A stretch of DNA of 64,000 nucleotides from Mobula hypostoma (lineage: Eukaryota). Both the position numbers and the translations under genes were made by a program. The notes below the pieces were generated by a model. It was not told the DNA's origin, searched no databases, and saw only the letters and a program-made list of their open reading frames with translations. This document shows positions 1 to 64,000 of the stretch, piece after piece. Location: NCBI RefSeq assembly GCF_963921235.1, contig NC_086097.1, positions 57,910,001 to 57,974,000 of the forward strand. Reading direction: 5' to 3'. Each line of letters begins with the position of its first letter. Position 1 is the first letter of the stretch.

Positions 1-2167
1 TCTTGTAAATTTTCTCCGTACTCTTTGAATCTTATTGATACCTTTCTCGCAAGTAGGTGACTGGAACTGTGCACAATATTTTGGCCCTGGTTAAGAATGA
101 AAAGGAGGTGCATAGAAGGTATAGGCAAGCGGGAACAAGTGAGGTGCTTATGGAGTATAAGAAATGGAAGAGAACATTTAAGAAGGAAATCAGGAAGGCT
201 GAAAGAAGATATGATGTTGCCCTCACAGACAAGGTGAAGGAAAACCCCAAGGGATTCTACAGATATTTTAGGAGAAAAAGGATTGCAAGGGAAAAAATTG
301 GCCCTCTGGAAGATCAGAGTGGTAATCCATGTGTGGAGCCAAAAGAGACGGGAGAGATCTTAAACAATTTTTTTGCATCTGTATTTACTCAGGAGACTGA
401 CACAGAGTCTATAGAAGTGAGGCAAAGTGGCATCACCTTCATTGACTCTACAGATTACAGAGGAGGAAGAGTCTGCTGCCCTGAGGCAAAGTAGGGTGGA
501 CAAATCCTCAGGGCCTGACAAGGTGCTCCCTCAGACCCCTTGGGGGGCAAGTAGAGAAATTCTCGGGGCCCGAGCAGAGATATTTAAATCGTCCTTCGCA
601 ACAGGTGATGTGCTGGAGGATTGGAGGATAGCCAATCTTATTTCACTGTACAAGAAAGGGTCTAAAAATAAACGAAATCATAGGTTGGTGAACCTGATAT
701 CAGTAGTGGGAAAGCTATTGGAAGGTATTCTGAGGGACCAGATATATAAGTATTTGGATAGACATAAGACCGATGAAGGATATTCAGCTTGATTTTGTGC
801 ATGGTAGGTTATGTCTAACCAATGTGATAGAGTTTTTTGAGGAAGTTACCAGGAAAGTTGATGAAGGAAAGACAGTGGATGTTGTTTACATGGACTTTAG
901 CAAGGTGTTTGACAAGATCCCACCTGGGAGGATGATCAAGAAGTTGCTTGGTAGTTAAGATGAAGCAGTAAATTGGATTAGACATTGGCTTTGTGGGAGA
1001 AGCCAGAGAGTGGTAGTAGATATTTCCCTCTCTGACTGGAGGCCTATGACTAGTGGAGTGCTGCAAGGATCAGTGCTGGGTCCGTTACTGTTTGTCATCT
1101 ATATTAACGATCTGGTTGATAATGTGGTTAACTGGATCAGCAAATTTGTGGATAACACTAAGATTGGGGTTGTAGAGGACAGCGAGGAAGAATATCATGG
1201 CTTGCAGCACTAGCTGGACCAGCTGGGAAAATGGCAGATGGAAATTTAATGCAGACACGTGCGAGATGTTGCAGTTCGGTAGGACCAATCAGGAGAAGTC
1301 TTACACAGAGTATGGTAGGGCATTGAGGTGTGCGGTAGAACAAAGGGATCTGGGAATATAGGTCCATAATTCATTGATAGTGAAGTCACAGGTAGATAGG
1401 GTCGTAAAGAAAGGTTTTGGCACATTGGCCTTCATAAGTCAATGCATCGAGGACAGGACGTGGAATGTTATATTGAAGTTGTATAAGACATTGGTCAGGC
1501 CTAATTTGGAACATTGTGTCCAGGTTTCATCACCTACCTACAAGAAAGATGTAAATAAGTTTGAAAGAGTACAGAGAAAATTTACAAGTATGTTGCTGGA
1601 TCTGGAGGGCCAAAGTTATAAGGAAAGATTGAATAGGATCAGACTGTATTCCTTGGAATGTAGAAGATTGAGAGAAGATTTTGTAGAGGTATACAAAGTT
1701 ATGAGGGGTATAGATAGGGTAAATGCAAGCAGGCATTTTCCTCTGAGGTTGTGTGGGACTACAACCAGAGGTCATGGCTTATGGGTGAGAAGTTTAAGGG
1801 AACATGAGGGGAAACTTCTTTACTCAGAGGGTCATGAGGGTGTGGAATAAGCTGCCCACAAGTGGTGCATGCAAGCCTGATTTCAACATTGAAGAGAAGT
1901 TTGGACAGGTACATGAATGGTAGGGGTATGGAGGGCTATGGTCCCAGTGCAGGTCGATGGGAGTAGGCAATTTAAATGGTTCAGCATGGACTAGATGGGC
2001 TGAAGGTCTTGATTCTGTGCTGTACTTTTATGTGACTATGACTAATACTTCAAATTAGGCCTCACCAACATCTTATACAACTTCAAGAGAAAATGCCAAC
2101 TCATGTACTTTGACTTATGAAGACTAATGTGCCAAAAGGACACTGCCTGTGATGTCACTTTCAGGGA
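1..2167 (-). mobile_element. Old CR1 LINE ORF2 fragment (pieces ~1-78 and ~2044-2167), split by a + strand CR1
   Basis: Reverse-strand CR1 C-terminal sequence runs to ...aactgtgcacaata and resumes at aatacttcaaattaggcctcacc. Confidence 0.6.
79..2043 (+). mobile_element. 5'-truncated, degraded CR1 LINE (ORF2 RT region and 3' UTR)
   Basis: Frameshifted ORFs 57-1850 carry DKSSGPD, VYMDFSKVFDK, GVLQGSVLGP, KFVDNTK and LVRPNLEHCVQ; tgactatgact-type tail. Confidence 0.92.
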
Positions 2168-2575
2168 AATACTTTATACTTTATTGTCGCCAAACAATTG
2201 ATACTAGAACGTACAATCATCACAGCGATATTTGATTCTGAGCTTCCTGCTCCCTGGATTACAAATATTAAATATTAAAAATAGTAAAAATTAGTAAATA
2301 TTAATAATTTAAATTATAAATCATAAATAGAAAATAGAAAAATGGAAAGTAAGGTAGTGCAAAAAAACCGAGAGGCAGGTCCGGATATTTGGAGGGTACG
2401 GCCCAGATCTGGGTCAGGATCCGTTCAGCAGTCTTATCACAGTTGGAAAGAAGCTGTTCCCAAATCTGGCTGTACAAGTCTTCAAGCTCCTGAGCCTTCT
2501 CCTGGAGGGAAGAGGAACGAAAAGTGTGTTGGCTGGGTGGGTCGTGTCCTTGATTATTCTGGCAGCACTGCTCCA
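2168..2575 (-). mobile_element. Rex1/Babar-like LINE 3' fragment
   Basis: Minus frame reads IIKDTTHPANTLF..LPSRRR..RFGNSFFPTVIRLLN, typical of the Rex1 C-terminus; AATAAA and aagtat tail. Confidence 0.75.
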
Positions 2576-3399
2576 TAAATATGGATAATTATGAATATTC
2601 TGCTGATCTGGAGTCCCTGGTTATATAAAGTGATTTAATATTTTCAGAAAAGTTTAAAAGAGATTATGTTATTGCTCTTGTGGTCTCGTTCTTGACTACA
2701 GTTCTCAATGAACTATTCACTCTTAAATGACCAGGAGTAGCACCATAAGACCCATGCGACATAGGAGCAGAATTGGGCCATTAGGCATATCAGGTCTGCT
2801 CCACCATTCCATTATGGCTGATTTATTATCTCTGTCCACCCCATTCTCTTGTCTTCTCCCCATAACTGTTGACAACCTAACTAATCAAGAGCCTATCAAC
2901 CTTGCCTTTAAATATAACTTATGCATTGGGCTCCAGAGCCATCTGTGGCAATGAATTTGTCACAAAGGTGGGGGACTGGGAGCAAGGGTGGACCGAAATG
3001 CAAGACCCATCTTGAGAAGTGACTTAGGTTTAGTTTATTGTACAATACCAGGAAAGCAAGACAGAAGCAGGAATAGCGAACAGGATAAGGACTCAGGACT
3101 ACGACTAGGCTGGGACCAAGGGTCTGGGCTTGGACTCGGAATTGGTTCCCAGACCTAGAGGAGACATGAAGAGGCTAAGGTATGGACTCCAAGCCCGAGA
3201 CTGAGCAAGGACCCAGTACCTGGGTTTTGCCTAGGGCTCGGACCCCAGAACCAGGCATGGACATGACATGGGCTAGGGAGAGGAGGAACATGGGAACACA
3301 GAGCTTCGGTCTCGGGAGAGCAGGTACATAGAACCATGGACACATACACAGAACACAGAGTCGGGACCCCTCCTTGGGTACAGGACATAGGGCCGGGAC

Positions 3400-3712
3400 T
3401 CATGACCCTCCGTGGGGCGACGGCAAGCCGGCCTGACTTACCCCACGGAGGCAAGGACAAGACAAGACAAGACACGACTCCCTATGGGGCAACGGCAAGA
3501 CGGCCTGACTTACCCCACGGAGGCGAGGACAGGACAGGACAAGACAAGACAAGACAAGACATGACTCCCCGCGGGGCAACAGCAAGATGGCCTGACTTAC
3601 CCCACGGAGGCGAGGACAAGACAAGACAAGTCATGACTCCCCGCAGGGCAATGGCAAGACGGCCAGACTTACCCCACAGAGGCGAGGACGAGACAAGACA
3701 AGACCAACACGA
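3400..3712. repeat. Tandem repeat of ~70-80 bp (4 copies) with (gacaa)n spacers, inside the solo LTR
   Basis: Repeated ggcaagacggcctgacttaccccacggaggcgaggacaagacaag. Confidence 0.9.
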
Positions 3713-3903
3713 ATGAGCACCAGACAGTACCTATCTGGCTCTGGTGATGGAACTAGACCGAAGTGCAGATGGGAGCTGCAGATGAGGGCTAGAGGCGAGA
3801 GGGGCAGAGAAGGGATTCAGACAAGGGGGTAGGACAGGAATCACAGACCGCCAGGGCCAGGACTAGGCTCAGAACTGGAAGCCGCCAGGACCAGGACTTG
3901 CCA

Positions 3904-4052
3904 TGGTACTTGAACACTGCCAGGGCCAGGACGTGGACGTGGTACTTGGATGCCGCCGGAGCCAGGACGTGGACGTGGTACTTGGATGCCGCCGGAGCCA
4001 GGACGTGGACGTGGTACTTGGACGCCACCGGAGCCAAGACGTGGTGCTTGGA
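3904..4052. repeat. 36-bp tandem repeat (~4 copies) inside the solo LTR
   Basis: Unit tggtacttggatgccgccggagccaggacgtggacg. Confidence 0.9.
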
Positions 4053-4989
4053 ACCTCCGGGTAGTGCCGAGCTCTCGACTCGGCCCGGGAACAGTAGACA
4101 GCGGCTCTTGATTCTCTCCGGCGGGTTAACTGACGGACCCACCTTGATGAGGAAACTTTGCAGGCTCGCTTTGGTGAGGTAACTGGACAGAGTTGCTCCA
4201 GTAAGGAAAGGTGAATTACTGGCACTCGCTTCGGGCAGAGACAAGGCTTGCTCCGGCCAGGTGACATTGGCACGCCGTGACTTTGCAGACGCTCCCGCAC
4301 CGAACGGCTGAAAGCCGGAGACTATAAACTACCGGTTCAGCCGAGTGTCAGTTGCCTCTAATCACCAAAGTCCAGGGACATGGGAAAACAGGGAATCAAC
4401 GGTCCGGATCGTAACAAACAAGGTAAATTTAAAGGAACCCCGATCCGAACCATGACAGAATTCCACAGATTCACTACCCTCTGGCTGAAGAAATTCTTCC
4501 TCATCTCTTTTCTAAATAAAGTCCCTCTAATCCAAGGCTGTGCTAGACTCGCCACTGTAGGAAACATTGGCTCCATATCCACTCCATCTGGCCCTTTCAA
4601 TATTCAATAGATTTCAATGGGATCACTCCTCATTCTTCTAAACACCAGTAAGTAATGGTTCAGATGCATCAAATGGTCCTCTTACTTTAACCCTTTTATT
4701 CTCGGGATCATTCTCGAGAATTTCCTCTGGACTCTATCAAATGCCAGCACACTTTTTCATAAGGGTTCCAAAACTGCTCACAATACTCCAAGTGCAATCT
4801 GACCAAAGCCTTGTGAAGCTTTAACATTACATCTTTGCTCTTATGTTCTAGTCCTCCTGAAATGAATGCTTACATTGCATTTGCCTTCCTTGCCATTGAC
4901 ACAACTCGCAAGTTAACTCTAGGGAATCTTGCACGAGAACTCCCAAGACCCTCTGCATGTCTGATTACTGAATTTTCTCTCTGTTTTGA

Positions 4990-7900
4990 AAGTAGTGCAA
5001 GGATAAAGATGGGAATATTTGCTTGGATACGGAGAATGTGAGTGAGGTACTTAATGAATACTTTGCCTCAGTATTTACCAAGGAAAAGGACATGGAGGAC
5101 CTGTAGATCAGTGCTGGGTGTATGAACATGTTAGGGCATTTAGAGGTCAAGGAGGAGGAAGGGTTAACATAGAAAACATAGAAAAACATAGAAAAAAGGT
5201 GCAGGAGTAGGCCATTTGGCCCCTCGAGCCTGCACCGCCATTCAGTATGATCATGGCTGATCATTCAACTCAGAACCCTGTACCAGCCTTCCCTCCATAC
5301 CCCCTGACCCTTTAGCCACAAGGGCCATATCTAACTCCCTCTTAAATATAGCCAATGAACTGGCCTCAACTGTTTCCTGTGGCAGAGAATTCCACAGATT
5401 CGCCACTCTGTGTGAAGAAGTTTTTCCTAATCTCAGTCCTAAAAGGCTTCCCCTTTATCCTCAAACTGTGACCCCTTGTTCTGGACTTCCCCAACATCGG
5501 GAACAATCTTCCTGCATCTAGCCTGTCCAATTCCTTTAGAATTTTATACGTTTCAATCAGATCCCCCCTCAATCTTCTAAATTCCAATGAGTATAAGCCT
5601 AGTTCATCCAGTCTTTCATCATATGAAAGTCCTGCCATCCCAGGAATCAATCTGGTGAACCTTCTTTGTACTCCCTCTATGGCAAAGATGTCTTTCCTCA
5701 GATTAGGGGACCAAAACTGCACACAATGCTCCAGGTGTGGTCTCACCAAGGCCTTGTACAACTGCAGTAGTACCTCCCTGCTCCTGTACTCGAATCCTCT
5801 TGCTATAAATGCCAGCATACCATTCGCCTTTTTCACCGCCTGCTGTACCTGCATGCCCACTTTCAATGACTGGTGTATAATGACACCCAGGTCTCGTTGC
5901 ACCTCCCCTTTTCCTAATCGGCCACCATTCAGATAATAATCTGTTTTCCTGTTTTTGCCACCAAAGTGGATAACTTCACATTTATCCACATTAAATTGCA
6001 TCTACCATGAATTTGCCCACTCACCTAACCTATCCAAGTCACCCTGCATCCTCTTAGCATCCTCCTCACAGCTAACACTGCCGCCCAGCTTTGTGTCATC
6101 TGCAAACTTGGAGATGCTGCATTTAATTCCCTCATCCAAGTCATTAATATATATTGTAAACAACTGGGGTCCCAGCACTGAGCCTTGCGGTACCCCACTA
6201 GTCACTGCCTGCCATTCTGAAAAGGTCCCGTTTATTCCCACTCTTTGCTTCCTGTCTGCTAACCAATTCTCCACCCACACCAATACCTTACCCCCAATAC
6301 CGTGTGCTTTAAGTTTGCACACTAATCTCCTGTGTGGGACCTTGTCAAAAGCCTTTTGAAAATCCAAATACACCACATCCACTGGTTCTCCCCTATCCAC
6401 TCTACTAGTTACATCCTCAAAAAATTCAATGAGATTCGTCAGACATGATTTTCCTTTCACAAATCCATGCTGACTTTGTCCGATGATTTTACCGCTTTCC
6501 AAATGTGCTGTTATCACATATTTGATAACTGACTCTAGCAGTTTCCCCACCACCGATGTTAGGCTAACCGGTCTATAATTCCCTGGTTTCTCTCTCCCTC
6601 CTTTTTTAAAAAGTGGGGTTACATTAGCCACCCTCCAATCCTCAGGAACTAATCCAGAATCTAAAGAGTTTTGAAGAATTATCACTAATGCATCCACTAT
6701 TTCTTGGGCTACTTCCTTAAGCACTCTGGGATGCAGACCATCTGGCCCTGGGGATTTATCTGCCTTTAATCCCTTCAATTTACCTAACACCACTTCCCTA
6801 CTAACATGTATTTCCCTCAGTTCCTCCATCTCTCTGGACCCTCTGTCCCCTACTATTTCCGGAAGATTATTTATGTCCTCCTTAGTGAAGACAGAACCAA
6901 AGTAATTATTCAATTGGTCTGCCATGTCCTTGCTCCCCATAATCAATTCACCTGTTTCTGTCTGTAGGGGACCTACATTTGTCTTAACCAATCTTTTTCT
7001 TTTCACATATCTATAAAAGCTTTTACAGTCAGTTTTTATGTTCCTAAGGTGGATAAGTACCCATGGCCTGATGGGATTTACCTCAGGTTAATGAGGGAGG
7101 CAAGAGATGAGATTGCTGGGGTCTTGTCCACTATCTTCATGTCCTCTCTAGGCACAGGCAAGGTCTCAGAGGACCGGCAAGTGGCTATTGTTGTATCTTT
7201 ATTTAAGAAGAGAACAAGGGAAAATCCTGGGAACTACAGACTAGTGAGTCTCATGCCAATGTAGGGAAATTGCTGGAGAAAATTCTTTGGGATAGGATAT
7301 ATGAGCATTTGACAACCTGTGGCCTAATTAGGGAGAGCCAGCATAGCTATGTCTGACCAACTTGATTGAGTTGTTAGACAAGGTGACGAGAGAGATTGAT
7401 GAGGGTAGGGCTGCAGATGTTGTCTACATGGAATTTGGTAAGGTGTTTGACAAAGTCTTTCATGGGAGGCTAATCCAGAAGATTAAGATGCATGAGGTCT
7501 GTGGCAAATTGTCTGGGTGGATTCAGAACTGGCTTGCCAATAGAAGACAGAGGGTAGTGGTTGAAAGGACTTATTCAAGCTGGAGGTCTGTAATTAGTGG
7601 TGTTTTGCAGGGATCTATGTTGGAACCTCTGCTGTTTGTGATGCATATAAATTACCTGGATAAAAATGTAGATGAGTGAGTTACTAAGTTTATGGATGAT
7701 ACAAAGATTTCTAGAGTTGTGGATAGTGTAGAAGACTGACAAAGAATATAGTGTGATATAGATCATTTGCAGATATGGGCAGAGAAATGGCAGATGGAGT
7801 TTAACCCAGATAAATGAGAGTGTTGCTCCTTGGTAGGGCAAATGCAAGGAAACAGTACATTGGAAAGTGCAAGTTTCTGAACAGTGCTGCTGAGCAGAGA

Positions 7901-8262
7901 AATCCTTGGGTCCAAGTTTATAGCTCCATGAATATACTACACAGGTCACTAGGGTGGTTAAGAAAACTTATGGAAAGCGTGCTTTCATTAGTCGAGGCAC
8001 TGAGTTCAAAGATCAAGACATTATGTTGCAACTTTATAAAACACTGGTTACGCCACATCTGGAGTACTGCATACAGTTCTGTTGTCCCAATATAGGAAGG
8101 ATGTCGGGACTTTGGAGAGGGTCCAGAAGAGGTTTACCAGGATGCTGCCTGGTTTAGAGGGCATGTGCTATTATGAGAGGCTGGACAAACCTGGGCTGTT
8201 TTCTTTAGAGCGACATTATGGGACCAAGGGCCTGTTCCTCTCCTGTCCTGTTCTATAATGTG
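4990..8262 (+). mobile_element. Degraded CR1 LINE (pieces ~4990-5166 and 7046-8262), split by a younger CR1
   Basis: LNEYFASVFTKE before the insertion; [28 protein letters not shown] and LVTPHLEYC after it. Confidence 0.85.
5167..7045 (-). mobile_element. Young 5'-truncated CR1 LINE (copy 1; same ORF2 family as 14511-18895)
   Basis: ORFs 6002-7006 and 5366-6001 form the RT domain ([21 protein letters not shown]), split by one stop; (ttctatgt)n tail. Confidence 0.97.
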
Positions 8263-8269
8263 AAATGAA

Positions 8270-11200
8270 ACAGTCCTATAACACCAACCTCTGTACAACA
8301 CCACTAGTCTCTGGCAGCCAACCAGAAATGGACCCCTTTATTCCCACTCTTTGGCCTCCTGCCAATCAGCCAATCTTCTATACAAGCTAGTATTTTTCCT
8401 GTAATGCCACGGGCTCTTATTTTGTTAAGCAGCTCATGGGCAGCACCTTGTCAAAGGCCTTCTGAAAATCTAAGTAAACAATTACCACTGACTCTCTTTT
8501 GGCTATCCTGCCTGTTATTTCCTCAAAGAATTCCAACAGATTTGTTAGGAATGTTTCCCCTTAAGGAAACCATGCTGACTTTGGCCTACTTTATCACGTG
8601 CCTCCAAGTAAACTGTAACCTCATTCTTAATAATGCAGTCCAACCACTGCCTCCCTCCTTTCTTACGGAGTGGAGTGATATTTGCAATTTTCTAGTCCTC
8701 AGGAACCATTTCAGTATCTGGTGATTCTTGAAAGACCATTGCTAATGCCTCCACAATCTCCCCAGACCTCTTTCAGAGCTCTGGACTCTATTAGCAATTA
8801 TACTCACTTCTGACCAATGCCACTCTCTAATTTCTGGCATATTGCTAGTGTCTTCCATAATGATACAAAATACTTATGAAGTTCGTCTGCCATTTCGTTG
8901 TCCCCCATTACTACCTCTCCAGTGTAGGGTAACATAATTGGGAGAAATGTACATAATTCACAACCACCGACATTGAGATGGGGTTTCGCTTTAAGAGGCT
9001 GGTCTGACGTGATGATGTTGTCATGTAAGGAATTTTAGCTCGCTGTGGTGTTTAGGTTTTGGCGTTCAATAAAATGTGTTACAGGTTTTATTATACATAA
9101 AACGCCTCACTTCATCTTATTTGTGAAATCCTACATTGGTCACCTCGATGTGATACTTTCAGTGTCTGCGCAAGCCTTTTGGACTGAAAAATACAGCACA
9201 GAATTTCCAACAGCTGAAAGACTCTGTATTGAAAGACTTAGATTTTCTTTTTGTTTACGTAGATGACATTATGTCGCTAGTGCTTCCAAATCTGTTCATG
9301 TATCTCATCTTTACATACTTTTCAAAAGCTTCAGCCAACATGGGTTGATTATTAACCCTGCTAAATGCCAATCTGGGTTGTCAACCATTGACTTTCTCGG
9401 CCATCACATCTCTGCAGAGGTTGCGAAACCCCTCCCATCAAAGATAGCTACTATTATGGATCTCCCATCGCCCCTCACTACTTAGAAACTACAGGAGTTC
9501 TTAGGCGTGGTGAATTTCTATCACTGCCTCATTCCACAAGCTGCTGAACTTATGTTCCCCTGGTATAGTGCGCTTAAAGGCAATACTCTTAATCAAGTGC
9601 TTGACTGGTCAGTAGACATGACCAGGGCATTCAATACTATAGTACCAAACAAACTCTTTCTAATGCGACCCTACTGGCACACCCGCTCCCCAATACACGT
9701 AGTCATTACTACTGATGCTTCAGACTATGCTGTGGGTGCTGTGCATGAACAGTTGGTTGAAGGTGTATGGCAGCTACTTGCCTTCTTCAGCCAGCAGCTC
9801 CATCTCCCCTGAAAGGAAGTACAGCACGTTTGACCGTGAGCTTTTTGGTCTCTATCTGGCTGTCTGACATTTTCTTTTTCTTCTAGTGGGATGCCATTTC
9901 ACAGTGTTTGCTGACCACAACCTCCTCATGCACACGATGGCCAAAATATCAGATCCTTGGTTTGCCTAGCAGCAATGCCACCTGGCCTACATATCTGAGT
10001 TCACAAGAGATATACAACATATTAGTGGGAATATTACTGTTGTGGCTGATTGCCTCTCATAGCTAACCGTTGAGGCAGCACACATAGAGGATGACTATGT
10101 CGGCGTGGCAGCTGAACAACTTACTGACCCAGAGGTCCAGGCTTACCGTACAGCAGTCATGGGCTTGTGGTTTGCTGACATTAAGTTCAGGGGAGTTGGG
10201 GATTCTCTCCTGAGCGATGTCTCAAACGGTTGCCCTTACCCCTTCCTGCTCGCAAGTTAGAGATGGACTGTTATTGTTCCGTACATGTCCTCTCACACCT
10301 GGGCCAGAAGGCCTCACAAAAACTGATTGCAGTTTGGGACGGCCTCTGAAAAGATGTGTGTGATTGGACTGCAGTCATTGTAGAGTGCCAGCAGGCAGTA
10401 AATTAACCGTCATGTTCAAGGCACCATTGGCACCTTTTGAAGTCCCTGAGTGACGGTTTGACCATGTCAATAGGGACCTTGTTGGTCCTCTTCCCCACTC
10501 CCATGGTTTCATGCACCTTCTTACTATGGTGGACTGTACCACCAGGTGGCCAGAGGTTGTCCCTCTAGCATTGACAACGTCCATAGGCATGGCTCAGGTG
10601 TTCATCAGCACCTGAGATGCTTGGTTTGGCACCTTACCTGTTATTTCCTTTGACTGTTCAACAACATTCCACCCTCCTCAGTAAATTCAATTCCTTTTCA
10701 CCTGTTCCTACCTCCCATTATGGCGTACAGCACTCTTGGGTTTCTGTTGACCTGCATTCCACCTCATCTGTTTTCATCCACCATGACGCACACCAGCATC
10801 CCCTTAGGCCCCCTTACGATGGCCTGTTCCACATTTTGGAATGGGGAGAAAAGATTTTTGTCACAGATAAGAGGGGTAAACCTGAACATATTTCAGTAGA
10901 TCGCCATAAATCAGCCCACCAAGATTTGGAGGATTCTGCTGCCACGCCCTGGGCGTGCCAACGTGACCATGAGCATGTCATTGCACCTCTGGATGAGCTC
11001 GAGACAGGGTTACAACAATGCTAGTTTTACTGAGTTCTTGGGGGACGTGTGTAGGGTAACGTAATTAGGAGAAATGTACATAATTCTCAAACATTGCCAT
11101 TTAGCGGTGGTCTGATATCCACTTTCACCTCTCTTTTACTTTATATATCTGAAAAACTTTTGGTACCCTCTTTTATATTATGCACTAGCTTACCTTCATA

Positions 11201-11640
11201 TTTCATCATTTCTCTTGGTATGGATTTTTTTTAGTTGTCTTCTGTTGGTTTTTAAAAGTTTCCCAATCCTTTAACTTGCTACTAATATTTGTTATATTAT
11301 ATGCCCTCTCTTTTGCTCTTGTGCTGCCTTTGACTTCATTTGTTAGCCATGGTTACATCACCCTTCCTTTAGGATACTTCTTCACCTTTGGGATGTATCT
11401 ATCCCGCACCTTCCAAAATGCCCCCAGAAACTCCCACCATTTCTGTTCTGCTTTCAGCCCTGCTAATGTCCCCTTCCAATCAACTTTGGCCGGCTCCTCT
11501 CTCATGCCCCTGTAATTCCCTTTTCTCCACAGTAATACTGATACATTTGACTTTAGCTTCTCCCTCTCAAACTGTAGGGTGAATTCTATCATGTTATGAT
11601 CACGGCCTTCTAAGTTTGGATCAAGATCCACTGACTGCAC
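8270..11640 (-). mobile_element. Degraded CR1 LINE (pieces ~8270-8922 and ~11101-11640), split by a Gypsy element
   Basis: RT-region sequence on the left; DHNMIEFTLQFE and GNYRGMREE on the right. Confidence 0.8.
8923..11100 (+). mobile_element. Internally deleted Ty3/Gypsy LTR retrotransposon (gag and protease missing)
   Basis: 5' LTR 8923-9135 (TGTAGG...CCTACA, AATAAA 9068-9073); PBS-like ttggtcacc at 9136; RT YVDD ~9256; RNase H TDASDYAVGAV; integrase GPY/F-like LRPPYDG; G-rich PPT; ~50-bp stub of the 3' LTR from 11050. Confidence 0.9.
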
Positions 11641-12212
11641 CATCTCATAAATATGTAGCGTGCTGTAAGGTTTCACTGCTAAGGTAATGGTTTCTCTGCA
11701 GCAGCAATGTTTGGGATATGACTAGAGATAACGGGACCTTTGGAATGTATGTTAGCCAATGAGCAGGATGTTGTTCTTTCTTGCAGGTCTGGGAGCAGGG
11801 ATTTGCGGTCTTATTGGCGAGAGATGAAGAGGGAAGATGCATATGGAAAGAGCTGGTAGACCACCGGACAGAGTGGATGGGGAGTGAGAGTCTGAAGGTC
11901 AGCAATACTCAGAGGAGGTCAATGGTGGACGAATGGTCTTATCAGTGAGCTCCAACATGCACATTCGACTTTTTCCTTACAATGGGCCCTTTTTTTTATT
12001 ATTTTCTTTACTAACCCTATATTCAGATTAAGATTTATAAAATTCAATCACTTAATTGCATATGGTGTACCGTCTGATATTTTGTGGTTCGGATTTGTAA
12101 CCAGGCAACACATCACGCAGCATCCACACAAACAAGATTTCATAGTTTGGCCGGGCCCGAGGTTGTCTTCCCCTAAACAAACGCGTGCTGGCCGAGCCTG
12201 AGGGTTACAATT

Positions 12213-12232
12213 GTGGGGTATCGTTCCGGGAT
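12213..12232 (+). promoter_or_regulatory. Primer-binding site, tRNA-Pro-like (degenerate)
   Basis: tggggtatcgttccgggat just after the LTR end resembles the tRNA-Pro PBS TGGGGGCTCGTCCGGGAT. Confidence 0.7.
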
Positions 12233-12484
12233 TGATTCTGTTGGATGCTGTGCAATTACCCTGAGCATTGAACCAGTGGGTTGTGTGTTTAAACCTGTGC
12301 TGGTGTGGATACTGAGGGTGTGAGGACACCCAGCAGGACTTAAAAAGAAACAAGACCTGACAAAGGGCAGTTGAGCTCCTTGTGAGCCGACGGCCATCTT
12401 CCGTGGAAGAGATTAAAGCCTCACCACGTATCTACGAATCGTATGCTATGCACCTAGGTAGAAAAGACATGATGAACTTGGGCA

Positions 12485-12648
12485 CTGCACCGTGTGCCTG
12501 GACCTGCCCAAGGAAGGGCAGAGCTCGAAGAAGCGGCCGCGGCTGGAGGCCGACACGGCCTTGGGTTCGAGTTTGGCAGAGGCGGTGGCTGGTGGTGCCA
12601 AGGTGGCCAGTGAGAACAAACTGGAGGAGAGGCTGTACTCAGTGCTGT
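12485..12648 (+). pseudogene. Captured, circularly permuted fragment resembling the CYHR1/ZFTRAF1 N-terminal coding sequence
   Basis: Translates [21 protein letters not shown]...[12 protein letters not shown]. From memory, vertebrate CYHR1 reads KKR...[20 protein letters not shown]. Confidence 0.75.
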
Positions 12649-12719
12649 CACAAGATCGAAGAAGATGGAGGTGCATAGCCACCAACCCCGGATTCGGGAC
12701 GGCACTCACTGACTGACTG

Positions 12720-14058
12720 GTGTGGATACTAGCGGGGTGGAGAGCTGGTATGCCTCCGTGGGGTTACTGGTAACTAATGCGTGTGTGTTGAGTGGGGTAG
12801 ATATTCGTACCCTGGATGAATTGTTAACTTGACTTTTGAGTACGGTTAAAGCTGTTAGTACAGTTGAGGTCGTAGCGCGGAGATTTGATAAAATGGCGGG
12901 CTCAGACCTTGTTTTAGTTCAGACTAGTGCTGACGTAACGGCGGTGGGACTGCCGGCGTCTATCGATGCCCCAGGTGAGGTGGGGCCATGGCCTGTCCAT
13001 ACTGCCAGGGAGGAGGGGAATGTAGCAGAGTGGCCGAGTCACAAGTTGAACTTCCCGTAGCTGGGAGCGGAAACTTCAAAGACAGGGTTCTATCGTTTCT
13101 GAGGAGTGAGGGGAAGGAGTGGTCGGATTTGGAATGTCTATTTAGTCCCCGTCCCCCAGTTAAGAGTGAGAGTTCTGAGCTGGCATCAGCCCTTACCCCT
13201 CTGGTGAACAAGTGGCCCAGTGCACAGACGGAGGGTTCCCAATGGAAGCTAAGAATATTCTCTAGAATAACGTCCACCCCGGAGGGGATGAGGAATATGA
13301 GACTTGGGTGGAGCAGACCTATCAGTTGTTAGATGAGTGACAGTGCTCTAATGACATAAAGCGACAGATTGGTTGAAAGCTTGAAGGGGTTGGCTGCTGA
13401 CATGGTGAGAGCTGTGAGAACTTGCCATCCCTCAGCTGGCCTTGCTGAGTATCTGGGCGCATTGGAGAGCGCTTTTGCTATGACAGGGAGCCTACTGAGC
13501 TCATGGTGGGGTTTCAGAACATGTGTCAGGAGAAGGGGAGAAGCTTTCTGCTTATATTTTTTGGCTAGAGAGGCAGCTAAATTGTTTGTGACACAGGGGG
13601 GTCATTCAGGCGGCTGAGGTGGATCAGTGAAGAATGGACCAGTCCCAGGACATGATTGCTTGGGGTCTCCGACAGTCCTGTGCTCCCCCCTCATTTGTTG
13701 AGCTGATCAGAGAGGTATGGGAGGAGGAGAACATGTCGGAGGCGGGGAGGGCTCTGTCAGCAGGGTACGGTCCTTGGTAGTAGCCCCTTATGGTGAAGTG
13801 ACTGCGGCTAGCCCAACCCAGGGGATGGTAAAGAAGATTGTGGCAGAGCTGAGAACTGAGGTGTTCCGGATGTTAACAGTGGGTGTGGTGGACCACCCGC
13901 CCTCCGTATGATAGTACTGGTAGAGAGGGGGACCCCTGAAGGGGACGGACTATGCAGAGGGCTGCGGGTGGCTGGAGTTCTGTGGAAAGCAGGGGAGCGG
14001 CCTATATTGTCAGTTACAACTGTGGTGAAGAGAGACACTTCAGGCGGGAATATGAGTA
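12720..14058 (+). pseudogene. PNMA/MOAP1-like Gag (disrupted); its C-terminal tail resumes at 21312-21390
   Basis: WKLRIFS..TPEG, EEYETWVEQ, LVESLKGLAADMVR and YLGALESAF resemble the PNMA capsid domain; degenerate Zn knuckle YNCGEERHFRRE. Confidence 0.85.
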
Positions 14059-14603
14059 ATAGACAATAGACAATAGACAATAAGTGCAGGAGTAGGTCAT
14101 TCGGCCCTTCGAGCCAGCACCGCCATTCACTGTGATCATGGCTGATCATCCACAATCAGTATCCAGTTCCTGCCTTCTCCCCATAACCTTTGATTCCGCT
14201 ATCTTTAAGAGCTCTATCCATCTCTTTCTTGAAAGCATCCAGAGACTTGGCCTCCACAGCCTTCTGGGGCAGAGCATTCCATATATCCACCACTCTCTGG
14301 GTGAAAAAGTTTTCCCTCAACTCCGTTCTAAATGGCCTACCCCTTATTCTTAAACTGTGGCCTCTGGTTCTGGACTCACCCACCAGCGGGAACATGCTTC
14401 CTGCCTCCAGCGTGTCCAATCCCTTAATAATCTTATATGTTTCAATAAGATCCCCTCTCAGCCTTCTAAATTCCAGAGTATACAAGCCCAGTCACTCCAA
14501 TCTTTCGACAGATTCGAAGAAGGAGTCTGAGAGTCTGAGTGGGAGTGCCGAGAAAGAGATTTTTGAAATTTTCGTTATTTTTTTTTCTCCAACGGCTTTC
14601 TGA

Positions 14604-14660
14604 GAGGCGGGACTGCGCAGGCGTGTGACGTCGGGCAGTGCAGTGCGGCAGATTTAAAAG
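14604..14660 (+). promoter_or_regulatory. Candidate internal Pol II promoter of the CR1 5' UTR
   Basis: Clustered GC box (ggcggga), NRF1-like tgcgcaggcg, CRE-like tgacgtc and tttaaaa. Confidence 0.45.
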
Positions 14661-14823
14661 GAACAAAGCCTCATAGAGCGGGCAGCGTAGTTTGCGGGCT
14701 GCGGAGTGAGCCGGGAGCAGAGTGAAGACTTAAGGGCTTCGGCTCAATGGGCTTAGGCGGAGATGGGCGAGGCGAGGAAGGTTTGACATTCATTTTCTGT
14801 TGCTATTTGAGGAGAGGGGCAGT

Positions 14824-15759
14824 ATGAGTGTGAGGGCAGTTTGCTGTTCTCGGTGTCGGATTTGGGAGGCCCTGGAGTCTCCAAGCCTCCCAGACGTCTA
14901 CATCTGCGCCAAGTGCATCGAGATACAGCTCCTAAGGGACCGCGTTACGGAACTGGAGCTGCAGCTCGATGACCTTCGTCTGGTCAGGGAGAGCGAGGAG
15001 GTGATAGAGAGGAGTGTAAGGCAGGTGGTCACGCCGGGGCCACGGGAGGCAGACAAGTGGGTCACGGTTAGGAGGGGGAAGGGGAAAAGTCAGGTGATGG
15101 GGAGTACCCTGGTGGCTGTTCCCCTTAACAACAGGTACTCCTGTTTGAGTACTGTTGTGGGGGACAACTTACCCGGGGGAAGCGACAGTGGCCGTGCTTC
15201 TGGCACAGAGTCTGGCCCTGTAGCTCAGAAGGGTAGGGCAAGGAAGAGGAGGGCAGTTGTGATAGGGGACTCGATAGTAAGGGGGTCAGATAGGCGATTC
15301 TGTGGACGCAGTCCAGAGACCCGGATGGTAGTTTGCCTCCCTGGTGCCAGGGTCCGGGATATTTCTGATCGTGTCCAAGATATCCTGAAGTGGGAGGGTG
15401 AGGAGCCAGAGGTCGTGGTACATATAGGTACCAATGACATAGGTAGGAAAAGGGATGAGGTCCTGAAAGGAGAATATAGGGAGCTAGGAAGGGAGTTGAG
15501 AAAAAGGACCGCAAAGGTAGTAATCTCGGGATTACTGCCTGTGCCACGCGACAGTGAGAGTAGGAATGTGATGAGGTGGAGGATAAATGCGTGGCTGAGG
15601 GATTGGAGCAGGGGGCAGGGATTCAAGTTTTTGGATCATTGGGACCTCTTTTGGCGCAGGCGTGACCTGTACAAAAAGGGCGGGTTACACTTGAATCCTA
15701 GGGGGACCAATATCCTGGCAGGGAGATTAGCGGGGGCTACTGAGGTGACTTTAAACTAG
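14824..15759 (+). CDS. CR1 ORF1p: Cys-rich zinc finger, leucine zipper and SGNH esterase
   Basis: Uninterrupted ORF; CSRC...CAKC, heptad leucines, VIGDS, VHIGTND and GGLH (the DxxH Asp is Gly here). Confidence 0.93.
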   Translation: MSVRAVCCSRCRIWEALESPSLPDVYICAKCIEIQLLRDRVTELELQLDDLRLVRESEEVIERSVRQVVTPGPREADKWVTVRRGKGKSQVMGSTLVAVPLNNRYSCLSTVVGDNLPGGSDSGRASGTESGPVAQKGRARKRRAVVIGDSIVRGSDRRFCGRSPETRMVVCLPGARVRDISDRVQDILKWEGEEPEVVVHIGTNDIGRKRDEVLKGEYRELGRELRKRTAKVVISGLLPVPRDSESRNVMRWRINAWLRDWSRGQGFKFLDHWDLFWRRRDLYKKGGLHLNPRGTNILAGRLAGATEVTLN

Positions 15760-18700
15760 AATGGTTGGGGGGTGGGAATCAAATTAAAGAGGCTAGGCGT
15801 GAGGAGGTTAGTTCACAACAGAGGGATGGGAACCAGTGCAGAGAGACAGAGGGGTGTAAAGTGAGCGTAGAAGCAAAAAGTACAAAGGAGAAAAGTAAAA
15901 GTGGCAGGCCGACAAATCCAGGGCAAGCATTAAAAAGGGCCACTTTTCAACATAATTGTACAAGGGCTAAGAGAGTTGTAAAAGAGCGCCTGAAGGCTTT
16001 ATATGTCAATGCAAGGAGCATTCGTAATAAGGTGGATGAATTGAAAGTGCAGATTGTTATTAATGATTATGATATAGTTGGGATCACAGAGACATGGCTC
16101 CAGGGTGACCAGGGATGGGAGCTCAACGTTCAGGGATGTTCAATTTTCAGGAGGGATAGACATGAAGGAAGGGGAGGTGGGGTGGCATTGCTGGTTAAAG
16201 AAGAGATTAACGCAATAGAAAGGAAGGACATAAGCCGGGAAGATGTGGAATCGATATGGGTAGAGCTGCGTAACACTAAGGGGCAGAAGACACTGGTGAG
16301 AGTTGTGTACAGGCCACCTAACAGTAGTAGTGAGGTCGGAGATGGTATTAAACAGGAAATTAGAAATGTGTGCAATAAAGGAACAGCAGTTATAATGGGT
16401 GACTTCAATCTACATATAGACTGGGTGAACCAAATTGGTAAAGGTGCTGAGGAAGAGGATTTCTTGGAATGTATGCGGGATGGTTTTTTGAACCAACATG
16501 TCGAGGAACCGACTAGAGAGTAGGCTATTCTGGACTGGGTTTTGAGCAATGAGGAAGGGTTAATTAGCGATCTTGTCGTGAGAGGCCCCTTGGGTAAGAG
16601 TGACCATAATATGGTGGAATTCTTCATTAATATGGAGAGTGACATAGTTAATTCAGAAACAAAAGGTTCTGAACTTAAAGAGGGGTAACTTTGAAGGTAT
16701 GAGACGTGAATTAGCTAAGATAGACTGGCAAATGACACTTAAAGGATTGACGGTGGATATGCAATGGCAAGCATTTAAAGGTTGCATGGATGAACTACAA
16801 CAATTGTTCATCCCAGTTTGGCAAAAGAATAAATCAAGGAAGGTAGTACACCCGTGGCTGACAAGAGAAATTAGAGATAGTATCAATTCCAAAGAAGAAG
16901 CATACAAATTAGTCAGAGAAAGTGGCTCACCTGAGGACTGGGAGAAATTCAGAGTTCAGCAGAGGAGGACAAAGGGCTTAATTAGGAAGGGGAAAAAAGA
17001 TTATGAGAGAAAACTGGCGGGGAACATAAAAACGGACTGTAAAAGCTTTTATAGATATGTAAAAAGGAAAAGACTGGTAAAGACAAATGTAGGTTCCCTG
17101 CAGACAGAAACAGGTGAATTGATTATGGGGAGCAAGGACATGGCAGACCAATTGAATAATTACTTTGGTTCTGTCTTCACTAAGGAGGACATAAATAATC
17201 TTCCAGAAATAGTAAGGGACAGAGGGTCCAGTGAGATGGAGGAACTGAGTGAAATACATGTTGGTAGGGAAGTGGTGTTAGGTAAATTGAAGGGATTGAA
17301 GGTAGATAAATCCCCAGGGCCAGATGGTCTGCATCCTAGAGTGCTTAAGGAAGTAGCCCAAGAAATAGTGGATGCATTAGTGATAATTTTTCAAAACTCG
17401 TTAGATTCTGGTCTAGTCCCTGAGGTTTGGAGGGTGGCTAATGTAACCCCACTTTTTAAAAAAGGAGGGAGAGAGAAACCGGGGAATTATAGACCGGTTA
17501 GCCTAACGTCGGTGGTGGGGAAACTGCTGGAGTCAGTTATCAAGGATGTGATAACAGCACATTTAGAAAGCGGTGAAATGATCGGACAAAGTCAGCATGG
17601 ATTTGTGAAAGGAAAATCATGTCTGACGAATCTCATAGAATTTTTTGAGGATGTAACTAGTAGAGTGGATAGGGGAGAACCAGTGGATGTGGTATATTTG
17701 GATTTTCAAAAGGCTTTTGACAAGGTCCCACACAGGAGATTAGTGTGCAAACTTAAAGCACACGGTATTGGGGGTAAGGTATTGGTGTGGGTGGAGAATT
17801 GGTTAGCAGACAGGAAGCAAAGAGTGGGAATAAACGGGACCTTTTCAGAATGGCAGGCGGTGACTAGTGGGGTACCGCAAGGCTCAGTGCTGGGACTCCA
17901 GTTGTTTACAATATATATTAATGACTTGGATGAGGGAATTAAATGCAGCATCTCCAAGTTTGCGGATGACACGAAGTTGGGTGGCAGTGTTAGCAGTGAG
18001 GAGGATGCTAAGAGGATGCAGGGTGACTTGGATAGGTTGGGTGAGTGGGCAAACTCATGGCAGATGCAATTTAATGTGGATAAATGTGAAGTTATCCACT
18101 TTGGTGGCAAAAATAGGAAAACAGATTATTATCTGAATGGTGGCCGATTAGGAAAAGGGGAGGTGCAATGAGACCTGGGTGTCATTATACACCAGTCATT
18201 GAAAGTGGGCATGCAGGTACAGCAGGCGGTGAAAAAGGCGAATGGTATGCTGGCATTTATAGCGAGAGGATTCGAGTACAGGAGCAGGGAGGTACTACTG
18301 CAGTTGTACAAGGCCTTGGTGAGACCACACCTGGAGTATTGTGTGCAGTTTTGGTCCCCTAATCTGAGGAAAGACATCTTTGCCATAGAGGGAGTACAAA
18401 GAAGGTTCACCAGATTGATTCCTGGGATGGCAGGACTTTCATATGAAGAAAGATTGGATGAACTGGGCTTGTACTCGTTGGAATTTAGAAGATTGAGGGG
18501 GGATCTGATTGAAACGTATAAGATCCTAAAGGGATTGGACAGGCTAGATGCAGGAAGATTGTTCCCGATGTTGGGGAAGTCCAGAACGAGGGGTCACAGT
18601 TTGAGGATAGAAGGGAAGCCTTTTAGGACCGAGATTAGGAAAAACTTCTTCACACAGAGAGTGGTGAATCTGTGGAATTCTCTGCCACAGCAAACTGTTG

Positions 18701-18798
18701 AGGCCAGTTCATTGGCTATGTTTAAGAGGGAGTTAGATATGGCCCTTGTGGCTACAGGGGTCAGGGGGTATGGAGGGAAGGCTGGGGCGGGGTTCTGA
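15750..18798 (+). pseudogene. CR1 ORF2p (APE endonuclease and RT) with three lesions
   Basis: NARS, GITETW, GDFN, SDH, FADD; TAG at 16521, +1 A near 16661-16664, TGA at 18169. Confidence 0.95.
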
Positions 18799-21365
18799 GT
18801 TGGATGATCAGCCATGATCATAATAAATGGCGGTGCAGGCTCGAAGGGCCGAATGGCCTACTCCTGCACCTATTTTCTATGTTTCTATGTTTCTATATGA
18901 CAGTCCCGCCATCCCAGGAATTAACCTTGTGAACCTACGCTGCACTCCCTCAATAGCAAGAATGTCCTTCCTCAAATTTGGAGACCAAAACTGCACACAG
19001 TACTCCAGGTGTGGTCTCACCAAGGCCCTGTACAGCTGCAGAAGGACCTCTTTGCTCTTATACTCAATTCCCCTTGTTATGAAGGCCAGCATGCCATTAG
19101 CTTTTTTCACTGCCTGCTGTACTTGCATGCTTTCTTTCAGTGACTGATGTACAAGAACACCTAGATCTCGTTGTGCTTCCCCTTTTCCTAACTTGACTCC
19201 ATTTAGATAATAATCTGCCTTCCTGGTCTTACCACCAAAGTGGATAACCTCACATTTATCCACATTAAACTGCATCTGCAATGCATCTGCCCACTCACCC
19301 AGCCTGTCCAAGTCACCCTGCATTCTCATAACATCCTCCTCACATTTCACACTGCCTCCCAGCTTTGTGTCATCAGCAAATTTGCTAAGGTTACTTTTAA
19401 TTCCCTCATCTAAATCATTACTATATATTGTAAACAGCTGCGGTCCCAGCACTGAACCCTGCGGTACCCCACTGGTCACCACCTGCCATTCCGAAAGGGA
19501 CCCGTTAATCGTTACTCTTTGTTTTCTGTCAACCAGCCAATTTTCAGTCCATGTCAGTACTCTGCCCCCAATACCATGTGTCCTAATTTTGCCCACTAAT
19601 CTCCTATGTGGGACTTTATCAAAGGCTTTCTGAAAGTCCAGGTACACTACATCCACTGGCTCTCCCTCATCCATTTTCATAGTTACATCCTCAAAAAATT
19701 CCAGAAGATTAGTCAAGCACAATTTCCCCTTCATAAATCCATGCTGACTTGGACCAATCCTGTTACTACTATCCAGATGTGTCGTAATTTCATCTTTTAT
19801 AATTGACTCCAGCATCTTTCCCACCACCGACATCAGGCTAACGGGTCTATAATTCCCTGTTTTCTCTTTTCCTCCCTTCTTGAAGAGAGGGACAACATTA
19901 GCCACACTCCAATCCACAGGAACTGATCCTGAATCTATAGGACATTGGAAAATGATTACCAATGCATCCACAAATTCTAAAGCCACCTCCTTAAGTACCC
20001 TGGGATGCAGACCATCAGGTCCCGGGGACTTATCAGCCTTCAGACCCAACAGCCTATCCAACACTATTTCCTGCCTAATATAAATTTCCTTCAATTCATC
20101 CATTATCCTAGGTCTTTTGGCCACTATTACATCTGGGAGATTGTTTGTGTCTTCCCTAGTAAAGACAGATCCAAAGTACCTTTTCAACTCGTCTGGCATT
20201 TCCTTGTTCCCAATAATAAATTCACCCGCTTCTGTTTTCAAGGGCCCAATTTTAGTCTTAACTATTTTTTTCCTTTTCACATACCTAAGGAAGCTTTTAC
20301 TATCCTCCTTTATATTCTTGGCTAGTTTACCTTCGTACCTCATTTTTTCTCCGCATATTGCCTTTATAGTTACCTTCTGTTGCTCTTAAAAGTTTCCCAA
20401 TCCTCCGGCTTCCCACTCGTCTTTGCTATGTTGTACTTCTTCTCTTTTATTTTTATACTGTCCATTACTTCCCTTGTCAGTCATGGCCTCCCCTTACTCC
20501 CCTTAGGATCTTTCTTCCTCTTTGGAACGAACTGATCCTGCACCTTCCACATTATTCCCAGAAACACTTGTCATTGCTGTTCCACTGTCATCTCTGCTAG
20601 GGTATTGTTCCATTGAACTTTGGCCAGCTCCTCCCTCATAGCACCATAGTTCCCTTTGTTCAACTGTAATACTGACACCTCCGAGTTTCCCTTCTCCCTC
20701 TCAAATTGTAGATTAAAGCTTATCATATTATGGTCACTACCTCCTAATGGCTCCTTTACCTCGAGGTCCCTGATAAAATCCGGTTCATTGCACAACACTA
20801 AATCTAGAATTGCATTCTCTCTGGTAGGCTCCAGTACAAGCTGTTCTAAGAATCCATCTCGGAGGGACTCCACAAACTCCCTTTCTTGGGGTCCAGTACC
20901 AACCTGATTCCTCCAGTCTACCTACATGTTGAAGTCCTCCATAACACCTGTAGCATTACCTTTGCGACATGCCAATTTTAACTCTTGATTCAACTTACAC
21001 CCTACATCCAGACTACTGTTTGGGGGCCTGTAGATAACTCCCATTAGGGTCTTTCTACCCTTAGAATTTCTCAGTTCTATCCATACTGACTCTACGTCTC
21101 CTGATTCTATGTCCCCCTTGCAAGGGACTGAATATCATTCCTCACCAACAGAGCCACCCCACCCCCTCTGCCCATCAGTCTGTCCTTTCGATAGGACGTA
21201 TAGCCTTGAATATTCATTTCCCAGGCCCTGTCCACTTGAAGCCATGTCTCTGTTATTCCCACAACATCATACTTACCAATTTCCAACTGTGCCTCAAGCT
21301 CGTCCACAGTAGCAGGAAGCCCCTCGGAGAGTGAGCCCCTGGGCACCGAAGCAGGGAGAGGTGTC

Positions 21366-21426
21366 GGGAAACTTAGAGGAGACCCAGTGAGGGAATGGCC
21401 TGGTGTCTCTGGGGGAACACATTCCC
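21366..21426 (+). promoter_or_regulatory. -1 ribosomal frameshift signal (G GGA AAC plus H-type pseudoknot) at the gag-pol junction
   Basis: Heptamer 21366-21372 in gag phase; stem 1 21378-21387/21400-21410; stem 2 gggaatg 21391-21397 with cattccc 21420-21426; pol lies in the -1 frame. Confidence 0.8.
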
Positions 21427-22700
21427 AGCAATGTACCAAGGAACCCCCAAAAGTGAAAGACTCTATTCCTGAAGGCTTAGTGGGACCATGCTCCAGTGTG
21501 TCACTAGGGATAGAGGGTATTTATGCTAAAGCCATACTCGACACCGGGTCGCAGGTCACATTGTTGTACCGTTCGTTTTACAACTGGTGTCTGAAATATT
21601 TACCATTGACACTTTTCAGGGCACTGGACATCTGGGGTCTCAGTGCTGGTGATTATTCATACGAAGGTTATTTGTCAGTGAAGCTGGAGTTCCCGGAGCC
21701 CGATGTGGGACTGTTGGAAGTCCTTGATACATTAGTGCTGGTTTGTCTGGATCCCACTGTTTCAATCCTGGTGGGGACCAACACCCCTCTTGTGAAGAGG
21801 CTCATGGGAGCCTGCAAGGAGAAGGCTGGCAAGAGCCGTCTGGGGACATCGTCTGTGCTCCCAGTGGTTCGAGCTGCTTTTGAGGAAGTGTGTGGCTGCA
21901 TTGGGCCGGATACCGAATTTAAACGATGGACTGTGTGGTTCACCCAGTTGAAGCCAATGGTGATACGGCCTGGGGAAGTAGCAAGAGTGATGAGGACCCC
22001 CCAATTTCCCGGAGTGCCTGAGGGTGAGGTTCTCTTAGTGGACGCTCCGGAAGACCACGAGGGAGAGTCGGGATTTCCTGCTGGGGTACTGGTGAGGCCC
22101 GAATTGCAGAAGCCCTCGGTTGTACAGGTGAGCAGGATGGCAGTGATTGTCAGGAACACTACGAAGAGGCAGGTCACCTTCAAGCGGGGGATGCCCCTGG
22201 CGCACCTGTTCCCAGTGATGGTAACGTCTAGTGTCCCTGTGAGCCGGAGTCTGTCGCCCTCTGAGAAAGACTATCCCACGCACAAGTTGGAATTTCTGGC
22301 GTTGAAATGGGCGGTGCTGGATAAGCTGAGTGACTACCTCTACAGGGCCAAGTTTGAGGTGAGGACGGACAACAACCCCCTAACTTATATTCTGACGTCA
22401 GTGAAACTGTATGCCACAGGCCATCGGTGGTTGGCAGCGTTGTCTGCCTGATTTCAGCCTGAAGTCCCAGCTGGGAAGCTGGAACATTGATGCTGATGCT
22501 TTGTCCCAATGGGTGCATGAGGGCCTGGACAGGGACGAGGAGTGGGAGAGCATTCCCGCCCCAGGGATGAAGGTCATGTGTCAGTTTGCCATCACCATGA
22601 AGGTAGAGGAAAAGAGGGGCAGGATCGAGTGGTAGATCAATTGGGAACTTCTGATGACACTATTCCCCAAGTTTACTGTAGCCTGACTGTTCTGAAGACA

Positions 22701-22810
22701 CACACATAAAAAATGCTGGTGAACGCAGCAGGCCAGGCAGCATCTATAGGAAGAGGTACAGTCGACGTTTCGGGCCGAGGCCTTTCGTCAGGACTAACTG
22801 AAAGAAGAGA
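22701..22810 (-). mobile_element. Penelope-like terminal fragment
   Basis: cacaca..aaaatgctgg..gcagcatc end shared with four other copies; 10-bp TSD TCTGAAGACA. Confidence 0.8.
22760..22795 (-). ncRNA. Minimal type I hammerhead ribozyme motif
   Basis: Minus strand AGUC-CUGACGA-aaggccucggccc-GAAAC-GUC-GACU. Confidence 0.75.
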
Positions 22811-23505
22811 TCTGAAGACAAATCAGCTGCTGGAATTGAGTTCTGGGGAAGTGGCAGCTGCTCAGCGAGATGACCTGGGCATTGTATCATTTGGTCAGCG
22901 GTCGAAAAGGGAGACATGGCTCAGGCAGAGAAGACAAAACATATGGCGGTATCTCCATTACTGAGAGAATGTCCCTGGTTGGAGTTGCGGAACCATATCC
23001 TATACCCGGTCATGTCACCCCTGGACCCTTATCAATGAATTCCAACGTGCACATTTGACTTTCTCCTTTTTTCTGTATATTTTCTTTACCATCCCTATAT
23101 TCAGATTAAGATTTATGAAGTTCAATCATTTAATTGCATATGGTGTACTGTCTGATATTTTGCGGTTCGGATTTGTAACTGGGCAACACGTCATGTAGCA
23201 TCCACACAAACGAGATTTCTCAGTTTGGCCAGGCCAGAGGCTGTCTTCCCCTGACCTAGACGAACACGTGCTGGCCGAACCTGAGGGTTACAAATATTTT
23301 CCATTTTGGCAGGAACTTAAACAAAAGAACTCTCATTAGCTCAGTTAACTTACATGTGAAATACTGTATATGGCAGATAAGCAGCCAGTGTTAATCTGCA
23401 AGCTGCTTTATGCAGATTATAAAGTAAGTGTCTAGTTAGTAGGAACTTATTGTCAGGAGCATAATCATAGCAAAACTCAAAGTAAATGTATTATCCAAGT
23501 ACATA

Positions 23506-25312
23506 CACTGAGTGACCACTTTTTTTTTGTACCTCCTGTACCTCAAGGGGAAATTTTGCCTGACAAATTTGTTGGAATTCTTTGAGGAAATTACAGGCAG
23601 GATAGTCAAAGGAGGGGCACTGGATGTTGTTAAATTGAATTTTCAGAAGGTCTTTGAAAAGGCACCACACATGTGGCTACTAAACGAGATAACAGTCCAT
23701 GATATTTCAGGACAGATACAAGCATTGATAGAAGATCGGCTGACTGGCAGGAGGCAAAGTGTGGGACTAAAGGGAGCCTTCTCTGGTTGGCTGCCAGTAA
23801 CTAGTGATGTTCTGCAGGGGTCGGTGTTGGGACTGATTCTTTTTACATTATACGTCAATGATTTGGATGATGGAATTGATGGGTTTATGGCCAAGTTTGC
23901 GGATGATATGAAAACAGTTGGAGGGGCAGACAGAGTCAAAGAAGCAGGGAATCTATATAAGGACGTGAATCTGCAGAAGGATTAGGAGAATGGGCAAAGG
24001 AGTAGCAAATGTAATATAGAGTAGGGAAGTGTATGGTCATGCACTTTGGTAGAAGGAATAAATGAGCAGACTATTTTCTTCTAAATGGGGAGAAAATTCA
24101 GAAATCAGACATACAAAGAAACCTGGAAGTTTACGTGCTTGATCCCCTAAAGGTTAACTTGCAAGTTGAGTTTGTGGTAAGGAAGGAAAATACATTTTGA
24201 GAAGACTAGAACATTTAAGCAATGGTGTAATGCTAAGGCTTTTTAAGTATTGGTCAGACCATACTTGGAGTACTGTGAACATTTTTCTTAACCAAGAAAA
24301 GATGTGTTGGCATTAGAAAGGGTCCAGAAGAGACTCAAAAGAATGATTCCATCAATGAAAGGGTTAAGCTATGAGGAGCGTTTGATGGCTCTGGCCTATA
24401 CTCGCTGGAGTTTAGAATAATGAGAGGGGATTGCATGAAACCTATCCAATATTGAAAAGCGTACAGACAGTGAATTTGCAGAAGATATTTCCTATAGTGG
24501 GTGAGTCTAAGACCTGAGGGCACAGCCTCAGAATAGAGGGGCATCCCTTTAAAACGGAGATGAAGAATTTCTTTAGCTGGAAGGTGTTGACTCTGTGGAA
24601 TTCATTGCCACAGACAGTTGTGGAGGCCCAGTCTGGCTATATTTAAAGCTGAGGTTGGTAGGTTCTTGATTTTTCAGGGCATGAAAGGTTACAGGGAGAA
24701 GGCAGGGGAGTGGGGTTGGGTGGGATAATCAATCAGCCATGATGGATTGGCAGAGCAAACTTGATGGGCTGTATGGTCTAATTGTGCTTCTATATTTTAT
24801 ATTATTATAGTCTTATGTTTGTGGTCTTCTGCTGTAGCCCATCCACTTCAAGATTCAACGTGTTATTGGTTGAGAGATGTTCTTCTGCACAGTGCTGTTG
24901 TAACTCGTGGTTATTTGAGTCACTGCACCTTCCTGTCAGCTGGAACCAGTCTGGCCATTCTCCTCTGACCTCTCTTGTTAACAAGGTGTTCTTGCCCACA
25001 GAATTGCCACTCACTGATTTTTTATTCTATTCTCTATAAACTTTAGAGGCAGTTGTGCAGGAAAATCCCAGGAGCTCAGCAGGTTATGAGCTATTCAAAC
25101 CACCCCATCTGGCACCAACAATCATTCCACGGTCAAATTCACTCAGGTCACTTTTTTTTCCCTATTCTGAGGTTTGGCCTGATCAACAACTGAACCTCTA
25201 GACCACGTCTGCATGATTTTATGCATTGAATTGCTGCCACATAATTGGCTGATTGGATTTTTGCATTAACGAGCAGGTGTACAGGCGTACCTATTAAAGT
25301 GGCCACTGAGTG
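23506..25312 (-). mobile_element. Tc1/mariner deletion derivative, interrupted by a CR1
   Basis: TIRs cactgagtgaccacttt / aaagtggccactgagtg; TA TSD; minus-strand GKKSDLSEFDRGMIVGAR..ELLGFS (Tc1 N-terminal HTH). Confidence 0.85.
23544..24818 (+). mobile_element. Degraded CR1 LINE 3' part
   Basis: CLTNLLEFFE, QGSVLG, FADD; tcttatg-type tail. Confidence 0.9.
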
Positions 25313-25762
25313 TATATGTTATCATATGCTACCTTTAAATTTATTTTCTTGCAGGCATTTACAGGGTAAAAAAGAAATATAATAGAATTTCTAAAAAGCT
25401 ATACTTAAACAGACAAAGATCAATGAACAAATCAATGTGCAACAGAAGACAAAATGACCAAATAAAAATAGCACTGACAGCAACTTGTAAAGAGTCCTTG
25501 GAAGTGTGTCTGTGGGTAACAATCAATTCAGAGAAGTGCTGTTGTAAGTTACCCATGTCAGTTCAGGAGCCTGATGGTTGTAGGATAATAATTGGTCCTT
25601 AACTTTGTGGTGTGGGATTCTAAGTACCTCCTGCTTGACGGTAGCAGTGGAAAAAAAACATAGCCTGGACAATGGGGTTTTTGACAATGAATGCTGCTTG
25701 CCTGTGTCAGTCCCCCATGTATATAGATTCACTGGTGGAGAAGTCTTTGCCTGTGATGAACT

Positions 25763-27112
25763 GGCCTTCATGGCAAGAGGAATTTGGCCTTCATTGCTAG
25801 AGGGATTGAATTTAAGAGCAGAGAGGTTATGCTATGCCTGTACAGGGTACTGGTGAGGCTGCATCTGGAGTACTGCAAGCAGTTCTGGTCTCCTTACTTG
25901 AAGAAGGATATACTGACTTTGGAGGCGGTGCAGAGGAGGTTCACCAGGTTGATTCCAGAGATGAGGGGGTTAGACCATGAGGAGAGATTGAGTTGCCTGG
26001 GACTGTACTCGCTGGAATTCAGAAAAATGAGAGGAAATCTTATAGAAACATATAAAATTATGAAAGGGCTAGATAAGATAGAGGCAGGAAAGTTGTTTTC
26101 ACTGGTAGGTGAGACTAGAACTAGGGGACATAGCCTCAAGATTTGGGGGAGTAGATTTAGGACAGAGATGAGGAGGAACTGCTTTTCCCAGAGAGTGGTG
26201 AATCTGTGAAATTCTCTGCCCAATGAAGCAGTGGAGGCTACCTCAGTAAATATACTTAAGACAAGTTTGTGTAGATTTTTGCGTAGTAGGGGAATTAAGG
26301 GTTAAGGGGAAAAGGCAGGTAGGTGGAGATGAGTCCATGGCCAGATCAGCCATGATCTTATTAGATTATGAGGACACTCAGTCCTCGTTTATTGTTATTC
26401 AGAAATGCATGCATTAAAAAATGATACAATGTTCCTCCATAAAGATATCATAGAAACACAGGACAAACCAAGACTAAAACTGACAAAATCACATGATTAT
26501 AACATATAGTTACAACAGTGCAAAGCAATACCGTAATTTGATAAAGAGCAGACCATGGGCACGGTAAAAAAAAGTCTGAAGTCCCGATAGCCCCATCATC
26601 TCACGCAGATGGTAGAAAGGAGAAACTCTCCCTCTCCCTGCCATGAACCTCCAAGCGCCGCAAACTTGCCAATGCATTGGAAGCACCCGACCGCAGCCGA
26701 CTCTGAGTCCGTCTGAAAACTTTGAGCCTACGACCAGCCCTCCGACACCGAGCACTGAGCGCCATCCTCTACCGAGCGCTTCGACCCCGCCCCGGCTGCC
26801 AAGCAACATGCAAAGCCGAGGACTCAGGGCCTTCCCCTCCGGAGATTCTGGATCACACAGTAGCAGCGGCAGCAAAGCAGACATTTCAGAAGTTTCACCA
26901 GATGTTCCTCCATGCTCTCACGTCTGTCTCCATCAAATCAGGATTGTGCATGGCACCCTACTTGACAGATAACAGATATCACCGGAGTGGCCGCTGCGAG
27001 CTGCATCGTGCCGCCATCTTCTCCTCCCGCCGTAGAGGTATTGAGTGGTGGAGCAAGCTTGACAGAACAGATGGCCTACTCCTGCTCTTATTTCCTATGC
27101 TCTTATGTTCTT
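25763..27112 (+). mobile_element. CR1 LINE 3' fragment, interrupted in its 3' UTR
   Basis: ORF 25784-26209 (LVRLHLEYC, TRGHSLK); tail resumes at 27039. Confidence 0.9.
26363..27028 (-). mobile_element. Non-coding ~670-bp retroposon, copy 1
   Basis: 5' GGGAGGAGAAGATGGCGGC; 3' AATAAA, GAGGAC..GTCCTC hairpin and taatc; flanked by tatt. Confidence 0.8.
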
Positions 27113-27345
27113 AGCCAGGCTGTGTCCATCACTGTTTGTAGTTTTTCCATTCCAGTGGTTTGGTGATTCCATACCAGGCCATGATGTAACCAATTAGGTT
27201 ACTCTCCACTGGGCATCTATAGAAGTTTGTCAAAGTTTTTGGTGACCTGCTGTATCTATACAAACTTCTAAGAAAGTAAAGGTGCTGCCATTCTTTCTTT
27301 GTGATGACAAGTACATGCCGATCCCCGGACAGATCCTCTGATATG

Positions 27346-30300
27346 CACTGGTGGCGCCAGAGATTTTTTCTTGCTGGTGCTACGGAGGGGCTGAATTATT
27401 CAGTGATGGTGCTGAGGGATGCACTGTATGGTAATATGTATTCACAAGGCCAGATGCGTGGCGTTCAAAAGTCAGTTTCAAGCATTATGTGCCTACTATA
27501 AACGCCTCTGTTGATTCACAAGCAACAGCAATTGATAGATCTAATATAGAATTGAACTGTGACAGTGTCAGCAGCATCGGAGACAAGCCGGGCTACACGG
27601 AGCATAAACAAACAAACCAACAGAGCATCCGACCCACAGCGCACAACGTGAATCACGCACCAATCCCACAATCAGCGTCAAATGCATGCTTTTCAACTGA
27701 AAAACACAACACTAACCCACAATGTCCACTGCTATTCACATTACATAGACAGACAATGCCAAAAGATACATTGTGATTAAAGTCAAATAAGGCAAACAGC
27801 AGATGTAAGGCTTTACCAGGAGTTGGACAAATCGTACTCTGACCATGTAATACCTCAATTAATTCGGCTACCGAATTTAAAACAAAAATCACCGCTTGGA
27901 AGTCTAAGCAAAACCAGTAGGCTTAATAGCAGTAAATGTAATATTTTAGGATTTGCAGGAAACATAAGGACTATGGGGGATCCATCACAAAATAATAATT
28001 GTAATCAGCATTAGTCTAGGCACAAATTTTTAAAAAATCAACTGCACTCACCATTGATGCTTTCAGAGAAGCACAATCCGTCTGTTGTTGTGATTGGTGG
28101 CAAAAACATCAATGATTTTCTGGATGTCAAGTGCTTTGGTCCTCTGGCTGTTTATGGCCAACAGGGCCAAGTTGCTGTTCCGAGCATCGCTGCTGCTATT
28201 CCTTACATAATCTTTGAGGTGTCTGAGACGAGAAACTCCGTTCGCAAGAGTCAGATGTCACAGGCAGAGTCAGTGATATGCAGATTAGATTGTATAAATC
28301 TATAAATGCATCGCGGTAGGGTCTCATTAGAGCTAGAAATTCCACTGTGTCATTCCCTGTCTGTCCTTGCTTTTGTTTTGTTTCCAGCAGATGCCGAACC
28401 TGATGTAGCTCTGCAGTCAGGTTCACTTCAGTCACCCCATAGTATTGGGCCATTGGCCAAAGACAATTCTTGTCTAGTAAGGGCTTGTGTTTGGGACTCA
28501 ATGCTGAGACTCCAGTCAGAACACCCCCAGTCTCAAATGAGAACTGCCTTTTCATTTCAGTCAGAAGTCTGTCTATAACCGGATAGAAACAGTGCTTGCG
28601 AAGGTCATCAGAGGATGTGACAGGTATATGTTCAGTTTGGGCCTCAACAACAAAATCATGTAGGCAGCAGGGTGGCTGGGCCTGTCTCCTTTCATGTGGT
28701 CTGCTCTGTATACCGGCCTTGATGCACAGTTCCCTAGCTCTTGCCTGGATTTCACTCCATGATTCCTCTCCCTGTTTTGCTGAGAGTGCATCAATAACAG
28801 ACTGAGCCAAGTCCACAGCGGATGAAAGCTCCAAACTGGGAGATTGTAGCTGGTCTGACATGAACTTGGTGACTCAGAATAAATCCTCAAACAGAGTGAG
28901 AAGTAAAGCAAACTGCTCGTCAATCAGTCCATTTACAGCTCTGGCCTCCGTTTTCCTCTGTGCATTTGGTTGACCCATAATATCCTGTAGTGTAGCTAGA
29001 ATGGCAGGGAGTGATTTCCTCATAGCCCACAAAACTGTATACTGCCATGCCCAGCGTGTATCTGACAATTTCTTCAACTCCACGGGCAGTGCCGTTGATT
29101 CCAGTTTTCTCTGTTCCTTCATGAAAAGGTCGTGGGCAACAGAGTTTGAAAAGAAGTTGTAAAGCAGCTGCACAGTTTCAAAAAACTCACTCGCCCGCTT
29201 GTTGTACATTGCTCACAACATTCACTAAAACAAGGTTAAGTCTGTGAGCATGACAGTGTATATATAATGTCTGTGGAACCTCTTTCCTGAACCTCTCTTG
29301 TACCTCGTTATTGCACCTGGACATCACTGCTGCCCCGTCATAACACTGAACTATACATGCGTTCTTATCAATAACACACTGGGCAAGAGTCCGTTCAATG
29401 CTTTTAAGAAGCGACTCTGTGTCCAACCCTTCTGCTGGAGTGAAGTGCAAGAATTCTTCAAGCACTGTTTTGTTATTCAGATACCGCACCACCACTGATA
29501 TTTGCTCCTTTTTACTCAAGTCTTTGCTTTCATCCACCATGATCACAAAATGTCCAGCCTCCTTGATTTCTGCACTTATCTGACGTCTGACCACATCTGC
29601 CATAATACCCATAACCTGCTGGGAGGGGGGAGAAGATGGCGGCACGACGGCAGAGCACAGGGCCACTTTGGTGATGATGCCTGTTATCTGTCAAGTCGGG
29701 GACCGTGCACAATTCTGATTTGATGGAGACAGACGTGAGAGCACAGTGGAACATCTGGAAAATTTCTGAAATGTCTGCTTTGCTGCCGCTGCTACTGTGT
29801 GGCAACCGGAATCGCCGGAGCTGAAGTCCCCAAAATCCTCGGCTTCGCTTGTTTCAGCTGCCGGGGACAGGTTGAAGGCGCTCAGCAGAGGATGGCGCTC
29901 GGGAGGCTGTATTGGAGAGGCTGGTCGGAAGTTGGAAGTTTTCGGACGGATGGACTCAGTGTTGGCTGTGGTCGGCTGCTTCCAAGGTATTGGCAAGTTG
30001 ACGGTGCCTGGAGGTTTATGGCAGGGAGTTTCTCCCTTTTGCCGCCTGCTATTGGGGACTCAGGAGTCGATGGATTCGGGGAATTTGAGACTTTTTTTTT
30101 ACTGTGCCCATGGTCTGTTCTATATCAAATTATGGTATTGCTTTGCACTGCTGTAACTATATGTTATAATTATGTGGTTCTGTCAGTGTTAGTCTTTGGT
30201 CTGTCCTGTTTTCTGTGATACCACTCCGGAGAAACATTGTATTATTTTTTAATGCATGTATGCATTTCTGAATGACAATAAAAGAGGACTGAGTGTTCTC

Positions 30301-30649
30301 ATGATCTAAATTTCATTTTGGATATCATGATGGGTGTTTTTTGCATTTCCAGGATTGCCCTCTATTTGTTTTAGCTACAGTTTTATCAAACTGCCCAATT
30401 ACACTGAGCAACTCAACAAAGTTTCCCCTATTGCCAGATCCATCGTCCTCCCGGTGTCCTTGCTGGGCAATGCCTTGGCACGCAGTATAGCATAGAGACT
30501 CAACTACTGCTCTCATATACTCACGATTTTCTTGAATAATCTTTGCATGTCCTTCATCAAGCATATTTCGCAATCTTGAACTGTCTTGTTTTTTCAATCT
30601 GAATTTGGCCCATGCCTCCATAGCAAACTTATGAGCTGCACTTACATGG
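27346..30649 (-). mobile_element. hAT transposon (ZMYM1-like/DUF4371 transposase pseudogene ~28066-30649), 5' end deleted
   Basis: GHRE..GNFVELL, VDESKDLSKKEQ, CYDGAAVMS, HCHAHRLNL, DTRW, LPVTSDSCERSFS; one TIR-like end cactggtggcgccag; tgatatg on both flanks. Confidence 0.9.
29621..30308 (+). mobile_element. Non-coding ~690-bp retroposon, copy 2, inserted in the hAT transposase
   Basis: Colinear with copy 1; splits the transposase at QNEI|MGIM. Confidence 0.82.
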
Positions 30650-30703
30650 TGATATGTTAATCCTAAGGAAATTAAAGTTGCTGACCTTCTCCACCAGAGG
30701 AAG

Positions 30704-33545
30704 TTAGACCATAAGACCATAAGATATAGGAGCAGGAATAGGGCATTTAGCCCATCGAGTCTGCTCCACCATTTCATTACGGCTGATCCATTTTCCTCTC
30801 AGCCCCAGTTTCCCGCCTTCGGCCCATATCCCTTCATGCCCCAACACTAATCAAGAATCTATCAACCTCTGCCTTAAATATACCCAATGACTTGGCCTCC
30901 ACAGACACCTGTGGCAACAAATTCCACAGATGAATCACTCTCTGGTAAAGAAATTCCTTCTTATCTTCATCCATAATAGACGTCCCTCAATTCTGAGGCT
31001 GTGTCCTCTAGTCTTAGACTCATCCATCACAGGAAATGTCTGCGCTACATCCACTTTGTTGAATCCTTTCAACATTCATGGGGTTATAGAAAAATTTTAC
31101 ATGGAAAAAGGACCTTTGGCCCATCTACTCCATGTCGAACCATTTAACTGTCTACGCTGGGACAATGGCCCTTGATACTCCTATCATCTATGTACTGATT
31201 CAAACTTCTCTTAAACGTTGAAGTTGAGATTTCATGCACCACTGTGCTGGCAGCTTGTTCCGCCCTTTCACAACTCTTTGATTGAGGAAGAGTCCCCTCA
31301 TGTTCCCCTTAAACTTTTCACCTTTCACCCTTAACCTACAACCTCGAGTTGTACTCCCACAAACCTCAGCGGAACAAGCCTGCTTGCATTTACCCGATCT
31401 ATACCCCTCATAATTTTTTATACCTCTATCAAATCTTCCTTCAACATTTTGTGTTCCAAGGAATAAAAGCCCTAACCTATTCCATCTTTCCTTATAACTC
31501 AGGTCCTCCTGGCCCAACCACGTCCTTGTAAATTTGTCTGTACTCTTTCAACCTTATTTACATCTTTCCTGTACGTAAGTGACCAAAACTGCACACAATA
31601 CTCAAAATTAGGCCTCACCAATATCTTACTCAATACCAACATAATATCCCATCTCCATACTCAATACTTTGATTTATGAAGGCTAATGTACCACCAGCTT
31701 ACTTTATGACCCTATCTACCTGTGATGCCACTTGCTATGATTTATTGACCTGTATTCCCAGATCCCTTTGATCTACCACATTCCTCAGTGCCCTACTGTT
31801 TTCTGAGGAAGATCTACCCTGGTTGGTCTTACCGAAGAGTAACACCTCGCACTTGTCTATGTTAAGTTCCATCTGCAATTTCTCAGCCTATTTATCTAGC
31901 TGGTCCAGATTCCACTGCAAATCATGGTAGTCTTCCTCACTGTCCACTACACACCCAATCTTGGTGTCATCCATGGATTGTTGATCAAAATGACAAACAA
32001 CAATGATCTCTGCACCACTTCACTAGTCACAGGCCTCCAGTCATTGAGGCAAACATCTACAACCACTCTCTGGCACAAAGCCAATGTCTAATCCAATTTA
32101 CTACCTCATCTTGAATGCCGAGTGACTGAACCTTCTTGGCCAACTTCCCATGTAGGACCTTGTCAAATGCCTTGCTGAATTCCATGTAGACTACATCCAC
32201 TGCCTTGCATTCATCAACTTTCCTGGTAACTTTTTCAAAAACTCTGAAAGATTGGTTAGACACAACCTACAATGCACAAAGCAATGCTGACTATCCTTAA
32301 TCAGTCCACATCTATAAAAATACTCACATATCCAGTCCTTTAGAATACCTTCCAATAACTTTCCCACTACTAATATCAGGCTCACCGGCCTATAATTTCC
32401 AAGTTTATTTTTGTAGACTTCCTTAAACAGCTGAATAAAATTGATTATCCTCTGATCCTATGGCACCTTACCCGTTACTAAGGCTGATTTAAATATTACT
32501 TTTAATGTCCCTGCAATTTCTTCACTTGCCTCCCACTGGGTCCAAGAAACAGTAATTTGCCTCAAAACAGCAAACACATCCTCCTCTGTAACCTCCAAGA
32601 AGTTGATGTCTCTTTGCCTCACTTCTATAGACTCTGTGTCTATCTTCTGAGTAAATACAGATGCAAAAAAAATGCAATTAAGATCTCACCAATCCCTTTT
32701 GCCCCCATGCATGGATAACCATTCTGATCTTCCAGAGTATCAATTTTGTTCTTAACATATCTGTAGAAGCCCTTAAGATTCTCCTTCACCTGTGTTTCAA
32801 TGAGATTCCCCATCATTCTTCTGAATTTAATGAGTACAAGTCCAGAACTATCAAATGCTCCTCATCTGGTAAGCCTTTCAACCTCAAAATCGTTTTTGTG
32901 AAACCTCCTTTGAACCCTCTCTGAAGCCTGCATATCCTTTCTTCGATAAGGGACCAAAAACTACTCTCGATACCCCAAGTGGCTTATAAGTCTCAACATT
33001 ACATCCTTGCTAATATATTTTAGTCCCCTAGAAATGAATGCTAACATTACACTTGCCTTCCTCACCATCGACTCAACCTGCAAATTAACCTTTCAGTCCC
33101 AAGTCCCTCTCTACCCCATATTTTTGAATTTTCTCTCCATTTAGAAAATAGTCTACGTTTTATTTCTTCTACCAAAGTGCATGATCATACACTTCCTGAC
33201 ATTGTGTTCCATCCGCCACTTCTTTGCCAATTCTCCTCATCCGTCTAAGTCCTTCTGTAGCCCCTCTGCTTCCTGCAAACTACCTGCCCCTCCACCTATC
33301 TTCGTGTCATCCACAAACATGACCACAAACCCATCAATTCCGTTATCCAAAGCATTGACATATAACGTAAAAAGAAGTGGTCCCAACACAGACCCCTATA
33401 GAACACCACCAGTCACCAGCAGGCAACTGGTAAAGGTTCCCTTCATTCCCCCTCTCTGCCTCCTGCCAATCAGCCAATGATTTATCCATGCTAGTATCTT
33501 TCCTGTCATACCATGGGCTCTTAATTTGTTAAGTAAATCTATGTG
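30704..33545 (-). mobile_element. Degraded CR1 (pieces ~30704-31077 and ~32791-33545)
   Basis: (ccataaga)n tail on the + strand; RT C-terminal sequence continues after a nested CR1. Confidence 0.8.
31078..32790 (-). mobile_element. Degraded CR1 of a second family, nested in the previous one
   Basis: VYMEFSKAFDK, VVGKLLEGIL; has its own 3' UTR. Confidence 0.82.
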
Positions 33546-33667
33546 TTTAATCTAATGAGGCAAGATGACTTTGGGGAAGGTCTCATCAATTTGTTTCTTA
33601 AATCCATAAAGATCACTTGAAAGTTATTGCCTAGTTAGCCATTTAGGCATCATAGTAATTTGCTGTC

Positions 33668-34185
33668 TTTTGAATTCTGCAGGTGCTTGAAATCTCGAGC
33701 AAGCACACACAAAATGCTGGAGATCAGGCAGCATGTATGGAGAGGAATAAACCACTGATGTTTCAGCCTGAGATCCTTCATTGGGATTGGAAAGGAAGGG
33801 GGAAGAAGGTTGAATATAGTGGAAGGAGAGGAAAGAGTACACACTGGCAGGTATTAAATGAAACCAGGTGTGGGGCAACGTGAGTAGGTGGAAAAGGAGG
33901 TGGAATTAGATAGCTGCGAGGTGACAGGTGGAAGGGGTAAAGGGTTGAAGAAGTAGAGATCTGATAGGAGAGGACACGGGAGAAAGGGAACAGGAGGGGT
34001 ACCATAGGAAAGTGATGGGCAGGTGAGGAGAAGAGAAAGGGGTAAGAGGAAAGCCAGAATGGGGAATGGACAAGCAGAGAAGGATGAAGAGGAAGAAATT
34101 ACTGGAATTTCAAGAAATTGATGTTTATGCCATCAATTTGGAGGCTACCTAGAGGAACAAAGGTGTTGCTCCTCCATTGATATAG
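33668..34185 (-). mobile_element. Penelope-like element 3' fragment (GIY-YIG C-terminus, purine-rich tract, decayed hammerhead)
   Basis: Minus-strand EEQHL..gtagcctcc..ggcataaacatcaatttc motif; shared cacacacaaaatgctgg end. Confidence 0.7.
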
Positions 34186-34791
34186 TTTGGATTGTATGGA
34201 GCTGCTATATTTATAAGAAGTACTGTGACCCCTGTCAGATTTAGAGAGGGACAATGAAGGGTTAATAGCTTATGTCCCATAGACTGTAGATGAGCAAAGA
34301 TGAGCAAAGATTTCTGCTGATGTGCAAATGGATGTGCCTGAACCAATTCTCCTGATGTATGGTGGTGACATAAATTTGATTTTAAAAAATTCTTGGCAAA
34401 CTCCTCACTTCAAATGCGACCTTCACACACATTGAGTTGTCTAAAGGTGACAATGAATGAATATGTCTTATTTTAGTTGTCTGTTTCAGAATGTTAAAAC
34501 ATGTACTTTAATGTCAATTCGATTCAGCAGTCCACTGCAAAATATTATCTCAAAGCCTAATCCTTCTGAACAATTTTCCACAACTGCTTTGTAAATCATA
34601 TTTTGCTTGATCTCAATTATCTTACTCTGTCCTTTGGGCTATATGCACAGACAAATATCCAACCTGGTCAGTTCTAAGCTGTCTGTTGAACATGGTGAAG
34701 TTTCAAACTCTATCAAGAACTGAGAGCATTATTTTGCAAGTACTGATTTGCTAAAAATTATAAGAAAATGTAAGAACTGGTCAGCTTTGAA

Positions 34792-35289
34792 CAACATTCC
34801 CTCTAATTTTTTTTTACAGCTGTGCAGACCAACCATTGCTCTGAGCAAGAAATTTTTACACAGCCTGAAAACTGCGCGGCACTTTACATATTTTATTTTG
34901 TAATATGCATACTATGAATATTGACTAGATGGCTCAGTGGGCCGGTGGTTTATTAACAATGAGCTACTGACTTCCATTCTGTGTTTATTGTTACAATTTG
35001 TAACAGTGCAGTCACTTGAAAAACTGACAATGTAAATATGTTGAAGCTCTAAAATTTTTCAAAGTAGAAGTTGTGGTACATTTATTACTTAGAAAATTTA
35101 TGGATTATATTCATTTACATAATTAATTACAGGGTATTTCACAATTATATTAACATATATTTCAAAACTATGCTAGCATAATTCCAGAATTATATTAACA
35201 TTATATAAATGAAAATTCCAGCTGTGCAGCAAGAAAGGCTATGTGTGTGAGAGCATTTCAGTTACTGCGCTGCAGTAGAGGCAACAGTG
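34792..35289. mobile_element. hAT-type MITE (498 bp)
   Basis: Imperfect TIRs caacattccctcta / tagaggcaacagtg; exact 8-bp TSD GCTTTGAA. Confidence 0.8.
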
Positions 35290-35599
35290 GCTTTGAACTG
35301 TAGCTGTTTAGTGCTTATGTTGCTGAACTGAATATTGAATAAAATGAACCAGAGACATAAATTTAAATCCCAGATTAGCTGGAGAATTTAAATTCAATTA
35401 ATTAAATAATTCTGGAATTAAAAAGCTAACTTCAGTAATGGTAATAAAAATATTTAATTGTCATTAAAACCTCACTAATATCCCTTAGGGAAGGAAATTT
35501 GCTGTGTTGGCTAATCTATTCTATGTATGATTCAAAAATCACAGAAAGAGAAAGTCATACAGTTCCAGGACAACCACAATAAAAAGAGACTCTCTAAAC

Positions 35600-38100
35600 T
35601 TTCCTCATTCCTTCTAACAGAAACCCTTGAGGTCTTTTGATTGGTGCTGGAAATCTTGGCAGTCAGGGTTGGAATTTATGCATACATTCTGTCCGTCATT
35701 TATCAAGATGCATCTTGGCAGTCTACAGAGCTGTGTGTTTGACCCCCTTTGTTGGAGATGTCCTCTATCCACAGCTTTGTGAAGACCTACCAGATACATG
35801 CTTGGAAGGCATTGGGAGGAGACAGGTCAGTACCAAATGCCTAAATATTAACACTCAGGACCTGGATGCTGTTCCTCAACATGCTTGGAAAATATTAGTT
35901 AATGCTTTCTGCACCAGTCCTCCCTCAAACCCTTTTGAATGCCTTCCAACATCATGCATCCAATGTTCTTAATTAGTCTGCGTTATCAGTTGCTGAACTA
36001 TGAAGCTTGTATGCTCTTTATAGTCATGTCACCTAGAAGTTATGTAACACACATTACCCCCTTTCCTTGTCAGTAGTTGGTACTTAATCAACAGCAGTAG
36101 CAGTATATTACTGGGTATAAGTGCCTCTGCTGTACCCCATCCCTGTGAAAGAGACATTCCTATCCATGAGTAGAGCAGTTCTGATTAAAGTATGACCAAT
36201 GGAGGGCTGCAAATGTTGAAAGTGACAGTATTAAGATGATTTTAATCTTTCTCTCATTGGCCTTTCCTCCTCCACCTCATTGCATTAGCTCAGATGGTGC
36301 AAGTACGCACTGCTAACTGAACTCTTCCCTTTCTGCACATCCACCAATTCCGGTACGACAACTATAACCTGCAACTTTCTCCTTTGCAGTCAAGAACTGC
36401 AGCCTGGCCAGAGAGGGTGTGAAGAGAGTGAAGAAGAATACACATCATCACTTGATTTTACACTTTTCAACCAACAAGCCATGTACCGATAATTGACAAT
36501 GTACATGTTAGTGTAGAAGTGAGTCACCAGTTACAACCTGGCTACAACTGGGGTCAGAGGGGCATAGGGAAGAGTAGCCAGGTACACTCCCTCCAGCAGG
36601 TGATGTCACTTATGTTCTCCTTGAAAGAACTTAGAAAAGTCCTCTGGAGGGACAACCTATGGAAAGAGGCTGACAGATACGCTGGATGAAGAGCTTGGTG
36701 TATTAGCAAGACTTCCAAACAATCTCAGTGCAATGTCAAGGAATATGGAAGAGTTTCTACAAAGATAAATCTTTGCTCAAAGTTGCAAGCTCATCATACC
36801 TAACTGTATTATGCTCTTGTGGATCCAGTCATGATGTGGCATCTGGGGGCCGATGTCTTTGCATCCAGTTCAATACAAGTAAAATCTACCTAATATCTTC
36901 CTGCTGTGGCAGATTATAGACTTCATCCATTATGGTTCAAGATATTGTATGTTAAGAGAGATTTGGAGTCATAGCATTTTAGCAATACATTCTTCAACAA
37001 GTTATGAAACTTACTGAAGCCCCTCATGGGCCAGTAACTGTGGGTCTATCCTTTATCAGGACCTCATCATTGGTTATCTCACCACTGCTGAGTCTGTCCA
37101 GATGTCTGCTGGCTGTGGAGTCAAGAGTGTGCAATTCAAAATCTGGGACTTTCTTGCAAGGGCATGTGTTCTCTTCCACTGTAAACCAGCAGGTTTCTGC
37201 AAGCAGTGGGATTGCACTGCAGAGGAGCACAAGCAGTGGAATAGGCAGTGTAAAAGAACAGGAATGGTATACACAGAGGTGATTTGTTAATTTTATGGAT
37301 GTATTTAGCATGGATACTTGCCCTGGTTTGGTATAGTTCATGTTTTTTATTCCCCTTGTGGCCAGGCTTGTACTGTAGTCAGCAACAGATAGCAGGAAAG
37401 AAGGAATTATTTGTGTTTATTTCTGTTTACTTTTTTTCTTTCTCTTGCACATCAACTGTTGGTCTTTTTGATTTTTATTCTCTTTTTTCTTTAATTGGGT
37501 TCTTTTGGGTTTCTTGCTTTGTGACTACCTGTGAGCAAGCAAACCTCAAGCTTGTGTAATTTATCCATTCTTTGATAATAAATGTTCTTGAATCTTAAAG
37601 GCAAGCCCATCTACTGTTGGTGGTCTTCTTTTTCTGACTCTTCCTCACCTGTCATGGAATTTCTGGTTATTATTGAGGTGGTGCAGCCTTTGCCTATATT
37701 TCAAGAGTTCTCCAGGAGGTATTTCAGGACTTCACTGGAGAAGTCCAGGAAACAGAGGCTCTGGTTGACCACACCAATAATCTGTTCCGACTTTCTCTAT
37801 GCTACTATTGATTTCATTGAGGGGTTGCTGCTGAGTCGTGCATGAATTGCTCCTGGATCCGGATCAGGAGCCAGTTTTTCATGGGCTAAGCCTTGTTGTC
37901 CAGTTATCGGGCTTGTATGGAAAACCTATTACAAACAGCTGTATTGTTCTCAAAACTGATGTTATGTATACTCTCGGGAGCCTTGCCTTCAGAATGTTGA
38001 ATGCGGTGGTCTGCTGATATGTGCCAAAGATAATACTTTTGCTGTTCACTGCTGCATAGCAGAAGGGAAGGAAAGACCTGCCAACAGGTTGTGGGCACCT
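35600..38100 (-). mobile_element. Possible ancient, highly decayed RTE-like LINE
   Basis: Only faint resemblance of minus-strand peptides to RTE ORF2 regions; no clean motif. Confidence 0.25.
37400..37597 (+). repeat. Short Rex1-type 3' tail fragment
   Basis: aacctcaag..gtgta..ataataaatgttcttgaatctt resembles the tail at ~60700-60780. Confidence 0.45.
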
Positions 38101-38988
38101 CCATTTGTCTTGTTTTATAAATGAAACTATAATAGACATTCGCTTCCTTGGCCAGTAAGACTCTTGGTTATGTTTGCTAATCTTGTTTTCTAAACACAGC
38201 AGCTGCCACTTGTAACACATAACAGTTATAAGTAAACTTCCAACTAATATTGCTTTGTTTAGTTTCGGGTCATCAATCTTCAGTTGTTAAAATGGAAATG
38301 GAAAGCTGTAATCAGTTTGAAGTTAACACAAAGTATTATTTGCAGATGCTCTATCTGTGAAAAGTGTGATGGTAGCTCACTACACCTGATATATTACTGC
38401 TGGAGAAATGCAATGTAAGACTATTTGGCTTACTTCCAACAGACAAGCTGACTAAGTTGCTTAATTCAAGGAAGCTTGCAGACCAGCTGGATAATATCAC
38501 TTAGTACATCAATAAATGATGTGTTTATAGTTGGAAGATTTATGTACTCTAAAAGTTAGCTTTATAGAATAAGCTGGTAACTGTGCCTCCAAGATGCTTC
38601 GAAACTTTTTGTGTTAAAAGTGTATCTGAGGATATATCAAATATGTGCGAATTCATCCAAGTGGTAGAGAAACATTATAAATGTAGAAAGCAGTTCAGGC
38701 TTATTAGGAATGGGGTACGAAACATCAAGCAGCATGGAAGAAACACGGGGTGAACTAGAATCCATTCCTCTGGTTTGAATTTCTGCGACAGACAATTTAT
38801 TTGTTTGCAGTTTGTTGGTATGTCTTTTCAGTTGAGAGGAATTGTACCTGTGCTTTGGAAATCCTTTGTCCTTTGCGGTTTAGAAATGGTTTGTAATTTG
38901 CAAATGTTTAAAATAGTACTCCTCTGAGTTTTAAATATATTCTAAGAATGCTGTCTGGATCATCACTGAAAATAGATAAACTACTTTG

Positions 38989-39985
38989 TTAGACCATAAG
39001 ACCATAAGATACTGTATAGGAGCAGAAGTTGGCCATTTGGCCCATCAAGTCTGCTTTGCCATTCAATCATCGGCTGATCCAATTCTTCCAGTCATCCTTA
39101 CTCCCCTGCCTTCACCCCATACCATTTGATGCCCTGGCTAATCAAGAAATTATCTGTCTCTGTCTTAAATGCACCCAATGACTTGACCTCCACAGCTGCT
39201 TGTGGTAACAAATTCCACAGATATACCACCCTCTTACTAAAGTAATTTCTCTGCGTCTACATTCTAAATGGACGTCCTTCAATCCTGAAGTCATGCCTTC
39301 TTGTCCTAGAATCCCCTACCATGGGAAATAACTTTGCCATATCTAATGTGTTCAGGTTTTTTAACATTCAGAATGCTTCTATGAGATCCCCATCTAATTC
39401 TCCCGAACTCCAGGGAATACAGCCCGAGAGCTGCCAATAACCTCATACAGTAACCCTTTCATTTCTGGAATTATTCTTGTGAATCTTCTCTCAACCCTCT
39501 CCAATATCAGTAAATCCTTACTGAAATAAGAAGACCAAAACTGTAAACAGTGCTCCAAGAGTGGTCTCATGAGTGCCTTATAAAGACTCAACATCACATC
39601 CCTGCTCTTGTATTCAAAACCTCTAGAAATGAATGCCAACTTTGCATTCGCCTTCTTCACAACTGACTCAACCTGAAGGTTAACCATTAGGGTATCTTGC
39701 ACAAAGACTCCCAAGTCCCTTTGCATCCCTGCATTTTGAATTCTCTCCCCAGCTAAGTAATAGTCTTCCTGTTTATTTCTTCCACCAAAATGCATGACCA
39801 TATACTTTCCAACATTGTATTTCATTTGCCACTTCTTTGCTCATTCCCCTAAACTATCTGAGTCTCTCTGCAGGCTCTCTGTTTCCTCAAAACTACCTGC
39901 TCCTCCACCTATCTTTGTATCATCGGCAAATTTAACCACAAATCCATTAATACTGTAGTCCAATTCATTGATATACATCGTAAAA
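38989..39985 (-). mobile_element. CR1 LINE 3' fragment
   Basis: (ccataaga)n tail; KFADDTKIGG and MRPLLEHC. Confidence 0.9.
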
Positions 39986-42339
39986 AACTGGATGTATCTT
40001 CTCCTTGGTAGGGACCCACTGTTCAAATAGTAGGTATTGGCAGCTAAACTCATCATAGAAACATAGAAATATAGAAAATAGGTGCAGGAGTAGGCCATTC
40101 AGCCCTTCGAGCCTGCACCGCCATTCAGTATGTTCATGGCTGATCATCCAACTCAGAACCCTGTACCTGCCTTCTCTCCATACCCCCTGATCCCTTTAGC
40201 TACAAGGGCCATATCTAACTCCCTCTTAAATATAGCCAATGAACTGGCCTCAACTGTTTCCCGTGGCAGAGAATTCCACAGATTCACCACTCTGTGTGAA
40301 GAAGTTTTTCCTCATCTCGGTCCTAAAAGGCTTCCCCTTTATCCTTAAACTGTGACCCCTCGTTCTGGACTTCCCCAACATCGGGAATAATCTTTCTGCA
40401 TCTAGCCTGTCCAATACCTTTAGAATTTTATACGTTTCAATAAGATCCCCCCTCAATCTTCTAAATTCCAGCGAGTATAAGCCTAGTCGATCCAGTCTTT
40501 CATCATATGAAAGTCCTGCCATCCCAGGAATCAATCTAGTGAACCTTCTTTGTACTCCCTCTATGGCAAGAATGTCTTTCCACAGATTAGGGGACCAAAA
40601 CTGCACACAATACTCCAGGTGTGGTCTCACCAAGGCCTTGTACAACTGCAGTAGTACCTCCCTGCTCCTGTACTCGAATCCTCTTGCTATGAATGCCAGC
40701 ATATCATTTGCCTTTTTCACCGACTGCTGTACCTGCATGCCCACTTTCAATGACTGGTGTATAATGACACCCAGGTCTCATTGCACCTCCCCTTTTCCTA
40801 ATCGTCCACCATTCAGATAATAATCTGTTTTCCTGTTTTTCCCACCAAAGTGGATAACTTCACATTTATCCACATTAAATTGCATCTGCCATGAATTTGC
40901 CCACTCACTTAACCTATCCAAGTCTCCCTGCATCCTCTTAGCATCCTCCTCACAGCTAACACTGCCGCCCAGCTTCATGTCATCCGCAAACTTGGAGATG
41001 CTGCATTTAATTCCCTCATCCAAGTCATTAATATATATTGTAAACAACTGGGGTCCCAGCACTGAGCCTTGCGGTACCCCACTAGTCACTGCCTGCCATT
41101 CTGAAAAGGTCCCGTTTATTCCCACTCTTTGCTTGCTGTCTGCCAACCAATTCTCTATCCACATCAATACCATACCCTCAATACAGTGTGCTTTAAGTTT
41201 GCACACTAATCTCCTGGGTGGGGCCTTGTCAAAAGCCTTTTGAAAATCCAAATATACCACATCCACTGGTTCTCCCCTATCCACTCTACTAGTTACATCC
41301 TCAAAAAATTCTATGAGATTCATCAGACATGATTTTCCTTTCACAAATCCATGCTGACTTTGTCAGATGATTTCACCGCTTTCCAAATGTGCTGTTATCG
41401 CACCTTTGATAACTGACTCTGGCATTTTCCCCACCACCGATGTTAGGCTAACCGGTCTATAATTCCCCGGTTTCTCTCTCCCTCATTTTTTAAAAAGCAG
41501 GGTTACATTAGCCACCCTCCAATCCTCAGAAACTAGTCCAGAATCGGAAGAGTTTTGAAAAATTATCACTAATGTATCCACTATTTCTTGGGCTACTTCC
41601 TTAAGCACTCTGGGATGCAGACCATCTGGCCCTGGGGATTTATCTGCCTTTAATCCCTTCAATTTACCTAACACCACTTCCCTACTAACATGTATTTCCC
41701 TCAGTTCCTCCATCTCACTGGACCCTCTGTCCCCTACTATTTCTGGAAGATTATTTATGTCCTCCCTAGCGAAGACGGAACCAAAGTAGTTACTCAATTG
41801 GTTTGCCATGTCCTTGTTCCCCATAATCAATTCACCTGTTTCTGACTGTAAGGGACCTACATTTGTCTTAACCAGTCTTCTTCTTTTCACATATCTATAA
41901 AAGCTTTTGCAGTCAGTTTTTATGTTCCCTGCCAGCTTTCTCTCATAATCTTTTTTCCCTTTCCTAATTAAGCCCTTTGTCCTCCTCTGCTGCACTCTGA
42001 ATTTCTCCCAGTCCTCAGGTGTGCTGCTTTTTCTGGCTAATTTGTATGTTTTTTCTTTGGAATTGATATTATCCCTAATTTCCTTTGTCAGCCATGGGTG
42101 CACTACTTTCCCTGGTTTATTCTTTTGCCAAACTGGGATGAACAATTGTTGTAGTTCATCCATGCAATCTTTAAATCCTTGCCATTGCATATCCACCGTC
42201 AACCCTTTAAGTATCATTTTCTAGTCTACCTTAGCTAACTCACATCTCATACCTTCAAAGTTACCCATCTTTAAGTTCAGAACCTTTGTTTCTGGATTAA
42301 CTATGTCACTCTCTATCTTAATGAAGAATTCCACCATAT

Positions 42340-42817
42340 GTACTAAAGACTGGATGAACTGGGCTTGTACTAAAGACTGGATGAACTGGGCTTGTACTCG
42401 TTGGAATTTAGAAGATTGAGGGGGGATCTGATTGAAACGTATAAGATCCTGAAGGGATTAGACAGGCTAGATGCAGGAAGATTTTTCCCGATGTTGGGGA
42501 AGTCCAGAATGAGGGGTCACAGTTTGAGGATAGAAGGGAAGCCTTTTAGGACCAAGATTAGGAAAAACTTCTTCACACAGAGAGTGGTGAATCTGTGGAA
42601 TTCTCTGCCACAGCAAACTGTTGAGGCCAGTTCATTGGCTATGTTTAAGAGGGAGTTAGATATGGCCCTTGTGGCTACGGGGGTCAGGGGGTACGGAGGG
42701 AAGGCTGGGGCGGGGTTCTGAGTTGGATGATCAGCCATGATCATAATAAATGGCAGTGCAGGCTCGAAGGGCCGAATGGCCTACTCCTGCACCTATTTTC
42801 TATGTTTCTATGTTTCT
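42340..42817 (+). mobile_element. Short CR1 3' insertion (copy 4, element A type)
   Basis: Nearly identical to 18449-18895; TSD ATAT; 27-bp duplication at the 5' junction. Confidence 0.95.
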
Positions 42818-43285
42818 ATATTATGGTCACTCTTACTGAAGGGGCCTCTCATGACAAGATTGCTAATTAACCCTTCCCCATTGCTCAATACTTAGTCTAG
42901 AATGGCCTGCTCTCTAGTTGGTTCCTCGACATGTTGGTTCAGAAAACGATCCCGCATACATACCAAGAAATCCTCTTCCTCAGCACCCTTACCAATTTGG
43001 TTCACCCAGTCTATATGTAGATTGAAGTCACTCATTATAACTGCTGTTCCTTTATTGCACGCATTTCTAATTTCCTGTTTAATGCTATCCCCAACCTCAC
43101 TACTACTGTTAGGTGGCATGTACACAACTCCCACCAGCGTCTTCTGCCCCTTAGTGTTATGCAGTTCTACCCATATCGATTCCACATCCTCCCAGCTAAT
43201 GTCCTTCCTTTCTATTGAATTAATCTCCTCTCTAACCAGCAATGCCAGCCCACCTCCTTTTCTTTCATGTCTATTCCTCCTTGAA

Positions 43286-43840
43286 TGTGGACAATTCTGA
43301 TTTGATGGAGGCAGACGTGAAAGCACAGAGGAACATCTGCCGGAATTTCTGAAGTGCCAGTTTGTTGCTGCTGTTACTGCACGATCAAGAATCTTCCGGA
43401 GGGAAGGTCCCAAAATCCCCGGTTTTGCCTGCTGCTGGTGACCGAGGCTGAGGTCGAAGCGCTTGGATAGAGATGGTGCTCGGTACTCGGTGTCGGAGGC
43501 TTGAAGTTTTCAGACGACTCAGTGTCAGACTGTGGTCGGGCACAGCAGGGAGAGTGTCCTTCCTTCTCTTGTCTGTGTGAGATGTGGGACATTCGAGAGA
43601 CTTTGAACTTTTTTACTGTGCCATGGCCTGTTCTTCACCAAGTTATGGTATTGTTGTACTGTTGTAACTATATGTTATAATTATGGTGGTTTTTGTTAGT
43701 TTTTCAGTCTTGGTCTGTCCTGTGTTTCTGTGATATCACACCGGAGGAATATTGTATCATTTCTTAATGCATGCATTACTAAATGACAATAAAAGAGGAC
43801 TGCATGTCCTCGTAAACTAATCTAATCTAATCTAATCTAA
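43286..43840 (+). mobile_element. Non-coding retroposon, copy 3 (5'-truncated)
   Basis: Colinear with 29700-30308; hairpin and (taatc)4 tail. Confidence 0.82.
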
Positions 43841-46838
43841 CGTTGAGCTCCCATCCTTGGTCACCCTGGAACCATGTCTCTGTGATCCCAACTATATCAT
43901 ATTCATTAATAACTATCTGTACTTTCAATTCATCCACCTTGTTACAAATACTCCTTGCATTGACACACAAAGCCTTCAGGCTTGCTTTTACAACACTCTT
44001 ATCCCTTATACAATTATGTTGAAAAGTGGCCCTTTTTGATTTTTGCCCTGGATTTGCCTGCCTGCCACTTTTACTTTTCACCTTACTACTTTTTGCTTCT
44101 GCCCTCATTTTACATCCCTCTGTCTCTCTGCACTTGTTCCCATCCCCCTGTCACATTAGTTTAAATCCTGCTGAACAACAATAGCAAATGCTTCCCCTAG
44201 GACATTGGTTCCAGTCCAGCCCAGGTGCAGACTGTCCTGTTTGTAACGGTCCCATCTCCTCCAAAACTGTTTCCAATGTCCCAGAAGTTTGAATCCCTCC
44301 CTCTTGCACCATTTTTCAAGCCACGTATTCATCTGATATATCATAAGATCATAAGACCATAAGACAAAGGAGCAGAAGTCGGCCATTCGGCCCATCAAGT
44401 CTGCTCCGACATTTTATCATGAGCTGATCCATTCTCCCATTTAGTCCCACTCCCCCGCCTCCTCACCATAACCTTTGATGCCCTGGCTACTCAGATACCT
44501 ATCAATCTCTGCCTTAAATACACCCAGTGACTTGGCCTCCACTGCCGCCCGTGGCAACAAATTCCATAGATTCATCACCCTCTGGCTAAAAAAGTTTCTT
44601 CACATTTCTGTTCTGAATGAGCAGCCTTCAATTCTTAAGTCATGCCCTCTCATACTAGACTCCACCATCATGGGAAACAACTTTGCCACATCCACTCTGT
44701 CCATACCTTTCAAAATTCGAAATGTTTTTTCTAAACTCCAAGGAATACAGTCCAAGAGCAGACAAACGTTCCTCATATGTTAACCCTCTCATTCCCGGAA
44801 TCATTCTAGTGAATCATCTCTGTACCCTCTCCAACGTCAGCCCATTCTTTCTTAAATAAGGAGACCAAAACTGCCCACAGTACTCCAAGTGAGGTCTCAC
44901 CAGCACCTTATAGAGCCTCAGCATCCCATCCCTGCTCCTATACTCTATTCCTCTAGAAATGAATGCCAACATTCGCCTTCTTCACCACTGACTCAACCTG
45001 GAGGTTAACCTTAAGGGTATCCTGTATGAGGACTCCCAAGTCCCGTTGCATCTCAGAACTTTGAATTCTCTCCCAATTTAAATAATAGTCTGCCCGTTTA
45101 TTTCTTCTGCCAAAGTGCATAACCATACATGTTCCAACATTGTATTTCATTTGCCACTTCTCTACCCATTCTTCCAATCTATCCCTCTGCAGATTCTCTG
45201 TTTCCTCAGCACTACTGGCCCCTCCACCTATCTTCGTATCGTCAGCAAACTTAGCCACAAAGCCATCTATTCCATAATACAAATCATTAATGTACAATGT
45301 AAAAAGAAGCTGCCCCAACACGGACCCCTGTGGAAAACCACTAGTAACCGACAACCAACCAGAATAGGATCCCTTTATTCTCACTCTCTGTTTCCTGCCA
45401 ATCAGCCAATGCTCTATCCACATATGTAACTTTCCCGTAATTCCATGGGCTCTTATCTTGTTAAGTAGCCTCATGTGTGGCACCTTGTCAAAGGCCTTCT
45501 GAAAATCCAAATATACAACATCCACTACATCTCCCTTGTCTAGCCTACTTGTAATTTCCTCAAAAAACTGTAATAGGTTTGTCAGGCAGGATTTTCCTTT
45601 GAGGAATCCATGCTGAGTTCTGCCTATCTTGTCATTTGCCTCCAGGTACTCTGTAACCTCATCCTTGACAATCGACTCCAACAACTTCCCAACCACCGAC
45701 GTCAAGCTAACAAGTCTATAATTTCCTCTTTGCTTCCTTGCCCCCTTCTTAAATAGCGGAGTGATATTTGCAATCTTCCAGTCCTCCAGAACCATGCCAG
45801 AATCTATCGACTTTTGAAAGATCATCGCTAATGCCTCCACAATCTCCACAGCTACTTCCTTCAGAACACGAGGGTGCATTCCATCTGGTCCGGGACATTT
45901 ACCTACCTTTAGACTATTCAGCTTCCTGAGTACTTTCTCTGTCGTAATTGTGACTGCGCACACTTCTCTTCCCTGCCACCCTTGAGTGTCCGGTATACTG
46001 CTGATGTCTTCCTCAGTGAACACTGATGCAAAATACTCGTTCAGTTCCTCCGCCATCTCCTTATCTCCCATTACAATTTCTCCAGCATCATTTTCTATCG
46101 GTCCCATATCTACTCTCACCTGTCTTTTACTCTTTATATACTTGAAAAAGCTTTTAGTATCCTCTTTGATATCATTTGCTAGCTTCCTTTCAAAGTTAAT
46201 CTTTTCTCTCTTAATGACCTTCTTAGTTTCCTTTTGTAAGCTTTTAAAAACTTCCCAATCTTCTGTCTTCCCACTAATTTTTGCTTCCTTGTATGCCCTC
46301 TCCTTAGCTTTAACTTTGGCTTTGACTTCTCTTATCAGCCACGGTTGCATCCTTTTTCCATTCGAAAATTTCTTCTTTTTTGGAATATACCTGTCTTGCA
46401 CCTTCCTCACTTCTCGCATAAACTCCAGATACTGCTGCATTGCCGTCCTTCCCGCTAGTGTCCCTTTCCAGTCAACTTTGGCCAGTTCCTCTCTCATGCA
46501 ACTATAATTTCCTTTACTCCACCTCGAGCACATCACATTTCAGCTTCTCTTTTTCAAATTTCACAGTGAACTCAATGATGTTATGATCACAGTCCCCTAC
46601 AGGTTCCTTCACCTCAATCTCTCTAATCACCTCCAGTTCATTACACAATACCCAATCCAGTACAGCCGATCCCCTAGTGGGCTCAACAACAAGCTGTTCT
46701 AAAAAGCCATCTTGCAGACATTCTACAAATTCTCTCTCTTGAGCTCCAGTGCTGACCTGATTTTCCCAATCCACTCGCATGTTAAAATCCCGCACAATTA
46801 TCATAACACTGCCCTTCTGACAAGCCTTTTCTATTTCC

Positions 46839-49800
46839 GAAGGTGAGCAGACAGGTAGTGCAGAGGTTTTCAGTGGATTTCAGTGCTTTAAAAGGGACAG
46901 AGAGCGCATAAAAAGGGGAGGAGGGGTGGTATTACTGGTCAGGGATACTATTACAGCTACAGAAAGGGTGGCTAATGCAGCAGGATCCTCTTTTGAGTCA
47001 ATATGGGTGGAAGTCAGGAACAGGAAGGGAGCAGTTACTCTACTGGGGGTATTCTATAGGCCCCCTGGTAGCAGCGGAGATACAGAGGAGCAGATTGGGA
47101 GGCAGATTTTGAAAAGGTGCAAAAATAACAGGGTTGTTATCATGGGTGACTTTAACTTCCCTAATATTGATTGGCACCTGATTAGTTCCAAGTGTTTAGA
47201 TGGGGCAGAGTTTGTTAAGTGTGTCCAGGATGGATTCCTGTCACAGTATGTGGACAGGCCAACCAGGGGGAATGCCATACTAGATCTAGTACTAGGTAAT
47301 GAACCGGGTCAGGTCACAGGTCTCTCGGTGGGTGAGCATGTGGGGACAGTGACCACCGCTCCCTGGCCTTTAGCATTATCATGGAAAAGGATAGAATCAG
47401 AGAGGACAGGAAAATTTTTAATTGGGGATAGGCAAGTTATGAGGCTATAAGGCTAGAACTTGCGGGTGTGAATTGAGATGATGTTTTTGCAGGGAAATGT
47501 AGTATGGACATGTGGTCGATGTTTAGTGATCTCTTGCAGGATGTTAGGGATAAATTTGTCCCGGTGAGGAAGATTAAGAATGGTAGGGTGAAGGAACCAT
47601 GGGTGACAAATGAGGTGGAAAATCTAATCAGGTGGAAGAAGGCAGCATACATGAGGTTTAGGAAGCAAGGATCAGATGGGTCTATTGAGGAATATAGGGA
47701 AGCAAGAAAGGAGCTTAAGAAGGGGCTGAGAAGAGCAAGAAGGGGGCATGAGAAGGCCTTGGCGAGGAGGGTAAAGGAAAACCCCAAGGCATTCTTCAAT
47801 TATGTGAAGAACAAAAGGATGACAGGAGTGAAGGTAGGACCGATTAGAGATAAAGGTGGGAAGATGTGACTGGAGGCTGTGGAAGTGAGCGAGGTCCTCA
47901 ATGAATACTTCTCTTCGGTATTCACCAATGAGAGGGAACTTGATGATGGTGAGGACAATATGAGTGAGGTTGATGTTCTGGAGCATGTTGATATTAAGGG
48001 AGAGGAGGTGTTGGAGTTGTTAAAATACATTAGGACAGATAAGTTCCCGGGGCCTACGGAATATTCCCCAGGCTGCTCCACGAGGCGAGAGAAGAGATTG
48101 CTGAGCCTCTGGCTAGGATCTTTATGTCCTCGTTGTCCACGGGAGTGGTACCGGAGGATTGGAGGGAGGCGAATGTTGTACCCTTGTTCAAAAAAGGTAG
48201 TAGGGATAGTCCGGGTAATTATAGACCAGTGAGCCTTACGTCTGTGGTGGGAAAGCTGTTGGAAAAGATTCTTAGAGGTAGGATCTGTGGGCATTTAGAG
48301 AATCATTGTCTGATTAGGGACAGTCAGCATGGCTTTGTGAAGGGCAGATTGTGTCTAACAAGCCTGATAGAGTTCTTTGAGAAGGTGACCAGGCATATAG
48401 ATGAGGGTAGTGCAGTGGATGTGATCTATATGGATTTTAGTAAGGCGTTTGACAAAGTTCCACACGGTAGGCTTATTCAAAAAGTTAGAAGGCATGGGAT
48501 CCAGGGAAGTTTGGCCAGGTGGATTCAGAACTGGCTTGCCTGCAGAAGGCAGAGGGTGGTGGTGGAGGGAGTACATTCAGATTGGAGGATTATGGCTAGT
48601 GGTGTCACACAAGGATTTGTTCTGGGACCTCTACTTTTTGTGATCTCTATTAACGACCTGGATGTGGGGGTAGAAGGGTGGGTTGGCAAGTTTGCAGATG
48701 ACACAAAGGTTGGTGGTGTTGTAGATCAGGGGTCCCCAACCTTTCTCGCACTGCGGACCCGTTTCATATTGACAATATTCTTGCAGACCGGCCGACCAGC
48801 GGGGTGGGGTGTGTTGCCAACGGACAAGAGTAGCAGTCAAATACGCTGGGTTTACCCCGAGAAAGACTACAATGACCATGAAGCCTTGCGCGGGCACCAG
48901 TGCGCATGCGTAACTTGCACATGTGTGTACGATTTTTTTTCACAACTCGTTTTTGGCGATTCTTTTCGGCGGGGGGGGGGTGTTCATCACGACCGGAATA
49001 CAGATGATAATTAGCTAATACACTCAATTTCATTTCTAAAAGGGTTTATCTAACAAATTTAATGTTAAACACACAGCGCATATTTTCCTCGCATGAATAT
49101 AGTGATAAGTCAATTAACAGGGGAGGACGGGGAGCTTGAAGTAAATATTGAACGAAGTTCCAGTAGAAGTGGTAGAGGCAGGTTCGATATTATCATTTAA
49201 AGAAAAATTGGATAGGTATATGGACAGGAAAGCAATGGAGGGTTATGGGCTGAGTGCAGGTCGGTGGGACTAGGTGAGAGTAGCGTTCAGCACGGACTAG
49301 AAGGGCAGAGATGGCCTATTTCCATGCTTTAATTGTTATATAGTTATATAAGTCAATAGCATCATAACATTTTAAGCATCGTTTGGATATTAAACACGCA
49401 GCACTTATTTTTCCCATATGAACATATAAAGTCATTGCAACACATCAATATCGCTGAACCAGTGGGAGCCCTGGGATTGTTTTCCTGCAACAAAACGGTC
49501 CTATCGAAGGGTGACGAGAGACAGCGATACTCGAAGGGGGTTCCTTTTGTCCAGTCTATTCCGCAGTTTAGTTTTCGTTGCATTCATTGCAGAGATATGT
49601 TGGAAATGGAAGCAACATTTTCAGTGCTTCCGTGGCTATCTCAGGATATTCAGCCTTGACTTTGATCTGGAATGCCGGCAGAGACGTTATGTCAAACATA
49701 CTTTTCAGCCCGTCGTCATTTGCAAGCTCGAGGAGCTGATCTTCTTTCCGTGCTGACACGGATGACGCGCGAGTAATGACCTCGCATGCGTAATGGCTCA

Positions 49801-50794
49801 ACAGTGGGCGTGACAGGGAATGAGGAAAGGTGCAGCTGACTCCTATTGCCAAATCATATCGTTTCCTTGCGGCCCGGTAGCACATGCTCTGCGGCCCGGT
49901 ACCGGTCCGCGGCCCGGTGGTTGGGGACCGCTGTTGTAGATAGGGTAGAGGATTGTCAAAGATTGCAGAGAGACATTGATAGGATGCAGGAGTGGGCTGA
50001 GAAATGGCAGATGGAGTTCAACCCGGAGAAGTGTGAGGTGGTACACTTTGGAAGGACAAACTCCAAGGCAGAGTACAAAGTAAATGGCAGGATACTTGGT
50101 AGTGTGGAGGAGCAGAGGGATTTCGGGGTACATGTCCACAGTTCCGTGAAAGTTGCCTGACAGGTGGATAGGGTAGTTAAGAAAGCTTATGGGGTGTTAG
50201 CTTTCATAAGTCGAGGGATAGAGTTTAAGAGTTGCGATGTAATGATGCAGCTCTATAAAACTCTGGTTAGGCCACACTTGGAGTACTGTGTCCAGTTCTG
50301 GTCACCTCACTATAGGAAGGATGTGGAAGCATTGGAAAAGGTACAGAGGAGATTTACCAAGATGCTGTCTGGTTTAGAAAATATGCATTATGATCAGAGA
50401 TTAAGGGAGCTAGGGCTTTACTCTTTGGAGAGAAGGAGGATGAGAGGAGACATGATAGAGGTGTACAAGATAATAAGAGGAATAGATAGAGTAGATAGCC
50501 AGCGCCCCTTCCCCAGGGCACCACTGCTCAATACAAGAGGACATGGCTTTAAGATAAGGGGTGGGAAGTTCAAGGGGGATACTTGAGGAAGGTTTTTTAC
50601 TCAGAGAGTGGTTGGTGCGTGGAATGCACTGCCTGAGTCAGTGGTGGAGGCGGATACACTAGTGAAGTTTAAGAGACTACTAGACAGGTATATGGAGGAA
50701 TTTAAGGTGGGGGCTTATATGGGAGGCAGGGTTTGAGGGTCGGCACAACATTGTGGGCCGAAGGGCCTGTACTGTGCTGTACTATTCTATGTTC
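46839..50794 (+). mobile_element. CR1 LINE (APE + RT, 5'-truncated), interrupted by a hAT element
   Basis: YRPP, GDFN, YMDFSKAFD, FADDTKVGGVVD|RVEDC; ttctatgttc tail. Confidence 0.93.
48727..49933 (-). mobile_element. Non-autonomous hAT (Charlie/Buster-like), 1207 bp
   Basis: TIRs caggggtccccaacc / ggttggggaccgctg; 8-bp TSD TTGTAGAT; remnant EYPEIATEALKMLLPFPT-YLC of the hAT dimerisation region; internal CR1 tail ~49135-49350. Confidence 0.93.
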
Positions 50795-51829
50795 CTGTTG
50801 TAATTTGTAGTCCACATCACTGCAGCTGTTTGGAGGCCTATAACTAACTGCCATCAGAGTCCTTTTACTCCTGCGATTTCCTAGCTCAACCCATAAAGAT
50901 TCTGCACCTTCGGATCCTATATCACCTCTTTCTAATGATTTAATATCATTTCTTACCAATAAAGCCACACCTCCCCCCTCCTCCCTTCCTATCCTTCTGA
51001 TACACCGTGTATCCTTGGACGTTCAGCTCCCAGAGCCATGCATCCTTTAGCCACGTCTAAAGGAAATATCCTCCTATTTCTACTCTGACTAGCACGTGGC
51101 ACTGGTAGTAATCCAGAGACTATTACCTTTGTGGTCCTACTTTTTAGTTTATCTCCTAACTCTCTAAATTCACCTTGTAGGACCTCATCCCGTTTTTTAC
51201 CTATATCGTTGGTACCTATGTGCATCACGACCACTGGCTGTTCACCCTCCCACTCCAGAGTGTCCTGCAGCCGCTCAGAGACATCCTTGACCCTTGCACC
51301 AGGGAGGCAATATACCCTCCTAGAGTCTCGTTTGTGGCCGCAGAAACGCCTATCTATTCCCCTTACAATCGAATCCCCTATCACTATAGCTCTCCCACTC
51401 TTTTTCCTTCCCTCCTGTGCCGCAGAGCCGCCCATGGTGCCATGAACTCGGCTGCAGCTGCCTTCCCCTGATGAGACATCTCCCCCAACAGTATCCAAAA
51501 CAGTGTATCTGTTTAGGAGGGAGATGACCTCAGGGGACTCCTGCACGACCTGCCTACTGCTACGCTGTTTAGTGTAGAATAAATATCATGGAGAATAAAT
51601 GTGGAAGTGAACTAGTCTTTTTAGATTGGGTATAATCTAGCAATCTACCCATACAGTATAATCTCCCTTCAGTGAGAATACTTGTGGCTATTTATATCTG
51701 ATAGGGTTTAAGGTCTTTGTTTGTGTTTAGAATTTTGTGGTCAGCAAGCCCAATACTCTCACATAGCTTCACACCTGGGAAGGACCACAGTGGGAAATAT
51801 AACGGCCATTACCAAATGAACTTTCCCAA

Positions 51830-52795
51830 CCAAGACTATGTGGTATCAAATTATCAGGTGTGATAGGGAAGTATGTGTTTGTAGTTAGGCTTGGGTGTGA
51901 ATGTAGGAGATGTGATTAGTGATCTTGCAGATGACGAATTGGTGGTGGTGTTGGTCATGAGTTTGGGTGGTCTTACGTTATAGAATGATGTTGATCAGAT
52001 GGTAAATTGCGCACGGCAGTGATCGTTGAATCCTGATAAGTGTGATGTGATGCATTTGGTGCAGTCAATAGGAGTAGGATCTAAACATGAGTGATAGAGC
52101 TGGGGAGATTGAGAAAAAACACAGTACTGTAGTGGTTAGCACAACAATTTACAGTTCGTGTTAAGATCGGAGATTGATCCTTGTCGTTCTTTGAAAGGAG
52201 TTTGTACATTCTTGGTTTCCTCAGGGTGATCTGGTTCCTTCTCACATCCCAAAGATTTATAGGAAGGATTAGTGAGTTGTGGGTATGCTATGTGACACTT
52301 GCAGGCTGCTTGGCACAATACTCGCTGATTTGATTTGAGACAAAAAATGCACTTTGCACTATTTTGTGATGTACATGTGATAAATAAAGCTAATCTTTAT
52401 CTTTTACAGAACAAAGAGGCCTTTCTATACCAGTCTAAAGGTATCTGAGGGAAGCATCTTGGGTGGATAGGGTGGTGAAGAAGGCATTCAGGATGTTTGC
52501 CTTCGTTAGCCAGAGCATAAAATATAAATGCAATGAGATTTGATACAACTGGCGTTGTACTGAACCCCATTGCATTTATATTCTAGGGTTTTGACCAAAG
52601 ATGAAATATTGTGTGCATCTGCGGTTATCGCACTGTAGGAAAGGTGTGATTGCACTGCAAGGGTGCAGAGAAGGTTCACCAGGAAAGAAATGTCTCAGTT
52701 TTGTTGAGAAACTGGATGGGGTGTGTTTGTTTTGCTTTGAACAGTGGCAGCTGAGGAAGGACCATAATGTTGTTTACAAAATTATAAGAGGCAAA
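51830..52795 (+). mobile_element. Old, highly degraded CR1 fragment
   Basis: gcagatgac (ADD), aagtgtgatgtgatgcatt (KCDVMH) and gtggtgaagaaggca remnants. Confidence 0.65.
52125..52405 (+). mobile_element. tRNA-derived SINE with a V-domain-like core (HE1/V-SINE-like)
   Basis: A-box-like tagtggttagc; ggtttcctcagggtgatctggttccttctcaca core; aataaagctaatctttatcttt tail. Confidence 0.65.
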
Positions 52796-54900
52796 TATAA
52801 GACCGTAGGTCATAAGACATAGGACATAAGATATAGGAGCAGAATTAGGTCACTTGGCCCAATGAGTCTGCTCCACCAATTCATCCTGGCTGATTCAATT
52901 TCCCTCTCAGTCCCAATCTCCTGCCTTCTTCCCGTATCCCTTCACGCCCTTACTAATCAAGAATCTATCAACCTCTGCCTTAAATGTACTCAATGACTTG
53001 GATTTCACAGCCAGCTGTAACAACGAATTCCACAGATTCACTACTCTCTGGATAAAGAATTTCCTCCTCATCTCCATTCCAAAAGGATGCCCCTCAACTC
53101 TGAAAGCTGAGTCCTCTAGTCTTAGAATCCCCCACCATAGGAAACATCCTCTCCACATCCACTCTATCGAGGTCTTTCACTATTCAATAAGTTTCAATGA
53201 GGTAACCCCTCATTCTTCTGAATTCCAGTGAGTAGAGGCCCAGAGCTATCAAACGCTTTTCATATGATAAGCCATTCAATCCTGAAGTCATTTTCTTGAA
53301 CATCCTTTGAACCCTCTCTGATATCAGCACATCCTTTCTTAGATAAGAGGCCCAAAATTGTGCCTCAACAGTGTTTTATAAAGCCTCAACATTACATCAT
53401 TGCTTTTATATTCTAGACCTCTGGAAATGAATGCTAACATTGTATTTGTCTTCCTCACCACCGAATTAACCTGTAAATTAACATTTAGGGAATCCTGCAC
53501 AAGGCCTACCAAGTCCCTTAGCACCTTAGTTTTTTAAATTTTCTCTTCATTTAGAAAACAGTCTACCCTTTTACTTCTTTGACCAAAGTGCATGATAAGA
53601 CACTTCCTGACACTATATTCCATCTGCCATGATTCAGTGACGCCCACAATGTCTTACAGGCTAATCTGTAAATGAGCTACCTTATTCCATATACTGTTTG
53701 CATTCAAATATAACACCTTCACTCTTGTATTCACCCTTTTTGATTTTGTCCTTCTTTTACATTGTAACTTATCCTTTTGACTGCAGTTATGCTCTTTCAA
53801 CAGACTCTCTTTCCTAGCAGTCTCAATACACACTCTCTCCATTTGGAAAACACCTATCTCATCCTCAGCACTATCACTCTGTTTTCCATCCTCCTGCCAA
53901 ATTAGTTTAAACCCTCCTGAACATCTCTAGCAAGCCTGCCCACGAGGATATTGGTCTCCCTTCGATTCAGGTGTAACCTGACCCTTTTGTACCTGGTGTA
54001 CCTTCCCCAGAAAAGATCCCAGTGATCCATAAAGCTGACCCCCTGCCTCCTGCACCAGTTCCTCAGCCACGCATTCACCTGCCAAATCATCCTATTCTTA
54101 ACCTCAATGGTGCATGGCATGGGCAGCAATCCAGAGATTACTACCTTGATGATCCTGTTTTCAGCTTTCTACCTAGCTCCCTAAAATCTCTTGTCAGGAC
54201 TTCCTGACATTGGTGCTAATATATACCAAGACTTCTGACTGCTCACGCTCCCCATTTAGAATGCTATGGACTCGATCTGAGACATCCCCTCAACAGTATC
54301 TATAGTGGTATACATATTATTGAAGGGAACAGCCACAGCAGTACTCTGCACTGGCTGTGCATTTGCTTCCTTCTCCTGCCAGTCACCCATTTACCAGTTT
54401 CCTGCAACCTAGGGATGACTACCTCCCTGTAGCTCCTGTCTATCACCTCCTCATTCTCCTGTATGAGTCGAAGGCCATCAAGCTCCAGCTCCAGTTCCTT
54501 AATACGTTCTCTGAGGAACTTCAGCTCAGTGCACCTGGTGCAGATGTGGTTATCTGGGAGGATGGAGGTCTCCCAGACTTACCACATCTCACACACAAAA
54601 CAAAACACGACCCGGAGCCACTCTCACTGCACTAACTGTGCTGTAACAGACGAGGAATGAAGAATTGAGAAGAAAAAGAGAAACTACCAGATACTTAATC
54701 TGACCAAAGCCTGATCAGCCAAGGCCACTCCAAACACTGATCGACTCACAATAATGGCTGCTCCACTTGCAGTTGTGTTATTTTTATTCAGCTTTTTTAA
54801 TGAATCCTGCTCAGTGATTGATCGCAGTCCAGCTCTGCAAAGTTCTGCCTTTTTAATCCTGAGTGAGGACCTGATTGGAAAGGTAGCTCTCTTCGCGTGC
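52795..54900 (-). mobile_element. Internally deleted CR1 (3' part ~52795-53630; ORF1 and ORF2 start ~53630-54660)
   Basis: RVVNLWNS; LYLNANSIWNK; DHWDLFWGR..LHLN..EGLN*; LEL zipper remnant. Confidence 0.85.
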
Positions 54901-57299
54901 TCCAGTTGAGCAAGTGGTTGCAGTCTAACAAATAGAGGATAGATGATTAAATGAAAATTCTAATGATTGAAGTGTCTAAGACTGGAAGGCATAGGTTAAA
55001 GGTGAAAAATATGAGTTCAGAGGGGTTATGTGAAGGACACTTTTCACCGATGATTTAGTACCTGAATAGCATTAACTCTATTCCCTATTCACAAAGGGTA
55101 ATGGCCAAGGGAAGTTCTGCATAATAGTGGTGTGAGGAAGAGTTTGAGCTTAGACACCAGGTGACATTGCCACAATAGCTTGAAGCCTTCCATTACTCAC
55201 TTTATCACTATTTGCTCCATCAGATATATTTAGTGGATTCCTGACAACAGTATTCTACTTAAAGACCTATTCTTCACAATGTGGCCCCAGAGACATGATT
55301 GTTAACCCTCTGGCAAATTATCATTTTGGGTACACTTACACAACAACTTTCAGCAATGACTGTGATGAAAAGCCAAAAAATGGTCTTTCTCCAGCGAGCA
55401 GCCTCAACCCATTTGTAAAAAAAATTGTTTATTTCTCCCAGATAATATACTAAAAGGTTAGATCATGTTAACTCTGTTACCTATTCACTAAACGTTTAGA
55501 TGTCACCACTGGGAGTGGAATTTTGTGCCTTTGAGAGTTGTGGTGGAATTGAGATTTCATCTAAAGATGTAAATAGGGTTCTCAGTGTTTCAAACCTGAG
55601 GGAAAACAAAATGGTTTAAATGCACCTGAAAATAAAACATACTTTATACAACAAAAAAAACTTAGTCCATTTAAACAGCTTTTATACTTGATTGGGCCCA
55701 GTTCTGGAAGCCGACGTAAACATGCATCTATCTCTTGGGTCTTTGTAGAACTATACTTCTGTGGAATTGTGATTCTAAGTTGAATGTAGTTGTGTAAATG
55801 TTGATGCAGTTGCATGCTCATCGAGATTAATGACTGAATAAATGCCATCTTTTTCTCTTGTTGCCTCTCCTCCGCCCCCCCCCCCCCGCCCAGGGAATCC
55901 TATCCCACCTATATGAGATATTCAGGATAACTGGTGTGTCACATTACTCAGTGAGATCTTTCCAAGGTGACCAGCTGTAGATGTTCAATCATGAGTGGTT
56001 TATCTTTGATCATTCTGGAAATATTGTGGTTTTATTATTAATTGTGATCTTCTAGTCAGCTTGAATGGATGGATGGTCCATTGAAGTTGGCAGTTCTACT
56101 GTGCAATTGATCATTCCATCAATAGGCGAGAGAGTCGAGGGACACAATCTGTTAAACAGCAAGAAAAATACAGAAGGGTCCCACCATACCTATAGTATTC
56201 AGGGTGATCTTTTCTTTTCTTACATGATAGGGCCACCGATGCTAGCTTTGCAATAGGATTAGCACTTTAACAGATTGAACCTGAGATGATCTATATCAAT
56301 GAAAACAGAAAACTGTTAAAACAATCTCTGTGGTCACAAGTCACTTTGTGAAATGTTCCTGTATGTTGTGAAAGTTCTTCAGATACGAGGCTTTTATTTT
56401 CAGAGGGTTGTTTATATGAAGAAAATGATGATAATTTGTCAGAAAGTAGTATTTGCTGCTTGGAAAATTCCTGAGCTAACTTCTGTTTATTGTGAAAAGA
56501 GCACTGCGCCATGGAGAGGAATGCACGTTTTGTTTATCGAGTGAACACAGCGCACTGTGTCAGAGTTCTAACTTTAAAGGGAAAGACTCAGCACACAGGC
56601 TGCTCTTTCTCCAAGAATTTCAAAGTAAGGCCATGAGGCCAAAAGACCGGACTTCAAGGATGAGATCGAGAACATACCTTCATTTTAATTCACTAAATAT
56701 GAATTTTGTTTTCGCAGTCTCGAGTTCCATTTCTTACCCATATAAAAGCAGGGGAAATGAAATAATATGAAGAGAGGACAATTAGAGCTTGTAGTTCCAT
56801 TACTGAGCTCATTTTGTCTCACAATAAGGGCTTTTATAGTTTGTCAGTGTGGCTATTCAGTCAGAAATACCACCAAAAAGAAATGTACTGATTTTGGAGG
56901 TAAATGAGAAATCATGGGTAGAATTTTGTCTTGACTAGTTTTGCCAGGGTTGACTGCAAGGTGACAATCAATTTGACTCATTGTTATTCAGTTCTATTGA
57001 CTTCAGGAATGGAAAAATAAATCTTCCTTTTACTTGATATTTTGGGTACAGTGGCCAAGATTCAGAAAACTTGTAATGTAAGTTATCATTGTCCTGTTTT
57101 TATTTGTGGACAACTGACTCTAGTAAGGTGAACCTGTTTTATTCCTGATTCACAATGAGAATCCAAAGCCCTTTTGAATGCTTAGAACTTACCAAGCCCA
57201 ATTCTAATTTACGATGAGTGCAAATAGCACAATGACAGTAGACAGCAGTCTGTAGCCAGTTGCTCATGGAAGCTGTCCTCCACTGTCAGTATTCACTGT

Positions 57300-57775
57300 T
57301 GTTGGCAACGAGGAGCTGTACAGGAGATAGATTGGATGGTTGAGTGGTGTCACGATAACAACCTTGCACTCAACATCAGTATGACGAAGGAATTGGTTGT
57401 AGGCTTCAAGGAGGGGAAGTCAGGAGAATAGTAGTGGAAAGGGTGAGCAGCTTCAAATTCCTAGACATCAACATCTCAGAGGATCTGTCCTGGGCCCAAC
57501 ATATTAATGTAATCGCAGAGAAGGCACGCTAATGGCTATGCTACATGACGAGATTTGGTATGTCACCAGAGACTCCAGCAAATTTTGGGAACAGCTTCTT
57601 CCCTACTACCATTAGATTTCTGAATGGTCAATGTTCCCAAGGACATTACCCACTGATCCTTTGTTATATTATTCATCATAGTTGTTTTATGTTTTGCACT
57701 GTACAGCAGCTACAAAACCACAAATTTTATCACATACTGTATGTCAGTGATAATAAACTTGCCTCTGGTTCTGCT
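57300..57775 (+). mobile_element. Rex1/Babar-like fragment
   Basis: WCHDNNLALNISMTKELVV; NSFFPTTIRFLN; AATAAA tail. Confidence 0.75.
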
Positions 57776-59732
57776 GCTGAACGCCTTGGGAGGCTAGGTT
57801 AGGGTTCTGGTAGCTGGGCATTGTGGTTATTGAAAGGGACATACAGTAATTCTGCCACTGAATCACACTGAGGTTACATAATTTTTTAATCATGAGCAAA
57901 AGCAACACTGGTCTTTGTTAGAAAAAGTTTGAAAATGAAGTAACTATGTTACACTGACCTCCATGTTGGGAACAGTGCAAGTGAAACTTCAGTATTCTAA
58001 ATGAAATCATAGCTTTGGCCTTTTCCTGAATCAAATTCCCTATAGCATCTGATTTTCCTAGCAAAGCTGGTAATCTTGTGGCACAAAGTAAACACTGCGA
58101 AAGCATTGCTGTGCTTGAGATGAAGATCTCATTTTTTTCCCTGAATTGGGTCTGTGTAAACTGGCACTCTGAGCATGTGCAGTGAGGATCTGGTAAGCGT
58201 CACCCTGTGGTGTTTTAAAGTCTGCACGCTTCATTTTCATTGGGAATGGGTGTGTGTGGTTTATAATCTGGGCAGTGTTTTTAAGCACTTCATAAACATT
58301 GGTAGGACTTAGATTTTTGTAATTTTTGAAAAAATGTTATTGATTTACTGCCCATTCTGCCCTCCCCCACTGTTTCTAAGCAGTTATCGTAATTTTGCAG
58401 TTTTCCTTACTTTCTCTTGGGGCACCAAATGAATGTTAAATAAACAAAAAGAATAATCGTTGCCCCCACTAAATGGAAAGTGCCATATGTTGCAGTAATT
58501 CCTTATTTTTTTTGCCCAGGTTTGGAAAGAATTTCTGATCTTAAATTCACATTTCGTTCATGAGCAGCAGAAACATTCCTCTGTGTTCAAGAAGGCTTGA
58601 AAATTAAAGTAACCATGTAATAAGATTATACTGCACTCCGGGTGTCCTTGCAATACCTTACTGCTACTAGAATTTTATTGGCCACTTGGGGAATTACTCA
58701 CTCTGCACCTCAGCAGAGCTGCAGTGTTTGAAGGATCTTGATATAATCATGCCTGACAGAAATAGCATTTGCGTTTTACTCGGTGTGTAGCAAGGCCACT
58801 TTGCTTGAATGTTATTTCATGCCATTGTTTGTGGTGAATGGACTGATGATGGTTTTGTTCGTTGTGTAAAAAAAAACATGCAATTCTCCATTCTGCCCTT
58901 GTACAATCATATTTATATTCCACTGTTTAACTAATTTTTCCCCTGTCCTACCGAGAAGGCTGCTGCTGGATTTAATCAGACGCTTTAATATGCAGAGGGT
59001 GAATACATTCCTTAAACTTATGACATCAAATGATTTTTTTCATGAGTTTCATAGCTGGAAAGATCAAAACCAACCGCAATTCTCATTGAATGCAATTGCT
59101 ATTCACATTATTGATTAATGTATTTTTAAAAATTCTTCAGAATAATACATGTTCTGTTTAATGGGTTAAAAGGCAGATAAAATGGGTGGATTTATTTGCA
59201 GTATGTGCTGACTGTCTCTTTGGAAACAAAACCTTAGTTCATGAGCTGATGTTTATATTGCATGGAGAGCAAAAATCCCCTCCTCCACTCACTGAGGTTA
59301 CTTTTCAAAGAGATGCACTTTAATCTTCAAATTTCAGAAACCAATTTATTTAAATCTCTCTACCCTACCAAACACATTGATCTTTAAACACTGTGAGCAG
59401 AAAAGTAATTGTGTTATTAATTATCTGTTGCTATTTTTTTGCTTTACAGCATCTAATGAATATGAATTAATAAATCTGACACAATGTTGTTGCTGTACGT
59501 ACTTTGACCAGTTATAAAAGTGGAAGAGTTACAACAGGGAAGTTTCAAGGAAGTTTTGACATGCTCCTAAACAATATCATCCAGGAAAGATTTTGTGTTT
59601 CAAGCACCTACAATGGTTTCCTGGTAAATGTTGTTTCTGAGTCACACTGCAATTTTGCCAATGGTCACGGTCCTTCAAATTGATCCTACACTGTATTCAA
59701 GCATGGGCCCTCAAAACCACACCAAATTAAAG

Positions 59733-59828
59733 TTACACACACAAAATGCTGGAGGAACTAGGCAGGCCAGGCAGCATCTATGGAAAAGAGTAAACAGTTG
59801 ACATTTCGGTCCGAGACCCTTCATCAGG
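59733..59828 (-). mobile_element. Penelope-like terminal fragment with hammerhead motif (59796-59831)
   Basis: 12-bp TSD ACCAAATTAAAG; minus CUGAUGA-agggucucggacc-GAAAU-GUC. Confidence 0.8.
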
Positions 59829-59919
59829 ACCAAATTAAAGCTGTAGAAGCATCTGTTTTACTTTGTGTGTCATCCCTTTGGATGTCAGCTATGGATCAGC
59901 ATTAGTACTCTAATGTTGG

Positions 59920-60780
59920 GAATTCAACAATCAGGAGCTTGACTTCAGGAGAAGGAAGCCAGAGGTCCATGAGCCAGTCCTCATTGGAGGACCAGAAATG
60001 AAGAAGGTCAGCAACTTTAAATTGCTTGATGTTATCATTTCAGAGGATCTGTCCTGGGCCCCGCACATAAATGCATTTACGAAGAAAGCACGGCAATGCC
60101 TCTATTCCCTTAGGAGTTGGTGAAGATTCGGTGTGACATCTAAAACTTTGACAAACTTCCAAAGATGTGTGGTGAAGAGTACATTGACCGGCTGCATCAC
60201 AACCTGGTATGGAAACAACAATGCTCTTGAATGGAAAATCTTACAAAAAGAGTTGGATAGAGCCCAGTACTTCATGGGTAAAGTCTTCCCCACTATTGAG
60301 CATATTTATAAGGAGGATTATTGCAGGAAAGCAGCATTCATTATCAGGGACCCCCACCGCCAAAGTCATGCTCCCTTCTCACTACTGGCATGAGGAAGAA
60401 GGTACTGGAGCCTCAAGACTCAGACCACCAAGTTCAGGAACAGTTCCTAACCCTCAACCATCAGGCTCTTGAACCAAAGGGGATAACTTAATTTTCCCCA
60501 TCATTGAAATATTCCCACAACCTATGGACTCATTTTGAAGGACTCTTCATCTCATGTTCTCGATGCTTAATACTTATTTATTGATTATTATTATTTCTTT
60601 ATTTTTGTATTTGCACCATTTGTTGTCTTTCGCACACTGGTGGAACCCCCAAGTTGGTGCTGTCCTTCATTGATTCTATTATGGGTTTATTGAGTATGCC
60701 CACAAGAAAATGAACCTCAGGGTTGTACATGGTGACATAATATGTACTTAGATAATAAACATTGAATTCTTAACCTTGAG
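59920..60780 (+). mobile_element. Rex1/Babar-like 3' fragment
   Basis: KSTLTGCITTWYGN..AAFIIRDPH; AATAAA tail. Confidence 0.85.
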
Positions 60781-60785
60781 AGAAA

Positions 60786-61547
60786 GTACTCAAAATTCAT
60801 AATAAACTTATTATGAAAGCACATATATATTGCCATATGTATGTGCTTTGAGATTCATTTTCTTGCAGGCACTCACAGTGGAATGGAGAAATCCAAAAGA
60901 ATCAATGAAAAGCTACAAAGACTGACAAACGACCAATATGCAAAAGAAGACAAGTTACGTAAATAAAAAAGTAACACACACAAAATGCTGGAGGAACTCA
61001 GCAGGCCAGGCAGCATCTGTGGAAAAGAGTAAACAGTCGACGTTTCAGGACGAGACCCTTAATCAGGACTCATGAATGTCCTGTCCTGTGTGCTTTGCTT
61101 GGATTTCCAGCATCTACAGAATTTCTTGTGTTTGAAGTAAATAAATAATACTGAGAACATGAGCTGTAGATTCCTTGAAAGTGCATTCATAAGTTGTGGA
61201 ATAAGTTCAGTGTTGACATGAGTGAAATTGTCCATACTGGTTCAGGAACCTGAGGTTTGAAGGGTGATAACTGTTTCACAACCTTGAGGTGTGGAACCTA
61301 AAGTTCCTGTACCTCCCTCCTGAAAGCAGCAACGAGAAGAGAGCATGGCCTGGATATTGGGGGTCCCCGATGATCGATGCTGCTTTCTTATGGCAGTGCT
61401 CTTTGTAGGTGTGCTTAATGATGATGAGGGCTTTGCTTATGATGGGTTGCTCTGTGCCCGCCGTTGTATGTAAGCTTTTTTCATTCTTAGGCATTGCTGT
61501 TTCCATACCAGGCCGTGATGCAACCAGTCAGGATACTCATAGTGTAG
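60786..61547 (-). mobile_element. Rex1/Babar-like 3' fragment, containing a Penelope end
   Basis: KAASIIGDPQYPGHALFSLLLSGGRYR. Confidence 0.82.
60975..61134 (-). mobile_element. Penelope-like end with short inverted piece; mutated hammerhead at 61035-61070
   Basis: AGUC-CUGAUUA...GAAAC-GUC-GACU; aagtaa on both flanks. Confidence 0.75.
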
Positions 61548-62936
61548 ACTGACATATTAATATGGACCTGAAAGAATGCCACATTTTTGGAGATGCTCTC
61601 TCAAATTAATATAAAAAGTCTTGTGGATTTGCTTGATCTTTTCTAAAAGAGCAACCATCTATTTTTTGAGGACTTTTGATTAGAAGACAAATTTTGACCA
61701 GGACACCAGGGATGAGAGCTTATTTTTGAAACAGTACTTGAGACAGTGCCTTTGAAATATGGCACCCACTTAAGAGACCAGGCAGAGCATTAATCTAACA
61801 TTTCCAAATATAACACCTCTGACACTGCACTGTTTCCATTCTATTGCACTGATGCATCAAGCTAGGCTCACAGGTGCCACACAAACCACTACTCTTCTGA
61901 TTCAGAAGTGGAAGTGCTACCAACTGAGCCATGGCTGTCACTTACTAGAGGTAGATGGTAGAAAACTGCATATTTCCAAAAACTGTTAATGTATAAAATA
62001 CTTCATGCATTGAATGGATGACACTTGCTGGTATTTTCTTAAAAAAAAGTGAACAGCGGATTTCAATAATTGCATTTGTTTTTTTCTAAAAATTAACAAA
62101 CAAAAATAAAAAGGCTTAGGAAACTACCAGGTGGTCCACCTAGCTGGTGCCATTTTGGTGTCCACAGACTTGCTTGACTCCACAGTCATCTAAATTCCTC
62201 ATAGAAGCAAAGTTCAAAAAGACTACAGCAAAAATGTGAAAAGAAACTAGGGCGATTCCTTCCCCATTTCTCCAGCTGATCAAAACCAGGCCAGCTCGGC
62301 TAATTGTTAAGCCATGTATCTTCTGTATGATCTTTGCCCCAGTCAAGAAATGGCCCGGATTATGTCAGAAGACAGGCAGAATAAACACAGAGCGAAGAAG
62401 CCCACAGATTTCCTGTATACGTACTCTGAACCTTTGAATCAACCGGGCTTTGTTAACACTTACTGGTCTTATGAATAACTAAAGGAAAAAAAGTTCAATA
62501 ACCTCTATTTGTTTATTAGTTGAGATAAGATTTATAATGTTTCACTTTTGCCATTTGATAAAGTGTATTATTCAAAAGATTCATAGACTAATTTGTCTAC
62601 AAAATCTATTTTAGAATGCATTCACAATTTTGAGATAAACTTCGAGTATTTTGGGGGGAAAATCCATGTTGAGTATTTCTTGGGATGACTTTATAGCTAG
62701 AAATCACTTCTTCTCTTTTGATAATAGTTGCTGTCCACTCCAAGTGTATTGATTGGCCAAGGCCCATTTAAATAAACAATAGAAAGCTGCATATTTCCAA
62801 AACCAAAATTTGTTAAATTCTAACATGCAGAGTTAACACATTGTAAAACATCTCCTGTTGTAGTGGATACTGCAAAGAAACTTCCAAAGCTGAGTGTGAT
62901 TCAAACAAAATGAAAAAGACAGTGAAAAGATTTATA

Positions 62937-63872
62937 CAGTAGACTCGGTTAATTGGGACAGATCAGGACCAGTACATTTTGGCCAATTAAGTGGCTGCCC
63001 CAATTAGCCGAAGTTTCATGGAAATAGTTAAAACATATGAAAAAGATAAACTACAATTTAACTGAGAAACATTTATGTATTTAAACGAAATACAGAATGA
63101 GTTAGAACACTACTAATACCTCTACAGTACTATAAAACTGCATGCAAAACACACAAAATGCTGGAGGAACTCATCAGGCCAGGAAGCATTTGTGGAAAAG
63201 AGTACACTTTTCCATGGATGCTCCCTGGCCTCTTGAGTTCCTCCAGAATTTTGTGTGTGTTGCTTGGATTTTCAGCATCTGCAGATTTTCTCTTTCCTAT
63301 AAAACTGTGTATTAGTTCCTAATAGTTATCGTCAACTGTTAGCGAACAGAATCAGGGCAGACTCCTCCTGCAGATAATGGACTGCCTTCATACAATGCTT
63401 TTGATGAATGCACCCTCCAAATCTTCATTTTAATTGTTACATTCAAGGCAGTTAACTTGTTGAATTAGTGAAATCATTTCATTTTCACTCTCAGGTGTTT
63501 CTGGCATCTCCAAGTCTGAATGCTTGAAACTGCGGTGAGGAAACCTGTTCCTAATTGTCTTACTGCTTATATCTCAGCAGTTTGCAGTTACAAAAATCAC
63601 TGTATTTTGAACACAAACACAAGCAACTGGTGCTGTTTAAAAACTGATTGCTCTAAGTACAGTGTATTGTCTATCAGCCACACAAGTGCATGCAACCTAC
63701 ACTAGTGAGAAGTTGTTCGGCAACAACGTCGTGAGACAATTAGGTGGCATAGTGTCCCAAATAAATGATGGGAATCATGGTTATTTTCTCAATTTAGTTT
63801 TGTTCTTTAAGAGTTGTCCCAAATAAACAGTTGCCCTGATTAACCAATGGCCCAGTTTAGCGGAATCCACCG
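62937..63872. mobile_element. Tigger/pogo-like MITE
   Basis: Imperfect TIRs cagtagactcggttaattggg / cccagtttagcggaatccaccg; TA TSD; subterminal tgtcccaaataa repeats. Confidence 0.7.
63141..63296. mobile_element. Palindromic Penelope-like insertion
   Basis: ~55-bp inverted arms around gagtacac; 11-bp TSD CTATAAAACTG. Confidence 0.8.
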
Positions 63873-64000
63873 TATATTCTTTCTAGTTTAAGTATGGATT
63901 AGGTGCCATGAAGTAAATGCATTGCCTTGTTGCATGAACCTTCATTTACACTTACACTGGTTGTGGTACACAGCTGCTCACAGCAGTATAACTATTGCTC

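Follow-up and report, generated by a model that had tools for sequence, protein, structure and literature searches.

A permuted piece of ZFTRAF1 exon 1 in the middle of a young non-LTR retroposon family of Mobula hypostoma

A ZFTRAF1-derived block that lies between the LTR and the gag fragment of a decayed Gypsy element in the genome of Mobula hypostoma was found to belong to a retroposon inserted there. The window, i.e., the whole stretch of 64,000 nt that was analyzed (contig NC_086097.1, positions 57,910,001 to 57,974,000), contains one copy of this retroposon at 12314-12719, which is 5'-truncated and bordered by a 14-bp target duplication. The complete non-LTR unit is about 580 nt long and consists, in this order, of a hairpin head, a part of a LINE 5' region, a 178-nt piece of exon 1 of the host gene ZFTRAF1 with its two parts swapped, and 70 nt of the LINE 3' end. 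The exon piece was likely captured only once, probably from RNA, and now stands in more than 700 copies. The features of the window are listed below.

11663..23293, plus strand: decayed Gypsy-type LTR element, landing site only (Pfam PNMA, RT_RNaseH and LTR matches)
From about 11663, plus strand: Gypsy 5' LTR (LTR match of 83% over 278 nt)
12300..12313, plus strand: target-site duplication of 14 bp, left copy, in Gypsy sequence (the same 14-mer flanks the insert on either side)
12314..12483, plus strand: body derived from the 5' region of the presumably RTE-type LINE, 5'-truncated here (five full-length family copies at 84-89% to the 5' region of the full-length LINE copies L097/L099)
12484..12513, plus strand: part B, which lies downstream in ZFTRAF1 exon 1 but comes first here (29 nt at 100% to host exon 1, L024)
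12511..12648, plus strand: part A, the upstream 138 nt of the exon 1 piece, placed second (89.9% over 138 nt to L024)
12649..12719, plus strand: 3' end of the LINE with the last ORF codons, the stop and the 4-nt microsatellite tail (same tail on LINE copies)
12717..12730, plus strand: right copy of the target-site duplication, its first 3 nt overlapping the tail (identical 14-mer)
13360-13614, plus strand: Gypsy PNMA-like gag fragment (Pfam PNMA, E 2.6e-8)
21240-22451, plus strand: Gypsy RT-RNase H fragment (RT_RNaseH, E 2e-13)
23028-23293, plus strand: partial Gypsy 3' LTR (LTR match of 83% over 278 nt)

The permuted ZFTRAF1 exon 1 sequence

Sawfish ZFTRAF1 was the sole match to the block among 232 longer-protein candidates (E 7.6e-8), and re-translation of positions 12486-12647 reproduced the protein reading of the first-pass annotation, in which the block had been named a circularly permuted CYHR1/ZFTRAF1-like fragment. 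The two parts of the block corresponded to residues 114-122 and then 64-112 of the sawfish protein, i.e., in swapped order. In the host genome, ZFTRAF1 was found as a single gene with four exon matches on one contig (G000:C5). Both parts were compared separately with the host, as that annotation had proposed in the expectation of adjoining matches in reversed order, and this was the outcome: positions 12485-12513 matched host exon 1 at 100% over 29 nt, positions 12511-12648 matched it at 89.9% over 138 nt, and the two pieces adjoin in exon 1 in the opposite order to that of the block, with the last base of part A next to the first base of part B. The identity of the gene was confirmed. Since exon 1 of the host gene is itself in the normal order, the permutation of the block is real; an assembly chimera, which had been named as a possible source of error, is contradicted by the presence of the same junction at 732 places.

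The block had also been described as GC-rich, which agreed with a GC content of 58.5% in the bin containing most of it, against 41.5-55% in the surrounding bins. The exon 1 piece, 178 nt long in its usual form and taken from the GC-rich exon 1, is wholly exonic and stands in sense orientation to the LINE.

The retroposon family and its landing site

A pattern covering the junction between part A and the tail gave at least 732 matches with at most one mismatch, a count to be read as a lower bound, and 0 matches in the reversed control. A DNA search with the block yielded 920 candidates, 40 of which were scored; the likeness of the scored copies to the window spanned about 12314 to 12719, and the Gypsy flanks were not shared. 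Other copies had the upstream body, the 70-nt downstream piece and the 4-nt microsatellite tail in common, with unrelated flanks and variable 5' ends, and an exact repeat of 8-18 nt at the tail and the 5' end was seen by eye in about 20 of 44 copies. The body in the window (12314..12483) carries the 7-nt and 10-nt deletions of the family together with the putative start codon of the LINE at 12448, and the 3' end of other family copies matched LINE L099 at 92-97%. The unit of about 580 nt is multi-copy, bears target duplications, shows 5' truncation and holds no reverse transcriptase coding sequence.

In the five loci with full heads, no Rfam match for the head (tRNA, ribozyme) was found at E<=1, and a tRNA head or a ribozyme was rejected on this ground. 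The unit is not a SINE in the strict sense of a tRNA, 7SL or 5S head with a Pol III promoter, as its head aligns to the LINE 5' region. Contigs of four runs were also compared with positions 12314-12478; the segment was covered completely by X1 alone and in part by X5, X10, and X19, a result that is uninformative on absence or expression.

The Gypsy element, which is also broken up by LINE insertions, was compared with 14 relatives, these being the best matches to the upstream flank of the surrounding LTR element. The 14-mer that is duplicated around the retroposon was single in 14 of 14 of these copies; the block was found at this site in 0 of 14, their flanks being contiguous and none matching the insert. 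Since the Gypsy element is 11-14% diverged from its relatives, it is older than the inserted retroposon, and by these comparisons the window copy is an insertion into an older Gypsy element. In the first-pass annotation, the block had been taken as part of the Gypsy leader and the Gypsy family as a carrier that, if the block were fixed in it, would spread a host fragment. The alignment of other family copies, which the annotation itself had called for, gave a different picture on both points, with an inserted element of 403 nt and its 14-bp target duplication in the window and empty sites in all 14 relatives. In the window copy, the block lies after the LTR and before the gag fragment, which would suit a cargo of the Gypsy family, but this reading was rejected and has next to no chance of being right, because 14 of 14 relatives are empty at the site and the target duplication brackets a unit that is found at hundreds of unrelated sites. 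The block gives no evidence of the Gypsy element spreading host genes.

Number of captures, junctions, and route of capture

Divergence from the column majority was 2.8% at non-CpG and 16.8% at CpG positions in 60 family copies, a sample biased to good matches, and 2.4% in 22 LINE 3' ends. The family majority differed from host ZFTRAF1 at 3 of 178 positions, the family tree was star-like, and every copy that was read had the same order and the same 3' seam. Empty or intermediate forms gave 0 matches in one narrow pattern test, and in a further narrow pattern test for the empty form the insert was kept in 8 of 8. A tail pattern excluding the insert matched 147 places; the 30 loci read among these were three ordinary family copies and otherwise LINE ends or short truncations, with no empty form. 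In addition, four odd matches were read, which comprised two LINE fragments without the insert and two ordinary family copies. The common order and 3' seam, the star-like tree, the low divergence, and the failure to find an empty form in these tests suggest that the capture of the exon piece likely happened once, and this capture was likely followed by one burst of copying.

At the position before the block (12484), 45 of 60 copies had G, 14 had A, and one had T. This variation follows the pattern of CpG decay, by which the base at 12484 in the window is read as a decayed G. With G in 45 of 60 copies, the seam is exact and rebuilds the host sequence with nothing gained or lost; the single G that had been reported as missing at the seam was not lost in the rearrangement.

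In the long form of the internal junction, which gave 441 exact matches, part B is 40 nt long and ends 4 nt before the splice donor of exon 1, and part A is 138 nt long. The short form seen in the window, in which part B has been shortened by a 13-nt deletion, gave 16 matches at one mismatch. The length of 164 bp assigned to the block is accordingly right for the window copy, not for the family, in which 178 nt is usual, and the apparent end of the LPK junction about five codons short of the exon end is the result of this secondary deletion. The short-junction copies were scattered over the star-like, poorly supported tree, which disfavors a single subfamily, and repeated deletion between two near-identical 8-mers would be the likelier source of the short form. 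Two loci on opposite strands about 100 kb apart (L148 and L149, G000:C12) had the same shortened part B and are probably one insertion duplicated with its surroundings. At face value, no shared bases were found at the three joins; a variant giving two shared bases at the 5' join occurred in 1 of 25 LINE copies.

We favor a single capture from ZFTRAF1 exon 1 RNA by template jumps of the LINE reverse transcriptase, which on balance is the probable route, ahead of a DNA circle, back-splicing, and RNA ligation in that order. The enzyme would have copied the last 70 nt of the LINE RNA, moved onto exon 1 RNA at the seam and copied 138 nt toward its 5' end, resumed 4 nt before the splice donor and copied 40 nt back to the exact entry point, and then moved onto the LINE 5' region. 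We infer this copying order from the arrangement of the pieces. The template would be exon 1 RNA cut once at the seam, either as a closed circle, with two jumps, or as two pieces held together, with three. The earlier suggestion of one turn around a circle or two precise template switches holds in this form. The product keeps the LINE 5' region and the 3' recognition tail, so the LINE protein would copy it in trans, and the host piece is most likely neutral cargo. The sense orientation, the wholly exonic content, and the end 4 nt from the donor point to an RNA origin of the piece, and three joins without shared bases are as expected for end-to-end jumps. For R2, jumps to cellular RNAs and internally deleted elements have been reported in vivo (PMC3414825), and double jumps have been reported to give tripartite chimeras (PMC2104539). 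Against the template jumps, no intermediate form survives in the tests that were run, the linear version needs three jumps, and the donor-proximal end and the sense strand may be chance (a few percent times one half, as a rough estimate).

The length of 178 nt, which is near one nucleosome repeat, suits a DNA circle instead. A 178-bp circle (microDNA) from the GC-rich exon 1 could have been opened by a single cut and have served as filler during break repair in an RTE copy whose interior was lost, and the product would then have spread as RNA; the exact seam would be the product of the one cut, and blunt joins also fit end-joining. Short direct repeats are typical of microDNA circle junctions, but none was found at this one at face value, and one of 2 nt appears only if a loss of 2 nt is assumed. 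A DNA break has no reason to fall 4 nt from the donor or to favor the sense strand, and a 2.8-kb deletion and the capture of a circle would have to coincide at one break, so that this origin is doubtful, even though exons, 5' UTRs, and CpG islands are reported as preferred sources of microDNA (PMC8040306). Spliceosomal back-splicing from the exon 1 donor to a cryptic AG, with reverse transcription of the circRNA into the element and later loss of two bases in the founder, is unlikely. The exact donor-to-AG circle would be 180 nt and in frame, and the actual junction is only 2 nt shorter; since the founder is also missing about 98, 7, and 10 nt at other places, the loss of 2 nt from an exact back-splice is conceivable, and circRNA-derived pseudogenes exist (PMC4897178). 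However, no copy has a junction reaching the donor: the corresponding pattern, with one mismatch allowed, matched the host gene only, and none was longer among the 100 listed of 441 gapped matches to the long junction. Upstream of the cryptic AG inside exon 1, which comes after a G, 45% of the bases are pyrimidines; the corresponding value is 80% for a CAG 24 nt farther upstream, which was not used. The first-pass annotation had also disfavored back-splicing, a conclusion that stands on these grounds, i.e., the lack of a donor-reaching copy and the poor acceptor, and not on the one it had given, which concerned the minority deletion. Ligation of LINE and exon 1 fragments as RNA before reverse transcription would likewise give blunt joins, and RNA ligation before retrotransposition, as by RtcB, has been reported for U6/L1 chimeras (PMC6789731), but three ligations of compatible ends would be needed and the sequence bears no direct sign of them, which makes this route very improbable.

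Known relatives, coding frame, hairpin head, and partner LINE

Each part of the family has known counterparts: bipartite derivatives of RTE elements, chimeras made by template jumps, and pseudogenes derived from circles. Among non-autonomous bipartite RTE elements, Bov-A, RTESINE1/2, WALLSI3, and MAR4_MD (Kojima, 2018; PMC5786205) likewise combine a LINE 5' region with the extreme 3' end and a microsatellite tail, encode no reverse transcriptase, and depend on a partner LINE. As far as they are described there, they differ from the present family, which has a permuted piece of a host protein-coding exon at the join and a head made as a fold-back copy of the LINE 5' region and marked by A-to-G changes. 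R2 SIDEs and template-jump chimeras (PMC3414825, PMC2104539) resemble it in being internally deleted LINEs with a foreign middle and joins attributed to jumps. The middle of the R2 SIDE is reported as 197 bp without an identified source (PMC3414825) and the tripartite chimera as one copy in which three RNAs are joined by their ends (PMC2104539), whereas here an identified exon is permuted and amplified to more than 700 copies.

The non-colinear order of host exon sequence is shared with circRNA-derived pseudogenes (Dong et al., 2016; PMC4897178), for which one circle has been reported to give 33 mouse pseudogene copies with LTR sequence enriched in the flanks. Those pseudogenes are described with an exact exon-exon back-splice junction and several exons, whereas here the permutation lies within one exon, the junction falls 4 nt short of the donor, with a weak AG as the would-be acceptor, and does not join a splice pair exactly; a non-LTR unit serves as the carrier. 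As a small segment of GC-rich exon 1, the 178-nt piece resembles microDNA, which is small and derived from exons and CpG islands; fixation of microDNA in the germline inside a mobile element is not described in the sections of PMC8040306 considered here, and the present junction has no flanking microhomology. Among the papers listed by literature searches, none names the family or describes the combination of these parts in a family of more than 700 copies; prior annotation in repeat databases such as Repbase or Dfam is possible.

The origin of the middle part of short retroposons is usually unknown (PMC5786205), and the present family is a young (<3% diverged), highly replicated record of a piece of host RNA becoming such a middle part. 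Its exact permutation constrains the mechanism of capture more than most chimeras do. For annotators, the hundreds of ZFTRAF1-like matches in this genome are repeat copies, and in RNA reads the retroposon copies would mimic a back-splice-like junction.

In its usual form, the unit contains one frame of 93 codons that opens at the putative LINE start, passes through part A in the frame of the host gene, and closes at the LINE stop. This frame starts at window position 12448 and is intact in, e.g., L009, L010, L026, and L042; the LINE C-terminus was scored as reached in 18 of 43 translations, and in the window copy the 13-nt deletion shifts the frame. The chance of two independent phase matches is about one in nine. 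The 36 copies retrieved by DNA or pattern searches had N/S ratios of 1.07, 0.78, and 0.80; those of the 24 copies that a protein search had supplied, a biased set, were 0.40-0.63. The private changes in the 36 less-biased copies look neutral, with no good sign of selection on the copies. In a bolder reading, the family would preserve, as a fossil, a host circular RNA copied through exactly one round and turned into the body of a successful retroposon, with the fusion selected for the 93-codon frame and its basic KKRPR motif, and the more than 700 copies could act on ZFTRAF1 as a source of decoys, whether sense, antisense, or peptide; we regard this as decidedly unlikely.

In full-length copies (e.g., L015, L018, L031, and L043), the first 130 nt or so fold into a long hairpin, below which the window copy is truncated. 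Three heads gave z values of -6.2, -4.1, and -1.5 for the fold, and a fourth, which was cut longer, gave -3.0. The 5' region of the LINE is the source of both arms. Among the substitutions fixed in the family, A-to-G changes account for 11 of 13 in the downstream arm and for 0 of 5 past the hairpin, and three more A-to-G changes were seen by eye in the upstream arm; they are likely the frozen trace of A-to-I editing of the founder RNA.

The autonomous LINE whose 5' region gave rise to the 5' part of the retroposon resides in the same genome, and the 3' end with the microsatellite tail is common to both. We tentatively take this partner to be RTE-type, an assignment made from its layout and its C-terminal motif. 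Two LINE copies aligned over 3,241 nt with endonuclease and RT fragments in line, and the LINE is thus 3.2 kb or more, with both ends common to the retroposon. Alignment of 17 family copies with 13 LINE copies placed the deletions of about 98, 7, and 10 nt in the retroposon body relative to the LINE 5' region. An insert that interrupts the C-terminal codons of the LINE was considered and rejected, as the upstream flank of the exon piece is LINE 5' region.

Above a shared point, at least two different LINE 5' extensions were seen (L103, L111, and L120 vs. L106, L108, L113, and L116), which suggests subfamilies with swapped 5' ends. One LINE copy (L098, about 2010-2525) was truncated and had an inverted 5' segment of 516 nt. 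In the window, LINE copies were found at 14734-18798 (plus strand), 18877-20385 (minus strand), 40250-43509, and 44953-46539; the first of these, which is nested in the Gypsy element, has a GDSL esterase-type ORF1 (14734-15759) followed by endonuclease and RT fragments. Further, two short LINE tails (L064 and L067) had 940 nt of upstream sequence in common at 98%, so that either a segmental duplication or the embedding of a tail in another repeat would account for them.

Follow-up and report, generated by a model that had tools for sequence, protein, structure and literature searches.

A conserved slippery heptamer at the ORF1-ORF2 junction of CR1 retrotransposons points to programmed -1 frameshifting

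Introduction

How can a retrotransposon make its polymerase when the frame that encodes it opens with no start codon? The question is raised by a CR1-type LINE in the ray Mobula hypostoma, in which ORF1 stops directly after a slippery heptamer and ORF2 lies in the -1 frame. The translation and initiation of LINE ORF2 are called an open question in a passage of PMC3894237, and the available text of a 2026 vertebrate survey (PMC13343379) names the CR1 group as the dominant retrotransposon of most vertebrate species. With this locus, a question of long standing can be tested directly in the LINE group that is commonest in vertebrates. A first-pass annotation had suggested that CR1 ORF2 is made by -1 frameshifting; the comparisons reported here support that reading, by the invariance of the heptamer, the lack of a conserved AUG and switches between heptamer classes in distant relatives.

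A CR1 copy nested in ray DNA

The window (the whole stretch analysed, 64,000 nucleotides of contig NC_086097.1) is LINE-rich ray DNA, and the best match of the ORF1 protein is a Mobula protein at 94%. The element is laid out as follows.

14515..18895, forward strand: CR1 LINE, full-length but damaged, ends approximate, inside an older antisense CR1
14059-14506 and 18887-20328: pieces of the older antisense host CR1, flanking the inserted copy
14824..15759, forward strand: ORF1, 311 aa, with N-terminal Cys motifs and an SGNH/GDSL esterase, C-terminus T-L-N-stop
16002..18798, forward strand: body of ORF2 with APE endonuclease and RT, interrupted here
18845..18895, forward strand: 3' hairpin and short tandem repeat tail, read directly and common to six other 3' ends

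The esterase domain of ORF1 matches Pfam Lipase_GDSL_2 (E 1.9e-16), and the domains of ORF2 follow in the order APE, then RT (Exo_endo_phos, E 1.3e-10; RVT_1, E 1.9e-32). ORF2 is broken by stops at 16521-16523 and 18169-18171 and by a frame break at about 16660. A CR1-type protein from stork matches the RT at 45% identity over 507 aa, in a pairwise comparison only. The 3' terminus consists of the hairpin and a microsatellite, without poly(A), an end that a passage of PMC8665684 describes as a CR1 feature. On its domains and its 3' end, the element can be assigned to the CR1 clade of LINEs.

A slippery heptamer at the end of ORF1

The junction between the two ORFs, and two further junctions in the window, read as follows.

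15741..15743, forward strand: TGA closing the -1 frame just 5' of the heptamer
15750..15756, forward strand: slippery heptamer U_UUA_AAC (TTTAAAC) in the X_XXY_YYZ phase of ORF1, acT TTA AAC TAG
15757..15759, forward strand: TAG, the ORF1 stop, directly after the heptamer
15756..16001, forward strand: open -1-frame linker from the shift site to the endonuclease, 82 codons without AUG
44156..44165, reverse strand: second junction, gaT TTA AAC TAA, with the stop-start TAATG, then TGA
53902..53911, reverse strand: third junction, ggT TTA AAC TAA, first Met at codon 22

The phase of the heptamer, its position against the ORF1 stop and a -1 frame open only from 15744 without an early ATG had all been noted in the first-pass annotation, and all are confirmed: the first ATG, at 16395, is codon 214 after the shift, so that 213 codons lack an AUG. 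In fact, the ray element contains 6 canonical heptamers, and only that at 15750-15756 lies in the phase of ORF1. The heptamer and stop recur, as had been claimed, at the ORF1 ends of two other CR1s (44159-44165 and 53905-53911), and the -1 readings given for the three copies (FKLEWLGGGN, FKLM*QGDGN and FKLIWQEDGK) could be reproduced. One attribution has to be corrected: the MRAEAK start, put in the third copy, belongs to the copy at 44159-44165, where a second in-frame ATG overlaps the stop; in the copy at 53905-53911, Met first appears at codon 22. The copy at 14515..18895 carries a linker 54 nt longer than that of the copy at 44159, which leaves the frame unchanged. The window contains TTTAAACTAR 3 times where 0.37 would be expected, a count reached in 0 of 100 shuffles, and each of the 3 occurrences lies at an ORF1 end.

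Conservation across 13 junctions

A metagenome scan with an ORF1 alignment yielded 28 CR1 loci that we take to be bird-type, on likeness to bird-annotated proteins and on general knowledge. Ten of these reach the junction, and the 18 that end before it were dropped; with the 3 ray junctions of the window this makes 13, the bird-type loci being mutually related. Scans of viral contigs and plasmids returned no relatives, and the single match in a scan of genome contigs was an unrelated bacterial GDSL locus.

All 13 junctions have T just ahead of the Leu codon, though the codon that it closes encodes T, D, G, C, A or S. The junction Leu is TTA in all 13, versus 17 of 150 Leu codons (11%) upstream, and the junction Asn is AAC in 12/13, versus 12/39 upstream. 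Thus T_TTA_AA is kept in every junction and the final C in 12/13, with the stop directly after it in 11/13; the other third positions, taken over the 11 codons before it, agree between no more than 5-11 of the 13 junctions. Codons at the heptamer do not vary freely among synonyms (T 13/13, TTA 13/13, AAC 12/13), a kind of variation that the first-pass annotation held to speak against frameshifting, and the slippery heptamer is confirmed to be kept in CR1 from rays to bird-type copies. Three further ray-type subfamilies have GGT, AGT or GCT before TT/TTAAA at the same coordinates, as read from loose-end consensuses of public DNA runs. Among the variants listed from public DNA reads (best 40 of 60), none falls at 15734-15791; divergent subfamilies leave the alignment at about 15720, and we do not count this as support.

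Could these codons be kept for the sake of the proteins, or simply by descent? ORF1p would then need a C-terminal Leu-Asn and ORF2p an N-terminal F-K-L, on codons inherited from a common ancestor. The ray ORF1 can indeed be aligned with bird-type ORF1s, its C-terminal helix is conserved, and the bird-type loci are 33-86% identical among themselves over the 42 nt before the heptamer. However, ray and bird-type sequences are only 24-55% identical over these 42 nt and the codons are still the same; Leu, Gly and Lys swap at position -2 in the distant proteins described below, where LN also moves by up to 13 residues; and F-K-L could be translated only by entry into a -1 frame that is closed by a stop within 2 codons upstream in 9/13 junctions. 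We therefore regard protein constraint or shared ancestry as highly improbable.

Downstream of the heptamer, 11 junctions extend as far as the endonuclease, and in 9 of them the -1 frame leads into it (7 without a stop, 2 with one internal stop); in the two exceptions, L014 and L022, the endonuclease is out of this frame. The linker from shift site to endonuclease measures 36-87 codons across junctions. A conserved ORF2 ATG, the other observation that had been set against frameshifting, is not seen, an in-frame AUG lying within three codons in 5/13 junctions.

These few AUGs matter to a second reading, in which the ribosome terminates at the ORF1 stop and restarts a few bases on, at an AUG or near-cognate codon, so that ORF2p arises as a free protein in the manner of SART1 and L1; the conserved block would be a reinitiation signal. 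Passages of PMC5972666 and PMC3894237 report such a mechanism for SART1 and propose it for L1. Four bird-type copies (L001, L002, L004 and L007) have ATG as codon 3, 2 nt after the stop, three more have GTG or TTG there, so that NTG stands at codon 3 in 7/10 bird-type copies, and the ray copy at 44159 has TAATG. An AUG overlapping or adjoining the ORF1 stop, as in SART1, is nevertheless found in only these 5/13 junctions and is absent from the copy at 14515..18895, which has no AUG for 213 codons. Codon 3 is TGG, TGA, TCG or TCC in 6/13, and reinitiation leaves unexplained both the exact in-phase XXXYYYZ and the switches between Leu, Gly and Lys with a matching upstream residue. Reinitiation is thus unlikely as the general explanation, and it may operate beside frameshifting in those bird families whose stop is closely followed by an AUG.

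ORF1 protein ends in distant relatives

Does the signal extend beyond CR1 copies with a readable junction? Of 112 ORF1 homologues, 70 have their C-terminus at the corresponding position, and in 51 of the 70 it is LN; the LN-ending proteins come from sharks, rays, Xenopus and bird-type sequences. Homologues named from teleosts, at 25-31% identity, have other ends, and a distant group with one member named from crab ends in QGN, KGN, AGN or VGN in 15 of 24 cases.

A wider survey took the best 150 representatives at 50% identity, of which 107 have their C-terminus close to the end of the profile; it is Asn in 74 of these 107 (55 xLN, 11 xGN, 3 xKN, 2 xEN, 2 xSN and 1 xDN). A heptamer requires the x codon to end in U for xLN, G for xGN and A for xKN, and the x residue is compatible with this in 54/55, 11/11 and 3/3 proteins, respectively. 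Residues whose codons end only in U or C precede 16 LN and 0 GN/KN ends; those whose codons end only in A or G precede 1 LN and 9 GN/KN ends. Fisher's test on the residue before the dipeptide gives p 3e-6, a value inflated by kinship, and control positions -5 and -7 give 0.0016 and 0.035. Of the 33/107 proteins with other ends, 23 have xKN, xFF, xGF, xFL or similar within 18 residues, some of them by chance in so loose a search; even this search finds no compatible end in 10/107 representatives.

The place of an LN end shifts by up to 13 residues, and Leu, Gly and Lys interchange at position -2. On a quick ML tree of 96 esterase parts, the end classes change 24 times for 8 labels, and several switches fall inside clades: FLN among QGN (support 88), SGN beside three xKN (97), SLN among xFF/xGF (99), and SFF/SFL/TFL beside an internal xKN (100). 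Chemically, Leu, Gly and Lys have little in common; what unites them is XXA before AAC. The distant classes would thus fit U_UUA_AAC, G_GGA_AAC and A_AAA_AAC, with the codons, the -1 frames and even the element type of xGN, xKN and xFF being predicted from protein ends.

Proposed mechanism

We consider it very probable that programmed -1 ribosomal frameshifting at U_UUA_AAC gives rise to a minor ORF1-ORF2 fusion in CR1. The grounds are the phase of the heptamer, its invariance, the open -1 linker, the non-conserved AUG and the heptamer-compatible ends of distant proteins; the slip, the fusion product and its stimulation are what we infer from them. The majority of ribosomes would translate ORF1 and terminate at its stop. 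In a minority, the tRNA-Leu and tRNA-Asn on UUA AAC would slip by -1 to UUU AAA, and reading would resume at CUA in the -1 frame, the adjacent stop and a downstream G-run stimulating the slip. The product would be an esterase-linker-APE-RT fusion, made at a low level like Gag-Pol, with the junction T-L-N-L-E-W-L-G-G-G-N. The first-pass annotation had predicted TLN/KLEWLGG as the trans-frame peptide; tandem slippage would give T-L-N-L-E-W-L-G-G instead, because the first new codon is CUA, and the decoding rule behind such a junction is established. U_UUA_AAC, G_GGA_AAC and A_AAA_AAC are counted among the most shift-prone heptamers in a passage of PMC5009743. A search for natural in-frame ORF1-ORF2 fusions gave 5 long matches among 8000 scored candidates, none of them clean and two of them probably joined by gene prediction, which says little either way.

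What could stimulate the slip? The candidate is a short tract in the linker.

15767..15776, forward strand: G-run, candidate stimulator, starting 11 nt after the heptamer

GGGGG stands at this offset in 11 of the 12 junctions that are long enough, and the twelfth has GGAGG; GGGGG starts at 0.3-0.6% of positions in five elements. An RNA-level signal is hinted at, since two third codon positions in the run are G in 12/12 junctions across different residues; a Gly-rich peptide may also contribute. No stable nested fold appeared 5-65 or 5-95 nt downstream (z +1.9 to -2.1 in 23 folds, by a method that covers no pseudoknots), and prediction gives a two-tier G-quadruplex only when a mismatch is allowed. 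The G-run could be paired over long range with the C-rich 3' end (-20 kcal/mol, second equal in the scan), an idea that was rejected, as 35%, 47% and 74% of 500 shuffles did as well. Protein-activated frameshifting by nsp1beta/PCBP is known, and stimulation by a G-quadruplex is described in synthetic constructs only, according to passages of PMC5009743.

The G-run also bears on a third reading, in which splicing or transcriptional slippage supplies the ORF2 mRNA and the motif is a splice or slippage signal. In two bird proteins (P0265 and P0268), gene predictors do connect the two ORFs close to the junction, and 29 contigs of one DNA run have lost one base in the G-run. Yet there is no pyrimidine tract, the AG of the stop TAG is replaced in two ray copies, which have TAA, and the runs within the heptamer do not exceed 3; the one-base loss, for its part, comes from runs of DNA and would lead into the wrong frame. 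We give splicing or slippage very little credence.

Frameshifting, if true, would mean that the CR1 ORF2 protein has to be redefined as a fusion with ORF1 and that intact copies are annotated differently, as no ORF2 AUG would be needed. Vertebrate genomes would also gain a nuclear-encoded -1 frameshift of very high abundance, and the case would point to a stimulator without folded structure. Tentatively, we can envision a wider scenario, which is possible rather than probable: esterase-ORF1 LINEs of vertebrates and crustaceans would share an ancient Gag-Pol-like -1 shift that swaps U_UUA_AAC, G_GGA_AAC, A_AAA_AAC and U-rich heptamers, driven in vertebrate CR1 without folded RNA, through the neighbouring stop and a linear G-run at a fixed 10-nt spacing, protein-bound or as a G-quadruplex. 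Transposition would in that case rely on an esterase-APE-RT fusion tethered to an ORF1p coat or to membranes.

Comparison with known systems

The ray element resembles canonical vertebrate CR1 of type IVB, as described in the available text of PMC4120745 and PMC13343379, in its ORF1 with Cys motif and esterase, its APE-RT ORF2 and its 3' hairpin and microsatellite. How ORF2 is translated is not dealt with in the passages of these two papers, and the word 'frameshift' is absent from the available text of both, as are 'slippery' and 'translation' from that of PMC13343379, and the term CR1 has 0 occurrences in that of PMC5009743, where L1 ORF2 is ascribed to unusual initiation. A proposal of CR1 frameshifting was not found in full-text literature among the matches listed, as far as their text was available (including PMC11835228, PMC13405545 and PMC10275272); an earlier mention may exist in the 1997 chicken and turtle CR1 papers, in Kapitonov and Jurka 2003 or in Repbase notes.

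SART1, with its UAAUG, and mammalian L1 share with CR1 a bicistronic LINE RNA and a low ORF2 output, and one ray copy has TAATG. They differ in making a separate ORF2p, whereas in CR1 the AUG is not conserved but the heptamer is. Esterase ORF1s also occur in Penelope and RTEX (a passage of PMC3905857), and a figure legend of PMC8557442 describes an ORF1 separable by a frameshift with a pseudoknot in Penelope-like elements; these have another class of RT and endonuclease, and the pseudoknot is present. TRE5-A and TRE3-A of Dictyostelium are APE-type non-LTR elements that need a -1 frameshift for ORF2 according to a figure legend of PMC5911963; they belong to another host kingdom and have another type of ORF1.

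The -1 sites of coronaviruses and of retroviral and LTR gag-pol share with CR1 the X_XXY_YYZ phase, a structural ORF upstream and a polymerase downstream in the -1 frame, and the heptamer of IBV is identical to that of CR1 (a passage of PMC5009743). CR1 differs from canonical -1 frameshifting in being a non-LTR element without protease, in having the 0-frame stop follow the heptamer at once, and in that no pseudoknot or stable hairpin was found 5-9 nt downstream, where nested folds only were covered. To judge from these likenesses, the CR1 site most likely works like a retroviral or coronaviral -1 site, minus the downstream structure; the class of mechanism would be a familiar one, with a stated precedent in another LINE, TRE.

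Structure of the ORF1/ORF2 junction

We compared two of the CR1 copies in the window across the junction that follows the slippery heptamer, over these stretches:

15761-15815, + strand: junction stretch in the full-length copy whose heptamer starts at 15750
44100-44155, - strand: corresponding stretch in the copy whose heptamer lies at 44159

The copy at 15750 carries an extra 54 nt at the junction relative to its counterpart at 44159, and past this stretch the two are ~90% identical. A decayed second G-run lies 3' of the extra stretch, at ~15820-15830. Judged from sequence, the copy at 15750 looks like an older linker to the ORF2 endonuclease preceded by a new ORF1-plus-junction module, with the frame preserved.

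The first G-run, at 15767, is one base shorter in 29 contigs of public read run X1, which make up 3.6% of the depth there, and the same one-base loss is seen in 6 contigs of run X5; ORF2 would then no longer be in the -1 frame.

ORF1 and its relatives

At position 15680 the copy at 15750 has G, whereas 99.7% of X1 read depth has A, and this G places Gly where the esterase D-x-x-H motif has Asp. The family of this copy retains the motif; bird-type ORF1s are without its His.

CR1 ORF1 sequence also turns up in the database entries P0021, P0025, P0056, P0057, P0083 and P0266, proteins whose names are those of a Pseudomonas hydrolase or of ray gene isoforms (RPS24, TMEM204, ABHD14A, VSIG10L2). Exonisation, mis-annotation or contamination could each account for them.

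Within the xGN clade of distant ORF1s, a subgroup (P0115, P0124, P0125, P0126) ends in VSR, CRG or CSG. No heptamer-compatible end was found in these four proteins, which may reach ORF2 by a different route.

Other elements in the window

21240-22451, + strand: open frame of 403 codons
28196-30798, - strand: three open frames

The first has a DTG motif like that of aspartic proteases and a pol-like end; it is apparently a fragment of an LTR retrotransposon that interrupts a CR1. The other three resemble pieces of a hAT-type transposase.

A hairpin in bird-type junctions

A modest hairpin recurs ~27-55 nt past the heptamer in several bird-type loci (L004, L007, L008, L012, L014) and was not found in the ray copies. 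Its distance from the heptamer is excessive for a usual frameshift stimulator.
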